Assembly (NCBI RefSeq): GCF_037042905.1
Contig: NC_087246.1
Location: 7,998,001-8,062,000, forward strand
Origin: Lytechinus pictus
Lineage: Eukaryota
DNA: 64,000 nt
Direction of reading: 5' to 3'
Made by a program: the position numbers and the translations under genes. The notes below the pieces were generated by a model, which was given only the letters and a program-made list of their open reading frames with translations, searched no databases and was not told where the DNA came from. Position 1 is the first letter of the stretch; every line of letters begins with the position of its first letter. Of this stretch, positions 1 through 64,000 are shown in pieces.

Positions 1-1271
1 CCCCAAAAGTCAAGCAAACCCATGACATTTCAATTAACCCACTTTTTATCACATGCCCATAAATCCTACTCATTTCAATAAACAGTTAGTGGCAAGATTC
101 GTTCACATAAATTAAACTTCATGCAATGACTAATCAAAAAGCCTCCACAGATTTCAAGAAGAGATCAGAAAGAATATTATTGTAATTATTCTTTGTTCTC
201 CAATTAACAGATCTCTAGTACGTTTCTGAATGATAGGAAAGAGAGGGAAGGTGATCTGACCAGAGGTAAAAACATGGTCAAAGCTCGACTGCGGATACCC
301 CAAGACTCCTCTCACGTTACCCAGAAGAGGAAAATTCAATTTCCCTTGCTCACCCCAAAACACGACATCCCCAGATTAAATTGCGTCAACGCTTGCTCCA
401 CGAACCCCCGAGATGTGCGCAGGATGGAGCGCTTGAATTATGGGTAATTATTTGCGTATGTAATGATCACCGGAGGCAAGTAAAGCGTGACATAAAGAGG
501 TGAAATTAAGTCATTTTGACAGACATATCTTCTCCTTGAGTATGATGGGTGCATAATGTAGAATGGTAATGATTAATGGGTTCCATTAATGACATGTGAA
601 ATGTACTTTCTCTGAATACGTCTCATCAGATTCTTTGTTTTTGTCAACATTACAACTGTATGAAACAAACACTGTCTAGACAAAAATCATACTTGTTTAT
701 AAATGAACATCAACACTTACTGACTAGTTACAAATACATAATGTCCAGGATGTCTTCTATGTCTGCTAAAAATCCTATATCAATTACTTTCCAAATTTTA
801 AGAATATCAAAGTTTATACTAATATAGTTGTCAAGCTGGTTCATCTGACCTACACAAAGAAATTGAGCCAATACCCAAATAATATTTGCAGAAGACGTCT
901 TCTTTTTAATGACCTTTTCAGAATAAATAATGCCTGCAGAGACAAAATCACATCTTCATACTCCATACCTCTAAAAGTTTAACATATGTTCTCCTCTTTT
1001 GGTACATGTATGTATGTACAAAGGCAATTATTTCTTTCTTAGATTTAATCTTGTTATTCTAATATTCTTATTTTTCCCTAAATGATCCTCATACAAAAAA
1101 ATTGAAGGTTTCATGCAATTCAATAACATAATAAACAGCCAACGCTACAAAACAAGCCCAATTAAAAAAAACAGTGACATAAACAAAAAGAAAAGACAAA
1201 AAATATACACCCATGAATTTAATTTTCATTAAAAAAAAATCACTTTTCTCATTCTCTTGTCATCATTTTTG

Positions 1272-1281
1272 AAAAGGATAC
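1272..1281 (-). other. U12-type (minor spliceosome) 5' splice site of NLK intron 3
   Basis: The intron begins GTATCCTTTT, the U12 donor consensus RTATCCTTT. Confidence 0.9.
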
Positions 1282-1337
1282 ATCTCTTCAAAGAAGTCTA
1301 CATGTGGGGGCTGAAGGATATCCAGAGCTCGAAGAAC
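1282..1337 (-). CDS. NLK: Nemo-like kinase, coding exon 3 (56 bp); gene continues beyond the window start
   Basis: Acceptor TTTCAG|, phase 0. Translates VLRALDILQPPHVDFFEE(I/M), matching NLK VLSALDILQPPHIDYFEEI. Too short to appear in the ORF track. Confidence 0.95.
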
Positions 1338-3632
1338 CTGAAATGAGATATAGAAATGTGGGGAAACAAAATTACTATATAGCACAAATTTTCTAAACCG
1401 ATCAAGATATATAGCCTATACTCTATAAGTTGTTTGAATTAAAAGAATGAACTCTAACCTCTAAGGTAAAACTACCAAGCACACAGTTATATTGAATTTT
1501 AATTCTTCTTTGAAAACACAAAAACTGAACAATTTAAAAACAATCAAATAATCATAATTTGATTTGAATTGTTTAAATCACCTTTTCGGGGGGGGGGGTG
1601 GTAGAATTTCTGAAATATAGCTGAGCAAATGTGAATGGAGTTTTATCCTTTTCAAATATTTCCATGTTTTGAATAAAAATCACTTCCATGATTCATATAA
1701 ACGTTTGGACATGACACTCATGGCCTATTATGAGGTCAAGGTAACCATGAATAAATAGATTTATGAGTCAAACATTTGGTGTGCCTGTGTGTTACATGCT
1801 GCCCTTGACATTACAAATTGTTGTCTGGCATTTGACTTGCTTCACAGAACGAAGAATGTTCAGTATCTTTGCAATTTAAAGGTATTGCTTTACTTAAGCA
1901 TCAGGAAATAGAGTTAAACAGTGTAAATGTAGTATCTTCCAAGGGAATTGGTAAAAAAATAAAAATAAATTCAAGTTACATAGTATAGGCACTGATATGA
2001 ACATCTACATGTATGTATATTAAATGTACAAAAATACTATAAACTTTGAAGAGCTCTGAGCATCTTAAATCATACTGAGTATATGGAAGTACAAGATCAA
2101 TTAAAAAAAAAAAAAATTGCCATCATTTTAGGCGACTGGTCGAAAAACAAATATGTTTTGGTGAAAAAAAGGATTATCATTTACTGGAGGGCATTGCATG
2201 GATCGTTAGAGTTAGTTATAAATGTAAGACAATGAGAAAGACTTCACTCAATAAACTGATATTCCCATGCAAGTTGCGCAGATATCAATCATTATAAAGC
2301 ACTTTACACCAGGCAAATCAACAATTCGATCGAATGGCATTGAAAATGACACCATGCTCATCGACACTACGAACAGCATTGATTCTAAGTTTGCACCGAC
2401 ATCGTAGCAGATCATTCAGTTACTCCAACGGGAGGGATGCTGCCGATAACGCTGCAGAACGTGGGTAGAAAATTGAGGGAGCAAAAAGAGGGTTGATTTA
2501 TTGATGAGATGTCACGGCTGATGCGATTGCGATACTTCACCCAGAGCATATAATACCCACCCCCCCCCCCCTTCTCTGCTTCATATACAAGCACACAAAG
2601 ATTAAGCAGGCCTGTATCTCCAAATTGCTGTGAAACGGCTTTATTTTCCTGAGATATAGAAGGGAGAAAGAAGAGGAATGAAAGGGGAATACAGGAGAGG
2701 TGCTAGAAAAGAAAAGGGAAGAGAAATTATGGGAATTAAAAGAGAAGGCGGGGGGAGTGGAGGGAGATATGGGATTGACTAAGACGGTGTTGGGGGAATT
2801 AAATGAAAACTTTATTGAATAGACCTTCCATACCATACAATTTTAATATTCATACATGTTTTGAAATTAAAACAATATAGCATGTAGTAAATGACTTTCA
2901 GGCATTGTTTGTTGTTGATTCATGTACCTGCCGATCAATTCTTTGTTGTCTTCTTCTTAGCCACCTTGTATTCTCATCTGCTTCTGGATGTTCTAGCAAT
3001 TATCTATTACAACATACTATCAAATATATGCAAAACAGACTTAATATCTTAATACTTGCTCAACTGCATGTATTCCACATTGAAAACTACTCAAGTTCAT
3101 CACTCCCGAATGTCAAATGTGGATCACCAGTGCATGCATACCATGAATGTACTTTACATGCACACTCCATGGTATATTACATGAATACAATCTCAATCAA
3201 CAAACACAGATCATGTCATTACCAATTTACATGGTAGCAGTATCTTAATGAAATTTGGGTAATTGGTATTGACTCTGATACACAGCAGCTGTATTGACAC
3301 TCATACATGTAGTTACCAATATGATAGAGGAATGAAAGAGGGTATTTGTTTTATTTCATAGATGTATTTTAACCAAATAAAGGTTCATAATATAACTTGA
3401 AGAAATTAATATTCAAGGCAGTGTTCCTAAGAATAGAGGGAATAAAGGATCAAATCCTATAAAAGTCATGTAATTGTAACCCTTGTCAATTTTGTCTCAT
3501 AATTGGAACTGGGCTTGTAATTTGAAAAATAGTAGAAAAAAAGTAGAAATCTCCAAATCTTCATGATTATAAACACACCAATCAAAGTCTTGTGAATCTG
3601 AAGGATTTCAAGCTGTGTCTACATCAGCTTAA

Positions 3633-4126
3633 AGGGAAAGAAAATTTTAATACAAAAATAGCAGAAAAAATAATAATCAATATTGGTGAAGGTTTGTGGA
3701 AAATCTTTTAAAGATTAAGTTATTAGAATTTTAAGTTTTGGATTTGTGACGTCATTAACGAGCAGCTGCCCTACAATGTTATGTAATACAAAATGCACGA
3801 ATTTCATTCTTTTAATGGTTCCTGATGACTTATTTTTGTTTTCTATTCATGATCGAGTGTGAAATTATTTGTCTATGACTACAAAAGATACAGTAAATTT
3901 TTTTTCTCAATTTTCTGAAAAATAACGACATTTCATTTATTTTTTAACATTCGCTGTGTAGGAATGCTGCTCGCATATGACATCACAAATCACATACCCG
4001 GTAATTAAAATTCTAATAACTTTTTAATTCCCTAATGGATTTTTCTCAAACCTTCACTTCAGCAATATTTTTTACAATTTTTTCTGCTATTTTTACAATA
4101 AACTTTTGTGAGGGTGAACTTCTCCT
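3633..4126. mobile_element. Kolobok-like palindromic MITE, copy 1
   Basis: TTAA on both sides, AGG...CCT termini, long inverted arms; homologous to 8753-9233. Confidence 0.8.
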
Positions 4127-6856
4127 TTAAATCAAGATTGTTCTATATCTCCTTGCTCAAATAATCCCTTATCAAGTGCACCAACCCCTAAAAAACATCT
4201 CTGTGTCCAAATGTCCATTCTGCCTTACAAAAAGTGCAACATATAAGAGCTTGCCAATGAACTAGGATAATCCAGCAAAGAAATCTCAATCCACAGACTG
4301 CTGCCTTCGTTTTTCTGGGTCGGTGAATGCTGTCCAGGGTTCCTTGCACATTGGTCAGTCGAGAGGGTCCAGAGCACCCTTGCCTTTCAGATATTTAAAA
4401 CATTCAAGTAAGGATGAAGATACTAAACAGTGTCCCTTTTCCCTGTAGAGAATCAACTCTGCTCAAGCACCTCTGGTATTTAGTTCGGTTCATGTCCAAG
4501 AAGATACCCCTATGTGTTTCCTACCAAACACTGCAATGTGAAAATCTTGAAGCATTGCACGAGTATTCTTCACAGTACGGAATACTTGGAATGTGAACAG
4601 GGCTAAAGCTCTGCTGACCTACTTTTTTTCTCTTGAGTCCTAATTCTTTCACTCTCACTACACGGCTGCAATGAGGAGGACATAAGATGATTTGTCTTTC
4701 CTTTTTAGATTAAGGTTGGCAAAATCTACTTCATTGGGAAGGCAGGGCCCCTCCGGACAGTTTTAAGAAGCTTGCTGGGGATGGGGAGGGTAATGTCTGT
4801 ATTATTCAGAGATAAGCATGTGTGAACGGAACTCATTCATAATGACTAAAAAGAAAAATTGAATAATTGTCAAATTATACACTCTTAAATTACAGCCTGG
4901 GTCTAAGGTAAATATAAATCAACAGGGGTTGGTGCTCAGCCTTAAAATTCATTTTCAAATCTCACAAGATTTGAAGGGAATGGATAAATGGAGGAGAGGA
5001 AGGCAGACATGCAGAAGAACAAACAGACAGGAGGGGGGGTGCTCACTTAAAATCCACTCATTTCTCATTCAGCATTATATCCATATACTATCCAGCTAAT
5101 CACTATCAACATCAATTGTGTTTACTTTAAAAATAGATCTACAGCCATTACCATTTGGCATTGGCAGTGGGGACAATGTCACCTCTGCAATATAACATGG
5201 AGAATTCAATGTCAAACATAATGTCACTTTCAATGTCCTTTTCATGAATTTCCTTGGAAGTGAGTTATCAACTGTCAACTGCAACCATTTGGGAGTTAGT
5301 TTGAAAGGTTTAGCAGAGGAAGTTGGCAGTCTGTGCATGATCACTAACATTTGACTTTTTCCTATTAGTTGATGGTGATGTTATTCACCCTTTGTGAACT
5401 AACTTGAACTTGTGCTCGTGATGAGGTGAAATACCTCATGGTTTATAGTTCCAATCTACATGTAACAATATATTATAGTGCACACAGCATTGTTAGTGAA
5501 AATGATAACCTGAGCTATTGTGGCAATCAGTAAAACTATCACTGTCATAAATTATTTCTCCAGCACAATTTACACCAATCATCAAGTTAGTGTTACTCTA
5601 AAATGGTATGTAATTCAATACTACAACACTAATTTCATCTAATAATCAAATACAAACAAACTTGTAAACATAAAACATGTACAAGGAAAAATATTCACAA
5701 TATGCATTTTAGATAAGGGAAAATGCCTGTCAACATTCCATATTCCCTGTGGCCAATTTACTAACGGGCTGATAGGTTTAGAACCGTTCTTGGTTGACCT
5801 TATAAACACAATTAGAGGAGAATCTGGAAACATCATTGTGCTAAAGTTTGTCTGTGTCATTGTTAATCAATTTGACCCATATACTGTGAGAGCATTAATC
5901 CTGAAAATATGGATTTATCATACAATTAGTTAATCTGATTCAGATTTCTGAAAGCATTGTTCAGTGAACAATCACTATAACAGGAAGTAAATGAACAACA
6001 TTGGAGTGACATAACTGAGAGTTGTTTGGAGACAAAAAAATGACATTGGCCTTGATACTTTGATACAAAATAATTTTGAAGTAGTATACAACACAAACAT
6101 AAATACCTCATAGGGTGATTTGGTCTAGGATATCAACACCAATGAGAATACCACAACTCAAAATGAGTCAGTGGTAGATTTTTATTCAGATTGAACTTCA
6201 AATATAAAACAAATGTCAATAAATGTAGCAGTATCAAACAGGCATAGAGGCTAATACATATAAATAGCCCCAAAATGATAAATACTGCATTAGAAGAAAG
6301 TGTGGAAGTGACATTCACTGAGCTCTTTTATGAAACGTGGGGGAGTATATTCTGAAGAATGAGAAGGAAATCAAGACATTTGATGTGCCTTTTACTGTAA
6401 CCCCTGAGTAAATGATGCACAATATGCGTTAATAGTCTATAATGACATGGTGTAGATGGTTGAGTAGATTGATTGGAGTAACCAATTCAGTGTAATAGGT
6501 CAAGCCAAGTCTACCAAGATGGCATGGTTTATTAATAACCCCCTTCAATGTGCGTCAGTGATCCCTGGTTCGTTGTCAAGGGTTGAAGGCAGGGTTGGTT
6601 TATAGAGGCCTAACCAGGCTGGAGGGATGTTGCTATGGGAGTGGAAAGGGGGTGTGATGAAGGGGTCAAGTTTGTTTGGGGTCAAGATGGGTAGCAGCAT
6701 GAAGAGGATATAGGGGAAGGCCATCCACCATGCATGAGAGAGGTAAAAATATGAAGGGGTAGGGAAAGGAAGGGGGAGGAGGATGGGGGAAGGAGATACA
6801 AAATTGTGGACAAAGAATTTAACTTGAGAATAAGACGGTTGGAGAGGAAAACACAA

Positions 6857-6934
6857 ATGATGGTGATGATGATGATGACAATGACAATGACGATGATGGC
6901 GATGATAGTGGTGGTGATGATGCTGATGATGATG
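6857..6934. repeat. Imperfect (ATG)n microsatellite
   Basis: Directly visible. Confidence 0.9.
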
Positions 6935-8752
6935 AGTTTCAAAATTCTGTGTAAAAGTTTGAATCCCACACTTTGTGTTTTCAGATAAAAATTTTTAATC
7001 AAACTGAGGCCAGACGAGCTGACAAAATAAAGGTCCAGCTTAAGTTTTATGAATCAATATTTTAAATTCTGATTGATTCATGTTCATGAATGCATTATAT
7101 TGTGAAATTTTATGGGTAAATATTGATTGTCCTAATGAGGAGGCTTACACATACTGACTTAATAGTATTTTTTTCTAAAGATTGTATTGTTGTGAAGAAC
7201 TGAAACATCAAATGAAAAGAAAACAGTGGGGCTCAAAATGAACAAATGCATGAATTGTGAAAGTGATAAATTGCTAGCTCATTAGTACCGTAATAAAAAA
7301 CATTACCAACAGCAACACAGAATACTAAGAGCTTAGCATATGCATAAACTGTATGCAATATCGTTCATGGGCCTATCATGTTACCTCTTTCTGTTTGATA
7401 AATATTTGTTAATTTTAACCATCACAACAACAAGACAGATGTAAGTAATTGATATTTAGAGATGATTTATTATCAGGATAGATGGGACTTGATCATTGGT
7501 ATGAAACTAGAATACTCTTAGAAGATACCATTAAAACAACACACTTTGATCCAACCCCATTTAGATTATATCATAATGCTTATTAGGGTATTTTTATGTT
7601 TCCCCTGGTCTAACCATGCAAATCATTCCAAAGAAGTTCTCTTCATGGATAAAGGCCCATCATTAGAAAAGTGCCTTTAACAAATATTATATACCCAAAT
7701 ATTATTTCTAAAATGAATTGTTACTTTAATCCCCATCACTTCCTGCCTTTGAAAGCATAATTTTTTTAACTTTGCAATACAGGAGTATGTTTTTATATAT
7801 ATATATTTCTAAAGTGTCTTAACCTTTTGCTTTATTCTGTTGACAAGTCCTGGGAATGTTTAATAAGGCATCTTGTATAAAGGGATTTTTACTAATTTGT
7901 TCGGAGCCAAATCAGATGCAAGGATTTCAGTAGCCTATAATGGTTTTCAGTGTTTGTTACATGACATGCTCTCAAATCACTTATGTCTTGTTATGCAACT
8001 GATTTGTTTACTCGGGATTAATAATGCTTTTTAATGTAGAAGATAATGAATACGGCCATACAGCTGAGACCTTTTTGAGATTGAAGGCAAGTCTGGCTCT
8101 CTTGATTACAGAAGTGAAGCAGAAATTGTTTCTGATGTTAATTCTCACGTCATCATGTTGATTCTTTCCGCCTCTTCAGACAATGAATAGGGATGATCAG
8201 ATGAAATTGCATGTAATGACTTGTTTCTGTCAGCTTCACATAAACAAAGTTTGAGGTGGTTTCTGTAATTTTTCTATAACTGCTAATTACCTGGAGAATG
8301 TTTATTTTTTTCTTGTCAACATGTTTTCTTGATTGCCGAAATGAATATAAATAATGATAATGAACAAACAACATTTCAAGTGATAATCTAAAAGGATTTT
8401 ATTGAGTGTTCAATAAATAACATAATCATACTTTCTTTATTTCTTAATTTCTTTCATAATCATTTACTTATTTACCAATTCATCAATACATTTTCTACTC
8501 ACAGATATTTTAGAGCTTTATTCATTGATTTTATGTAGCAATTCTTACCAATCAATTCTTTCATTCAATCAATTAATCAACTTTCTTGGCAGAGGGGGCC
8601 AATTATTTCATATTCAAAATTTCCATTTTGCATATAAATGACAATGATTGGGCAGAGGAAGTGTGTTAGAGGGATGTATGCAACAATGAGCAAGGAAGAG
8701 TGAAGGTAAAATGCAGGAGAGAGGAAGAGATATAAAAATGTGAATACATTAA

Positions 8753-9233
8753 AGGGAAGTTCACCCTGAAGAAGTTTGATTGTAAGAAATAGCAGAAAAT
8801 ATATTGGTGAAGGTTTGAGGAAAATCTGTTAAAGATTAAGTTATTAGAATTTTAAGTTTTTTATTTGTTACGTCATAAACGAGCAGGTTCCCCATATGTT
8901 ATGTAATATATAATGCATGAATTTAATTTTTTAATGGTTCCTGATGACTTATTTTTGTTTCCTTTTCATGATCGGGTGCGAATTGATTTGTCTAATATAC
9001 AAAAGGTACAGTAAAAACCATTTTCAATTCTTTGAGAAAATGACATTTCATTGATTTTTTTAACCATTTGCTATGTAGGACTGCTGCTTGCATATGACGT
9101 CACAAATCAAATAATTAAAATTCTAATAGCTTTTTAATTCTCTGATGGATTTATCTCAAACCTTCGGCAATATTTTTTTACATGTTTTCTACTAATTTTA
9201 CAATAAACTTTTTTTTCAGGGTGAACTTTCCCT
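8753..9233. mobile_element. Kolobok-like palindromic MITE, copy 2
   Basis: TTAA|AGGGAAGTTCACCCTGAA ... TTCAGGGTGAACTTTCCCT|TTGA; same family as 3633-4126. Confidence 0.8.
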
Positions 9234-9276
9234 TTGAAATAATTGAGCTGTTCAATTGAGGTGTACATCTACTTAC

Positions 9277-9406
9277 ATTGTCATGATTAAAGAAGAAGAG
9301 CATCTTGAGCTCCCGGTAGACCCTTTTGCACGAGATGAGGTTCTGGAAGACGTGGGGCATCTTCTTGAGAGCGACCCGCTTGCCATCACGAGGGTCCGTC
9401 ACTGAC
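9277..9406 (-). CDS. NLK: Nemo-like kinase, coding exon 2 (130 bp)
   Basis: Acceptor CAG|G completes the Trp codon from exon 1. Translates SVTDPRDGKRVALKKMPHVFQNLISCKRVYRELKMLFFFNHDN (kinase subdomains II-IV). Donor GTAAGT at 9276-9271. Confidence 0.97.
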
Positions 9407-10041
9407 CTGATGATGCAACCAAAGAGAAAATGGAAAAGCAAACTTGTTAAAGCATGTATTAATCAGATCCATGGGGGAGAGAGAGTAAAAGAGAAATGAA
9501 AAATAAGTGTGAAACTGGAAAAAGAGACAAAGAGAAATATAATTCAGTGTGAATAGAAATGGAGTAAGACAAAATGAAGGGTCAAGCGTGGAAAATTGAA
9601 AGTGAGAACAGAGAAATGAAAAAAGCGGTCGTCAATGACGAAAGAGTAACAAATAAATGTGTATCTACCAGAAAGACATAGAAACAAAATACATAGAGAA
9701 GATGCATACATTCACTCACAGGCCTAATTTTTCACGTAAAAGCAAATCCATGCATATTCATGTCTTGGGGCTCATGAATTTCAGAATTTACTAGTATACT
9801 ATGCATAGCATACTGAAAGCAAGGACAGGACAGGGGGCTGATTTCAATAAAAAACCTAACTTCAAATTAACTTTTAATATTTTTTATCTACAGGCCTCCT
9901 TCAATCCACTTATATTAATCTGACCACAAGAGCCATGGTCATCCAATCTCCCTTCATATCTCATCTGAATGCTATGAGTGCGATGACCCTAACATGAACT
10001 TTCTTCAAAATACTGATATTTCTGCCAGATATCCAGATCTA

Positions 10042-10582
10042 AGGCTGTGTTTATGCTTCCACTTCTCAGGCCAGAATCAGCGTTTCCATACGTGATTAGT
10101 CCAAAACACGGTTGCGTCCATGCTTACTTTCATTTAAACGACGTTTCAAAACGTCGATCGTAAACTCACAAAAAGGAGCGTTTGTAAACGTCGTTTGACC
10201 AGAATCAGGCTTTCTGGGGAAGTATAAACAGAAGTTACAGAACCATGATCGTAAACGTGTTTAAATGACGTCATATGGTACATGCTTCCGGTGAGATGAA
10301 AATCCGTGGGCAAATACAGTCGTATTGCTCCATGGTCGCATGTAATACCTCCACGTAATAACAACACTCGGAAAAAAAAACTTTCGAAAAAAGGCGCGCC
10401 CAATTTGACCTCGCTTTCCTGCTCAACCAAAATTACGATGCGAAGCCAGCTGGAGATCGTGATTTCGCCTCTGAAAAGTTCAGCATAAACAGCACTCCCA
10501 GAACCACGTTTACGATCGGCGTTTTGAATCGACGTTTGAAAACGCTGATTCTGTCCTCGCAATGGAAGCATAAACACACCCT
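10042..10582. mobile_element. CpG-rich MITE (AGG...CCT termini, TA flanks)
   Basis: TIR AGGCTGTGTTTATGCTTCCA...CAGAATCAGCGTTT / AAACGCTGATTCTG...TGGAAGCATAAACACACCCT. Confidence 0.8.
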
Positions 10583-13391
10583 TAGTTTGCAGTTACGGAA
10601 TACAGACTCTGCAGTGTGCACCACCCTAACCCTTCAATGCCAAGTCAATTCAGAGCTTCAATGGCCTAATATTTTCATCAAAATCTGTTAAAAAATTATA
10701 AAGTAATGGAATTCCAATGCTTTGCATTAATACAGTGAAATAGTATTTACATGTATGTATGTTGTCATGAATTAACGGGTGAGGCAGGGATGTCACATCA
10801 CTTGAAATTTTAATTATTGATTTTTCCATGTGTATAAAATATATCCCATATGTAATAAAATATGTTATGGCAATGATGATCTGATACAGAAATTTGTAAG
10901 CCACTCTGTTTTTTCATCCTTGGAGCAGAAAATCAAAATAGTTTGAATTTTGTATGAAAATATGCAAGTTAGGAGGGATGATAATATCACCAGCTCATTC
11001 ACAATATATGCTTTAATGCAACTTTTTTTTATCAAAATAATGCACAAAACTTCAATCAGCTTCTTGTGTGCTTTGCTTCTTTAATTTAATTTTATTAATT
11101 CAACTCATATTAATTTCAGGACAGAGATATCTCAATGATTCAAACAATTTTTTCAGAAGAGAGATGACTATATGTCACAGTACGTAAAATTATGCTAGTG
11201 GATGAACGTTAATAGTTGGCTATAACATACAAGCATTAAATAGGAAATATATACAGAATTACAGATAGATATACATCAATGCAGTCATTAATGATATGAA
11301 TTCTTATTAATCTACCTCATTTCCTTTGGCACAAGCTGTGAAAGTACGTGTACAAGTGAAATAAATTTAAGGGAAATGGATTGTATCATTTGTCTTAGCA
11401 GGGACACCAGTGTATAGGAAATGAGGCCAATGCTAAACTACACTTGACATTTTAGATATAAATGCATGTGACTACTTCATGCATGTAGGCCCTACATGAT
11501 TCATAAACCAAGAATACATACTTGCAAACAAAAAAAACCGAAAAGAAAATCTACATGAGAAGTATTGCTTACATGTCAGGTAAGGATTCGATATCCATTG
11601 TGTCTTAATTGCATGCATATCCCCATTTCGGCAAAAAAGTACTCTTTTATTCGTTTAATCCTTGAAATAGATCATGACAGAGCTACTACGTGCAAATATA
11701 TTTTTATTATCTCTTTCTCTGAAAATAAATTTGAATCAACGCAAGACCACCAATCTATTTCCTACATACTTAACAAGGCGTAAAGTGCAGATGAAAACAG
11801 ATTACTTTAACAGAAATTCTCCTCAAAGCAAATTCCAACAAGAACTGACCTTATCATATTTTGAAAAAAAATGTCATTGGCATATTGTAGGTTGTGAGGT
11901 AGTTTGCCTGAGCCTTTGTATTAGGTTTTAATATGGAAAGAACAGTCGGCCACAGGAAGAGCTTTGACATATGTTGTTTTTTGTAAATATACCAGTTTTC
12001 CTGTAATTTGTCCTTTCTTACTCAACCATACCAACTCTACATGTACGTGCAATCATAGAATCAGCTGACTCTCGCGATTTGCTTCCCCTAATAGAGTGGA
12101 ACTTGCACCTTTCACTTTATGTTTCATTTAAATTTACCTCCTTCCCTGAAGTAACTAATTAGTTTGTTGCATTGGGTTAATTTTGATTAAATCTGGAAGG
12201 CAAAATGGCCTTGGAGGTCTGTACATGTATTAGTCTGTATGGAAATATGCCACATGTACATACAATGCAATGAATTATTAGCACATGTTTATTTTACTCA
12301 TGGAGATCTAGCCTAGGATATAAACCACCACTTGACGATCAAAGTTCAAATTGTATAAATGCTGCCGAACACCACAAGAAATGCCAATATGCTATTTAAA
12401 CTATTAGTGTCTTGTTTTTTCTGTAAACAAATCTAGGCATCCATAAATACATTGATAGGCCTTAGTTGTGTGTTTGACTCTGAACCTACAATGTACTAGT
12501 AGACTGTGTACATTTTGAACGATAACAGACTGGTGTATCTGTAGCTTGCCTTACTCTAATGGTCTGAATATATAATTATTTACAAATTGGTTGAATTGAA
12601 AATAAAAAAAAACAAGCATAGGCCAAATCAAGCTTTGAAAATAATATATACTGCACAGTGCAAAAAAAAAACAATAATGCAGTTTCATATTAAGATACGT
12701 CCTAATTCTAAGGAATTTTTTCATAACTTGTTTTCTTACATTGGCCTTTTCTTTTTATTGGATGGAATCATGGGAATGATAATAACATTAGTTTTGTTTT
12801 GTCTTGGAAGTGCATTTCTAGCCCTGAACTATATCTTTAAAGGGCAAGCAAAGAGGTGTAACAAGATTTACACAACACAAATGCCACCATACACAAGGTT
12901 GATATACGAGCTTGTCATCTAAAGTCTTCAGCTAATTCGTCCTGCTCTTGACCTTATCAATAAACACACCAAGGCATATTGAGACAGACACTTTTGACCA
13001 TGACTATCACCTTCTCAGGCCAGCTAAGTTGATGACCAGCTGACCATCTGACTGACCAATAAATGCAGGTCATGGAAAGGTACATCAATTGGATGCTTTA
13101 TCAGACAAATAGTAAACAATATTATCGTTTTCTGTACACCTAATCTTCTTTATGTTTACTAGGCAAATGGACTAGAAAGTGGAATTAAAAAAAATTGTGT
13201 TAAAATTATTATTCATATTCATTCAATAAATTTATAATTCTCGATAGTAGTCAACATCTCTTCATTCAATCAATCAACCAACCAACCGTTCATTTAATGA
13301 AATTTATTTTATGAATTCACTTTTTTTTTATTCATAGCAATGTATTAGAATGAAATTTTCTAAATTCTCTGGTATATCTTTTGTCATGAAA

Positions 13392-14045
13392 AAACAAGTG
13401 GAACGCCTCTGACATTTGTTTCATATGGCAGCAGTGCTGACTTTGAAAAAAATTATTGAATAATTATTCACAAGAGAAAACATTCATATGATAATAAAAT
13501 ACTATGTCAATTGACTAAAAATGACCTTTGACCTTGATAATGTGACTCAAGACTTTTGCAGAACAATCATTCATACTTGATTTCCTTTATGTCTATGTTT
13601 TATGAACTACTGTAGATCCATAAACTTTCTAAGTTATGGTGCCAATTCAACAAATACCCCCAACAGGCCAACACGGCCAAAGTTCATTGACCTTAAATGA
13701 CCTTTCATCTTGGTCATGTGACCTGAAATGCGCACAGGATGTTCAGGGATATGGTTGCTCCAAGTTTCATAAACTAGACCCATTAACTTTTCAAGTTATG
13801 ATGCCAATTCAACAAATACCACAACATGGCCAAAGTTCATTGACCCTAAATGACCCTTGACCTTGGTCATGTGACCTGAAACTCAGGCAGGATCTACAGT
13901 GATACACCATTACCCTAATTTTCAAGAGTTATGACGACATTTCAAAAACTTAACCTTGATTAAGATTTCGATATTGATTCCCCCAACATGGTCTAAGTTC
14001 TTTGACCCTAAATGACCTTTGACCTTGGTCGTGTGACCTGAAACA
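13392..14045. repeat. Modular interspersed repeat with internal tandem units of about 160-190 bp rich in TGACCT
   Basis: Three to four copies of AAGTTCATTGACCYTAAATGACCTTTGACCTTGGTCATGTGACCTGAAA. Confidence 0.75.
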
Positions 14046-17000
14046 CATTAATGTACAGCCTCTCTGCATTGGTCTTAAAATGAATCTGAGCTAGATAGCA
14101 GAGACAAAGGCTTACATTTGCACAGTATAATGATGCATCAATATGAAAATAATTTGAACTGAATAATTCTTTATTACCAAGGGAGTGAAAACATATTTTT
14201 CTTTCATTTTGATATATCCTGTCAATACAGACTAATCATTTGTTGTTTACATGTATATCGTCTGTCAGAGTAATGGGAATAATATTTTCAAAATCAAAAC
14301 ATACAAACAAGGCATTCACGCTTGCATAGAAAGCTCTGTATGACTTTCACAATGATTAGATATGAAAAGCTAAAGTATTGACTAAAATAAACAGAAAAGA
14401 AAGTACATGTAATAGATCAAGTGCACTTTCACTTTTCCTGCTTGCATCCCACCAGGACAACATTGCCAATACATGTATACAACTCAAACTTCCTTCTTCA
14501 AGAGAGTTCTGTAACTCTGACCTATCAGTTTCACACAAAGACTCAGCATCTGTAATTCCCAACCCATTAATAACCCTGTAAATTAAGATTGAGAGGGACA
14601 CACTCGTACCAGCAGACCGGATTCCGGGCGACAAATCACACACACCGGTGCACAGACGCACACTCACACATGCACAGACTGGGTATGGAAACAGAAAGAG
14701 AGAGAACACTGTAGTCATCATGGCAAAGTAGATATGTACACCATGAAAGAAATACTAACGATCCCTGATCGCACAAAGGACAACCAATCGCATGTCAAAA
14801 TCAAAACTAATTTTCAATTCAAGCTGGAGGGTGGTCTGACTAATAAAGCAACTTGAATTTACATATATCAAAATATTGCATTCCCTCATCTCCCCCTCTC
14901 TCTCTATATCTTTCTTTCTCTCTCTCTCATTCTCCCTGTTTTGTTTCATAAACGAAAATAATTTCTCCCTGAAGACACACCAGTTCTTTGTTCTGTTGAT
15001 TTATAAGTTGCACAATTACGACTCATTTCTTGTTTTGCCCCCATCAACCATATTAATAAATTTTAATTTGGCTAATACTCCGATTATTGTCCATTTTACA
15101 ATATTGACTATCCAATTCAGGAATAAACTTGGCAATGAAAATAATGAGTTATATTTGGTTATCAAATAGGCCTACGTGAACATATATGTATAATAGGAAG
15201 AAAGACGTAACAGGCTACATAATACATACATCAGAAAATCAATTATGTAAAGAGAATTTAAGAATTCAATCAAGGAATTCAAATGCAGTGATTCATTTTG
15301 ATCCATAAAGTAAAATGTTAAAGCCATTACTGAAGCCATTCCAAATGAAGGCTTAGCAAATAAATGCAGGTTGGTTTTCCATATCATTGAATATTGTATC
15401 ATGAATGAAGAGCTTGATTTGTGTTTGTTTAAATTTGAGCTGACTGGGAAACTAAGACTGAAAGATGATTCTTTTATGGAATAAAAATCCACAATTGTAT
15501 ACATCTTCATCAGCAAAAGCTGGTATATTATCAGAATCTAATTTCAATTCTTTGATAACGATCTGCAGAAATCAATGTCCTTTGTGTGGTTGGCTTTTCT
15601 CATGGGCACTTTGCTTTGTAGCTAGAGGTTGTTGGAAATCTTGTTTGCAGATCACCTGATAATGCAGAGAGTTTCAGTTTTGGCCGAGACTAATTACGAT
15701 GACGGCCCCTGGAATGGCAACCCTTTGCGTTGCGCCACTGTTGGCTTGGCGACTCCTCATTCCTTTGTCTCCTACCTCTCTTCCCATCGGGTCATGCTTG
15801 GAGAGCCACACGAGGGGAAAGAGAGGAACGAGGGATTGAGTATAAAGCTGCTAGAGAGGAGAGGAGGCAAGAAAATAGGAGAAGAGAGAAAGGGAGGAGT
15901 GTGGTGGTGGTGGAGACGAGGAGGGGCAGAAGAATACCCTAGATATTAAGAGATGGTGAAGAGTATAGGGTAAAAATTGAGAGGAAAACAGAATAAATTG
16001 GACTTTTAAAAAGAAAATGAAAGAGAGATTTTAATAAAAGACAAACTAAAAGAGAGGGGAGATGGAGAGAAAGAGAGGCAATGGAGAAGGTATTAGGAGC
16101 AAGCTGGGGATGGGAATGAAGAAGATTGTCGGATGCTCAAGGAAAGTGATATGAATAAAGGGAGATGGAGAGAAATAGTGCAATATCAGGGGGTTCTAGA
16201 GGGGAAAAGTGAAAGGAAAGCAACACTCATGACAAATGTAAACAATAAGGAAGGAGAACAAATACAGTTTACAAATGAGATTTGATGAAAGACAGGACAG
16301 TATGCATTTCTATCTAGCAGAATCTTCAACAAAGCAAGAAAAAAATACTTGAGGAAATATGAAATGTAATACAGACAAAAACATGTACGATGAAAGTATA
16401 TCCATGTCAGGACAACAAACCAACCTAAAAGTTTCCAACTTCCACAAGGTATGCATTGTGAACATGGCATTCAAAGGGATGATGTTTCTAACATGAGAGA
16501 ACTAAAGAAACTATACAAGTACACTGTAAACAAATTGATTTCCCCAAAAAGAGAGTGAGGAATCCAGATTTCCTTACATTAATTCATAATTTCAAAAATG
16601 AAAATAACTTAATGTGAATGAGCCAAGCTGCTCTGTGATGTGAAAATAAAAAAGGAAAAATCAAAGAATTACACAGCTAACCAAGCATTTACAAGTAAGG
16701 GAGCAAAGGGAAAGAATTTGAAATGCATCCCAATAGGAAAGGATAAAGAGGAGAGAGGGTGGAGGCACCTACATGTAGGTTTGTAAATTGTCGGTTGCAG
16801 TACAGAGGGAGAGAGAGACGGAAAGAAAGATTACATTGTTATGTACAGTATGTGCTGGAAAGATGCAGGAATGAAATAAGAGTTGTTACCGATCATATAC
16901 ACTGGTTATTCGCAAAAATGCAGCATATATATGTGTTCATAGAGGCCATACTTCATATATTGCAGGGTTTTTAGCGGTCATGTTGCTGTTACCCTATCGT

Positions 17001-17911
17001 GCTTGCAACATAATTCTCTGAAGATGAAAAGAAATGGATGTGTAGATTTAAGCATTCTGACTGACCCCTATTCCTAAATGGTCAAAATACATAGGGGCAT
17101 TGGAAAGTGCTCATCGGTGTAGAGTGGTAAGATTACTGCAATATGCTGTATTGGCATATGAACAGGGTTTTGGAGAAAGCCAGAGTGCATAGAGAGATAG
17201 AGAGGAAGAGAGGGAAGACAGAGAAAGAGGATGAATATGAGGTGAGGAGATAAAAGAAGACCCTAAAACACTGTCATAATCAGCCTTTCCTTCCATTCAA
17301 TTGCCTCTTGATAGCCAGAAGTCTCAATCACGCTCTGACGAGTGGCTGGGGTTAGATCGTGGCTGGCGGCAGACACCAAACAGAGAAATCGTGAGGGGAG
17401 ATGGAGACGCAAAGATGAGTGAGCAGTACATGTAGATAGCATGAAGAGAGAGTTGAAGGAGAATAGACAAGAAGGGTGTGGGGGATTAAGCAGAAATATT
17501 GAAGGGTGTTCCAAGATCCTTTAATACTGAAATTCATTGTAAATTCTCATTTCAAATTTCCAACTGATAGATAAATCTTAACAAAAGCAAATTAATTCAT
17601 ATTTTCTATTGCAAGAAACAGACTATCAATCTATCGCAAATTTAAATTGATTGAAAGATTTCAGTATGACTGATATGGGATCTAAAATTTACTTGCAACA
17701 GATTCCAAGCTTATTGTGATTAGGTAGCTTTAAATTACAAGGACATTTTAAACAAATGAAACAATTTTTTCAGAGTTTTATATTTCTGCTATATTAAAGC
17801 AAATAAAGCCACACTGACAGGGATGTTCATGTAGGAGAGTTTTGAGGAGGGCATGCTGCTAGAATCCGACCCATATCTTGATTCTGTTGCATAATATGCA
17901 TGATTCACCTA

Positions 17912-18519
17912 TACCCTTTTTAGACACAATAAAATTTCCTTAACCCAGTACTATAGGTGGGGCTAAATTGCCATTTAGCCCCACCTTTAGTACGGGATTA
18001 TTTGGCCCTGCAAAAAAGCAGGGTTATCCCAGTAATTGCGGTGCTAAGAGCGATAGTACGGGGTTAAGATTGCTAGTGTAAAACGAAAGAGGGCTAAGCG
18101 CTCCCATTCATGCCCCGCAACAGTGCCGACCCTGTTGTCCAATCAGAGGTAAGCATAATGAATATTCATGAACAGCGAATTCGGCGATGAGAATCAAGCA
18201 AATAACGTAATTAGGTCTATCGTATAGCCGGTAAACAATTCCGAGTGAAGTACTTGTACTACGAATGATCGACAAATGTATTTAAAGCGCGCATGATTTT
18301 GGATATGACCCGAATGACCCCTAAGTGCGCTCGTGAATATTCATGAGCTACCACTAGTCAGGGGTTAGCGAGTTTCATGTGTGAAAAGCAAGCATTCCTT
18401 ATCCGGGGTTCGCAATAACAATTTGGCATGTGTGAAAAGGAAAAAAAATAGTTCAGGGTTAAGGACAGTACGGGGTTAGCGATAGTCCGGGGCTAAGAAA
18501 ATCCTGTGTAAAAAGGGTA
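17912..18519. mobile_element. PIF/Harbinger-like MITE, family A copy 1
   Basis: TIR TACCCTTTTTA...TAAAAAGGGTA, 3-bp TSD CTA, subterminal TTAACCCC/TAGCCCC repeats. Confidence 0.85.
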
Positions 18520-21500
18520 CTACAGAGCCAGTACTTAAAATAGATCGTCCCAGTTTCCACATCCACACAGTGTAGGGCCTACATTTTAGAGCTTTAAGGA
18601 CATTTATGAGCATCATATCATTCAAACAGATAATGTGGGCACAGCATACGTAAAATTATCGGCAATAAGTACAGATTTGAGAGTGAGGGGGGGGGGGTAG
18701 AGGGGGAAAGTTTAAAAAATAAAAAAACTGAGCTAAAACTTTTTCACTCTCAACATCTTTAATGTTTAAATTTGCATATCTTAATTAACAGTCTTCAAAG
18801 TTGAACAATGAAAGGCTCTATTGTGTATATGTGAAAAAAATGTAGGGAGGAGTGCATATTTCCAGCAAAAAATAAACCAAGGATTGTTTAAGAAAGAAAT
18901 GTGTCAAACCACTGAATGCTTGTGAACTTCACAACTCAATATGACCTTGTCCTTTATTCAGATAAAATGATTTACATATCAATATCTCGCTTGACCAGTC
19001 TCACTTGACCAGTCAACTCTAGGTCAATGTAATTAAAATTGACCTCGAGCAAGGCAAGGTCATATTCAAATTGTCAAGAAAAGATAATGACTGGTATTGA
19101 CAACATAGTTATGTTAATATAATTCAGTGTATCAAATTGCCACTTTCTGAGCATTGTTATTATTGCCCCCCCCCCTTCCAACACACACTTACACAAGTAT
19201 GTACACATATACCATGAAGCTATACCTATCATTCTACGGGGACCAAATTCTTAAGAACCTTGACTCTTTTATTCTAGTTTGAAACCTCCATTTCTGTATC
19301 ATTATTTGTGGCAAAAATATTGAATTCACAAAAAATGGAATCTGCCCCACCCCCTCTTCCCCAAAGAGTTTAACATGAATCTTCCCCCCCCCCCAACCCT
19401 TTCAATCCTCATCTATTCTACACCATCACTCATTTGATCCCCTCCTGTATCACAGCTACAAAATCAGCCCAGTGTTCACTCCAGTGTTCAGTCCTGTTTC
19501 CATACCATCTCTTGCTCATCACTGGATCTTGCATCCTAAAATCATTAACAATCCCCATAGGAGGGTGGAAACAACTGCCAGCTTTGAGGCTTTTTCCACT
19601 CAAAATTCTATATTATAATATGTCTTGGCTACAGAAACATTCTTTCTCTCTCCTAAAACTGTGGGTATGACATGGACAGTTTCATCACGTCATGTTTCAA
19701 GGCATGTTGATTCAATCATGTATAGACATACATGATGTACATGAAGATAAAAATGACATTATGTACACAGGTGAATATTGTGCATTATCTATCATGCAAA
19801 ACTAATAAAATATGTTTCAATTTATCTCTTGCATTCTATGTTTGCCATTAAAACATGGGTTAATGATTCATAGTTTTCTATTTGTTGTGACGACATCACA
19901 ATGGTAAATAAACATGAACGGTAAATAAACATTGCAACCTTGCCAGGCTGGAATGTACATTATAATACTTGCAAAGTATTCAATTATTATTATGAGCCTA
20001 CACTAGCTAATTAATTTTTGTATTTATATAATTTATCAGCAATCAGTCTACACAACTTCTTGCACATATTTCTCACTTATACTACAGAAACTTGGGTGGT
20101 CATTTGATTAGATTTTGCATGAACTCTTTTCATATATCTCTGGATTCAGGAAAGGCTACATGTAGGACAATAGGGTCTACACACTACATGTACAATGTAT
20201 GTACCCATTCACACAAGTTGTATTAATCAGGACTATAATTGATTTATATTAGAGGCACAAAGAGCACTTTGATTCATTCTTACATCATAATAATGGAAAC
20301 ATGTAAGATCATGTTTCACATCAATACAAACCATTCTGGATATGTGAACACACCAACAGGGCTAGAATACAAATGCTGGTTCTTGTTGAATTCAAACCTT
20401 TGTCATTTTGAGTGGCATTTGTTATTGATTTGATGAGATGAAAAGCTTTCCAATTTATACCTGACTAATGACACCTTGATTCCAAGGCTAATCAATGGAG
20501 GTTAGCGTTCCTTAACACTCTTGTTTTGTGAAATTCAAATGTGCTAGCAACAATAAAGTCAAACATGTTTACAGGGAGGGCCTACTCATTTCATACCATG
20601 TTTCAGTGCACAAACATGCAAGTCAAGATATTGATTTCCTCATATTTGAATACAAATTCACAAATATGCATTATGAATTTGTTTTGTCAGATAATTAGAT
20701 AAGCAGCTGATAGATATGAGAGTTTGATAAAATACATGAACAAGAAGTTGGCTGATTTTTACCTAATAAATACATTCAATCAAATACTACACTCTTTAAA
20801 TCACTACTTTTAATTAAATAGAAATATTTTGTAAGGAGAAATTATAACATTTCATATATGTCTACACGATATTAAGTATCACAAGACTGAATAAGAAACC
20901 ATACGAGGTTGTGATCACAGACCAAATGAATATATGTTGCTGGATGAAGAAGGAAGGAAAATGATAAAAAGTAGATCAATTCCTTGTCCATACGTTCTAA
21001 AGGTCATCAGAGCTGATAATAATTGGGACACATACAGGCAGAAATATACCAATGTTACTCAATTGTTTCACCAAACCTACATGTACCCCTATGAAATGCA
21101 TTTTCACTTCCCCAATTTTGAAAAATAAACCAAAACTAAAAGAACTCCTTTAGGTCTCAAAATAATGGATGCTCATTTTGTGCATTCATACCTGCCTTAA
21201 ACCAGAAAATTTGTGGAGACTTTTTCATCCTATTCCAATGAATGTGCATTCCCTCTTGGTTCACCTCAAAATTTATCATAATTTACTATTTAAAATACCA
21301 TCCCCCCCATAAAAGAATCCCTGCCAAAGTTCTTGTAATCTTTAAATATTTATTTAATGCCCATACATTTTTAAGACATTTTCTTTTGGGGATATTACAA
21401 GTATTACTTTTTGGCAGGTATTGTATGAATATGTTTGTGGGTACAGGCATGATCATGACCATGGACCATGTTATGACTAACAACAACAGCCTTCTGCCTC

Positions 21501-22515
21501 TCACCATGGTCCATGCTCTCACAAGCTATTTTAATACTATGCGTGTAGCTGTCTGCAGGTCAGATACATACATGTCCTAGTTTCTGGCTTTATTCACACT
21601 ATGAAGCAATTTCTTTTATTTTCCCTTGGCTCACTGAAAAACTGGTAGTGTCTACACTTTCCAAAACTGCAGTATCAATTTATCTTTCTAGTGTCTATGC
21701 AATTAAAATCAGAATAGCAAAACAGACTTTGGTCAACGGCATTGCCAACATGCATGTGATCACAAATAGAATGGCAAGGACTTTGCCGTTTTACTAAATA
21801 TAAATATTTAATCGATACATTTTTTTTAGGGGGGGGGTCTGAAGTGTGTATGTAAATCATGACTGGCAGTATGAGAAAACAATATGTATTTGTAATTTTA
21901 TTTGCTTTGTGTAAATGGGCCCTTGTAATACACTTTTGACATATAATATTGAAACCAAGCGTCATATGAACTCATTTTATCAGGCAACCTAGATTGTTAT
22001 TCTCTGAACTGTAATTTCATAACAAAGATGTAGGTCATACACTGTAGGCCTACATATAGCCTGCTATATGTGTAAGTTCATCACCTAGGCAGGGTGAACA
22101 TGGATTGTGTTCCACGGCATTAGAAAATACTATCTTATTCACATGCAAGATAAGTGAAAATGGATCACATTCATAATTGCAGTGGTCTGACCATGGTCTG
22201 ACCAAACTGTGTAGTGCGTATATAAACTCATATCGATAGAAGATGTTGGTTTGTGGTGAACCAGAATATTCTTATAAAAACACACAGGTCTGTAGAACAA
22301 GAATATGACTTAAGATATCTGTTTGATGCATGAATACAGTTTATGGATATGATGTGAACGCAACTATTAATCATATCATTCTCACCTAACAGTTACTGTA
22401 GATAGAATGCTTCTCATTCAGATTTCAGGTGCTCAAGTCACACAGAGCATATTACGTGAAGAGGGGTCCCATGGGTGATACACCTGAGGATATTCTTATT
22501 TGAATAATTTCCTAC

Positions 22516-23074
22516 TATGCTTTTCACACTGCATTTCCTTAACCCCATACTATCCTTAACCCCAGACTATCCTTAACCCCGGACTATCCTTAACCCCATA
22601 CTATATTTTTTTCGATTCACACTGTCTTTCTTAACCCTGTACTATTTGCTTAGCCGGAGTTAACGCCTTAACCCAGAGATGCCAACTTTTGGTAATCAGA
22701 AATAACCCCGGGCAATCACACAGCTCATAAATATTGATGATTTTACCATACAGAGCGCGATTAACGTGCAATTTCGACTTCTGTGATTGGCTAATGCTTA
22801 GCCCCACTTTTGCTTAGCCCTGTTTTGTTTCACACTGCATCTCTTAGCTCCGCAATTGTGGTGCTAGCACCACAATAAGCCGGCTAAATTAACCCTGCTT
22901 TTTTGCAGGGCCAGATAGTACCGTACTATTTACCGTGCTAGCCCACTTTGCTAAAACGTAGTGTGAAAACGAAGTGGGCTAAGCTTAACCCCGGGAAATT
23001 GGTGGGGCTAAGACCCCCCTTAGCCCCACCAATTTCCTGGGGTTAAGGGAAAAAAGTGCAGTGTGAAAAGCATA
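22516..23074. mobile_element. PIF/Harbinger-like MITE related to family A
   Basis: TIR TATGCTTTTCACACTGCA / TGCAGTGTGAAAAGCATA, TSD TAC, tandem 18-bp CCTTAACCCC--ACTAT units. Confidence 0.85.
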
Positions 23075-23469
23075 TACATGTAAATGTGTAAACCATGTCT
23101 TGTATGTTACATGTATGTAGGCCTTTATCTCAAGGTGTTTTGGAAACCGACCTCGATCAAGTAGACTGCTGATGAAATGAATGATCTGACTTCTCAACTA
23201 CACTCATGCCCAATTCTGGTATTTCTGTTTCCAATTTATGAGACGGTGGTTAAACATAATCCAATACAGGAATTCATAGGGCGTCAATTATCTAGTTTCA
23301 CTCAATATAACAACTGTACAATAATAAAGCGTAACATTTAAGTTGGTCGTGAATTGGTGAAAATGTTTGACATCATGTAGATCTTCTTCACTCAATACAC
23401 CTACTGAATGTTCAGAAATCAAGGATAGAGCCTACCTGATCCTACAGGTAAGAGAATTTATAAATTTAA

Positions 23470-24018
23470 CCCCTTGAACCCTATTGGCCGGAATACCAGC
23501 CTTCCAATGAACGTGCATATACCCAGCCTGAATCCATGTGACTTCAAAAACATGGGTTCTAAATGTCGGGTGATCTTTTAAAAATGATGTCATTTAGTTT
23601 CTAGTACGTGTAGGGATATTTAGTCAATAATTTCAGTCAAGATCGGTATTGATTTCGGAAGGATTTAGCATAAAAAATTGGCCACAATATGCCACTTTTC
23701 TGCGGTTGCTTGTGTGGTATGTGTGGTAATACACAGTGTAATATGCGGTGGGTCACATGCTTACTATGGGTAAGCAATTGATAGATTTTATAGTAAAAAC
23801 AGTGATTTTGAGCCCAAAACAGACACTAAAGTTGATATTTCTGTTTGTAGACTAGGTCTACGAGAAGGTAAATAACTTCAGCCGGCCCAGTCCGGGTTAT
23901 AGCGGGGGGAACATGCCGTTGGGTCTCGAATCATGGGAGTTTGTGAATGTGGTCGATACATGAAAATAATTCAGGGTATGGGTCACCGCCGCCCCTTATA
24001 ATTTAGGATTCAAAGGGT
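23470..24018. mobile_element. piggyBac-like non-autonomous element
   Basis: TTAA|CCCCTTGAACCCTA ... TAGGATTCAAAGGGT|TTAA. Confidence 0.7.
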
Positions 24019-27000
24019 TTAAGGAACTTTCTGAGACAAAATTTTTGAAATTTAGTTGTGAACTTTTTACTAGAAGTCCATTGGGTCAGCGTATGGTAAT
24101 TTGCCAATCTAATACAGAAAACAGAGTACTGGCTATTCATGGAATACCAAGTGTTACTGAGAATACATAATAAAGATATTACAGAAAAGGGTATCATATA
24201 CCGGTAGGCCTACTAAGAAACAAAGGAGGAAACCCATAACACTTGGACTACACCTACAGTGTACTACTACTTAGAATTGATTCTTTGGTAAATGTATTTT
24301 GCATACAATAACCTTTTGTGACCTCATCACAAGTGTTCGGCAATTTCACCCTGCTGTAATACAGACAAGCCTGAATGCTTGACCTCTTCACAATGCCTTA
24401 CAAATCAATGATCTTAAAATGTGTCCCTTGCATGCCCTCACTCCTGGAAAGTTGATTTTATTTTCTGGGTATCGCATCATCATGCGAGAGGCAATCAATG
24501 ATTCTGGCTACACTGTGACCGACTGTAATGTACAGAGTTGGAGCTGAACAATCTGGTGCTGCGACGACGAGGGGATGTCGACAAAAGATGAAGAGGTGTA
24601 AACTTCACTTATCTGTCATTGCGAGTGGTTTCAGATAGGGATGGCATACATGTACATCCATTGCTTTCTAATATCTGTTCACATTAATGGATTCAAAATT
24701 TCATATTTTCAAGTATACTGGTCACACCATGTTGCTTGAGATGTTGGGTCAGTATGCCATTTATTGACAGGTATCATAAATCATTCTTGCCATTTTGTAA
24801 TTTAAAGAGGGGATAAGAGACATTGAAACTATACATAAATCATGTGGCTTAGCATATAAAAATGGGGGAAATAGTGGAAAGATCAACGAAAGTATCTGTC
24901 AAAGTGAGGCTTAAAGATGAAAGTGAAGTAACAATTTGTCAATTCATGCAAATCAATCTCTCAGGGTACTTTTAATATTCAAATCACATGATTTTGATCT
25001 TGACATAAAAAGGGAAGTTGCCTTTTCTATTTTATCTCCCCAATCCCCCCCATGTACACGTATGTTATGAAATACAATTTATCAGAAGCATGGACGATTG
25101 TAAAACACATATATTTTACATGTATGAATAAAATAGCTGTTGCATACAACTGAAATATATTATAGAAAGGAGGATGTATTACCCCCTAGTTGTAGAACAG
25201 AAATATAAGTAAACAGAGGACACATGGAGGAAAGGAAGGGATAGTCTGAATTGTGGATGGTTTGGTTAGGAGAAAGAACAAAAAAATAGGAGATAAAGAA
25301 ATAGTGAGGGAGAATAGAGAGAGGGAGAATGAGAGAGAGAGAGAATGAGAGAGAAGGCTTAAAGGCAAACTCTTTCTGTTTGAAGAAGCTAGTGTTTCAG
25401 GGATGGTCAATAAGTAAATAGGTGACTTGTGTGAGGAACCGATGCTGTCTCAGAACGCTCACTGAATCCCATTAACAGGCATCCCTCCATGGAGAAAGAG
25501 AGGAAGATGAAAACCAAGCCTGCACAGGAGCAATAACGCGTAACTAACGGCTGAGCACCCCCTCGATCCTGCTGCATATTTACAAGAGATGCAGGGAGCA
25601 GCAAGTGGGCAGGGTTACATGGCGCAGGCTCAAATTCTCCCTTCATTTGCCTAATTTATGATGCACTGTGTATATGAAAATTCATGCTGCCTCAAAGAGG
25701 GGGCTAGGTATTTATCTGCTAATGGAGGGCTGTATTTCTGTTGAGGGATGAAGATACATCTGCTCCGGGATTTTATCAAAGCCAGGTTAAGACAATTATG
25801 GATTTAGTGGTGACTTTATTATCTGAACTGACAAGTTTGCAAGCCTAGTTCAATGATTACATAGTTCAGTCAAATAAAATTCCATTTTCGATATTAACTT
25901 AAACTGCTTCAAAATTGCTAAGTGCATAACCAATTCAATTTTATAATATATTTATATCAACTCATAAATGCTGAACCAGTTAACCTGGTTCCACTTGCTA
26001 CAATACAAATCAATCCCTATACCACTGCAGTCATACATGTATAATTCGCTTCATTCAATTAGACTTTGTGCAATGAATAATGCCAGTAAGCTTGAGACGT
26101 TGGCCATTATGTCTTTCAAGCACCCAAATAAAACTGGGAAAATCCAATCAAGGTAAATTTTAAGTTGTATTGGGTGCCTTTAGAAAATTATTGCCTGCTT
26201 GATTTTAAAAAATGTGGGCATGCTAATTTGTGTATAAGGAATGTATTAATTTTTCACCTGTAACATAGACTTCTTTTAATTTCTAAATCACCATCATATA
26301 CATATCTTGACTTTCTTGTGCTAATTGTGCAAATGCTGGGAGTATACATGTAGTCTCTCTGTTATAATGTAAAGCAAATGACTTTATCTTTTTCTGTAAT
26401 ATGTCATAAGAAATGACAATAAAGTATGACATCCCACAGTCTGCTACAATTGACTCAGCATTTCCTATATCAGACTTTCCCTTTTGAAAATGAGTTTCCT
26501 GAAAATTTGTTCATGTAAATATTCAAACAACCTTGCAATAATACTGGGTTTCACTGAACAGGTTTTTCAACAGGATTATACTCCCCTACAATTTCCGTTC
26601 ACACTTGAATAGTAAAAAAATATAATAAGGGAAGAGGACAGATGAGAAGTTCAAAACACAACAATGCATCAATACATATAGGAGCGAAACTGTCAGAATA
26701 AATGTCTGCTGGGATAGGAGGGCATGTTCAACTCCCCTCCCCCCAAAAAAAAAAAAAATTATAACAATAATAATAAAATTAATGAAAAGTAAAAAAAAAT
26801 TATAATAATCAAAACAATACATAATAATGATAATTCAAAGAAATTATAAATGATTAAAACAATTAAAAATATAGAATAATTGATATCTAGAATAATTAAA
26901 AAAAATATAAATAAAAAATGAGATAATTTTTAAATGTTTATCTGTAGGATTGACCTTAATGTGAAAATTATCTACTTAGAATTTAATTTGATATAAATGT

Positions 27001-28011
27001 ATAATGTTAGCTAATCTCATTCAAGTATACAATGTATTTAACACCTTTGTATGTACTATGTAGTACATCTGAACATGTATGCTAATCTTATTTTAATTAC
27101 AAAATGAGATCATGACTAATAGTAATACTATACATTTTGTTGACTAATGCAGGGAGTCATTAGTGATGTGAATAGTGCAAGGTTGTAGATTTAATTACCA
27201 AATCAATGATCTGGCTACATGCATAACTGAATATTTTGTGTTTCATCTGAAACAGTAAATAATACATCCTCTTTTGACATTCTGGACAGAACTATCAAAT
27301 ATACTGTGCCCCCTTTTAGACTTATAGAATTTAAATGAAATACTTATCAGGTTTTTTAGAGACTTGATGACTGGGAGGAAACAATTCAAACTGAACTTAT
27401 ATTGCCACAAATCAATCACGAGGGATAGACTGATATGTACTATCGATTATTTGTGAGCAATCATTCAGTACACGACTTTTACAAAATTGATTTACAGTTG
27501 ATCAAGACCTGCTACACTGTCAATCAAATTTGGGGATAAACTTTTCTTTTAATTTACGTTTAAAGATTAAAAGTCATCCAAACTTTCTGGCAATGAAAAT
27601 AAACATAGTTCTTAGTATTTTGTTCATTAATTATTCTCTATTTTAAATTTACATGTATTTTCAATATTGTAAGGACTGCCATGCACTGTACATTAAAGAT
27701 GTGAAAAATAAAAAGGATTAAAATATGATAAGTACTAAGTTTTGAAACAGTTTAAAAAAGGATGATAAAAAAAATTGATAGTAGAGCACTTGTGCCTATA
27801 GATGTTTGTAAATGTATGCCATGTATTCACATGAGCAAAAAGGTTTCTACAAGTTCCTTGTCACTTAACATTTTACACCCTTATAGAGTTTGTTTCCCAT
27901 TAAATGCCACTTCACAAATGAGATTTACTTTGATTTTTTTCTCGAACTTTCAAGAGTAAATCACGTTTGATAGACCATCAGCCATCAGTCCATCCTCATC
28001 AGAGTCTTAGA

Positions 28012-28210
28012 TCCCATTTTCACATACATGTACGAGTGAAGGCGGCATGAGGCCGGCCTCACGCGGCCTTGAACATACATGTATGTGTAAACACACAAGT
28101 GGACTGACGCTGCCTTGAAACCACCTCGATTTCGGTCCACCTCTGGAGGTGATTTGAGGTTGCCTTTGAGGTGGCGTGAAGGCACCTTCTCGTATGTGTA
28201 TAAACACAAA
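28012..28210. mobile_element. Degenerate GC-rich palindromic MITE
   Basis: CACATAC...ACGAGTGAAGG / CCTTCTCGTATGTG inverted ends; TSD not resolved. Confidence 0.45.
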
Positions 28211-30098
28211 GCAGATGCAGATTATAGCAAGCCCTACGAAAAAAGAGACTATTCAGCTTCCATTCCATTCAATCAGCTAATTTTTCTAACCAAATAATGT
28301 GGGTATTACATGTACCTATGATAATGAATTTGTGAAAAGGCAAAAATATGAATTCATGAACATGTGGTTTTAAATGTACACTGTAGATTCAGGGTTTTGT
28401 AGTTACTCCAAAGTCCAAATCGAAGGTGAGCTCATTTGGAACTTGGATCGCTAATTAGTCTTCTGTATAGTGTTTACCCTATTACACTAAACATACATGT
28501 ACCTTTGATGGAGTTAATATTGTACAGTTTTTATGCAAGGCAGATAATTAAACACTGCAATGAAAGCCTCAGTTCTAAGCCCTTTCTATTACCTGAACTG
28601 TAAAGACTTCAGCATATACTTGGGGGAAAAAACCCAATCAATAACCCCCACCTTTGATTCAAAATCCTTGGTATATGACCTCTTTTAGCGATGACCTTAT
28701 ATGACGGAGCTGATTTACGTAGAAGATACATTGTAGGCAAGCCCTGGCAACCAAGGTTGAAGTGGGATCCATGTGAGGTTTATTAATAGCTCATGAACGT
28801 AATTGTGATTTGCATGTTTATCTACTTTTCAAGTGTGTATATCTAATAACCAACCAAAAACACTTGACTTTATACATAACAAATCATTGCCTACAATACA
28901 CTAAAGCCACTAAAAATGGATAATAAAGCAAATATACTGCATGTCTTGAATTGTTTATGCTATGCTACACCTTAAGAGCTTGGTATATTGGTAAATAATG
29001 ACCAATTTTTATCTACTGTGATTCCAAGGAATAGTACCTTACATTTCAACTTCAAATGAGAAATATTAAAAATAACTGACCGATTGTACAATATAATTTC
29101 AAAAGTAATTGTACGTACATACATACACATGGGTTAAAGCAATAAAGATGTTTGCTCTGGACACAAAATGTGACCAAAGGCCCTTCTTGCTTTGTACCTG
29201 AATGCACAAAGTAAAAAAACAAAAACAAATTTCCTGGCTGAGCATGCAGGATGCCTACATGTACAGTATATGAAGTATTTATGCTGTCTGATATGAAATT
29301 GGATATTTCAGACATGGATCAGACCAAGATCACTAAGGCGACCAAGGTCCTAACGTATTGCCCATTAAACACCCCCCCCCCCCAAATAAAAAGGCCAAAA
29401 TAATATTGACTTCTCAAGGAAGCCCAGCCAGAGTGCAATGCCCCTGAGCAAAGAAGCGACCTACATTGTACACTACGCCTAATCGTACATGTAGGCCTAC
29501 ATGTACACGGAAAGGATGGCAGAAATACTGTACATGTACATTCGGTGAGAGGGAAGGATAATGATATCAAAAGAAATTGGAAGAGACTGATTGTAGAAAT
29601 ACATTTACACTGTACATGGAGAAAAGGGAGAAATAAGATGGAATGAATAAAAGTCAGGTGAGGTAAAGAAAATCTGGAGAGCCCTGGGGAGATAGGGTGG
29701 TAGGTGAAGACAAGACAGAAGATATATCCAGAATGGAGAGAGGCAGAAAACACATGAACAAGGAAAATGGAAGTAATTTGCAGCAAGCATTTAAAGGTTC
29801 AGTAAAGTTCAAATGATTGAATTCTGTGGTCAGCATATGGAAGTAGAAATTTTTAGGCCAGGCATATTTCTTTTGCAGGGACCCTTCAATACATCAGAAA
29901 GGGAGCCAGCAGTAACAGTACTACACATGCGTACATGTACAAGATGACAAGAAACATGATCAACTTGGCAAAACTAACCAGGAATAAAATTGCCCACTTT
30001 TTTACTTCTCTGGTGCTGCTGACCTGGTGCTTCTAAATATCAAAGCAAAGCTAGTAAAAGTTAGTTTCTGAACAGTTTACAGAAAATGGTATGCATAA

Positions 30099-30260
30099 TA
30101 CCTTGGTCACATTTGATCTACGGCGGCCGTACGGCGAGTCGAAAACAGCCGTTTTATTAATTTTAATTCAAACCACCTATATGTAGTTGGTACACAAAAT
30201 GTTAAAACGGCTGTTTTCGACTCGCCGTACGGCCGCCGTAGAACAAATGTGACCAAGGTA
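30099..30260. mobile_element. 162-bp Tourist/Harbinger-like hairpin MITE
   Basis: Near-perfect TIRs of about 57 bp and 3-bp TSD TAA. Confidence 0.9.
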
Positions 30261-33200
30261 TAATGCTTGGACAATCTGCTCTCTTGCAAGATTTGATAAA
30301 TGACAATGACATCACTATTCTATTACACACTACTTTTATCATCACACCTACATGTAAATAGAAGAAGGGAGATGGTGACTGTTGGCCTACTGGAGTACTG
30401 GTTATTCACACAGCTGACGACATTGTCCCTGTCTAATTAGGTTTACCAGCAATCTACTCAACACTTGGAATGATCAACAAATGTTGGATCGATTTGGGGT
30501 GTGTTCTCACAATGACCTCATTGTGATCCAATTCAGAATGATTCACACAAGTGATAGTATTTTTATTCATTTACAGGCTAAATTGCAGAACAAACAAGAT
30601 TCCCAATTGAAATTACAATGTACATGTATGCATGCCTTTTTTCTATTGTCTCACTGCATGTATTTGATTGTGATTAATAGTACATGTGCTTTGATTATTT
30701 TTTCTATTAATATCAATGAACTGTATTCAGACATTGTTTGATGTCCAATGTTAATTGAAATAGAAAGTTTTGGGGTGGGGATGGAGGGGACAATAAGAAA
30801 GAGATGGAGAGAGATAGGTGAGAGATACCAAACAATAGAAGGTCAAGTATCATACTAGACCATGGAGCTATCAAACACAATAGCTCTATGGATAGACCAT
30901 GGAGCTATAAGCTCAGTGGAAAGACCATAATGTACATCTACATAGGTTTACATCCAATCACGATAAAACTTTTGTGCACATACATGTATGCATATTAACA
31001 GAGTGGGGTGGATAAAGTTCTGTACTGGTTAGTTATCAATTATGGGTTTAAATAAGAAAAGGTCTCTAAATATTTAGAGGGAATATGTAAGATATCCTTT
31101 TCTGACTTATTTTATTAGTATGTCCTACAATTACTGAAATGAGATAGGCCTACTAGAAGAAAAGACAGATAAGCAGTACTAAGCACCCGAGGAAATAGAA
31201 ACTAGTCAACACAAAAAATTAAAGAAAATTGCATAAATACAATGGAGCTAAATTCTGAAAGGAAATCAATAAATTTACACATTGGAGGCATGTTTAGCTG
31301 CGCAGAGAAGATGCATAAAGAAGATAATTCATCCAAAGGCACAAATATCCAGAGTAAACCTCTCCGTTCAGCCAAGGTAGAAAAGATCAAGACTATGGAA
31401 GCACAAATATTAAATCAGGCTCGGCACAAGTTCCGACAGTTTTTTTTAAAATATTCATAGAAGATGACGGAGGTAGCGTGTGCACGCTGGCAGGCTGATA
31501 ACCTTACCATATGCAACCTATCGGTGACCTCAGCTTGACCAGGTTTCACAGGAATCTAGTCAGAGTGTGATGGTAGGCGGTATGTAGATATCTACAGTAC
31601 ATGTAGGCTAAATGGCTACCTTGCATTGGGATTGCAGTAGAGTATTCATTAAATGTCTGATGAGATTGTGAGAGCTTTAACAAAGCAGTAACAATTTTGA
31701 AATTTGTAATTGTAAATAATCATTAAAAATCAAATTCAAAATTATTCGAATTTCGAACTTGTACCATACATATGTTACATATGCCTTTTCTGTTTGAAAA
31801 TGATATGATATGGTTGCAGGATCACATGAAAATGGAACTGAGTTAATTTGCTACAACCTCATTTTTACCTTTCATAATTTTCATTCCTGTATTCCCCTCC
31901 CCCTCTCTCTCTCTCTCTTCTCTATTATTCTCTCTCTCTCTCCTCTCCCATAGACTTGTCAGCAACCTTATCACATCACTCGTTGCTGAGCAACCGCTCA
32001 TCAGAGTGTGAAAGTACAATTCAGATCTGGGAGAAGGAGAGAGATGTACATACTGCTGTGATTGTCGGAACGTGAAGAGAACAAATTACCCACAGTCCAA
32101 GCAAATAGAGGGCAGGCTACAAGGAATAAGTCACATTTTTACAAATGTGAGTAGAGCCACTAAATTGTCATCTAAAAATTTAAGTTATTCCATTATCGAC
32201 AAGCTCTTTGCATTCTCACCTCACTTGCAGATTGTATCTCCTCTATGGTATATTTTGCTATGACTAAAGAAGACCTAACAATCATTCTAAGATCATGGTG
32301 AATGGTTTTAAAAAACAATCATCACAGCTTACTGATTAAACAAAAATGATAAAAAATAGGTGATATATGTATTATAATCTCCTTTTCAAATTATCTGAAA
32401 GAAAGCAAAATAATGCATCACGGTTCATCCTTGTATCTCTACGTATTATATAAAGATTTACCCCCCCCCCTTCCCCCATATAATTAGAATAATTTCCCCA
32501 TATCTTTGAAAAATGTAATTAAACAAAGAAAAACAGAAGAATACAAAACACAATTGGCCTTTACTTATAAATAATAATTGATTGGTGCGAACTAATGTCT
32601 ATTATCGTGGAACATAAACAATCTTACTGAACAGTGTTTTCTACTGACTTTGTTATGTTTGCCTGCTAATTCAGGTGGAGATTTTCACAACCAAAGAGAA
32701 GGATGTAGTTTCATATTCATATCTTGCAATAAGTAATATCCAATTCAAGTGTATGAGAATGCCACTTTTATAAGCAAGTATTGACTCTATTGTATGATTG
32801 ATTGGATATCTCCAGTAAGCTCCTACTGGTTTCAAGCATCTATTCTTGGTAAATAGACTACAAGGTACATACATGTACATTAATCATTCTAATAGAATAA
32901 CCTTTTATACAGAAAAAATTGCTTCAATTAATTGAAATGGTTCTACTGATTCAACCATGTAGTATCATATTCATTAAGACTACATGTAAGTAGGAATCAA
33001 CAAACTTTTATTATATCAATTCCCCTTTCAGTCTGCAATATAAAGTTTGACTGGGGGCAAAAATTGTACAGTATGCTGCTACAACAGTGTATAGACTCTC
33101 ATTCCATGGGCATGCATGCTGAAAAATTGCCAAGAATAAAAAGGGAATGCTCAAGGTTAAAAATTTATTGATATATTCATTTCTGCATTTAAAATGTTTA

Positions 33201-33723
33201 AAAATGTACAGCACGAAGATATAGAACATCATCGCAAAATACCCAAATACAAAGTTATTAAACATGTTAATTCCATATTCTGAAAAAATATTCCCAATCA
33301 GTAAAACATTCAACTCTAATTATTGTAGGAAAGATTACTATTAAGTATTAATACTACATCAAGCTGCATGAATTGGAAGATAGGCCTACATATTGCAGTA
33401 AGCAACAATATGATGACATAAACTGCCAAGTGACAAGTTTTAGCATACAATACTTGGCTAAAGTATCTCTCAGTGATTGAGTGAGTCAATTGGGATAAAG
33501 ATAGATCCTGAATCATTCTAGATCTCACAAATTAGCTTAAGCAAACACTCATCCGATTCCTACATGCTTTTTTTTATTCATCTTGCGAACCCATCTCCAA
33601 CCCACATCCTTAGGCAAATACAATGTCTGAGAAAAAATTGTATACAACATGTAAATGTGATAAAAACTTACACAAAACACAAAAGTTACTTAAAAATAAC
33701 CAAACATGTTTGCCTTTGTCTAC

Positions 33724-34396
33724 CAGGGGCACAAATCGTCGGTGGTCATCCGAACCGTCGTATCAGTCAATTTTGAGATTTTTTTTTGCAGAAAATGAAT
33801 GCACAAGTCCAAATCTATTCATAACTAAATTTATAGGCAGCAATTCATTTTATTTTTTTAGATATAAGAGGATTTTCACGGCGATGCCATACATTTTTTT
33901 GATAAAATGCGCAAATCCCATTGGAAACGTGTACTGTAACAGAGCGATACAACGTTTTGACTGACCGCGATTTGAATGTGCGCGGTCAGCCAAACTGTCG
34001 TATCGGCCATCTGCACTGCATTGACTTTGCACGTGAAAAGCGATACGTTTCGAACTGACCACGCGCATTGAAATCGCGGTCAGGGTTGTTGTATTCCCTA
34101 GATGGCGTTTTCGTACAGGGGAAATCTAAACCGCTCAAACCGAAATTATAAGCATGTAGCTCTTTTGCGATATTTTCTCTGATCCTTGCTTTTGTGTGAA
34201 AATAAGGATACCATTGTCAAGAAATTGTCTTGGTCTTTCCAACCATGTATTTTTCCAACAATGAATATGTTGTAAGGCTGAAAAACTATTTATTATAGTA
34301 AACTTTGAAGTCGATTTTCTCTGAAATGGGTTTGCACCGCCGTTCATGTATGTGTGATACGGCAGTTCGGAAGACCGCTGACGAAATGTTTCACTA
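33724..34396. mobile_element. CpG-rich MITE with an internal second inverted repeat
   Basis: CGTCGGTGGTCATCCGAACCGTCGTATCA / TGATACGGCAGTTCGGAAGACCGCTGACG, plus an inner IR at 33961-33989 / 34055-34082. Confidence 0.65.
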
Positions 34397-35244
34397 GGGC
34401 ATTCAATTCCATGGTGACTGGTGTAGCCTCTACACCTACAATTGTGAAGATCTACATTTTGGGATGGGGGGGGGGGGGGGCTTATCAGCATTTTGGTGAG
34501 TTGAAATGTCAATTGATTGGGAGTTAATTCTACAAATGCCCCCATATGCACATGAATTAATACAATTTTGGATGTGCTACTGCCTTACACATTGTAATCT
34601 TTACATTATTTCCGTCGGATCACTTTATGTTTGAAAAAGTGGAGATTGAATGATTTTAGCACAAAAAATTCAAACACAAATTATCAAGACTAATCCTAGT
34701 ATCTGTTACAGATTTGCAGACATGGACACAAACATGTATTGTATGAAGGTACATTAAAATTATAGATTCCTTTTAATATGTTATTAGATCTTCTATCAAA
34801 CACAAATGAAATAGATACATGGTATGAAACTAAAAGTGGAAGTAATGGGATGATAGAAAGAAAGGAGAAATAGGCTTACAGTATTGGAAAACATGGGGAA
34901 ATATTTGTATATTCCCTTTTCTATACTTTATAGTTTATACTACCTTCAAAAATAACTAAATGCAGTACAGCAGACAGCAGAGATTACATAATGAAAACAG
35001 AAGTTATTGAGGTGTTGTGATGAGGAAGGAAACTGGCAAGGAAGGTTGCTGGCATTGCCATTAGGCTCATTATATACATATTAAAATCATATACTTCTCT
35101 ACAGACTACAGAGAACTTCTCAAACAAATATGATTGTAGTCCAGGAGCAAAATGATGATTGACCACAACAAGCATTTTATTTCATACCTCACTGGGAGAT
35201 GAGGACTGGCCCAAACAAAGGGCCATGAGCAGGTCAAACATTAA

Positions 35245-35643
35245 AGGTAAATGCCAGTTGTGGTAACGATTTCAAAATGAGTTCATACAGAATCCAATGA
35301 AATGACCACCAAAGTGTCCGTTTGTATAAATAAAAAGTATGTGCCAAAGGATTCTGGAAGAAATTGTGTAATTGCTGAGAAATTAGCAAATAAGCACGGG
35401 ATTCAGGTCAAGTGTCGGGCCGACATTCAAAGCAATAATAATACACTGTCCCATGTGCGCTTATCTGTGTTGGTAATCTTCGGTGTGAACATTTTTCAGC
35501 ATAGATTTCAAGATTTCACAAAGTTCAGTTTATGCAACTGTACCAGATCTAGATCCTCGATGATATAATGACAATTAAGCCTGGTTTTACAGACTTTCTC
35601 GTGAAATCAGTGTTTACTGCAACTACAGTACTTTCATTTATCT
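35245..35643. mobile_element. Kolobok-like element
   Basis: TTAA|AGGTAAATGCCAGTTG ... CAACT...CATTTATCT|TTAA. Confidence 0.55.
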
Positions 35644-35905
35644 TTAATAAAACAATAGGTGGTATTTGTAGCTGCATTTATAATGTAGCCTGTGGAGTGT
35701 GATCACACTTCAGTAATTCAATGCAGGTAATATCAAACTCACTACCAGTATTAAATTATAGCTGTATAAAATTTACACAATTCTGCAATCTGTACCTCAA
35801 TGCCAATGAGTGAAATTGTTTTAAATGTTGCACGCAACTGGAAACTGTGTTTTGAAAAGGTCAAGCAGAACAACAGCAAAAAAAGAGTTGGTATTAAATA
35901 ACTAG

Positions 35906-36457
35906 TACCCTTTTTACACAGGATTTTCTCAGCCCCGGACTATCGCTAACCCCGTACTATCCTTAACCCCGTACTATTTTTTTTCCTTTTTACACATGCC
36001 AAATTGTTATTGCTAACCCCGGATAAGGAATACTTTCTTTTCACACACGAAACTCGCTAACCCCGGACTAGTGGTTTTTGTCGATCATTCGTAGTACAAG
36101 TACTTTACTCGTACCTTTTTACACACGCTACAATTTCCTTAACCCCATACTATAGGTGGGGCCAAATTGCCATTTAGCCCCACCTATAGTACGGGGTTAA
36201 GCTTAGCCCACTTTCGTTTTACACTAGCGATCTTAACCCCGTACTATCGCTCTTAGCACCGCAATTGCTGGGATAACCCTGCTTTTTTGCAGGGCCAAAT
36301 AATCCCGTACTAAAGGTGGGGTTAGCCCACTTTGCAAAAATGCTGTGTAAAAAGAAAGTGGGCTAAGCTTAACCCCGTACTATAGGTGGGGCTAAATGGC
36401 AATTTAGCCCCACCTATAGTACCCCGTAAGGAAATTTTAGCGTGTGTAAAAAGGGTA
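35906..36457. mobile_element. PIF/Harbinger-like MITE, family A copy 2 (inverted, composite)
   Basis: TIR TACCCTTTTTACACA / TGTGTAAAAAGGGTA, TSD TAG, with an extra internal terminus at about 36112. Confidence 0.85.
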
Positions 36458-39400
36458 TAGGAGTCTGGGCCTACATGAATAGTACAAAAAATTATAGATT
36501 TGAAAAATGTTCACCAGTAATTTTCTTTACTTATGTATTTCCGAACCTTTGATTTTATTACTTACTTTACAATCACCTTTTACATTAATTAGTTAACTAA
36601 CATGTAGATTTTATATGAAGCCATTAATGCATGAACATGATTGATTGAATGACGTTCAATTACAATACATCACGTCAGTGGTACAGGCTAAGTATTCCTT
36701 TCAATTGCATTTAATGCAAAAAATGAAAAGTCCAAATTTAACCCCAAAAATGTACATGTACATGTATATTTGAAAGTTTTCATACAAATGGAAGGTATTG
36801 CTTGCACATACCAAAGAAAGCTTCTTCTTTTTTAAATCCAGATGTAAAAGTGAGGTTATTTCTTCATACCTTGTGTTCTGAATTTGCATACATGTATCCC
36901 TGTATGGGCAGTTGTATGATTATAATAAAGCATTACACTTAGACCTATATGCTACAGGAAATCAATGTGCAGCACAAGCAAAATCCATCAAAGAATACAA
37001 TATTGTCCCTGTATAAGCCTCTAAGTATGCCTGCATTGTTAACATGTAACCACAACCCTGCATTTGAGAGCAAACTTTAGAAACTTATCTTTACTTTGTG
37101 AACATTCTGATGTTGGAAACAAACAAAGAATAAAGCCAGTGCAGATCTGGTCCTGGGTGAGGGAGGGAGGGTGGCTGGTAGTGGGGGGGGGGGTACGTGA
37201 ATCTACATTTAGAGGGGAACAAAAGACAGGTTTATGTGTAGGCCTACTGTATCTATTGATCCAAGGTAAAATGGGACAAACAAAGGGATAAGTCTGTTCT
37301 TACTTCTTCTTATCTCAACCAACATGTACATTGGTGGTTAGGAGTTTAAGACAAAGAAGATTCTGATTTTTTTTCTTTACCACTCTCACACCACCCCTCC
37401 TCTCTCTTTACTTATGACTTTATGAGTGAGAAAAAAAAAAACTAAAAAGGGGGCTTAACCAGGGCATATTTGCTGTTCAGTAAAACAATGTAGAAAGTTT
37501 TGGCTAGTGATTTCAAATGGTAGGTTCTAAGCCTAGAACAAAAATATAAATGAATTCCCTGATATCTCTTTGTACATGCGGGCTTGTGTACTACATATAT
37601 TTAGGTCTGTATATGAATGACAGCAGTGGAAAAGGCCTATATATTGCTGGACTGGAGGGGAGATGTAGAAGTGACATCACCCACCCTCATAAATAAGTAA
37701 GCAAATTCTTTCTAAAAACTGCATCAAAATCAGATGCAAAAATAAGAAAGTTGGATAACACTTTAACTTTTCACTTATTTTCACAAAATTATGCACATCC
37801 TGGTCAGTATGGAAATGTGACTGATGACCCCTTTTCATTTGAATTTCAATATGAAATATGAAATATTTCAAATTTATCTTCATTGTCATGTGTCTTATTC
37901 CTCCATGAACATGTGGAATTACAAATTTTGTAGATCATTTAAGAGAGTCCTTATTAAATCTGTAAAAATTGAATTATTGTATCATTTAATAAAATACAAA
38001 AGAAAAGGCAAGTTATGTAATCAACTCTCTAATTTGCATACATGTATTGTGCATATATGCCATGCTTAATGAAAAGTAAATGAAATTTTAAAATTTTAAA
38101 GTTCTTTCTTATTTTACATCCAATTTGATGAAATTTTCAGCATTTTCTTCATCAATTCAAATCAACTTTTTTTTTTGGGGGGGGTCTTGAACTTGATACA
38201 TTGTATATGGTTTAACATTGAACTCCAGAGGAAAAGGACTATATGTCAAAGAAAATCATGTTTTTTTAAACTCAATTGTGCAGAAAACAAATTATGTAAT
38301 GTTCACTCAAATTAAGGTTACTGAAAAGTACAAATTTGCTCTGTTACATACATGTACATATGTATCATTGACAAATAAATGGAAATCAAGAATGAGCATG
38401 TTGAAAAGAAATATAGATAATTATAAATCATAAATGACAAATTCATTAATGCTGGTCAAATTTACCTAACAAAAGGGTGAGGGTTAGGATAAAAATTAGC
38501 TGTTCAATGTAAAGCCTATGTTTTAAAAAATATGATCTTTTACTGTAATTTAATCATTTCTCTTGCTCTCTCTCTCTCTCTCTCTCCACCATACATGATT
38601 GACAGATTAATGACATAGTAGTCAATGGAGCATAATTTCTATCCACTTACATGGAAGAATTCTTACAATCCTAATAATCACACTGTTGCTAACTACAGTT
38701 CACAAAGTCTTTATTTTCCAATCAAAACAAAAAACATCCTGATTGACAGCAATGCAACATCAGTTGGAATAGGCAACATACACTGATAACAAATGAAAGT
38801 ATGAAAATCTCAACATTATCAATATTGAAATTATTTGATCATTTTTTCTTCGTCTTCTTTATTTATGAGGACAGGATATGACATATGTGATGTACTGTAC
38901 AGTCTACTGTATAGTCCAGTCAATATAGGGTTTGACCCACCACTAATTGCAACACAAGATATTCCACTGCAGTGCTTTCAAGGAATGTCCCCTAAACAAC
39001 ATACTAAAAGTCCCAAGAAATCCAAGCAGTGGAAATTTATGAAATTTGCATATTATGCAAATTAGCCATAAAAAGTTAGAAAAATAAGGAAAATAGCCCA
39101 AAGATTACAAATTGAGTGTCCAAAACAATTTAATTTGAACGAAAATTCATGATAAATAACTGTATTCAATGTTTTTTGACAAAAAAAGCAAAAAAAAATC
39201 TACCTCATTTGCATAATATGCAAATAAGCATCCTTATATGTAAAAATGTCAAAGTATAATGATTTTTCTCTCATTAACTGCTTGAAAATTTCATTAATGT
39301 TGAAAGTTACATGCTGCTATCACTAAGGACGTTGAATACATTTGTATTCAGCTTAGTGTCTGTAGTGTAATTTACATATTATGCAAATACAAGTATCTAA

Positions 39401-40279
39401 CATGTTATGAATATTCAAGAAAACACACTGGTGATACATCCCTCAAAAATTGCAAGTAGATTATCTAATGAAATTGGAATATGACAATACTTTACAGGAA
39501 GGTTTCCTAAACACCATATTAAAAGTCCTTGAATATACAAGCATATAGGAAAATCACAAAATTTGCATTTTATGCAAATTAGCCACAATAGAATACAAAT
39601 AAGGAAAATAATCCAAATATTGGAAATCAAGTGCAGAAAACAATACGAATTGAACTGAAGCCCATTATAAGTTTTCCAAATTTATTTATTTTCTAAAAAA
39701 AAAAAAAAAATCATAAATAAATCTGCCTCATTTGCATATATATAGCATCTTTGTATGGAAAAAAAATCCAGAAATTTTGATTTTTCTCACAAAAACAGTT
39801 ATGAAAACATTTCAGTCTAGATCAATATGATGTGATCACTAAGAATGGCAAATACATTAGTAATTAGATCAGAAGTGTAATTTACATATTATGCAAATAA
39901 GCATCCGACATGTTATAAATATTCAAGGAACATATACGTAATACTTTCCTCGAAAATTCCATGTAAATTATGTGTATTAACCATGATGACCTTCCCTACA
40001 CTTCTTGCTTGGTTGATATTGACATTTGTCACGAGCAGTTACCCCACTCATAATTGTACAATGATGAGTCCATTCTACATGGATGCCACTGCTTGAATGC
40101 TTCATTATTTCCATCCAAGTCTTGCTCTCTTCTTGACTTTGTAGATACTTTGTGTTTCTTGCAAGTATAGTCCACGCTAGCAAGCTCATGGATTGCCAAG
40201 TGATCAGCACAAGATGTCACACCCGTACAAATAAAAGCCCATTAGCTTTGAATATTTATTTTGGTCCTTGCAGCACACC

Positions 40280-40774
40280 ACTTAGCTTATAAACTTGGGG
40301 TCCTTGTATTTAAAGCGACTAACAATAAATCTCCACCCTACATATCAGAGCTCTTATCTCAGCATAGACCAACACGCAGTCTCAGATCAGCAGATCAAGC
40401 ATTGCTGAGGGAATCTCTCAGCCACACAACCTGGGGTGACAGCCGGGGTGACAGAGCCTTCTACATCTCTGGGCCAAAGCTGTGGAATAGCCTTCCCCAA
40501 TTTATCAGGGGAGCAGAGACCCAATCAACTTTTGAGTCTTACCTGAAGACCTTTCTGTTCCCCACTCCAACATTATCCCAAGAATAACTCAATTGTAGCA
40601 TTACTAGGACAGTACTTGAACTGAATGATGATCCTAAGCACTGTTTGAAGACCATGAAGACATTGAAATTTGTGAGATATTTCCTATTTTTGAGCAAGCG
40701 CCATGAGCGCCCAGCTGAGGCGGATACCGGCGCTTTATAAGAACCCATCATCATCATCATCATCATCATCATCA
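40280..40774 (+). mobile_element. 5'-truncated L2/CR1-group LINE 3' end nested in the Academ-like element
   Basis: YKLGVLVFKA...PPYISELL...RSLRS...GDRAFYISGPKLWNSLP...FESYLKTFLF is the typical ORF2 C-terminus. Ends in a (CAT)n tail. Confidence 0.85.
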
Positions 40775-41626
40775 CTTGTCTTGGTGGTGAATATGAGTAC
40801 TTGCTTGGATCACAAGATCTCTGGGCATGCTTGATAAGAGTAACAATGGGCATTTGCCTATACGAGCGACATGAAAGCCATTCATAAATTCATGATGAAG
40901 GCTTAAAGTGCATTATAGGCATCTTTCTCAGATACAGGAATCGTGATTAGACGTTCTTGCTGAATCCAGTTGCTGCTTCATGATGGAGCATCAATTTTCT
41001 GTTCTTTCCTCTTTGATAAATCTCCTATGGCAACCATCTCCAAATATTAAAGCTATAGTTTCTAAGTAAGTCGTATGCAAATAATAATATTAATTTCCTG
41101 ATATTTATGGTAAACAGAAATTCCTCAGTGAGAAAATGAACAAACCAGATGGAGAACTAAGCCAGATTATTGCCTTTCCAACAAGAGGACACAACATAAT
41201 GGAACACCCTTAACATCACCATCAAATACCATCCAACACTGATTAGACAGTGTGTACCACTTCCAGGATTTATTTGCCACAATGTGTCACTCATGGGTAT
41301 ACTGTGAGGTTATCCAGAGGAATAAACCTTTAAGTAATTATGGTACGACTAAGGATGTTCTTCTAGAGGAATACTGACTTTAATAGTGTCAATGTGTCAT
41401 GCAGATGTACTTTGGACAATCATACAACTCTCTGTACTGAGATCCGCCAAGTCGAGCATAGGAGACTGAATGCCAATCAAGAGGACTTTAACAAGAACAC
41501 ACCGTTAACCACGTCTTCTTCCGACACAAGTTGCCTCAATGAGACAATGGACATAAGTTGTGTCGGAAGATGTCAAGAGTTTTAGAGAAAGGTTAGGACG
41601 GCTTGCACATTTTAGAGCTCCAAAAG

Positions 41627-41699
41627 CACTAGCGTACCTACGGGGGGGGGCAGGGGGGGCACTCTGCCCCCCCCCCCCCCTGACGAGATTTTGAAGACC

Positions 41700-41730
<31 letters not shown>

Positions 41731-41776
41731 TGTCAAATTTTTTCTGGTACGAAAATCTTTATTTTGTATTGATGAC

Positions 41777-41817
<41 letters not shown>

Positions 41818-41863
41818 TGTCAAATTTTTTCTGGTACGAAAATCTTTATTTTGTATTGATGAC

Positions 41864-41913
<50 letters not shown>

Positions 41914-41973
41914 TGTCAAATTTTTGGGCGGCCAATTTTGCCCCCCCTGTGAAAAATCCTAGGTACGCCACTG
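41627..41973. mobile_element. hAT-like MITE with internal poly-T tandem units
   Basis: TIR CACTAGCGTACCTA / TAGGTACGCCACTG, perfect 8-bp TSD TCCAAAAG, internal tandem units of about 90 bp. Confidence 0.85.
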
Positions 41974-44355
41974 TCCAAAAGCATCAGTAAGGTAAAGCTC
42001 AGAATTGCTTCAATGCATTAAAGAGGACCATAAGAGGGTTTGTAGACAAGCCTATAATATATAATTTGTTGACCGGATTGACAATGATCCAGGCTGTAAC
42101 AATTAGCATGTTGGGAGCCCTTAATACCAATAGCTATGACTACATTGGAATAGCATTATTATAGGAAGGCAAAGATTGTTAGTCTTAGTATTCACCACTG
42201 ATCATGATGATGATGATGCTGATCTACAAGTCCTGGGACCCAGTCCTGACCCAGATATGGCCAGATAACATATTGTTTGGTCAAGCAGGTGTAGACAGAC
42301 TACTGAAGAAATTGTTAAAGAAAAAAACCTGCATGAAGCTACATGTACTAGGCCAGACGGAATCTCTGCTACACTTCTTAATGAGACTACTCATTAGATC
42401 TTACCTGCCATAAGTTTGCTTTTCCTGGCCTCCCTTTATCATGTTTATACGGTGAAATTTCAAGAAAGTCTAAGTCGTTCCCATCCATATAAGAAAGGGT
42501 TGTCAACTCTAACAAGCTACACACCAATTCAAATACTGTGCTTTGTTCTTGCCAATCCCATCATCTTGTCCGACTATCAACGCGGCTTTAATAGGAAGCG
42601 AAGAACATATTTCCAGTATTTTTCCTTGGATATAAATCGTATTAGGATTTGAATGCTTAGTGATAGCAGCATATTAATTTGAAAAACTGACATGCTTTCA
42701 CTGCAGTCAATATGATAAAAATCAAAGTTTCTTGACATTTTTCATATAAGGATACTTATTTGCATAATATGCAAATGAGGAAGATTTGCTAGCTTTTTTT
42801 AAAAAGACATTGAACTTATTTATTCATCATGAACTTTTGTTCAAAATTACTTGCTGTGGACATTTAATTTGTCATCTTTGGATTAATTTCCTCATTTTCT
42901 ATTTTCTTAAATGGCTAATTTGCATAATATGCAAATTAATTTTCAGGTATTGGGATGAATTCTCATGCTTAGTGATATAGAAGCATATTAATGTCAACAT
43001 AAATGAAATGTTTTCAAGCAGTCTATATGAGAAAAATCACAATATCTTGACATTTTTCCATATAAGGATGCTTATTTGCATAATATGCAAATGAGGTAGA
43101 AATTTTTGCACTTTTGATTAAAAAACAATGAATTCAGTTATTTATCATGAATTTCCATTCAAATTAAATTGTTTTGGACATTTAATTTGTAATCTTTGGA
43201 TTATTTCCCTTCTTTTTCTAATTTTTCATGGCTAATTTGCATAATATGCAAATTTCATAAATTTCCTCTGCTTGGATTTCTTGGGACTTTTAGTATGTTG
43301 TTTAGGGGACCTTCCTGGAAAGCATTTCAGTGGAATATCTCGTGTTGCAATTAGTGGTGGGTTACCCCGCTATTCTGGCTAGATTGACTGGACTAGTACT
43401 GTACATGGCAGTTGTATGATACATTTCAAGAGAGCAAAACCTTATCTTAGATTCTGACATAACATTCATAAAATGATACTTCAACTTTTTCCTTTTCCTA
43501 TTTTTCCTAATTTTTCCCCCAATGGCATGGAACCTTTTTTTTGGGAGGGGGGAGGGGGAGTGCCCCCAAGACCAATCCAATATCCAATCTTTAGTGAGCT
43601 AAATTACGATGAATGATCAGATTTCAAGTCAATTGTGAGGGACATAAAAAAAATAGGGGGAACAGCTGCTAACACTCCCACCACACCAATCTTTTCATAA
43701 CTTCCCTTACTTTGTCGTTTAAACATGTTTTGTTTAGCACTGTACTACAGGTGCAATGAACAAAGAGATAACAGATACTCCCTAATAATACACAAAGAAT
43801 GGATTCAAGAGTTTCTCTTCAGTCCCAGAACAAAAGGTTTGAAAACTATGACCTCCCTTCCTCTTTCACTTTTACCCAGATTCCATGCTCTTCTTATAAC
43901 ACGGAAGAGATTGGGATGGTGGAGGGAGAAAGAGACAAAGGGCACACGTTCACTCAGGCATTTAAACCCCACACCACACACACTAGCCATTGGCTCAATT
44001 GTGGGTCGAGTAAAGGCCAACGCACGCCGGGTGGACCAGCTGGGAATGCGACAGGTTCAAACTTCAATAGCTAGTCTATATCGCGACGATACAATTTTTA
44101 TGCATTGACGATTAGTGGACAAGAAACTTAAAATGTTGTTGAAATCTTTAGGGTACAAGTCAATTAATTCATATCAACAATAAAATCATAACCAACAAAT
44201 GAACGGTAGTCGTTAATTTGAAAAACAAATTATGAAATCAGACAATCAAAGCAATGCATATCGACGATTGCAAATTCCATACAGTCGAGTCAAGCTCGGA
44301 GGACGGAGAGTCGCGCTAATGGTGGTGCGATGCTCAAACAAAGGGGTCGACTTAC

Positions 44356-44546
44356 CAGACAACACCAAACGCCCCATAACCGATTGGTCGATCGGGCTCG
44401 AATTCTCTTCTAGGCACAGACGAAGCGGCAGGAGAAGGCTGGTAGTAGGACTGAGTTGCACTCAGGATTGCACGGTCGTGGGCGCTGGAGGACCCGTTAG
44501 CGAAAGCCATCTGAGAGTGAGAAATCCTTGATCCACAAACAGCCAT
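44356..44546 (-). CDS. NLK: Nemo-like kinase, coding exon 1
   Basis: Translates MAVCGSRISHSQMAFANGSSS...EFEPDRPIGYGAFGVVW. EPDRPIGYGAFGVVW is the NLK glycine-rich loop, and the N-terminus resembles vertebrate MSLCGARANAKMMAAYNGG. Phase-2 donor TG|GTAAGT at 44355. Confidence 0.95.
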
Positions 44547-45010
44547 ATCACATCGGGGAGAGACCAGCAGCGAGAAACCCAGGCGGAAGACGCCTTGACC
44601 AGCCGAAGCGACGGCAAGCTGGCGAGGGGAGGGAGTCAACGTCGAAAAGCGGACTTTAAATCCGTTATTTCTCAGCAACGACGTATACACATGCCTTAAA
44701 ATTGCACCAGACCTGATGTAATACAGTGATATTTTAACTCAGTATCAATGTCCACTTCTTGTTAACTGAGGTAGAGGAGATATTTAGGATCCAGCGCGGT
44801 GAGAGCGGCTTACACTCCTCGGACTGTTGGAGCACAGCCACCCTACGAAACTGCTGTCACAAAAAAGTAGCAGAACAAAGAGTTCACAAATCTCGCTTCG
44901 GTCGAGGTCTCGCAAATCCCGAGATTGTGTGCACGTGTCTTGAAGAAGAATGACTAAAAATAACGTGGCCGTACGTTGGAAGTCGAACGCTGATTCACTA
45001 AACAAATTGA
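44547..45010 (-). promoter_or_regulatory. NLK 5' UTR / proximal promoter (CpG-rich)
   Basis: CpG-rich unique sequence immediately upstream of the NLK ATG. The TSS cannot be determined from sequence alone. Confidence 0.5.
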
Positions 45011-45299
45011 TTTAAATGACATTGCTTTTGCTTTACATCATCATCATCATCATCATCACTGGCGGATCCAGGGGGGGGGGGGCACAGCCGGCCCGTGCCC
45101 CCGTCCCGTTTTAGAGGCACTATTATAATTTGTAATGTAAAAATGCCGTTAAAGTGTGCCCCCAGGCTTTTTTTTTTTGCTTGTCAAATTTTATCGTCGA
45201 CGAAATATACAGTATATATATATATATAGAGAGAGAGAGGGAGAGAGAGAGAAACAAGGTTGAAACTTTCATGCTTTAATCCAACAAAATGTATTGAAG

Positions 45300-45342
45300 T
45301 CCACAAATTTTCGACGAGTACATACCGTCTTTATCAAGTGAA
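45300..45342 (-). ncRNA. Minimal variant type-I hammerhead ribozyme motif, copy A
   Basis: Minus strand reads TTCAC-TTGATAAA-GACG(gtatgtact)CGTC-GAAA-ATTT-GTGGA: stem I, variant core, stem II, GAAA, then a palindromic mini stem III. Confidence 0.6.
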
Positions 45343-45360
45343 AAGCATGAAAGTTTGAAG

Positions 45361-45403
45361 TCCACAAATTTTCGACGAGTACATACCGTCTTTATCAAGT
45401 GAA
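45361..45403 (-). ncRNA. Minimal variant type-I hammerhead ribozyme motif, copy B
   Basis: Identical to copy A, 61 bp away in direct tandem. Confidence 0.6.
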
Positions 45404-45984
45404 AAGCATTAAAGTTTCAACCTTGTTTCTCTTAATATTACTCCAACACGTGGAATATCTACCGAATATGTATATATATAAATAGTCTGCTTCGGCATCA
45501 TGATGGAATAAAATAATCACAAATGGTTTAGTAAATGCTTACTGCATGACGAAAACCTTTCATTTGAAAACACTATACCCCAGATTCCCTCAATCAATTC
45601 TCTTCTCCAAGTACGACAAACCATAACTGCCCCAAGCAAGCAATTTAAGTATCAAAACACATGTTTCTGGTCCGAAGATAACACAACAGCCCGAGCAAAG
45701 CATGCCGTCATTTTAATTCACTTACTTTCCTTATTTCGAGGTCGATTTTCTTCGTTCGAACTTGAAAATGGACTAACATTGGATTTCTGAATACAATATG
45801 CATTTGAAAACGTGATTAAATATCGAATACAATAATTTCATTCCGAAGGTCCTACTACAGGCAGAGAAGTCTTACGTAATAGCACAGCTGTTGTTTATCA
45901 TTTCGTCCTTGGCTCAACGCTCATAATCTGGCCTGTGGAGGTAAAATTGAGACAGCGGGGATTACCTGGCCTAGCGGGATTGAT

Positions 45985-46150
45985 CAGGCGGGTGTTTCAT
46001 AAAGCTGTTCGTAAATAAAAAGCGACTGGTGATCATGTCTTGCGGTAAATGGTACACACCATTGGCGAAGATCTAGCGCGCGAGAAAGGATCACCAGTCC
46101 TTCTTAAAGTCGCTCTTAACTTACGAGCAGCTTTATGAAACGGCCCCCTG
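45985..46150. mobile_element. Short MITE
   Basis: TIR GTTTCATAAAGCTGTTCGTAA / TTACGAGCAGCTTTATGAAAC, inner GACTGGTGATC / GATCACCAGTC. Confidence 0.7.
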
Positions 46151-46510
46151 GGCTTGGAAATGATTTTGGGATTTACAAACGCAAAATGGGGTATAGAACC
46201 GCAGTTTGCAATCTGAACTGCGGTCTTTCTCCAAACGGGGGTTTGACGTAATGGAAATAAAATCGTAGATTCTAAAAGGAGCATAACTCTCACAAATGAA
46301 AGGTAAAGTCACACTCTTCGTCAGTGCCCATGATGTGACAAAGAGAGAGAGAGAGAGAGAATTAAAAATCCGTTTCTGAAACAGTCGTGAAAAAACGGCG
46401 TCTATTCATGGGCATACGGATTGTGAAACTCACCTTTCAGAGAAAGCAATGCGCTTAAGATGGGGGAAGCCACTGTAAAAGACGCATCTAAAGATTACAT
46501 ACCCACACAA

Positions 46511-46587
<77 letters not shown>
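46511..46587. repeat. (CA)n(TA)n microsatellite
   Basis: Directly visible. Confidence 0.95.
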
Positions 46588-46954
46588 GGTCCAATGTAGC
46601 TGTGCATCGCTGACCTCATTTCTTCTTGTGTTTCATCCGGTTTTCCTAGTCCTTGTGTTGAGATAATGAAGAATGACGTCATAACTACGAAGATAATGAA
46701 AGGATACTTCAACATCCCCACTAACAACTATAGAGGAAGTGATAATATTTCCGGGTTTTGTACAACTTTACTGGATATTAACATGGAATTAAAATCAAAC
46801 AACAAGAGAATTGGATTGAAAAGGTATTATTCAAAGAGATCTAGCTTTCGTTAGTAAGGGGGGAGTAAAACAAAATGGCACCCATATATTCCCTAATCGG
46901 GTGCTAAAAGCTTAATTTGTTGTTTGTTTTTGGGAGGGTAGTGCTTAGTCTAAA

Positions 46955-47700
46955 TAAATTATGAGAGCGTGAGCTCAAATTTCAGACCTGTCATTCATTA
47001 TGAGCAATTATCGTAATCATAATAAGCATGCATGCAATCTAATTTAACAGTCAATGTAGCGCGAAGCGCCAGCTGAAATAAAAAAAACAACGTGGCGCAA
47101 AATGGAATTGTTTATGACTTTTTTTCAATGACCCATGAAGAGGTTACATAATTATGTCACCAATCAAATAATCCGAGGCGCGAAGCACAAGCTTGAAATT
47201 TTTGATATTCTGACCTGAAAACTTGACGTTCTAACCAATTTTTGTAACCATGAACTTGATGGGTATCTAACTAAACTGATGAGAGTGCGAAGCGCGAGCT
47301 GGTTTTTTTTCTTCAATTTAGACCACAGTAAACTGGAAATTCCAAGCACTTTATGTAAATTAGGCGTATCTAACTAAGCAAGTACTGCGAATGCAAGCTA
47401 TGGAAATATAAGATATGGCCTTCTGACCTGAAAAGGGGACATTTAAAATAGGCCTACTGTTTGTGGAAATTCATCCCATAAAGAGGATACGCATCTCGCG
47501 GTTCAAATAATGCGAGCGCCTAGCGGTAGCTGAAGATTTTTGGTATCCAGCACTCTTTTGTATAATGAACATGACCTATCTTGCCTCAATGATAAAAAAC
47601 TCGCAAATTGCGAGCAGCCTTTTTGTGCACAATTATGCATATTGACTAGAAAACAAAATATTTTAAGCCCCTTGGTATGCTCTCGAGCAGATCATTATCT
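46955..47700. repeat. Degenerate repeat with periodic GCGCGAAGCGCGAGC motifs
   Basis: Motif variants at about 46965, 47058, 47178, 47284, 47387 and 47512; reverse complement of the motif in 49398-52615. Confidence 0.6.
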
Positions 47701-48429
47701 CCCTCAAGGTATAGAGCTAGCGCAGGTAAAATTTTTGTTATATCTAATGATTTTTTTCTCTCCAAAAATTGATTCCCTTCCCCCTTTTTTATCGCCCGCC
47801 GAATTGAGTAGGGGCCTACAATATATTATTCAAAGTGTGAATAGGCCATACATCGGAGCCGCAGTGAACGAGCTTGAAAGCGGGGGGGGGGGGGGCTGGA
47901 CATGCGTAAAATCACAGTTTGATGGTAACTTTCAAGTTTTTGTATTATGGCTACGGTTACTGGCAACAGGGAGTGAGGCAGCGGGGAAGGATGGATTGCC
48001 CAACTCTGTCTCTGGCTGGGGGATGCTGTATCCTACCCCCCCCCCCCTGGCTTAAAAGTGGAAAAATATATTCTTTATATGGTATAAACTTATATCTATT
48101 ATTATCAACCTCATTACTACTGCTATTATAAATACATTTATTTTACGACGAACTCAAGTCAGAAAAGTATATTTTCTCACTCGCTCTCAACATATATTTA
48201 GTTTTTAATTAATTCGGAAACTATGTGTACATGCACACACTCACATAATTCATGTTTACATGTTCACATACACACACAATTATTACGATTTTATCAGCGA
48301 CAATAAACCTGCCCCCTTTTTATTGCTCTTATTATACTAGCGTTTCTGTATCCAATTCCAACAGTCAGAGGTAACCATTTTCATGCATTATGCAAGTTAC
48401 TCCATTTGAACCTTTGAATGTTTTTTTTT

Positions 48430-48660
48430 CACACACGTGACCGGGAGTATGCCATTGTGACGTAGCGGAAGTTAAGTAGCGTATACTGACACACGTGCGC
48501 GTCTTTTTGTCACGTCATAATTGTCTCAATAGGCGCGTATTCAGCACGCGCATTCAATCTGTTTGTTTACATTTAGGGCCAGGGGTCAACGCACTTTTAG
48601 AAATCGGCTTTACCGGCTGTGCTAGCTGGCACCACTCAAGATGACGCAGCGCAGGGAAAA
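48430..48660 (+). promoter_or_regulatory. Candidate promoter of the plus-strand gene
   Basis: CpG-rich unique segment with two CACGTG E-boxes, CRE-like TGACGT motifs and an ETS-type CGGAAGT, directly before the putative first exon. Confidence 0.5.
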
Positions 48661-48712
48661 TGAAGTAAAAATATCAACTACAACATAACATTGAACGAAA
48701 GCTCTTGTCTCA

Positions 48713-48801
48713 ATGCTTGTAGCTCAGAATTTTAATAGAGAATTTTTGGAATTGTGGATTTTAAAGCATCGGTTAAGTAGGGAAAGTATAGACAAAAACA
48801 T
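48713..48801 (+). CDS. Putative coding exon 1 of an uncharacterised gene
   Basis: MLVAQNFNREFLELWILKHRLSRESIDKN, then AT|GTAAGT. The phase-2 donor matches the acceptor at 53559 (AT+G = Met). Lies just downstream of a CpG-rich promoter-like segment. Confidence 0.55.
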
Positions 48802-49397
48802 GTAAGTAGACTATGTACGTTTCATCATACGGGGAAATGAATTTATAATAGCAAGCACACTATTAGTATTACAACGTGGTTGGTTTGAGACAAAACAGGA
48901 GCATATGTCTTGGCTTCAAGGTACCTTAAGACCTATTGAATGCCTTGGCCTTGTGCATAACTTGGCCTTAGCCTTGTGGATTTGAAGCCTTAAAATCCAA
49001 CGCATTTTTAAGGCATGTATACCCAGTTGATGTGTGTCCGGACATCTTTAACAGCCATTTTGAAATATTAACAAGCGAAGTTTCATCAACTTCTAGTGCA
49101 AAATGTTAGGCAGTATATAGAGAACAATATTTTTGCCTATATTAATACCCCGCCCCTCATTTCTTGCTTGAAATAATGCAATTGGTGCATAATCTACAGA
49201 GTGTTTTGTCTGCTTCTAACGCTATTTTTTTCCTTGCAAGGAGTAGAGCAACATGGAGGAAACGTCTGATAAAGAGTGTTGGGTGGGGCAAATGATATGC
49301 CTGCCCCCCTCCCATTTTAAAGTGAGGGGGTACATATCCAGTCCGGGCCACCGTCCAACACTTGTTGATACCCATGATGGTAACAGAAAAACTAGAT

Positions 49398-52300
49398 CAT
49401 AGGCGGATCCGGCCCCCCTCCCTATTGGCGGAGCAAAAAAAAAGAAAACGGGGGGAAAGAAAAAAAAAAGGAAAAAGGGAAAAGAGAGGAGAAAAAAGAA
49501 GGGGAAACATAAGAGGAGGAAGGCGAGTGAGTAAAATAAGATGAGGGGAAGACTTGGAAAATAATTTTTAAAATCTTTCATGTTTCTTTACAGTACAAAA
49601 TTTTCGCTCGCATTGCCTTTTAGGTGATTTATATATCTTGCTCAATATGGAGTTTGTAGTCAATATACATTCTTTCCTTTGCCACTTTTCCCCCCTATTA
49701 TAATTTTGTAAGTTTTTTTTTATCACTGTAATTATTATTTGAACTACTTTCTCTTATTTTTGTTGTCGCTTATTCGCTTTATTTTTATATTAGTGGATTA
49801 CTTGTTTTAAGCTCGTCTTCCAAAATAATATTCTTAAAGTGAGCGATATATATCTTTTCCAACTCGCCCAAAATATGTATAAACTAAGCAAAGATGATCT
49901 CCCAACAATTTTTTCAAATATGTTCTGTAAAAACTCCTCTTTACTCGATTACCCAACGAGACAACGTAATTGTTATCACCTACCCGCAACCCGTACTATA
50001 TTTGCAAAAAACTCTTTCATCTTTTTTGGACCTGTGTATTGAAATTCCCTGCCCAACGACTTTGAAGAATCTACAAGCCTTAATATTTTTAAACGCAAAC
50101 TTAAAAAGATGCTAATTTGTCAATACTCCACACCAACAAGTCAAGCTAACACATAACCTAAACTAAAACTATAAAATAACTTAACCAATAAATTTGTCAA
50201 ACTTTACTTATTCTAAAAAACAACGACACTACTACATGATACAATACATTACGACCTGTGCACCTGCCATGTTCCTCTTTTCATTTTCACTTTTTATTTG
50301 CACCTCCCTTATCTCCCTCTTTCTTTCCTTTGCCACTTTTCCCTCCCTATTATAATTTTGTAATTTTATTTATTTATTATTTTTGTTATCACTGTAATTA
50401 TTATTATTTGAACTACTTTCTCTTATTTTTGTTGTCGCTTATTCGCTTTATTTTTATATTAGTGGATTACTTGTATTAAGCTCGTCTTCTGTGTCCGTCT
50501 CGATTGTTGTATATAGTTGTATATATAGTTTGTTTATAATTAGTATTGAAACTAAGTTTAGAGGCTTGCCTTCTATTTCAAGCTTTGCTTTCTTGGCAAG
50601 TCCCTCCGTTCATTTCTACATTCTTTTCATAGATAAAATTATTGCGATACACACTGTAGTTTTGTTTAAGTTATATTTAATATTTGTTACGAAATGTAAT
50701 TGATCTGTCTGTATTATATTGAATATGTATTGTTACTTTGATTATATTTTGAAAAAATTTTGAACGGAAATAATTAAATCTAAATCTAAATCTAAACATA
50801 TTTTAGCTCGGATATTCGAACTTTCATTACTTTGTTTCATTTACAGATTGATTTTTAAGAGTGCTCTGTAAGAATTTATGTTTTATCTTCTAAATATTAA
50901 CATTTTCTGCTCGCGCTGCGCGCTCGTAAAATTTGATTTGTCAGGTACCTATTATTTTCCTGTATTCCATAAAGTTTTCAAATATCCCTATTCCGGTCAA
51001 ATTGTCAAAACGTAATAGCTAGCGCTGCACGCTCGCATTCTGATTGGTGATTTGATATGTATATCTCAATATTAATTTTATAACAAACTACTAAAAATCC
51101 CCATTTCATGACAGTTAATCAAAAATTTCGGCTGGCGATTTGCGCTCGCATTGATTGTTGAAAATATATTAACTCATGCATCTTATTTTATAATTACAAA
51201 AGTGCTTGAAACGTCTAGTTTTCAGGCCATAATAAATTAACAGATTTCGCGCTCTCATTAGGCTTGTTAAATTAATAAATAAGATATTGATTCAATAAAG
51301 AAAATTGCCCCTTTTTTCAGAATGGAATATCGACAAGTTTCATCTCCCGCTTAGGAATACGAATAGGAAGATAGTCATCATTTTCATAATGATGACATAA
51401 TGTTCTTAGAATGTCCATGTCCTATGACAAAACTCAAATTAATAATAATGAAACATATCAGATCTTTTTTTAACTGTGATTCATATCCACCTCATAATTT
51501 TTCCTACAAACATGACAAAGTGCTTGAAATACAGAGCTTAAATTGACCCTTTTCAGATTGGAATATCAAATATTTTAAGCTCGAGCTTTGTGCTCGCTTT
51601 ATTGATTTTCATACGCAGCTTGTTCTCTATTTCAATCATTATGAGCCTATATATCCAGTTTCAGATCAGAATATCTAAATTTTTCTGCTCACTCTTTGCA
51701 CTCGCATTATTAATGTAGGAAGATACCAAGTTATACCAATTTTTTTTCATGAGTTACAAAACATGAAGAGAGTGTCCCGTTTTTAGGTTTGAAATCTCAC
51801 TTTTATCCGCGAGCGCGAATTGTTTGGTTATATACTTAAACCGTTTATGATTACAAAAAGTGCATAGAACGTTAATTTTTTAGGCCGGAACGTCAAAAAA
51901 AAATTCAGCTCGCGCTTCGCACTCGCATTATTTAATCATTAAGATATGTATCGTCTTAATGGCTAACTGTAAATCGTCCTTAACAGATCCCTTTTCGACA
52001 AGGCCAGAATGCATTATAAAAATTTAGTAATTATCTAGTTACGTTACATACGCATCTTCTTCAGGTTTACAAACGTTGCCCGGAATGTTCAAGTGAATTT
52101 TTAGGACAAAATACATGAAATTTCAAAATTGTTTAGCTCGCACTTCGCGCTCACACTATTTTAATAGGGCTTATGAAATTATTACACATTCATGGTTTTA
52201 TAAGAATAAAGCTAAGAAATTACTGTTAGGACATGGGTGTTTTGCCCCCCCCCCAAAAAAAAAAATAAATAAATAAATAAAAAAAATTTCACGATCACAA

Positions 52301-52615
52301 AAAAAAGAGAAAAGGAAAGGGAAAAGGGTGAAAGATAATATTATTTTCCAAATATTATGTTAAAATCTATCACGAACTTGGATTTTTGTAATAAAAATGT
52401 CAAAATATTTGCTCGCTCGCTTGGCTTGCTCATAACTTCTTATTAATTTTACGCAATACGCCATTTCGAGCCCCCTCAAAATTTTTGGCTCATTACGCCT
52501 CTGGGACAACCCTTCAAAGAAACAAACAAAATCAACTTTGAGCGGCCGATCGGGGAAAATATGGGTGAAAAAAATTTCGGGGCCCCCCTATTGGCAGAGG
52601 CTGGATCCGCCCCTG
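49398..52615. mobile_element. 3.2-kb non-autonomous hAT-like element
   Basis: TIR CATAGGCGGATCC / GGATCCGCCCCTG, perfect 8-bp TSD AACTAGAT, and a recurring internal GCTCGCGCTTCGCGCTCGC-like motif. Confidence 0.8.
49820..50796 (+). mobile_element. 5'-truncated CR1/L2-group LINE nested in the hAT-like element
   Basis: LKVSDIYLFQLAQNMYK...YPTRQ...FFGPVY*NSLP...FKRKLKKML is an ORF2 C-terminus with a stop. Followed by a long 3' UTR and a (TAAATC)n tail. Confidence 0.8.
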
Positions 52616-53558
52616 AACTAGATGACTTGTATAGTAATAGAAAACGCTACTAGCAAATGGTCATTGCTGGAGTAAAGCCTGGAGGATATATCCCCCTCAC
52701 ACTTTCCGGAGATGGGGGGGGGGTGGCATGTAAAATCACCCAGTGACGGATCCAGGTAGGGGCACATCCGACTCGTGCCTCCCTTTTGAGAGCCATAAAA
52801 AATATTTGTTAGTGAAAATGTCCTGTACGTATACCCGAGTGAAGACCCCTTTTTTAGTTGGTCACCATCAATCGGGAGTTAGGACTTTTTATTGAACCCA
52901 GGCCTGTGATGCAGCCGAAACAAGTTTGCAATGAAGTCATACGTACACTCATAAAATGTTGGTAAACAAATATTATATATTCTAGGCAATTATTATCCAA
53001 TTGAGCAAATTTATTATCCATGCAATAATTATTTTTTATTACCCAATTTGGGCAGATTTGTAACAATAGTTGTGTGGTCCGCATACTGCCTAAGGTTTGT
53101 TAAAAATTGGGCATTTCTTGCCCAACTATTTTAAGAGTGAAAGAATTTTCAGTAGTTGGAAGACAAAATGTTGTTCAAAAACGTCTTTCAAGGGTTATGG
53201 AAATATGGGAGAGAATTAACATGCTGAAAGCCTGCGGTGAGCGAGCGTAGTGATTGCCCGTTTCCTAGTGTTCTATTTTCTTTGTAGTGTGCATCATTTT
53301 ATGTTCTTTTATGGTGTAGGCCGACACTCTTTGTCTTAGTACTCTTTTCGCCATAAGTGACCGCTCAACTCTATACACAAATTTGAGGACATTAAATTAA
53401 CCCCCTGAAAATGACTAAATGAGTATATGTTTTACCAAAACCTATTAACATGGAGCTATTTTCCTGCGACCTAGAAGTGAACAAAATCTATTTTTTTTAA
53501 TGATTTCTTCCATTGGACCCCATCGAATTATTTGTTATATCTCATTCTCATTATGTAG

Positions 53559-54630
53559 GTCACGTAACGTAGCAACGCCTAAATTGACTTCAAACGATGG
53601 CTTTGTCATCATTGACCAACCAAACGAACAAGAAGAAAATCATCATATAAATGAACATACATCGGAACAAGCGAAATCACTCTCGATTTCGACATCCCCG
53701 ATGAATGACCAACGACCACAGGCCACGGGGGGCCAAAGTCCTACTTCATCATCGTCCCCATCACTCGACGAGTTTTGCCAGTCATTCGAGCAAGCAATGA
53801 CAATTGCCCAACATGCCGAACGTGCGAAGACCGAGGCTCGAACTGCAATCGACAGAGCCGAAACAGCCCGAAACCTTGCCGAACAGGCATGGGACCAGGC
53901 GATGTCCGCAGCCGAAGCCGCGCAGAGTATTGCACGATCTGGACTTGCAGTAGCCAAACTTTCTCTTGATGCCTGCAATCCAAGATCCAAGCCTAACCAC
54001 CAGACCGCCTCTCTTAAGACTGCATTCGATCTCTTTGCCAGTCAACGAGAACCTGTCATGGATTTTGAAAGATTTCAGGAAGCTCTTAGTTACGATGATG
54101 AAGCAGCACTTGACATTGTTGGCGAGTTTGAAGAAGGGGAGAGGGAGTATCCATGTGACATGTACAACTGTACTACTTGTCGCAATCGTCAAAAAGCACA
54201 GAGTTGGAGATTCTTCAAGGTTTCTCCTGATTTCTCATCTCCTCCTAAAGACACATCAACAAGTCGATCGCCAGGGCCTTGCCTCAATCACACTCCAAAG
54301 GCCAACACTGGAATAGCCGGATCGACAAAGGAGAGAGGCCACACTGGTCGGAAGCTTACTGGGGTCCCGAAGTGTTTCGAGAAATACTCGTCACCCCTTG
54401 GTCAATTCTCGGCAATATCCCCCCGAATTCCGAAGACGGTCACCCAGCGTCCGGTCAGTGAGCAAGGGAAAGTTTGTGGCATCAGCCTTCTATCAACCAA
54501 TCAGATCGGAGAAAAGTTCTTGCAGTCAAACCCTGGACCGATGCCAGCACGCCAGTCAGCATCAGATGAACTTGAGTATCTCACATTCTGGCCTACCAAT
54601 GATAGTTCCCAGTTGGAAGATCCTTTTTAT
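53559..54630 (+). CDS. Uncharacterised protein, large exon 2
   Basis: Core of the 442-aa ORF, with coding-like composition between acceptor TTATGTAG| and donor TAT|GTAAGT. Contains an Ala-rich predicted coiled coil, an acidic patch and CDMYNCTTC. Confidence 0.8.
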
Positions 54631-55487
54631 GTAAGTTTATTGGATTACATTGTTTATTTACTGATTAGTCAAATTCAGTCAGCCAATCAGTCATACATGT
54701 ATAACCTATTTTCGGATGTATTATCTAACCATTTTATTTATTGCTTTATTGTACTCATAGATCTATCAATTGTTTATTTGTTTGTTCATTTATTTATCAG
54801 TTCACCCATTTGTTTATTCGTAAGTTAATTCATGAATGTTATCAACAAGTTGTTTTGACAAATTATATACTCAAGCCTGACAAGAAGCGTACGATGAAAC
54901 GGTATCGCTCAGATACAATCGCAAACAAACATGTTTCGATTGCATTTACATTCATGACACCAATTGTCATATTCAGAAATAATTCAACAAATTATGGGGG
55001 TTTGATATCAGAAACATTGATATCCGTTAAGTGAACATGGCAAATGCTCTTTAAAAATGAAAAGGAAACACATCACCGGAATATTTTACCTTTGGTGTTA
55101 ATATCACCAGTAAAAGTAGATTTCATACCCAAATAAATTGAATTCAAGATACTTTATAGTCGAAAAAAGTGTTGTAATTAGTTAAATAAGAGGAGCCAGT
55201 ACAGTACAGTATTATAGAATATATCTTTATATTCCCAAACTTGTTTTGTTTAATTTTACATGGAGATGCTTTATCATTCTGTTTGAATAACACCAAGTTT
55301 TTATTCTGATTTTTGTATCATTCAACTGGGAAATAATGATCAATTAATGGTTGCATTTTGGTTTTAAATGGTAGAAATATGGTGTTAATATTTATGTGCG
55401 ATACGTGTCTATAATACTAGTTAATTTCATGCCCGTCGTTAAATTTCTTATATATCTGCATTATATTTCTCATTTGGTTTCATTCAG

Positions 55488-55784
55488 TCTGACGAAGGAG
55501 CAAGCAGCGATGATAGCTCTCAGTCTGCACCCGTCTTCCTTGGTGTTCGGACCCGTAGAGCCGAGAGCTGTGAAGAAGGTCTACTGAACTCACCCTTGAA
55601 ACCACGACAGCTCCAGCGGCTAAGTGACATGGAGCCTACAGAGGAAATAGCTAGAGCTAGGTTTCACCAAGTCACTGCCGCTAGAAGGAGCCAGAGTTGC
55701 TCTAGTGAACCTGGAGCCGACCAGGCTAAACGACCCTGCTCTCCGCTTGTTCTCCCTGAAGTTGACAGTGGCACCAATGTACAG
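55488..55784 (+). CDS. Uncharacterised protein, exon 3 (297 bp, phase 0-0)
   Basis: Acceptor TTTCATTCAG|, open frame SDEGASSDD...DSGTNVQ, donor CAG|GTCAGT. Confidence 0.7.
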
Positions 55785-55829
55785 GTCAGTAACAAAGCCA
55801 GTAAAGTCTTCTGCTTTATACTCAGTTTC

Positions 55830-55960
55830 GTCATCATCGATCACCACCACCACCACTGTCATCATGCACCATCACCCTTACGGCCAATCATTATCACCAT
55901 CATCACCAACACCAACATGACCATCGTCATCATCACCATCTTCATCATTATCATCATCAT
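55830..55960. repeat. Imperfect (CAT/CAC)n microsatellite
   Basis: Directly visible. Confidence 0.85.
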
Positions 55961-56845
55961 CCGGGGACGGATTCAGCTAACAGATGATTTTTTTTTTCAG
56001 TGGGGGTAGTCCTAACTGTATCATGTAACAGAAATAAACAATGCGAGAGCGAAGCGCAAGCTGAATTTTTAATATACTTACCTGAAAACTGGACATAAAT
56101 TATAAGGACCTTTTACCTATGAACAGGATGTGTATGTATGTTTTTTTTTCACTTGAAAACTGCCATTCTATGCACTGTTTATAATCATGAACAGGATAGG
56201 TATCTAGCAAAGCGCGAGATGAAAATTGTTGATATACTTGATAACTGGGATCTAAGCATGTGTTTAGTTATAAATTAGGAAGTATGAGAGCGCGAAGCGC
56301 GAGCTGAGATTTTTGTCGATCTATACATAAAAACGGGGCATTCTAAGCCTTTTTATTTTGTAATCATTAACAGGATGGGTCATGGGTGTCTTATCAAAAC
56401 ATTGATACTAGCGCGGAGTGTGAGCAGACAAGTTTTGATATGCCGACCAGAAAACCTTGACAGTTTAAGCATGTTTTAAATAAAGAATTAGGCTAAATGT
56501 AAAACAAAATGTAGAGAACTTTATCGCAAGCAGAATTGTGCTTATTGACTTGACCAACTGGAAATCTTTAGCCTCATTTTATTTTTTTGAGCAAAATTAT
56601 TTTCTCACTCATATTGCCAGCGCGAAGCGCGAGGGATATATTTTGTTTTATAATATAAATTTATATAATGGCGTGAAAGTTTGTCTTTGTCCCAATTTTT
56701 TTGCTCCCCTATTCCATTCACTTTTCTTCCTCCTCTTCTTTTCTTTTCTCTCCTTTATTTTAATTTTCTTTCTTCTTCTCTTTTTTGTTGTGCTGCCAAT
56801 AAGGGGGGGGGGGGGGGGTTCGGCACCCATAGATTCGCTTTTGGT
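55961..56845. repeat. Degenerate hAT-like element with periodic GCGCGAAGCGCGAG motifs
   Basis: Motifs at about 56048, 56288, 56410 and 56619; G-run and GATTCGC-like ends. Confidence 0.55.
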
Positions 56846-58259
56846 TATGATGGTGATGATGTTCGTTAGCCTATTATTCAATTTTATTTATTCCATAAAC
56901 ATTTCTTAATCATTATCGGTTCATCGTCATGATTGAAGATTTCAGTGATAAACATTTGACTTTTCCGTCATCGCTAAAATACGATTGGTTGAAGTTCCCT
57001 CCACAAGTTTTTTGTTGTTGTTATTTATCGCTCTAAAATCATTGATGTCAAATAATTCACATAAAATGCGTCAGTATTTCCCCTAGCGTTGAGAGGTTGT
57101 ACGCACGTACACGAAGGTTTCTCTTTAATGAGCTTCTGGTGACGTCTTCAAAAGCATTCTCTCCGAGATATTTTTAGACTAGAAATGTATTAATACATTA
57201 AATCATTGATTCTCGCCGCCTGTTTATAAAAACTTCCCTATAGTATTTTCTGCATTCCCATTATTTGTTGTTACTCTCCATTACCAATCAATCCTATACA
57301 GTTTACGTTTTCTTTATTTCAAGTATTTTTGTACGTATACGTATACTTTCCTTCCTCTGTTTGTCCCGCTAAATATTGATTCATTTTTGTAATTTCCGTC
57401 ATCTTTCCCTATTTCATCATGTTTTACAAGCATTTTATTACTTCCCCTTAACCAAACCATTTCAATTTTTAAACGCATATACCAGTATTGTGGAGATAGA
57501 ATTGTGGTGAATTGACTAGCAAATTGTAATGGTTTGATAATTAACTGAAAAAAATGCAGGAATCCTTAGATTGTTTTAGTCAATGATAAAAAGCCCAAAT
57601 AATTTGATTCTTTCACATTTCAGTGAGAGAAATTCAGTTACAATAGTTTTCCGATAATGACATGAAAACTGAGCAAGTTTTCAATAGTTTTGATATAGAT
57701 TTTTAAATGTGATTTCTATTGGTACACAAACACTTATTGTATTTAACAACATTGGATCTTAGAAAATTAGGAATATCAACGGAGAGAGAAGAGCAATGAC
57801 CAGACAGAAGTAAACCTGAAATCATTCATTTAATTGGATTTATTTATTCTTGTTTTTTTTAATATGAGAAGATCACTCTTTACTGTGAAAAAGGACTCGA
57901 CCAATCAGTTGATGAATTACTGTAAAAATTGACATGTAAAAATTAGCCAAATTATTGGTTAGAATCTGCTAATCTAGAATCCATTTTGGTTGATTTTGGC
58001 CATTGTTTGTGGTTGGACACCAACTTTTAAGTTTGTTTCAGTACAAAAAAGGGGGGCGTCCATGCACAAGAGAGAAGTCAGAGGATTGCAAATTGTCGAA
58101 ATGGTACAGTTGAATATAGTTACAAATAAGAGAGAAAGTCTCTAACATAAGTTTTGGAATTTAAATGTGCTTGCACGAGTGGGCGATACTCCAATAATTT
58201 CTTGCCACACGGTTGTCTATTTTTAACGTCATGATTATATTTATTTGTTAATCTCGCAG

Positions 58260-58373
58260 ATTCTGCCGAACAACATTCAAGTTTTCACGCCACCCCCGTC
58301 TAAATCTACCACGCCCCCTACTAGTCGTCATGGACACATGGCGTCATCCACCAAAGCTTACCTTTCTGACTAA
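58260..58373 (+). CDS. Uncharacterised protein, terminal coding exon
   Basis: Acceptor ATCTCGCAG|, phase 0, ILPNNIQVFTPPPSKSTTPPTSRHGHMASSTKAYLSD*. AATAAA hexamers lie downstream (about 59035 and 59593). Confidence 0.6.
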   Translation: MLPNNIQVFTPPPSKSTTPPTSRHGHMASSTKAYLSD

Positions 58374-61300
58374 CAACACATGGCATGGATAAGGAGAACT
58401 CAATATTCTTGGAAAGGGAACCGCCTTTAGTTTAGGGATGTCATACATCGATATTAAAGAATAATACAATTTGATAAATATCATGGAAAAGGTGAAAAAA
58501 GAGGGGCAGAAAAATACTTTCTTTTCGAAAAAAAGCCCAATACATTGTAAATATTTGTATATATTAGAAGTCTTATCACTTTTCCAGATACAAATCAGCT
58601 TAATTGAAACGTACCTTGTAGAAGCCACTCAAAATATTTTGTTTAATATTGTTAAGATGAAATTAACCTCCAGAAAAGTGTAGATAATAACTAATGACGT
58701 ATGTCATTGAAGTGAAGATGAAAAACGTTCAAGTGTATGTATAAAGAATTGAAGTTTGCAAGTTTTACTGATTTTTTAAAGAATTATTTTATTGCGTATT
58801 TCGTGTTGGCATTGCCTTTGAATTTTTGAGTCGTGCATGTGTAGACGTGATTCTCTCTAAATCTGGCCTCTAAAAATGATGGAAAACTGAAAATCTGAGT
58901 ATTTTGTCTTTCAATTCTAGAAGTAACCAGATCGAAGAAAAGGATGGGATTTGCTTTCTTAATGTTTTTCATATGATCTTGGAAAATATGCTGTACCCTG
59001 TATATCTATGTAGACATGTAAATGTATCGAGACAATAAATCCTCGAGATGCAAAGAAAACTAAATAATCATTTTGAAAGCGATATAGTATGTAACCTTCA
59101 TGTATTGTAACATTGATCACAAAAGCAATTCTTCAAAACGGTGATAACATGACATATCTCAATCCAGTGAGCAGTATATCATACCGTCTTTGGATATGAT
59201 TTAAAAACAAACTCATGATAACATTCTTCAATTTACACGCTTTTATCAGGTTCGTTAAAATTTTAGAAAGAAAAGGAGATAAGTACCCTCTCGTCATATG
59301 GTCAACATCCTCTTTAACTCTCATGACCAGGTGTCTGACCCGTGATTGCAATGGCATCATTTCAATATCTTCAGTCGCAAGTATAAAAACTTTTTTACTG
59401 AAGAAAAAAAGGAAAATGAAGGGAGAAAGAGAAACTGTGAAGGGGAACATAAAATCTAGTAAGGAAATGAGGCAAGAAGGCCGCGCGTAGATAGATAGAA
59501 GGGGGAAATGGATAGAGAAGAAGGAGCAGGCAAAAAGGGAGGATGAGAGATGTATATTATGATACTACGTTTTTTATGTATTCATAAAAGTGAATAAAAA
59601 ATAATTCCTATCAGTAATGAAGAACTATTCCATGGTCTACATTTTTTGGAACAGAAAACGAAAAATTAAATCATTTAATAATCATATTGAACAAAAAGTG
59701 GATTTGTAAGATAAATAGCCCACCGCACTTGTTCGGAATCAACAGGAACTAAGCAAAAATCAACTGGAATGTGAAATAAATCGGGAAAATTCAAGGAGAA
59801 TTTCGAATTCACCCAACTGCATTTCAAGATCGGTAAATTGACCAGGCCTAAGGTCACTCAGCACACACTAGTAACACGAGAGACAAAATGAGCCACAATG
59901 GAGTCAGATTGAAAATTAATTCTACATTATTAGATATTCGAGGGGCATTCTAAAAATTCTGTGTGTTTCTGAGTGTATTTAAAATAATAGGACAAATTCT
60001 TGAGGTTGTACAGTTTTTGAAACTTTCAAGGTACATTCTTACTGCATTCTTAGTATTATTACACCAATCCAGCAGCATTCAAAAACATATACATGTATAT
60101 TGAAGGAATTGCGCTGAATAACGAGGGGGAGGGGGACATGACCTGCTGAGGTTCTCATAACAGTCATTCCATTCCGGCCATTTTTCTTGATTATGAAGAA
60201 GTATGGGGGCTTTAGCACCCAACTCATTAGGACACACTCTCAATCACTGCCGGGGGGGGGGGGGGGGGGTGAACTTCAAAATGTGGCAACTTTGTAATTT
60301 TTTTACAAATATTGATGGGATGTCAGTTCTGCCTGTATACTTTATTTTTAATCCATCCCACTCCATTCAGTAAAATCAAGTAAATTTCAAAAATGAGTAT
60401 AAAGGTAATAGACATATATAGATAAGAGCAAAGAGGGATACAAGTTAAATAAATATAAGAAAAATAGAAGGAAAATGCCCTCTAGTACTCAGAGGTTTTC
60501 TCTATGGCCAAATATATAATGCAAAAGTAGAAGTGCTTAATTTTGTCCAAAGATTGGCATCCATAGGTAAGAGATTACCAGTAAACACAAAGAATTAAAA
60601 GATCATATATAATCAATGAAAGATTGTGAGAACATAAAAGAAACACAACAAACTTAAATATGCAATGTTTAAGATGCTTCCTTGCATTTATTGCAATTTT
60701 TGAGATATTCACGATTTATAAGAATGGTGCACTTGTCTCAAAAGACACATAATTCAGTAAAAACACTACAAATATATATATATATAAAATATTAATTTTC
60801 ATAGAGAATCTATACTCTGAGATAATTGCCCAATGTACACAGATCATGAAATACATTTGTGGCTGCCTCTATATAACAACATTACTTCCACTTCTCACTT
60901 TTACAAAACAGTTTAAAATACAAGATTTAAAATAATTTATCACACTAATATTGCATAGAAAACAATTCACATGAGGGATATTCCACTTCAAAGTGATTGT
61001 CACTATTTTCACGTTATTTTAGAAACAAAACCAATATTGAATCAATGATTTCTCAACTTGCAAGAAGAGTGGCTGTGACGTGTAAATGGTGATAAAGAAT
61101 GAACAGACAGATTCTGATATAAAGCCACAGTTTAATACATTACTTGTGCAGATGTAGAGTATTTCAATTCATCAAAAGTTAATTTATTTTAATAATAGTA
61201 CAATTATACCCATGCATTCTTCTTTTCATATACAGTATAGCCAGAATAACGAATAATGATAATCATATCGAAATAGATTGAAAATTGACAAAAGTCAATA

Positions 61301-62536
61301 ATACCAAAAGTATGTTTTCTCTAAAAGTAGAACTGATTAACTTCTATATAAAATATACTGCAACATGGTATCATGCTCACAGGAGCACACAATGAAAGCA
61401 AATTTGACACTTTTCTCAAGTCACAGGAGACATCAAACACGGAAATCGGCATCTCTTTCTTTATTCAAAATTAATTTTGTTTTTACTCAATCATGGCATG
61501 AGGATGACATCTTGTAGTTTACAGGATAATTGCGAGCATTATCTATGCCTGTAACACCAAGGAGGATTAAAATGAGATGGAGTAACAGCAAACAAAATCC
61601 CTTTGAACAAGGTTTAAACCACCAGCAGAATGTCAGGCATGCAGTTTGCTTGACATTCCTTGCAAATGTGTCTACAAAAGATTCCTGCATGACTCCACAG
61701 CTATAGGTCATATATAAAGGGAATTATGCTGATGTGATGATAATTGCTTTTTCAATGCAACTTGTCTGGTTATATGTGCAGTACATAATTCAGAGAATGT
61801 GAAAAGAAATTCTGCAATATCCTAAAATATTACTTAAATTTACTTGACTGGGCATGTGCGAGCACTCATCTGACATGTACAATAATGAACACTACCACAT
61901 TTTTAATTCTAATTTGCTGCAAACGATTGGAAAAGTGTCAAAATCTGGTTTCAGTAAAGGTCAAATTCTTACTTTGTTCACTAATTAAAGGTGACTTGAT
62001 ACAATCTGGCCAAATTTCTCAGTGTAATATTGCTTAGGTATTGATGTTTTGTCATATGTTCAAATTCCAGTTTGTTAATTGAAATAGAAGATGGAATATC
62101 AATACAAATGAATATTTGCAAATAATCACTCCTCTGATTTCCCCATGAAACTAGTGGCTTTGAACGGCGGACATCAAAAAGGTACTTACTGCCATGTGCT
62201 TCTTTAGAAATGAACAGCTGCGTGCATAAATTTGTTGCCAGTTGGTACTCTACTCATAGAAACTTCTTGGTAACATGAAGCTTAGCATTGCACTGAAGAG
62301 ATGATTTTTAGGATTGATTACAAGTGCAATCAAGCATAGTGTGATATCTGCCCCTGATGTAACTGTTTAAATTAGATTTTGCAGCTTCATATTTAGGAGG
62401 GTTAAATAATTGCAAGTGAAACATCAAACTGAATGTTTGAATGAAGTAGTAAATGGCAGAGAAGAGAGGAGAAAGGAACTGAAAGGGGTCACCTGAATCA
62501 TAGTGAAAAACATCTTCTCGCTTAGTGCTTACTATT

Positions 62537-63087
62537 CCCGGGGGGGCCACTTACATTGACGAGTGGATACCATGCGCGACCAAAAAAACACTTAAAAAGG
62601 ATGTCTTTTTCACGATAGGGCACGTTACGTACGTAACGTGATAAGGGTGTCAAAAACACAAAAATATTGAAAAAAGGGTATCTATTTCGCTAGGAAAGCT
62701 ACGTGTTTAGGGTCGAATTTGCGGGGATGATAACACAAAATTAAAATGTTTCATAAAGGATGTCCTTTTTGCCCCAACACTTCGTGTTTAGAGTCCAATT
62801 TTCGCGAGATGTAGAAGATGGGGTCCTACTAAACCAAATTAGGTAAAGCCGACGACCGAAGGACCCGTAACAATAAAACATTCCTGTACTTGTTTAGGGG
62901 TTCATTTCAGGGAATATTTGCCAAGAGTATCGTTTTGTTTCCAATACTTGTTAAGGGTAGGGTTTCACACGCCAATACTTGTTAAGGGGTGCATTTTCAG
63001 AATATGGAAATTACGTGTTTAGGGTGCTTTTCGAGACCCCATGGTCGCGCTTGGTATCCACTCGTGAATGGAACTGGCCCCCCCGGG
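62537..63087. mobile_element. Non-autonomous DNA transposon with CCCGGGGG termini
   Basis: TIR CCCGGGGGGGCCA...ACGAGTGGATACCATGCGCGACCA and its inverse; perfect 8-bp TSD TTACTATT. Confidence 0.9.
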
Positions 63088-63137
63088 TTACTATTTTGAC
63101 TGACCTTAGATACAAGAAGTAAATGAAATATAAATAT

Positions 63138-63615
63138 AGGTGGTTTCAAACCGCCTCGATCACAAGAATCCCCGTTAAATTACGAGAACTTTTTTAGGCT
63201 GAAAAATACCCATTAATTATTCCTGCATTCACACCGCCCTGAAACATACCCTTCGGGATAAGTTCCTGAAGTTACGAGCATGCGCAGTATGGTCTGATAA
63301 GCAGCAAGGCGCGAAATTCAAAATCACTAGCCCAGCAGCAACCCATGCACGGCGCCGCACCCAACAACACGCTGGGCTAAAAGTTCCCGTAATTTGCTTT
63401 CAGACCGCCAAAATACCCACGACCTTGGAAAAATCCCCGCGAAAGTTCTCGTAATTTCGCCAAGTACCTACTATTTATCGGGTATTTTCTTTCGGGGATA
63501 TTACGCGTAGTTTGCTTTCACACCGCCAAAATACCTGGTATTTTCTGATCGGGGTAAATTTCCCGATCAGAGAATACCTGGAACTGGCGAACTTCGAGGC
63601 GGTCTGAAACCACCT
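63138..63615. mobile_element. PIF/Harbinger-like MITE
   Basis: TIR AGGTGGTTTCAAACCGCCTCGA / TCGAGGCGGTCTGAAACCACCT; 3-bp TSD TAT. Confidence 0.85.
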
Positions 63616-64000
63616 TATGTGCGTAATAATCATAAGAATAATGGTGTAAATTCAGAATATTTTGGGGCATCACACACAGTTGACATGTCACCATTAAGAA
63701 TTCAAAATGAAAATTGATGTATTAAAGGGTTAAACTAAAAGTTGATTTAAGGTATCACTTAATGCATACCAATGCTATAAAGGAATACTAACAATATAAA
63801 AATAGATTTGACTCTTGGAAATAGTAATTGGTTAAAATCACCATGAGTTCATGGCAAGCATAACAATTTCTCACAATCAAACATAAAAAATTATATTGTG
63901 TAAGAATTAATAATTACTAACCTAATACCAAACAACTTTATTTTAATATTGATGCTGGCAAGCACTATCAAAATGATTTTCAAATTATTATTGTAACATT

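What the first reader, a model, noticed from the sequence alone, without database searches (positions are those of the whole stretch)
45249..45431. Tandem pair of minimal variant hammerhead ribozymes in a Penelope-like relic just upstream of NLK
Seen: on the minus strand, two identical units 61 bp apart read UUCAC UUGAUAAA GACG-loop-CGUC GAAA AUUU GUGGA. Stem I is UUCAC/GUGGA and stem II is GACG/CGUC. The core replaces CUGANGA with UUGAUAAA (a compensatory U3/A8 pair plus an extra A), and stem III is reduced to a palindromic AAUU. The pair sits inside a 29-bp inverted repeat between microsatellites. Known: Penelope-like elements carry such minimal or variant hammerheads in their pseudo-LTRs, and these cleave mainly as dimers through the palindromic stem III. 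Inference: the local duplication would supply both partners in cis, so a transcript in NLK orientation could self-cleave about 750-850 bp upstream of the NLK ATG, or release a roughly 61-nt unit like a tiny retrozyme.
Basis: partly seen in the sequence, partly recalled or inferred. Interest (0 to 1): 0.8.

Follow-up and report, generated by a model that had tools for sequence, protein, structure and literature searches.

The report
Penelope retrotransposon fragment with minimal hammerheads
This is a small, dead fragment of a Penelope-like retrotransposon carrying two copies of the minimal hammerhead ribozyme motif already known from such elements, and it is not transcribed at this spot upstream of the NLK gene, so it is an ordinary repeat.

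Summary
Two identical 43-nt motifs lie at 45361-45403 and 45300-45342 (minus strand), inside a 61-bp tandem duplication bounded by a 30-nt inverted repeat and microsatellites.

The stretch is a 5'-truncated insertion of a young Penelope-like element (PLE). It consists of the last 95 nt of the pseudo-LTR in inverted orientation (partly duplicated), the last 30 nt in direct orientation, and a 38-nt PLE tail, set in (TA)n/(GA)n.

The motif has every sequence feature of the published PLE minimal hammerhead: a U3-A8 core pair, an extra A before helix II, a G10.1-C11.1 pair, a palindromic AAUU helix III and a 5-bp helix I. Sister PLE families in the same genome carry the same architecture with the canonical C3-G8 core and fully covarying stems. 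A covariance model built only from those other families hits the window at these two sites alone (41 bits, E about 2e-9).

The functional inference is not supported. Stranded RNA-seq puts the NLK transcript start near 44,815-44,854, at least 390 bp downstream of the element. Depth over the element is 0-1.2, against 25-78 on NLK exon 1.

PLE minimal hammerheads with U3-A8 were described in 2014, and this scan had already noted such motifs elsewhere in this genome. Verdict: correct identification of a known kind, low interest.

The parts
45361..45403 (-). Minimal hammerhead motif, copy A (5' copy on the minus strand): helix I UUCAC/GUGGA, core UUGAUAA (U3-A8), bulged A, helix II GACGG/UCGUC, GAAA, palindromic AAUU, U17. 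Predicted cleavage is between 45366 and 45365.
   Evidence: Sequence; descriptor hit; model R1 at 41.3 bits, E 2.1e-9.
45300..45342 (-). Minimal hammerhead motif, copy B, identical to copy A. Predicted cleavage is between 45305 and 45304.
45248..45342 (-). Inverted, 5'-truncated copy of the last 95 nt of the PLE pseudo-LTR. Its sense strand is the window's minus strand.
   Evidence: 95-99% identical to at least 50 genomic copies. It aligns to the 3' end of the pseudo-LTR of the roughly 2-kb copy L031.
45294..45415 (.). Locus-specific tandem duplication of 61 bp (2.0 copies, 98%). Each unit holds 49 nt of the inverted arm plus the first 12-13 nt of the direct pseudo-LTR end.
   Evidence: No other copy among the best genomic hits has this same duplication.
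45403..45432 (+). Direct (sense) copy of the PLE, 5'-truncated to the last 30 nt of the pseudo-LTR. It forms the right arm of the 30-nt inverted repeat.
45433..45470 (+). [quoted passage not shown]
   Evidence: The same tail follows 15 of 36 arm ends in other copies. A 30-40-bp tail is a published PLE hallmark (PMC8557442, PMC11167929).
45213..45252 (.). (TA)8 and (AG)12 microsatellites abutting the inverted arm. This is the microsatellite target context typical of the family.
   Evidence: the same flanks appear in other copies.
44350..44854 (-). NLK exon 1 (5'UTR plus start of coding sequence), which is the neighbouring gene and not part of the element. The transcript 5' end lies at about 44,815-44,854.
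   Evidence: ORF; stranded RNA-seq depth 25-78 with a splice junction at 44350.

Best explanation
The stretch is a dead-on-arrival fragment of a young Penelope-like retrotransposon (PLE) inserted into a (TA)n/(GA)n microsatellite. It lies about 400-600 bp upstream of the NLK transcription start.

It has the usual PLE insertion anatomy. An inverted 5'-truncated copy (the last 95 nt of the pseudo-LTR) is joined to a direct 5'-truncated copy (the last 30 nt) plus a 38-nt tail. A later or concomitant 61-bp tandem duplication doubled the inner part of the inverted arm.

That arm carries the family's minimal type-I hammerhead motif, so the locus holds two identical copies on the minus strand. The motif is a true homologue of the PLE minimal hammerheads. 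It is the U3-A8 core variant, with the usual extra nucleotide between A9 and G10.1 and a helix III reduced to the palindrome AAUU. In a PLE transcript such motifs are thought (inferred from the literature) to pair through helix III as dimers and cleave slowly.

Shown: the homology, the architecture, the PLE context and the transcriptional silence at this locus. Inferred: any catalytic activity. At this locus the motifs are most likely inert passengers.
For: Family and anatomy:
- At least 97 genomic matches, most of them 95-99% identical to the 95-nt arm.
- Copies show inverted plus direct 5'-truncated arms, a tail at one end only, and (TA)n/(CT)n flanks.
- The roughly 2-kb copy L031 has about 430-bp inverted pseudo-LTRs around an RT C-terminal region and a GIY-YIG ORF. 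There the motif lies in sense orientation, about 410-450 nt after the stop codon and 57 nt before the pseudo-LTR end.
- Relatives at 49-57% protein identity have 718-766-aa ORFs with RVT_1 above the Pfam cut-off; one of the two scanned (L050) also gives a weak GIY-YIG match.

Motif:
- Related families carry the same architecture downstream of their ORFs, with the canonical CUGANGA core and different, fully paired helices I and II. One family carries it in both pseudo-LTRs, 3,569 nt apart.
- In the 10-family alignment, 88% of cells are paired, 9 of 10 pairs show double changes, and 0 of 500 shuffles reach this.
- Covariance model R1, built without the window's family, hits only the two sites (41.3 bits, E 2.1e-9; next best 12.9 bits).
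- Genome-wide, the core-to-GAAAAUU patterns are strongly enriched over the reversed control: 657 versus 17, and 442 versus 75.
- All the published defining features of PLE minimal hammerheads are present (PMC4209133).

Transcription:
- RNA-seq depth over 45215-45457 is 0-1.2, against 25-78 on NLK exon 1.
Against: - No Rfam hammerhead model matches even at E<=10. However, the same models also miss the canonical-core minimal hammerheads of sister families, so this test is insensitive.
- The family's own coding copies are degraded, and GIY-YIG scores just below Pfam's cut-off (20.7 versus 22.6 bits).
- The stem statistics are partly circular, because the families were collected with a descriptor that demands pairing.
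- Only about 6% of each of three RNA runs from unknown tissues was read, so rare or stage-specific transcription is not excluded.
- Catalysis was not and cannot be tested here.
Confidence: 0.85

Rival explanations
1. The cis tandem pair forms an active double hammerhead that self-cleaves a transcript in NLK orientation upstream of NLK, or releases a 61-nt unit like a tiny retrozyme.
For: Two identical motifs lie 61 nt apart, and the double-hammerhead pairing is a legal nested structure. Published PLE minimal hammerheads cleave, weakly, only as dimers or trimers (PMC4209133). The 30-bp outer inverted repeat would hold the ends together.
Against: - There is no minus-strand RNA over the element in three stranded rRNA-depleted runs (depth 0-0.7 for the relevant mate orientation).
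- The NLK transcript starts at least 390 bp downstream of the element.
- The double-hammerhead fold scores -7.7 kcal/mol against an MFE of -27.6 kcal/mol. The MFE instead pairs the self-complementary helix II/loop 2 regions of the two units.
- Helix III would be only four A-U pairs.
- The duplication is private to this locus.
- Known animal retrozyme units are hundreds of nucleotides long and occur in long arrays.
Confidence: 0.04
2. The motif descends from a hammerhead but is catalytically dead in this whole family. On this view the U3-A8 core, the extra A and the 4-bp A-U helix III are decay, not a working variant.
For: - Published in vitro activity of metazoan PLE minimal hammerheads is very low even with canonical cores (PMC4209133).
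- Hammerhead cleavage was not needed for PLE insertion in vitro, and no RNA-seq ends were seen at the site in Anolis (PMC11167929).
- Naiad PLEs thrive without hammerheads (PMC8557442).
- No excess of genomic copies starts at the predicted cleavage site.
Against: - The change at positions 3 and 8 is a double, pair-preserving change. It recurs in at least three unrelated helix contexts in this genome (UUGAUAA/GACGG, UUGACAA/GCCC, UUGACAA/GUUG).
- The GCCC/GGGC helix-II type occurs with both CUGAUGA and UUGACAA cores.
- All other invariant core positions are intact in nearly all young copies.
- The same covariation was reported in about 1,300 Schistosoma PLE motifs (PMC4209133).
Confidence: 0.3
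3. It is a MITE or Helentron-type non-autonomous DNA transposon with terminal inverted repeats, and the hammerhead-like string is a chance resemblance. This was my own first reading.
For: Short copies look like 190-bp hairpin elements with roughly 95-bp inverted arms flanked by TA repeats. Rfam gives no hammerhead hit.
Against: - Longer copies hold RT C-terminal and GIY-YIG coding sequence between the arms.
- The ends are asymmetric, with a one-sided 38-nt tail.
- Arm lengths vary as in 5' truncation.
- The motif is recognised by a model built from other PLE families.
- The descriptor gives 0 hits in 200 shuffles.
Confidence: 0.02

Closest known systems
Minimal hammerhead ribozymes (min-HHRs) of metazoan Penelope-like elements (Cervera & De la Pena 2014, PMC4209133; Lunse, Weinberg & Breaker, RNA Biol 14:1499, known here only from the reference list of PMC6765202)
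   Same: Type-I topology and location in the pseudo-LTR in sense orientation. Helix I is 4-5 bp. An unpaired nucleotide lies between A9 and G10.1. The G10.1-C11.1 pair is present. Helix III is reduced to a palindrome, implying action as a dimer. The U3-A8 covariation replaces C3-G8, as reported for Schistosoma Cercyon PLEs. Most genomic copies are solitary motifs in truncated elements, and pairs on opposite strands 100-700 bp apart are common.
   Different: This is a different host (an earlier scan note says sea urchin; I did not verify this) and a different PLE family. Helix II is 5 bp, versus 7-8 bp in the Schistosoma families. Helix III is only AAUU. The 61-nt cis spacing comes from a local duplication, not from tandem elements. 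Activity is untested.
Penelope-like elements with a C-terminal GIY-YIG endonuclease (Penelope/Poseidon, Neptune, Nematis and Hydra clades; PMC8557442)
   Same: An RT plus C-terminal GIY-YIG ORF in the family and its relatives. Pseudo-LTRs. An inverted 5'-truncated copy adjoining the unit. A 30-40-bp tail at one end. Insertion into (TA)n microsatellites. A hammerhead near the 3' end.
   Different: The window copy holds no coding sequence at all, only about 220 bp of pseudo-LTR end pieces. I did not assign the family to a clade.
Animal non-LTR retrozymes (PMC7229834; bioRxiv 10.64898/2026.07.22.740005)
   Same: Type-I hammerheads with a short palindromic helix III in tandem repeats, evolutionarily linked to PLE pseudo-LTRs.
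   Different: Retrozymes are long arrays of units of a few hundred nucleotides that are expressed as circular RNAs. Here there are only two 61-bp units, created by a local duplication, and no RNA was detected.

Membership tests
PLE minimal hammerhead (min-HHR) | Catalytic boxes: N3-U4-G5-A6-N7-N8-A9 with a Watson-Crick 3-8 pair (C-G or U-A), and G12-A13-A14 | tested here: met
   UUGAUAA (U3-A8) and GAAA in both copies. The 3-8 pair covaries as CG in 7 and UA in 3 of 10 families.
PLE minimal hammerhead (min-HHR) | One unpaired nucleotide between A9 and G10.1, and a G10.1-C11.1 closing pair | tested here: met
   A bulged A precedes GACGG...UCGUC. The G-C pair is invariant in all 10 families.
PLE minimal hammerhead (min-HHR) | Helix III absent or reduced to a palindrome (15.x/16.x), followed by U16.1-H17 | tested here: met
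   A15.1-A-U-U16.1 gives the palindrome AAUU, followed by U17. Sister families have AAUU, AGCU or ACGU.
PLE minimal hammerhead (min-HHR) | Helices I and II supported by compensatory changes among related copies | tested here: met
   Eight of nine stem pairs show double changes across 10 families, and 0 of 500 shuffles reach the observed covariation. Caveat: the families were collected with a descriptor that requires pairing. Within the young window family there is almost no variation to test.
PLE minimal hammerhead (min-HHR) | Located in the pseudo-LTR of a PLE, in the sense of the ORF | tested here: met
   In L031 the motif lies about 410-450 nt downstream of the GIY-YIG ORF stop and 57 nt before the pseudo-LTR end. 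Placement is the same in L049, L050, L052 and L059, and in both pseudo-LTRs of L057.
PLE minimal hammerhead (min-HHR) | Recognised by an independent profile of the class | tested here: met
   Model R1, built from nine other families, gives 41.3 bits and E 2.1e-9 at both sites, with the next hit at 12.9 bits. Rfam hammerhead models give nothing, but they also miss the canonical-core min-HHRs.
PLE minimal hammerhead (min-HHR) | Site-specific self-cleavage, as a dimer | not testable with these tools
   There are no RNA reads over the locus or the family from which to look for ends. The thermodynamic model disfavours the double hammerhead (-7.7 versus -27.6 kcal/mol), but it does not model the core's tertiary contacts.
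Penelope-like element | Single ORF with a reverse transcriptase and a GIY-YIG endonuclease | tested here: inconclusive
   The family's own copies keep only the RT C-terminal part and GIY-YIG (Pfam E 5e-4, 20.7 bits, below the 22.6 cut-off). Relatives at 49-57% identity have RVT_1 at 50 bits, above the cut-off; of the two scanned, L050 also gives GIY-YIG at 18.4 bits, below the cut-off, and L049 gives none. No intact copy of this exact family was found.
Penelope-like element | Pseudo-LTRs, an inverted 5'-truncated partner copy, a 30-40-bp one-sided tail, and microsatellite targets | tested here: met
   compared with PMC8557442 and PMC11167929.
Non-LTR retrozyme | Long tandem arrays of hammerhead-bearing units expressed as linear and circular RNA | tested here: not met
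   There are only 2.0 copies of a 61-bp unit, and RNA depth is 0-1.2.

The most novel reading that the evidence does not exclude
The locally duplicated pair acts as a cis double hammerhead that is transcribed only in some tissue or stage not sampled here. It would then cut upstream or promoter-associated RNA of NLK, or yield a very small (61-nt) retrozyme-like RNA. That would make it a domesticated PLE ribozyme with a host role.
Probability: 0.03. Interest if true: 0.6.

Novelty: new member of a known kind. Interest (0 to 1): 0.2.

Why it matters
It matters little in itself. It adds one more PLE family, in an echinoderm genome rich in PLEs, to the catalogue of minimal hammerheads.

It also gives a clean within-genome example of the C3-G8 to U3-A8 core covariation. 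Both core types occur on the same helix-II background. That supports the view that these motifs are kept under RNA-level constraint even though their role in PLE transposition is still unknown.

For genome annotation, it shows that Rfam's hammerhead models miss this whole class. Hairpin-like 190-bp copies of PLE ends can also be mistaken for MITEs.

Tried and rejected
1. MITE/Helentron reading. I held this after because of the inverted arms and TA flanks. I rejected it once L031 showed RT/GIY-YIG coding sequence, the one-sided tail and variable arm lengths.

2. Rfam scan of 44700-46000 at E<=10. It gave no hammerhead. The control on loci with canonical-core min-HHRs was also blank, so the test is insensitive for this class.

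3. Whole-genome search with RF00163. Only 73 of about 116,000 candidates were scored, and the two hits were sub-threshold. It is uninformative.

4. PDB sequence search with a relative's ORF. It gave only weak group II intron-like RT hits (E 0.007) and no PLE structure.

5. Reading Lunse et al. 2017 (PMC5785218). The paper is not held in the library.

6. Further cutting of genomic loci.

7. Looking for RNA ends at the predicted cleavage sites. This was impossible because no reads cover the element.

Full report
**Observation.** On the plus strand the window holds a 61-bp tandem duplication at 45294-45354 / 45355-45415. It is 98% identical (TRF score 241). A 30-nt inverted repeat (45248-45277 / 45403-45432, 97% complementary) encloses it. 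(TA)8 and (AG)12 lie on the left and a TA-rich run on the right. Read on the minus strand, each unit contains the identical 43-nt string UUCAC UUGAUAA A GACGG UAUGUAC UCGUC GAAA AUU U GUGGA, at 45403-45361 and 45342-45300. NLK exon 1 is indeed downstream on the minus strand: the ORF at 44352-44690 ends ...PDRPIGYGAFGVVW, with candidate ATGs at 44546 and 44510. I named it NLK from my own memory of the NLK kinase-domain start and did not test this further.

**What the repeat is.** The 201-bp stretch has at least 97 matches in its own genome, which is 811 Mb. Most are 95-99% identical to window 45248-45342, that is, the left arm of the inverted repeat plus the first unit. My first reading was a MITE, because short copies are roughly 190-bp hairpins made of two roughly 95-bp inverted arms between TA repeats. 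Three things overturned this.
- One end of many copies carries a conserved extra 35-38 nt (TAATATTACTCCAACACGTGGAATATCTACCGAATAT) that the other end lacks. It follows 15 of 36 arm ends.
- Arm lengths vary from 29 nt to more than 700 nt, as expected from 5' truncation.
- A roughly 2-kb copy (L031, G000:C16:4123500-4127000) has about 430-bp inverted terminal copies around an internal region. That region's open frames encode the C-terminal part of a reverse transcriptase and a GIY-YIG domain (Pfam PF01541, E 5e-4, 20.7 bits against a cut-off of 22.6).

Searching the genome with the RT piece gives 150 scored matches. They include relatives at 49-57% identity with 718-766-aa ORFs. Those ORFs score RVT_1 at about 50 bits (cut-off 29.6); one of the two scanned (L050) also gives a weak GIY-YIG match. 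An RT combined with a C-terminal GIY-YIG domain, pseudo-LTRs, an adjoining inverted 5'-truncated copy, a one-sided 30-40-bp tail and (TA)n targets together form the published signature of Penelope-like elements (PMC8557442; PMC11167929).

In ORF-sense orientation the motif lies in the downstream pseudo-LTR. It sits about 410-450 nt after the stop codon and 57 nt before the pseudo-LTR end.

**Anatomy of the window copy.** On the plus strand, from left to right:
- (TA)n(GA)n microsatellites;
- the inverted copy of the last 95 nt of the pseudo-LTR (45248-45342);
- a 61-bp duplicate of its inner 49 nt plus 12-13 nt of the following piece;
- the direct copy, 5'-truncated to the last 30 nt (45403-45432);
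- the 38-nt tail (45433-45470);
- TA repeats.

The hammerhead motifs belong to the inverted arm, which is why they read on the minus strand. The duplication is private to this locus. A few other copies (L002/L030, L026) have different partial duplications near the same junction.

**Is the motif a hammerhead?** Rfam finds none at E<=10. The same search also misses the canonical-core motifs of sister families, so this negative result carries no weight. The positive evidence is as follows.

1. *Published features.* Every sequence feature that Cervera and De la Pena list for metazoan PLE minimal hammerheads is present (PMC4209133). [quoted passage not shown] That paper also reports the U3-A8 covariation in about 1,300 Schistosoma motifs.

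2. *Chance.* A descriptor encoding these rules finds only the two sites in 128 kb of window sequence. It finds nothing in 200 dinucleotide-preserving shuffles.

3. *Sister families.* The same architecture lies downstream of the ORFs of sister PLE families, with canonical cores and different stems:
   - UUCC CUGAAGA A GGUAG..CUACC GAAAAUU U GGAG (L050/L052);
   - ACUC CUGAAGA A GACGG..CCGUC GAAAAUU C GAGU (L059);
   - UCC CUGAGGA A GACGU..ACGUC GAAAAUU U GGA (L049);
   - UAAC UUGACAA A GCCC..GGGC GAAAAUU C GUUA, with a U3-A8 core, in both pseudo-LTRs of L057, 3,569 nt apart.

4. *Covariation.* In an alignment of ten distinct families, 88% of cells pair and 9 of 10 pairs show changes on both sides. 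The 3-8 pair is C-G in seven families and U-A in three. No shuffle out of 500 reaches the observed covariation, and sliding the partners drops pairing to 24-47%. This is partly circular, because the families were collected with a pairing descriptor.

5. *Independent model.* A covariance model built from the nine families other than the window's own scores both sites at 41.3 bits (E about 2e-9). The next best hit in the window scores 12.9 bits.

6. *Genome-wide patterns.* Patterns that demand no pairing are strongly enriched over their reversed controls. CTGANGANG-N6-26-CGAAAATT gives 657 hits against 17, and TTGANAANG-N6-26-CGAAAATT gives 442 against 75. The GCCC/GGGC helix-II type occurs with both CUGAUGA and UUGACAA cores.

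The motif is therefore a genuine member of the PLE minimal hammerhead class.

**Does it do anything here?** Three stranded, rRNA-depleted RNA-seq runs of the same species were laid on 44000-46400 (about 6% of each run was read). Depth on NLK exon 1 is 25-78, from the splice site at 44350 up to about 44,815-44,854. All of this comes from pairs whose first mate lies on the plus strand, which means minus-strand RNA. Depth is zero between 44,891 and 45,052, and 0-1.2 over 45,215-45,457. The element therefore lies at least 390 bp upstream of the NLK transcript start and is not detectably transcribed. Reads at 95% identity or more from any family copy would also have mapped there, so the whole family is close to silent in these samples. 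No ends could be examined at the predicted cleavage sites.

Thermodynamically, the nested double-hammerhead structure of the two units evaluates to -7.7 kcal/mol. Two monomers without helix III evaluate to -16.7 kcal/mol, and the MFE is -27.6 kcal/mol. In the MFE the self-complementary helix II/loop 2 segments of the two units pair with each other. In the full element the 30-bp outer stem dominates (-76 kcal/mol). Such energy models ignore the core's tertiary contacts, so this result is only mildly negative.

The literature adds three points. Metazoan PLE minimal hammerheads cleave poorly even as dimers (PMC4209133). Cleavage was dispensable for PLE insertion in vitro, with no RNA-seq ends at the site in Anolis (PMC11167929). 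Hammerhead-less PLEs proliferate well (PMC8557442).

**Verdict.** The inference of cis self-cleavage upstream of NLK, or of a tiny retrozyme, finds no support. The class has been known since 2014. This scan had already recorded PLE minimal hammerheads elsewhere in this genome (notes s1-294504 and s1-294522). I rate it a new member of a known kind, of low interest.

Noticed in passing
Loci L001-L031 (family copies), measured from the pseudo-LTR 3' end: Twenty of 36 arms are 5'-truncated 89-101 nt from the pseudo-LTR end. That is the 5' edge of the hammerhead (helix I begins at 95-96 nt). None starts at the predicted cleavage site (57 nt). This could reflect RT stalling or template switching at the folded motif, or an internal transcription start. 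It could equally be an ascertainment effect of searching with a 95-nt arm.
   Followed up: partly
Whole genome G000: The helix-II type GCCC-UAU-GGGC occurs with both a canonical core (CUGAUGA) and a U3-A8 core (UUGACAA). This is a within-genome example of the 3-8 covariation on one background. One copy of the window family (L013) has U3 with G8, a single change that gives a wobble pair.
   Followed up: partly
Whole genome G000: The string TTGAAAACGCAGATCTCCACGAAAATT is very abundant among the U3-A8 pattern hits. It has no helix II pairing, so it is probably an unrelated repeat that inflates that count. A second abundant string, TTGAAAATGAATTTTGACCGCATAATTCGAAAATT, could form a 5-bp helix II (GAAUU/AAUUC) and may be another variant.
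   Followed up: no
window 45539-46267: A multi-copy repeat just beyond the element is transcribed on both strands (depth 20-115) with many variant letters. Some reads and contigs join 45538/45539 to 46255/46290, skipping 716-750 nt. This suggests another mobile-element insertion that is absent from other copies or alleles.
   Followed up: no
window 45300-45403, minus strand: The helix II/loop 2 segment (GACGGUAUGUACUCGUC) is partly self-complementary. Two units can therefore form a 16-bp inter-unit duplex, which gives the MFE of -27.6 kcal/mol. This alternative dimer contact competes with the hammerhead fold.
   Followed up: partly
L026:1623-1664:+, L020:1712-1753:-, L015:1709-1751:-, L048:2473-2515:-: Further minimal hammerhead variants from other PLE families lie next to copies of the window family. 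Their helix III palindromes are AGCU or ACGU instead of AAUU. This fits PLEs inserting into or beside one another.
   Followed up: no
window 45075-45130: A G/C-rich inverted repeat with a C12 run lies between the NLK start and the element. A few reads show opposite-strand joints there (45077/45128), probably a hairpin artefact.
   Followed up: no
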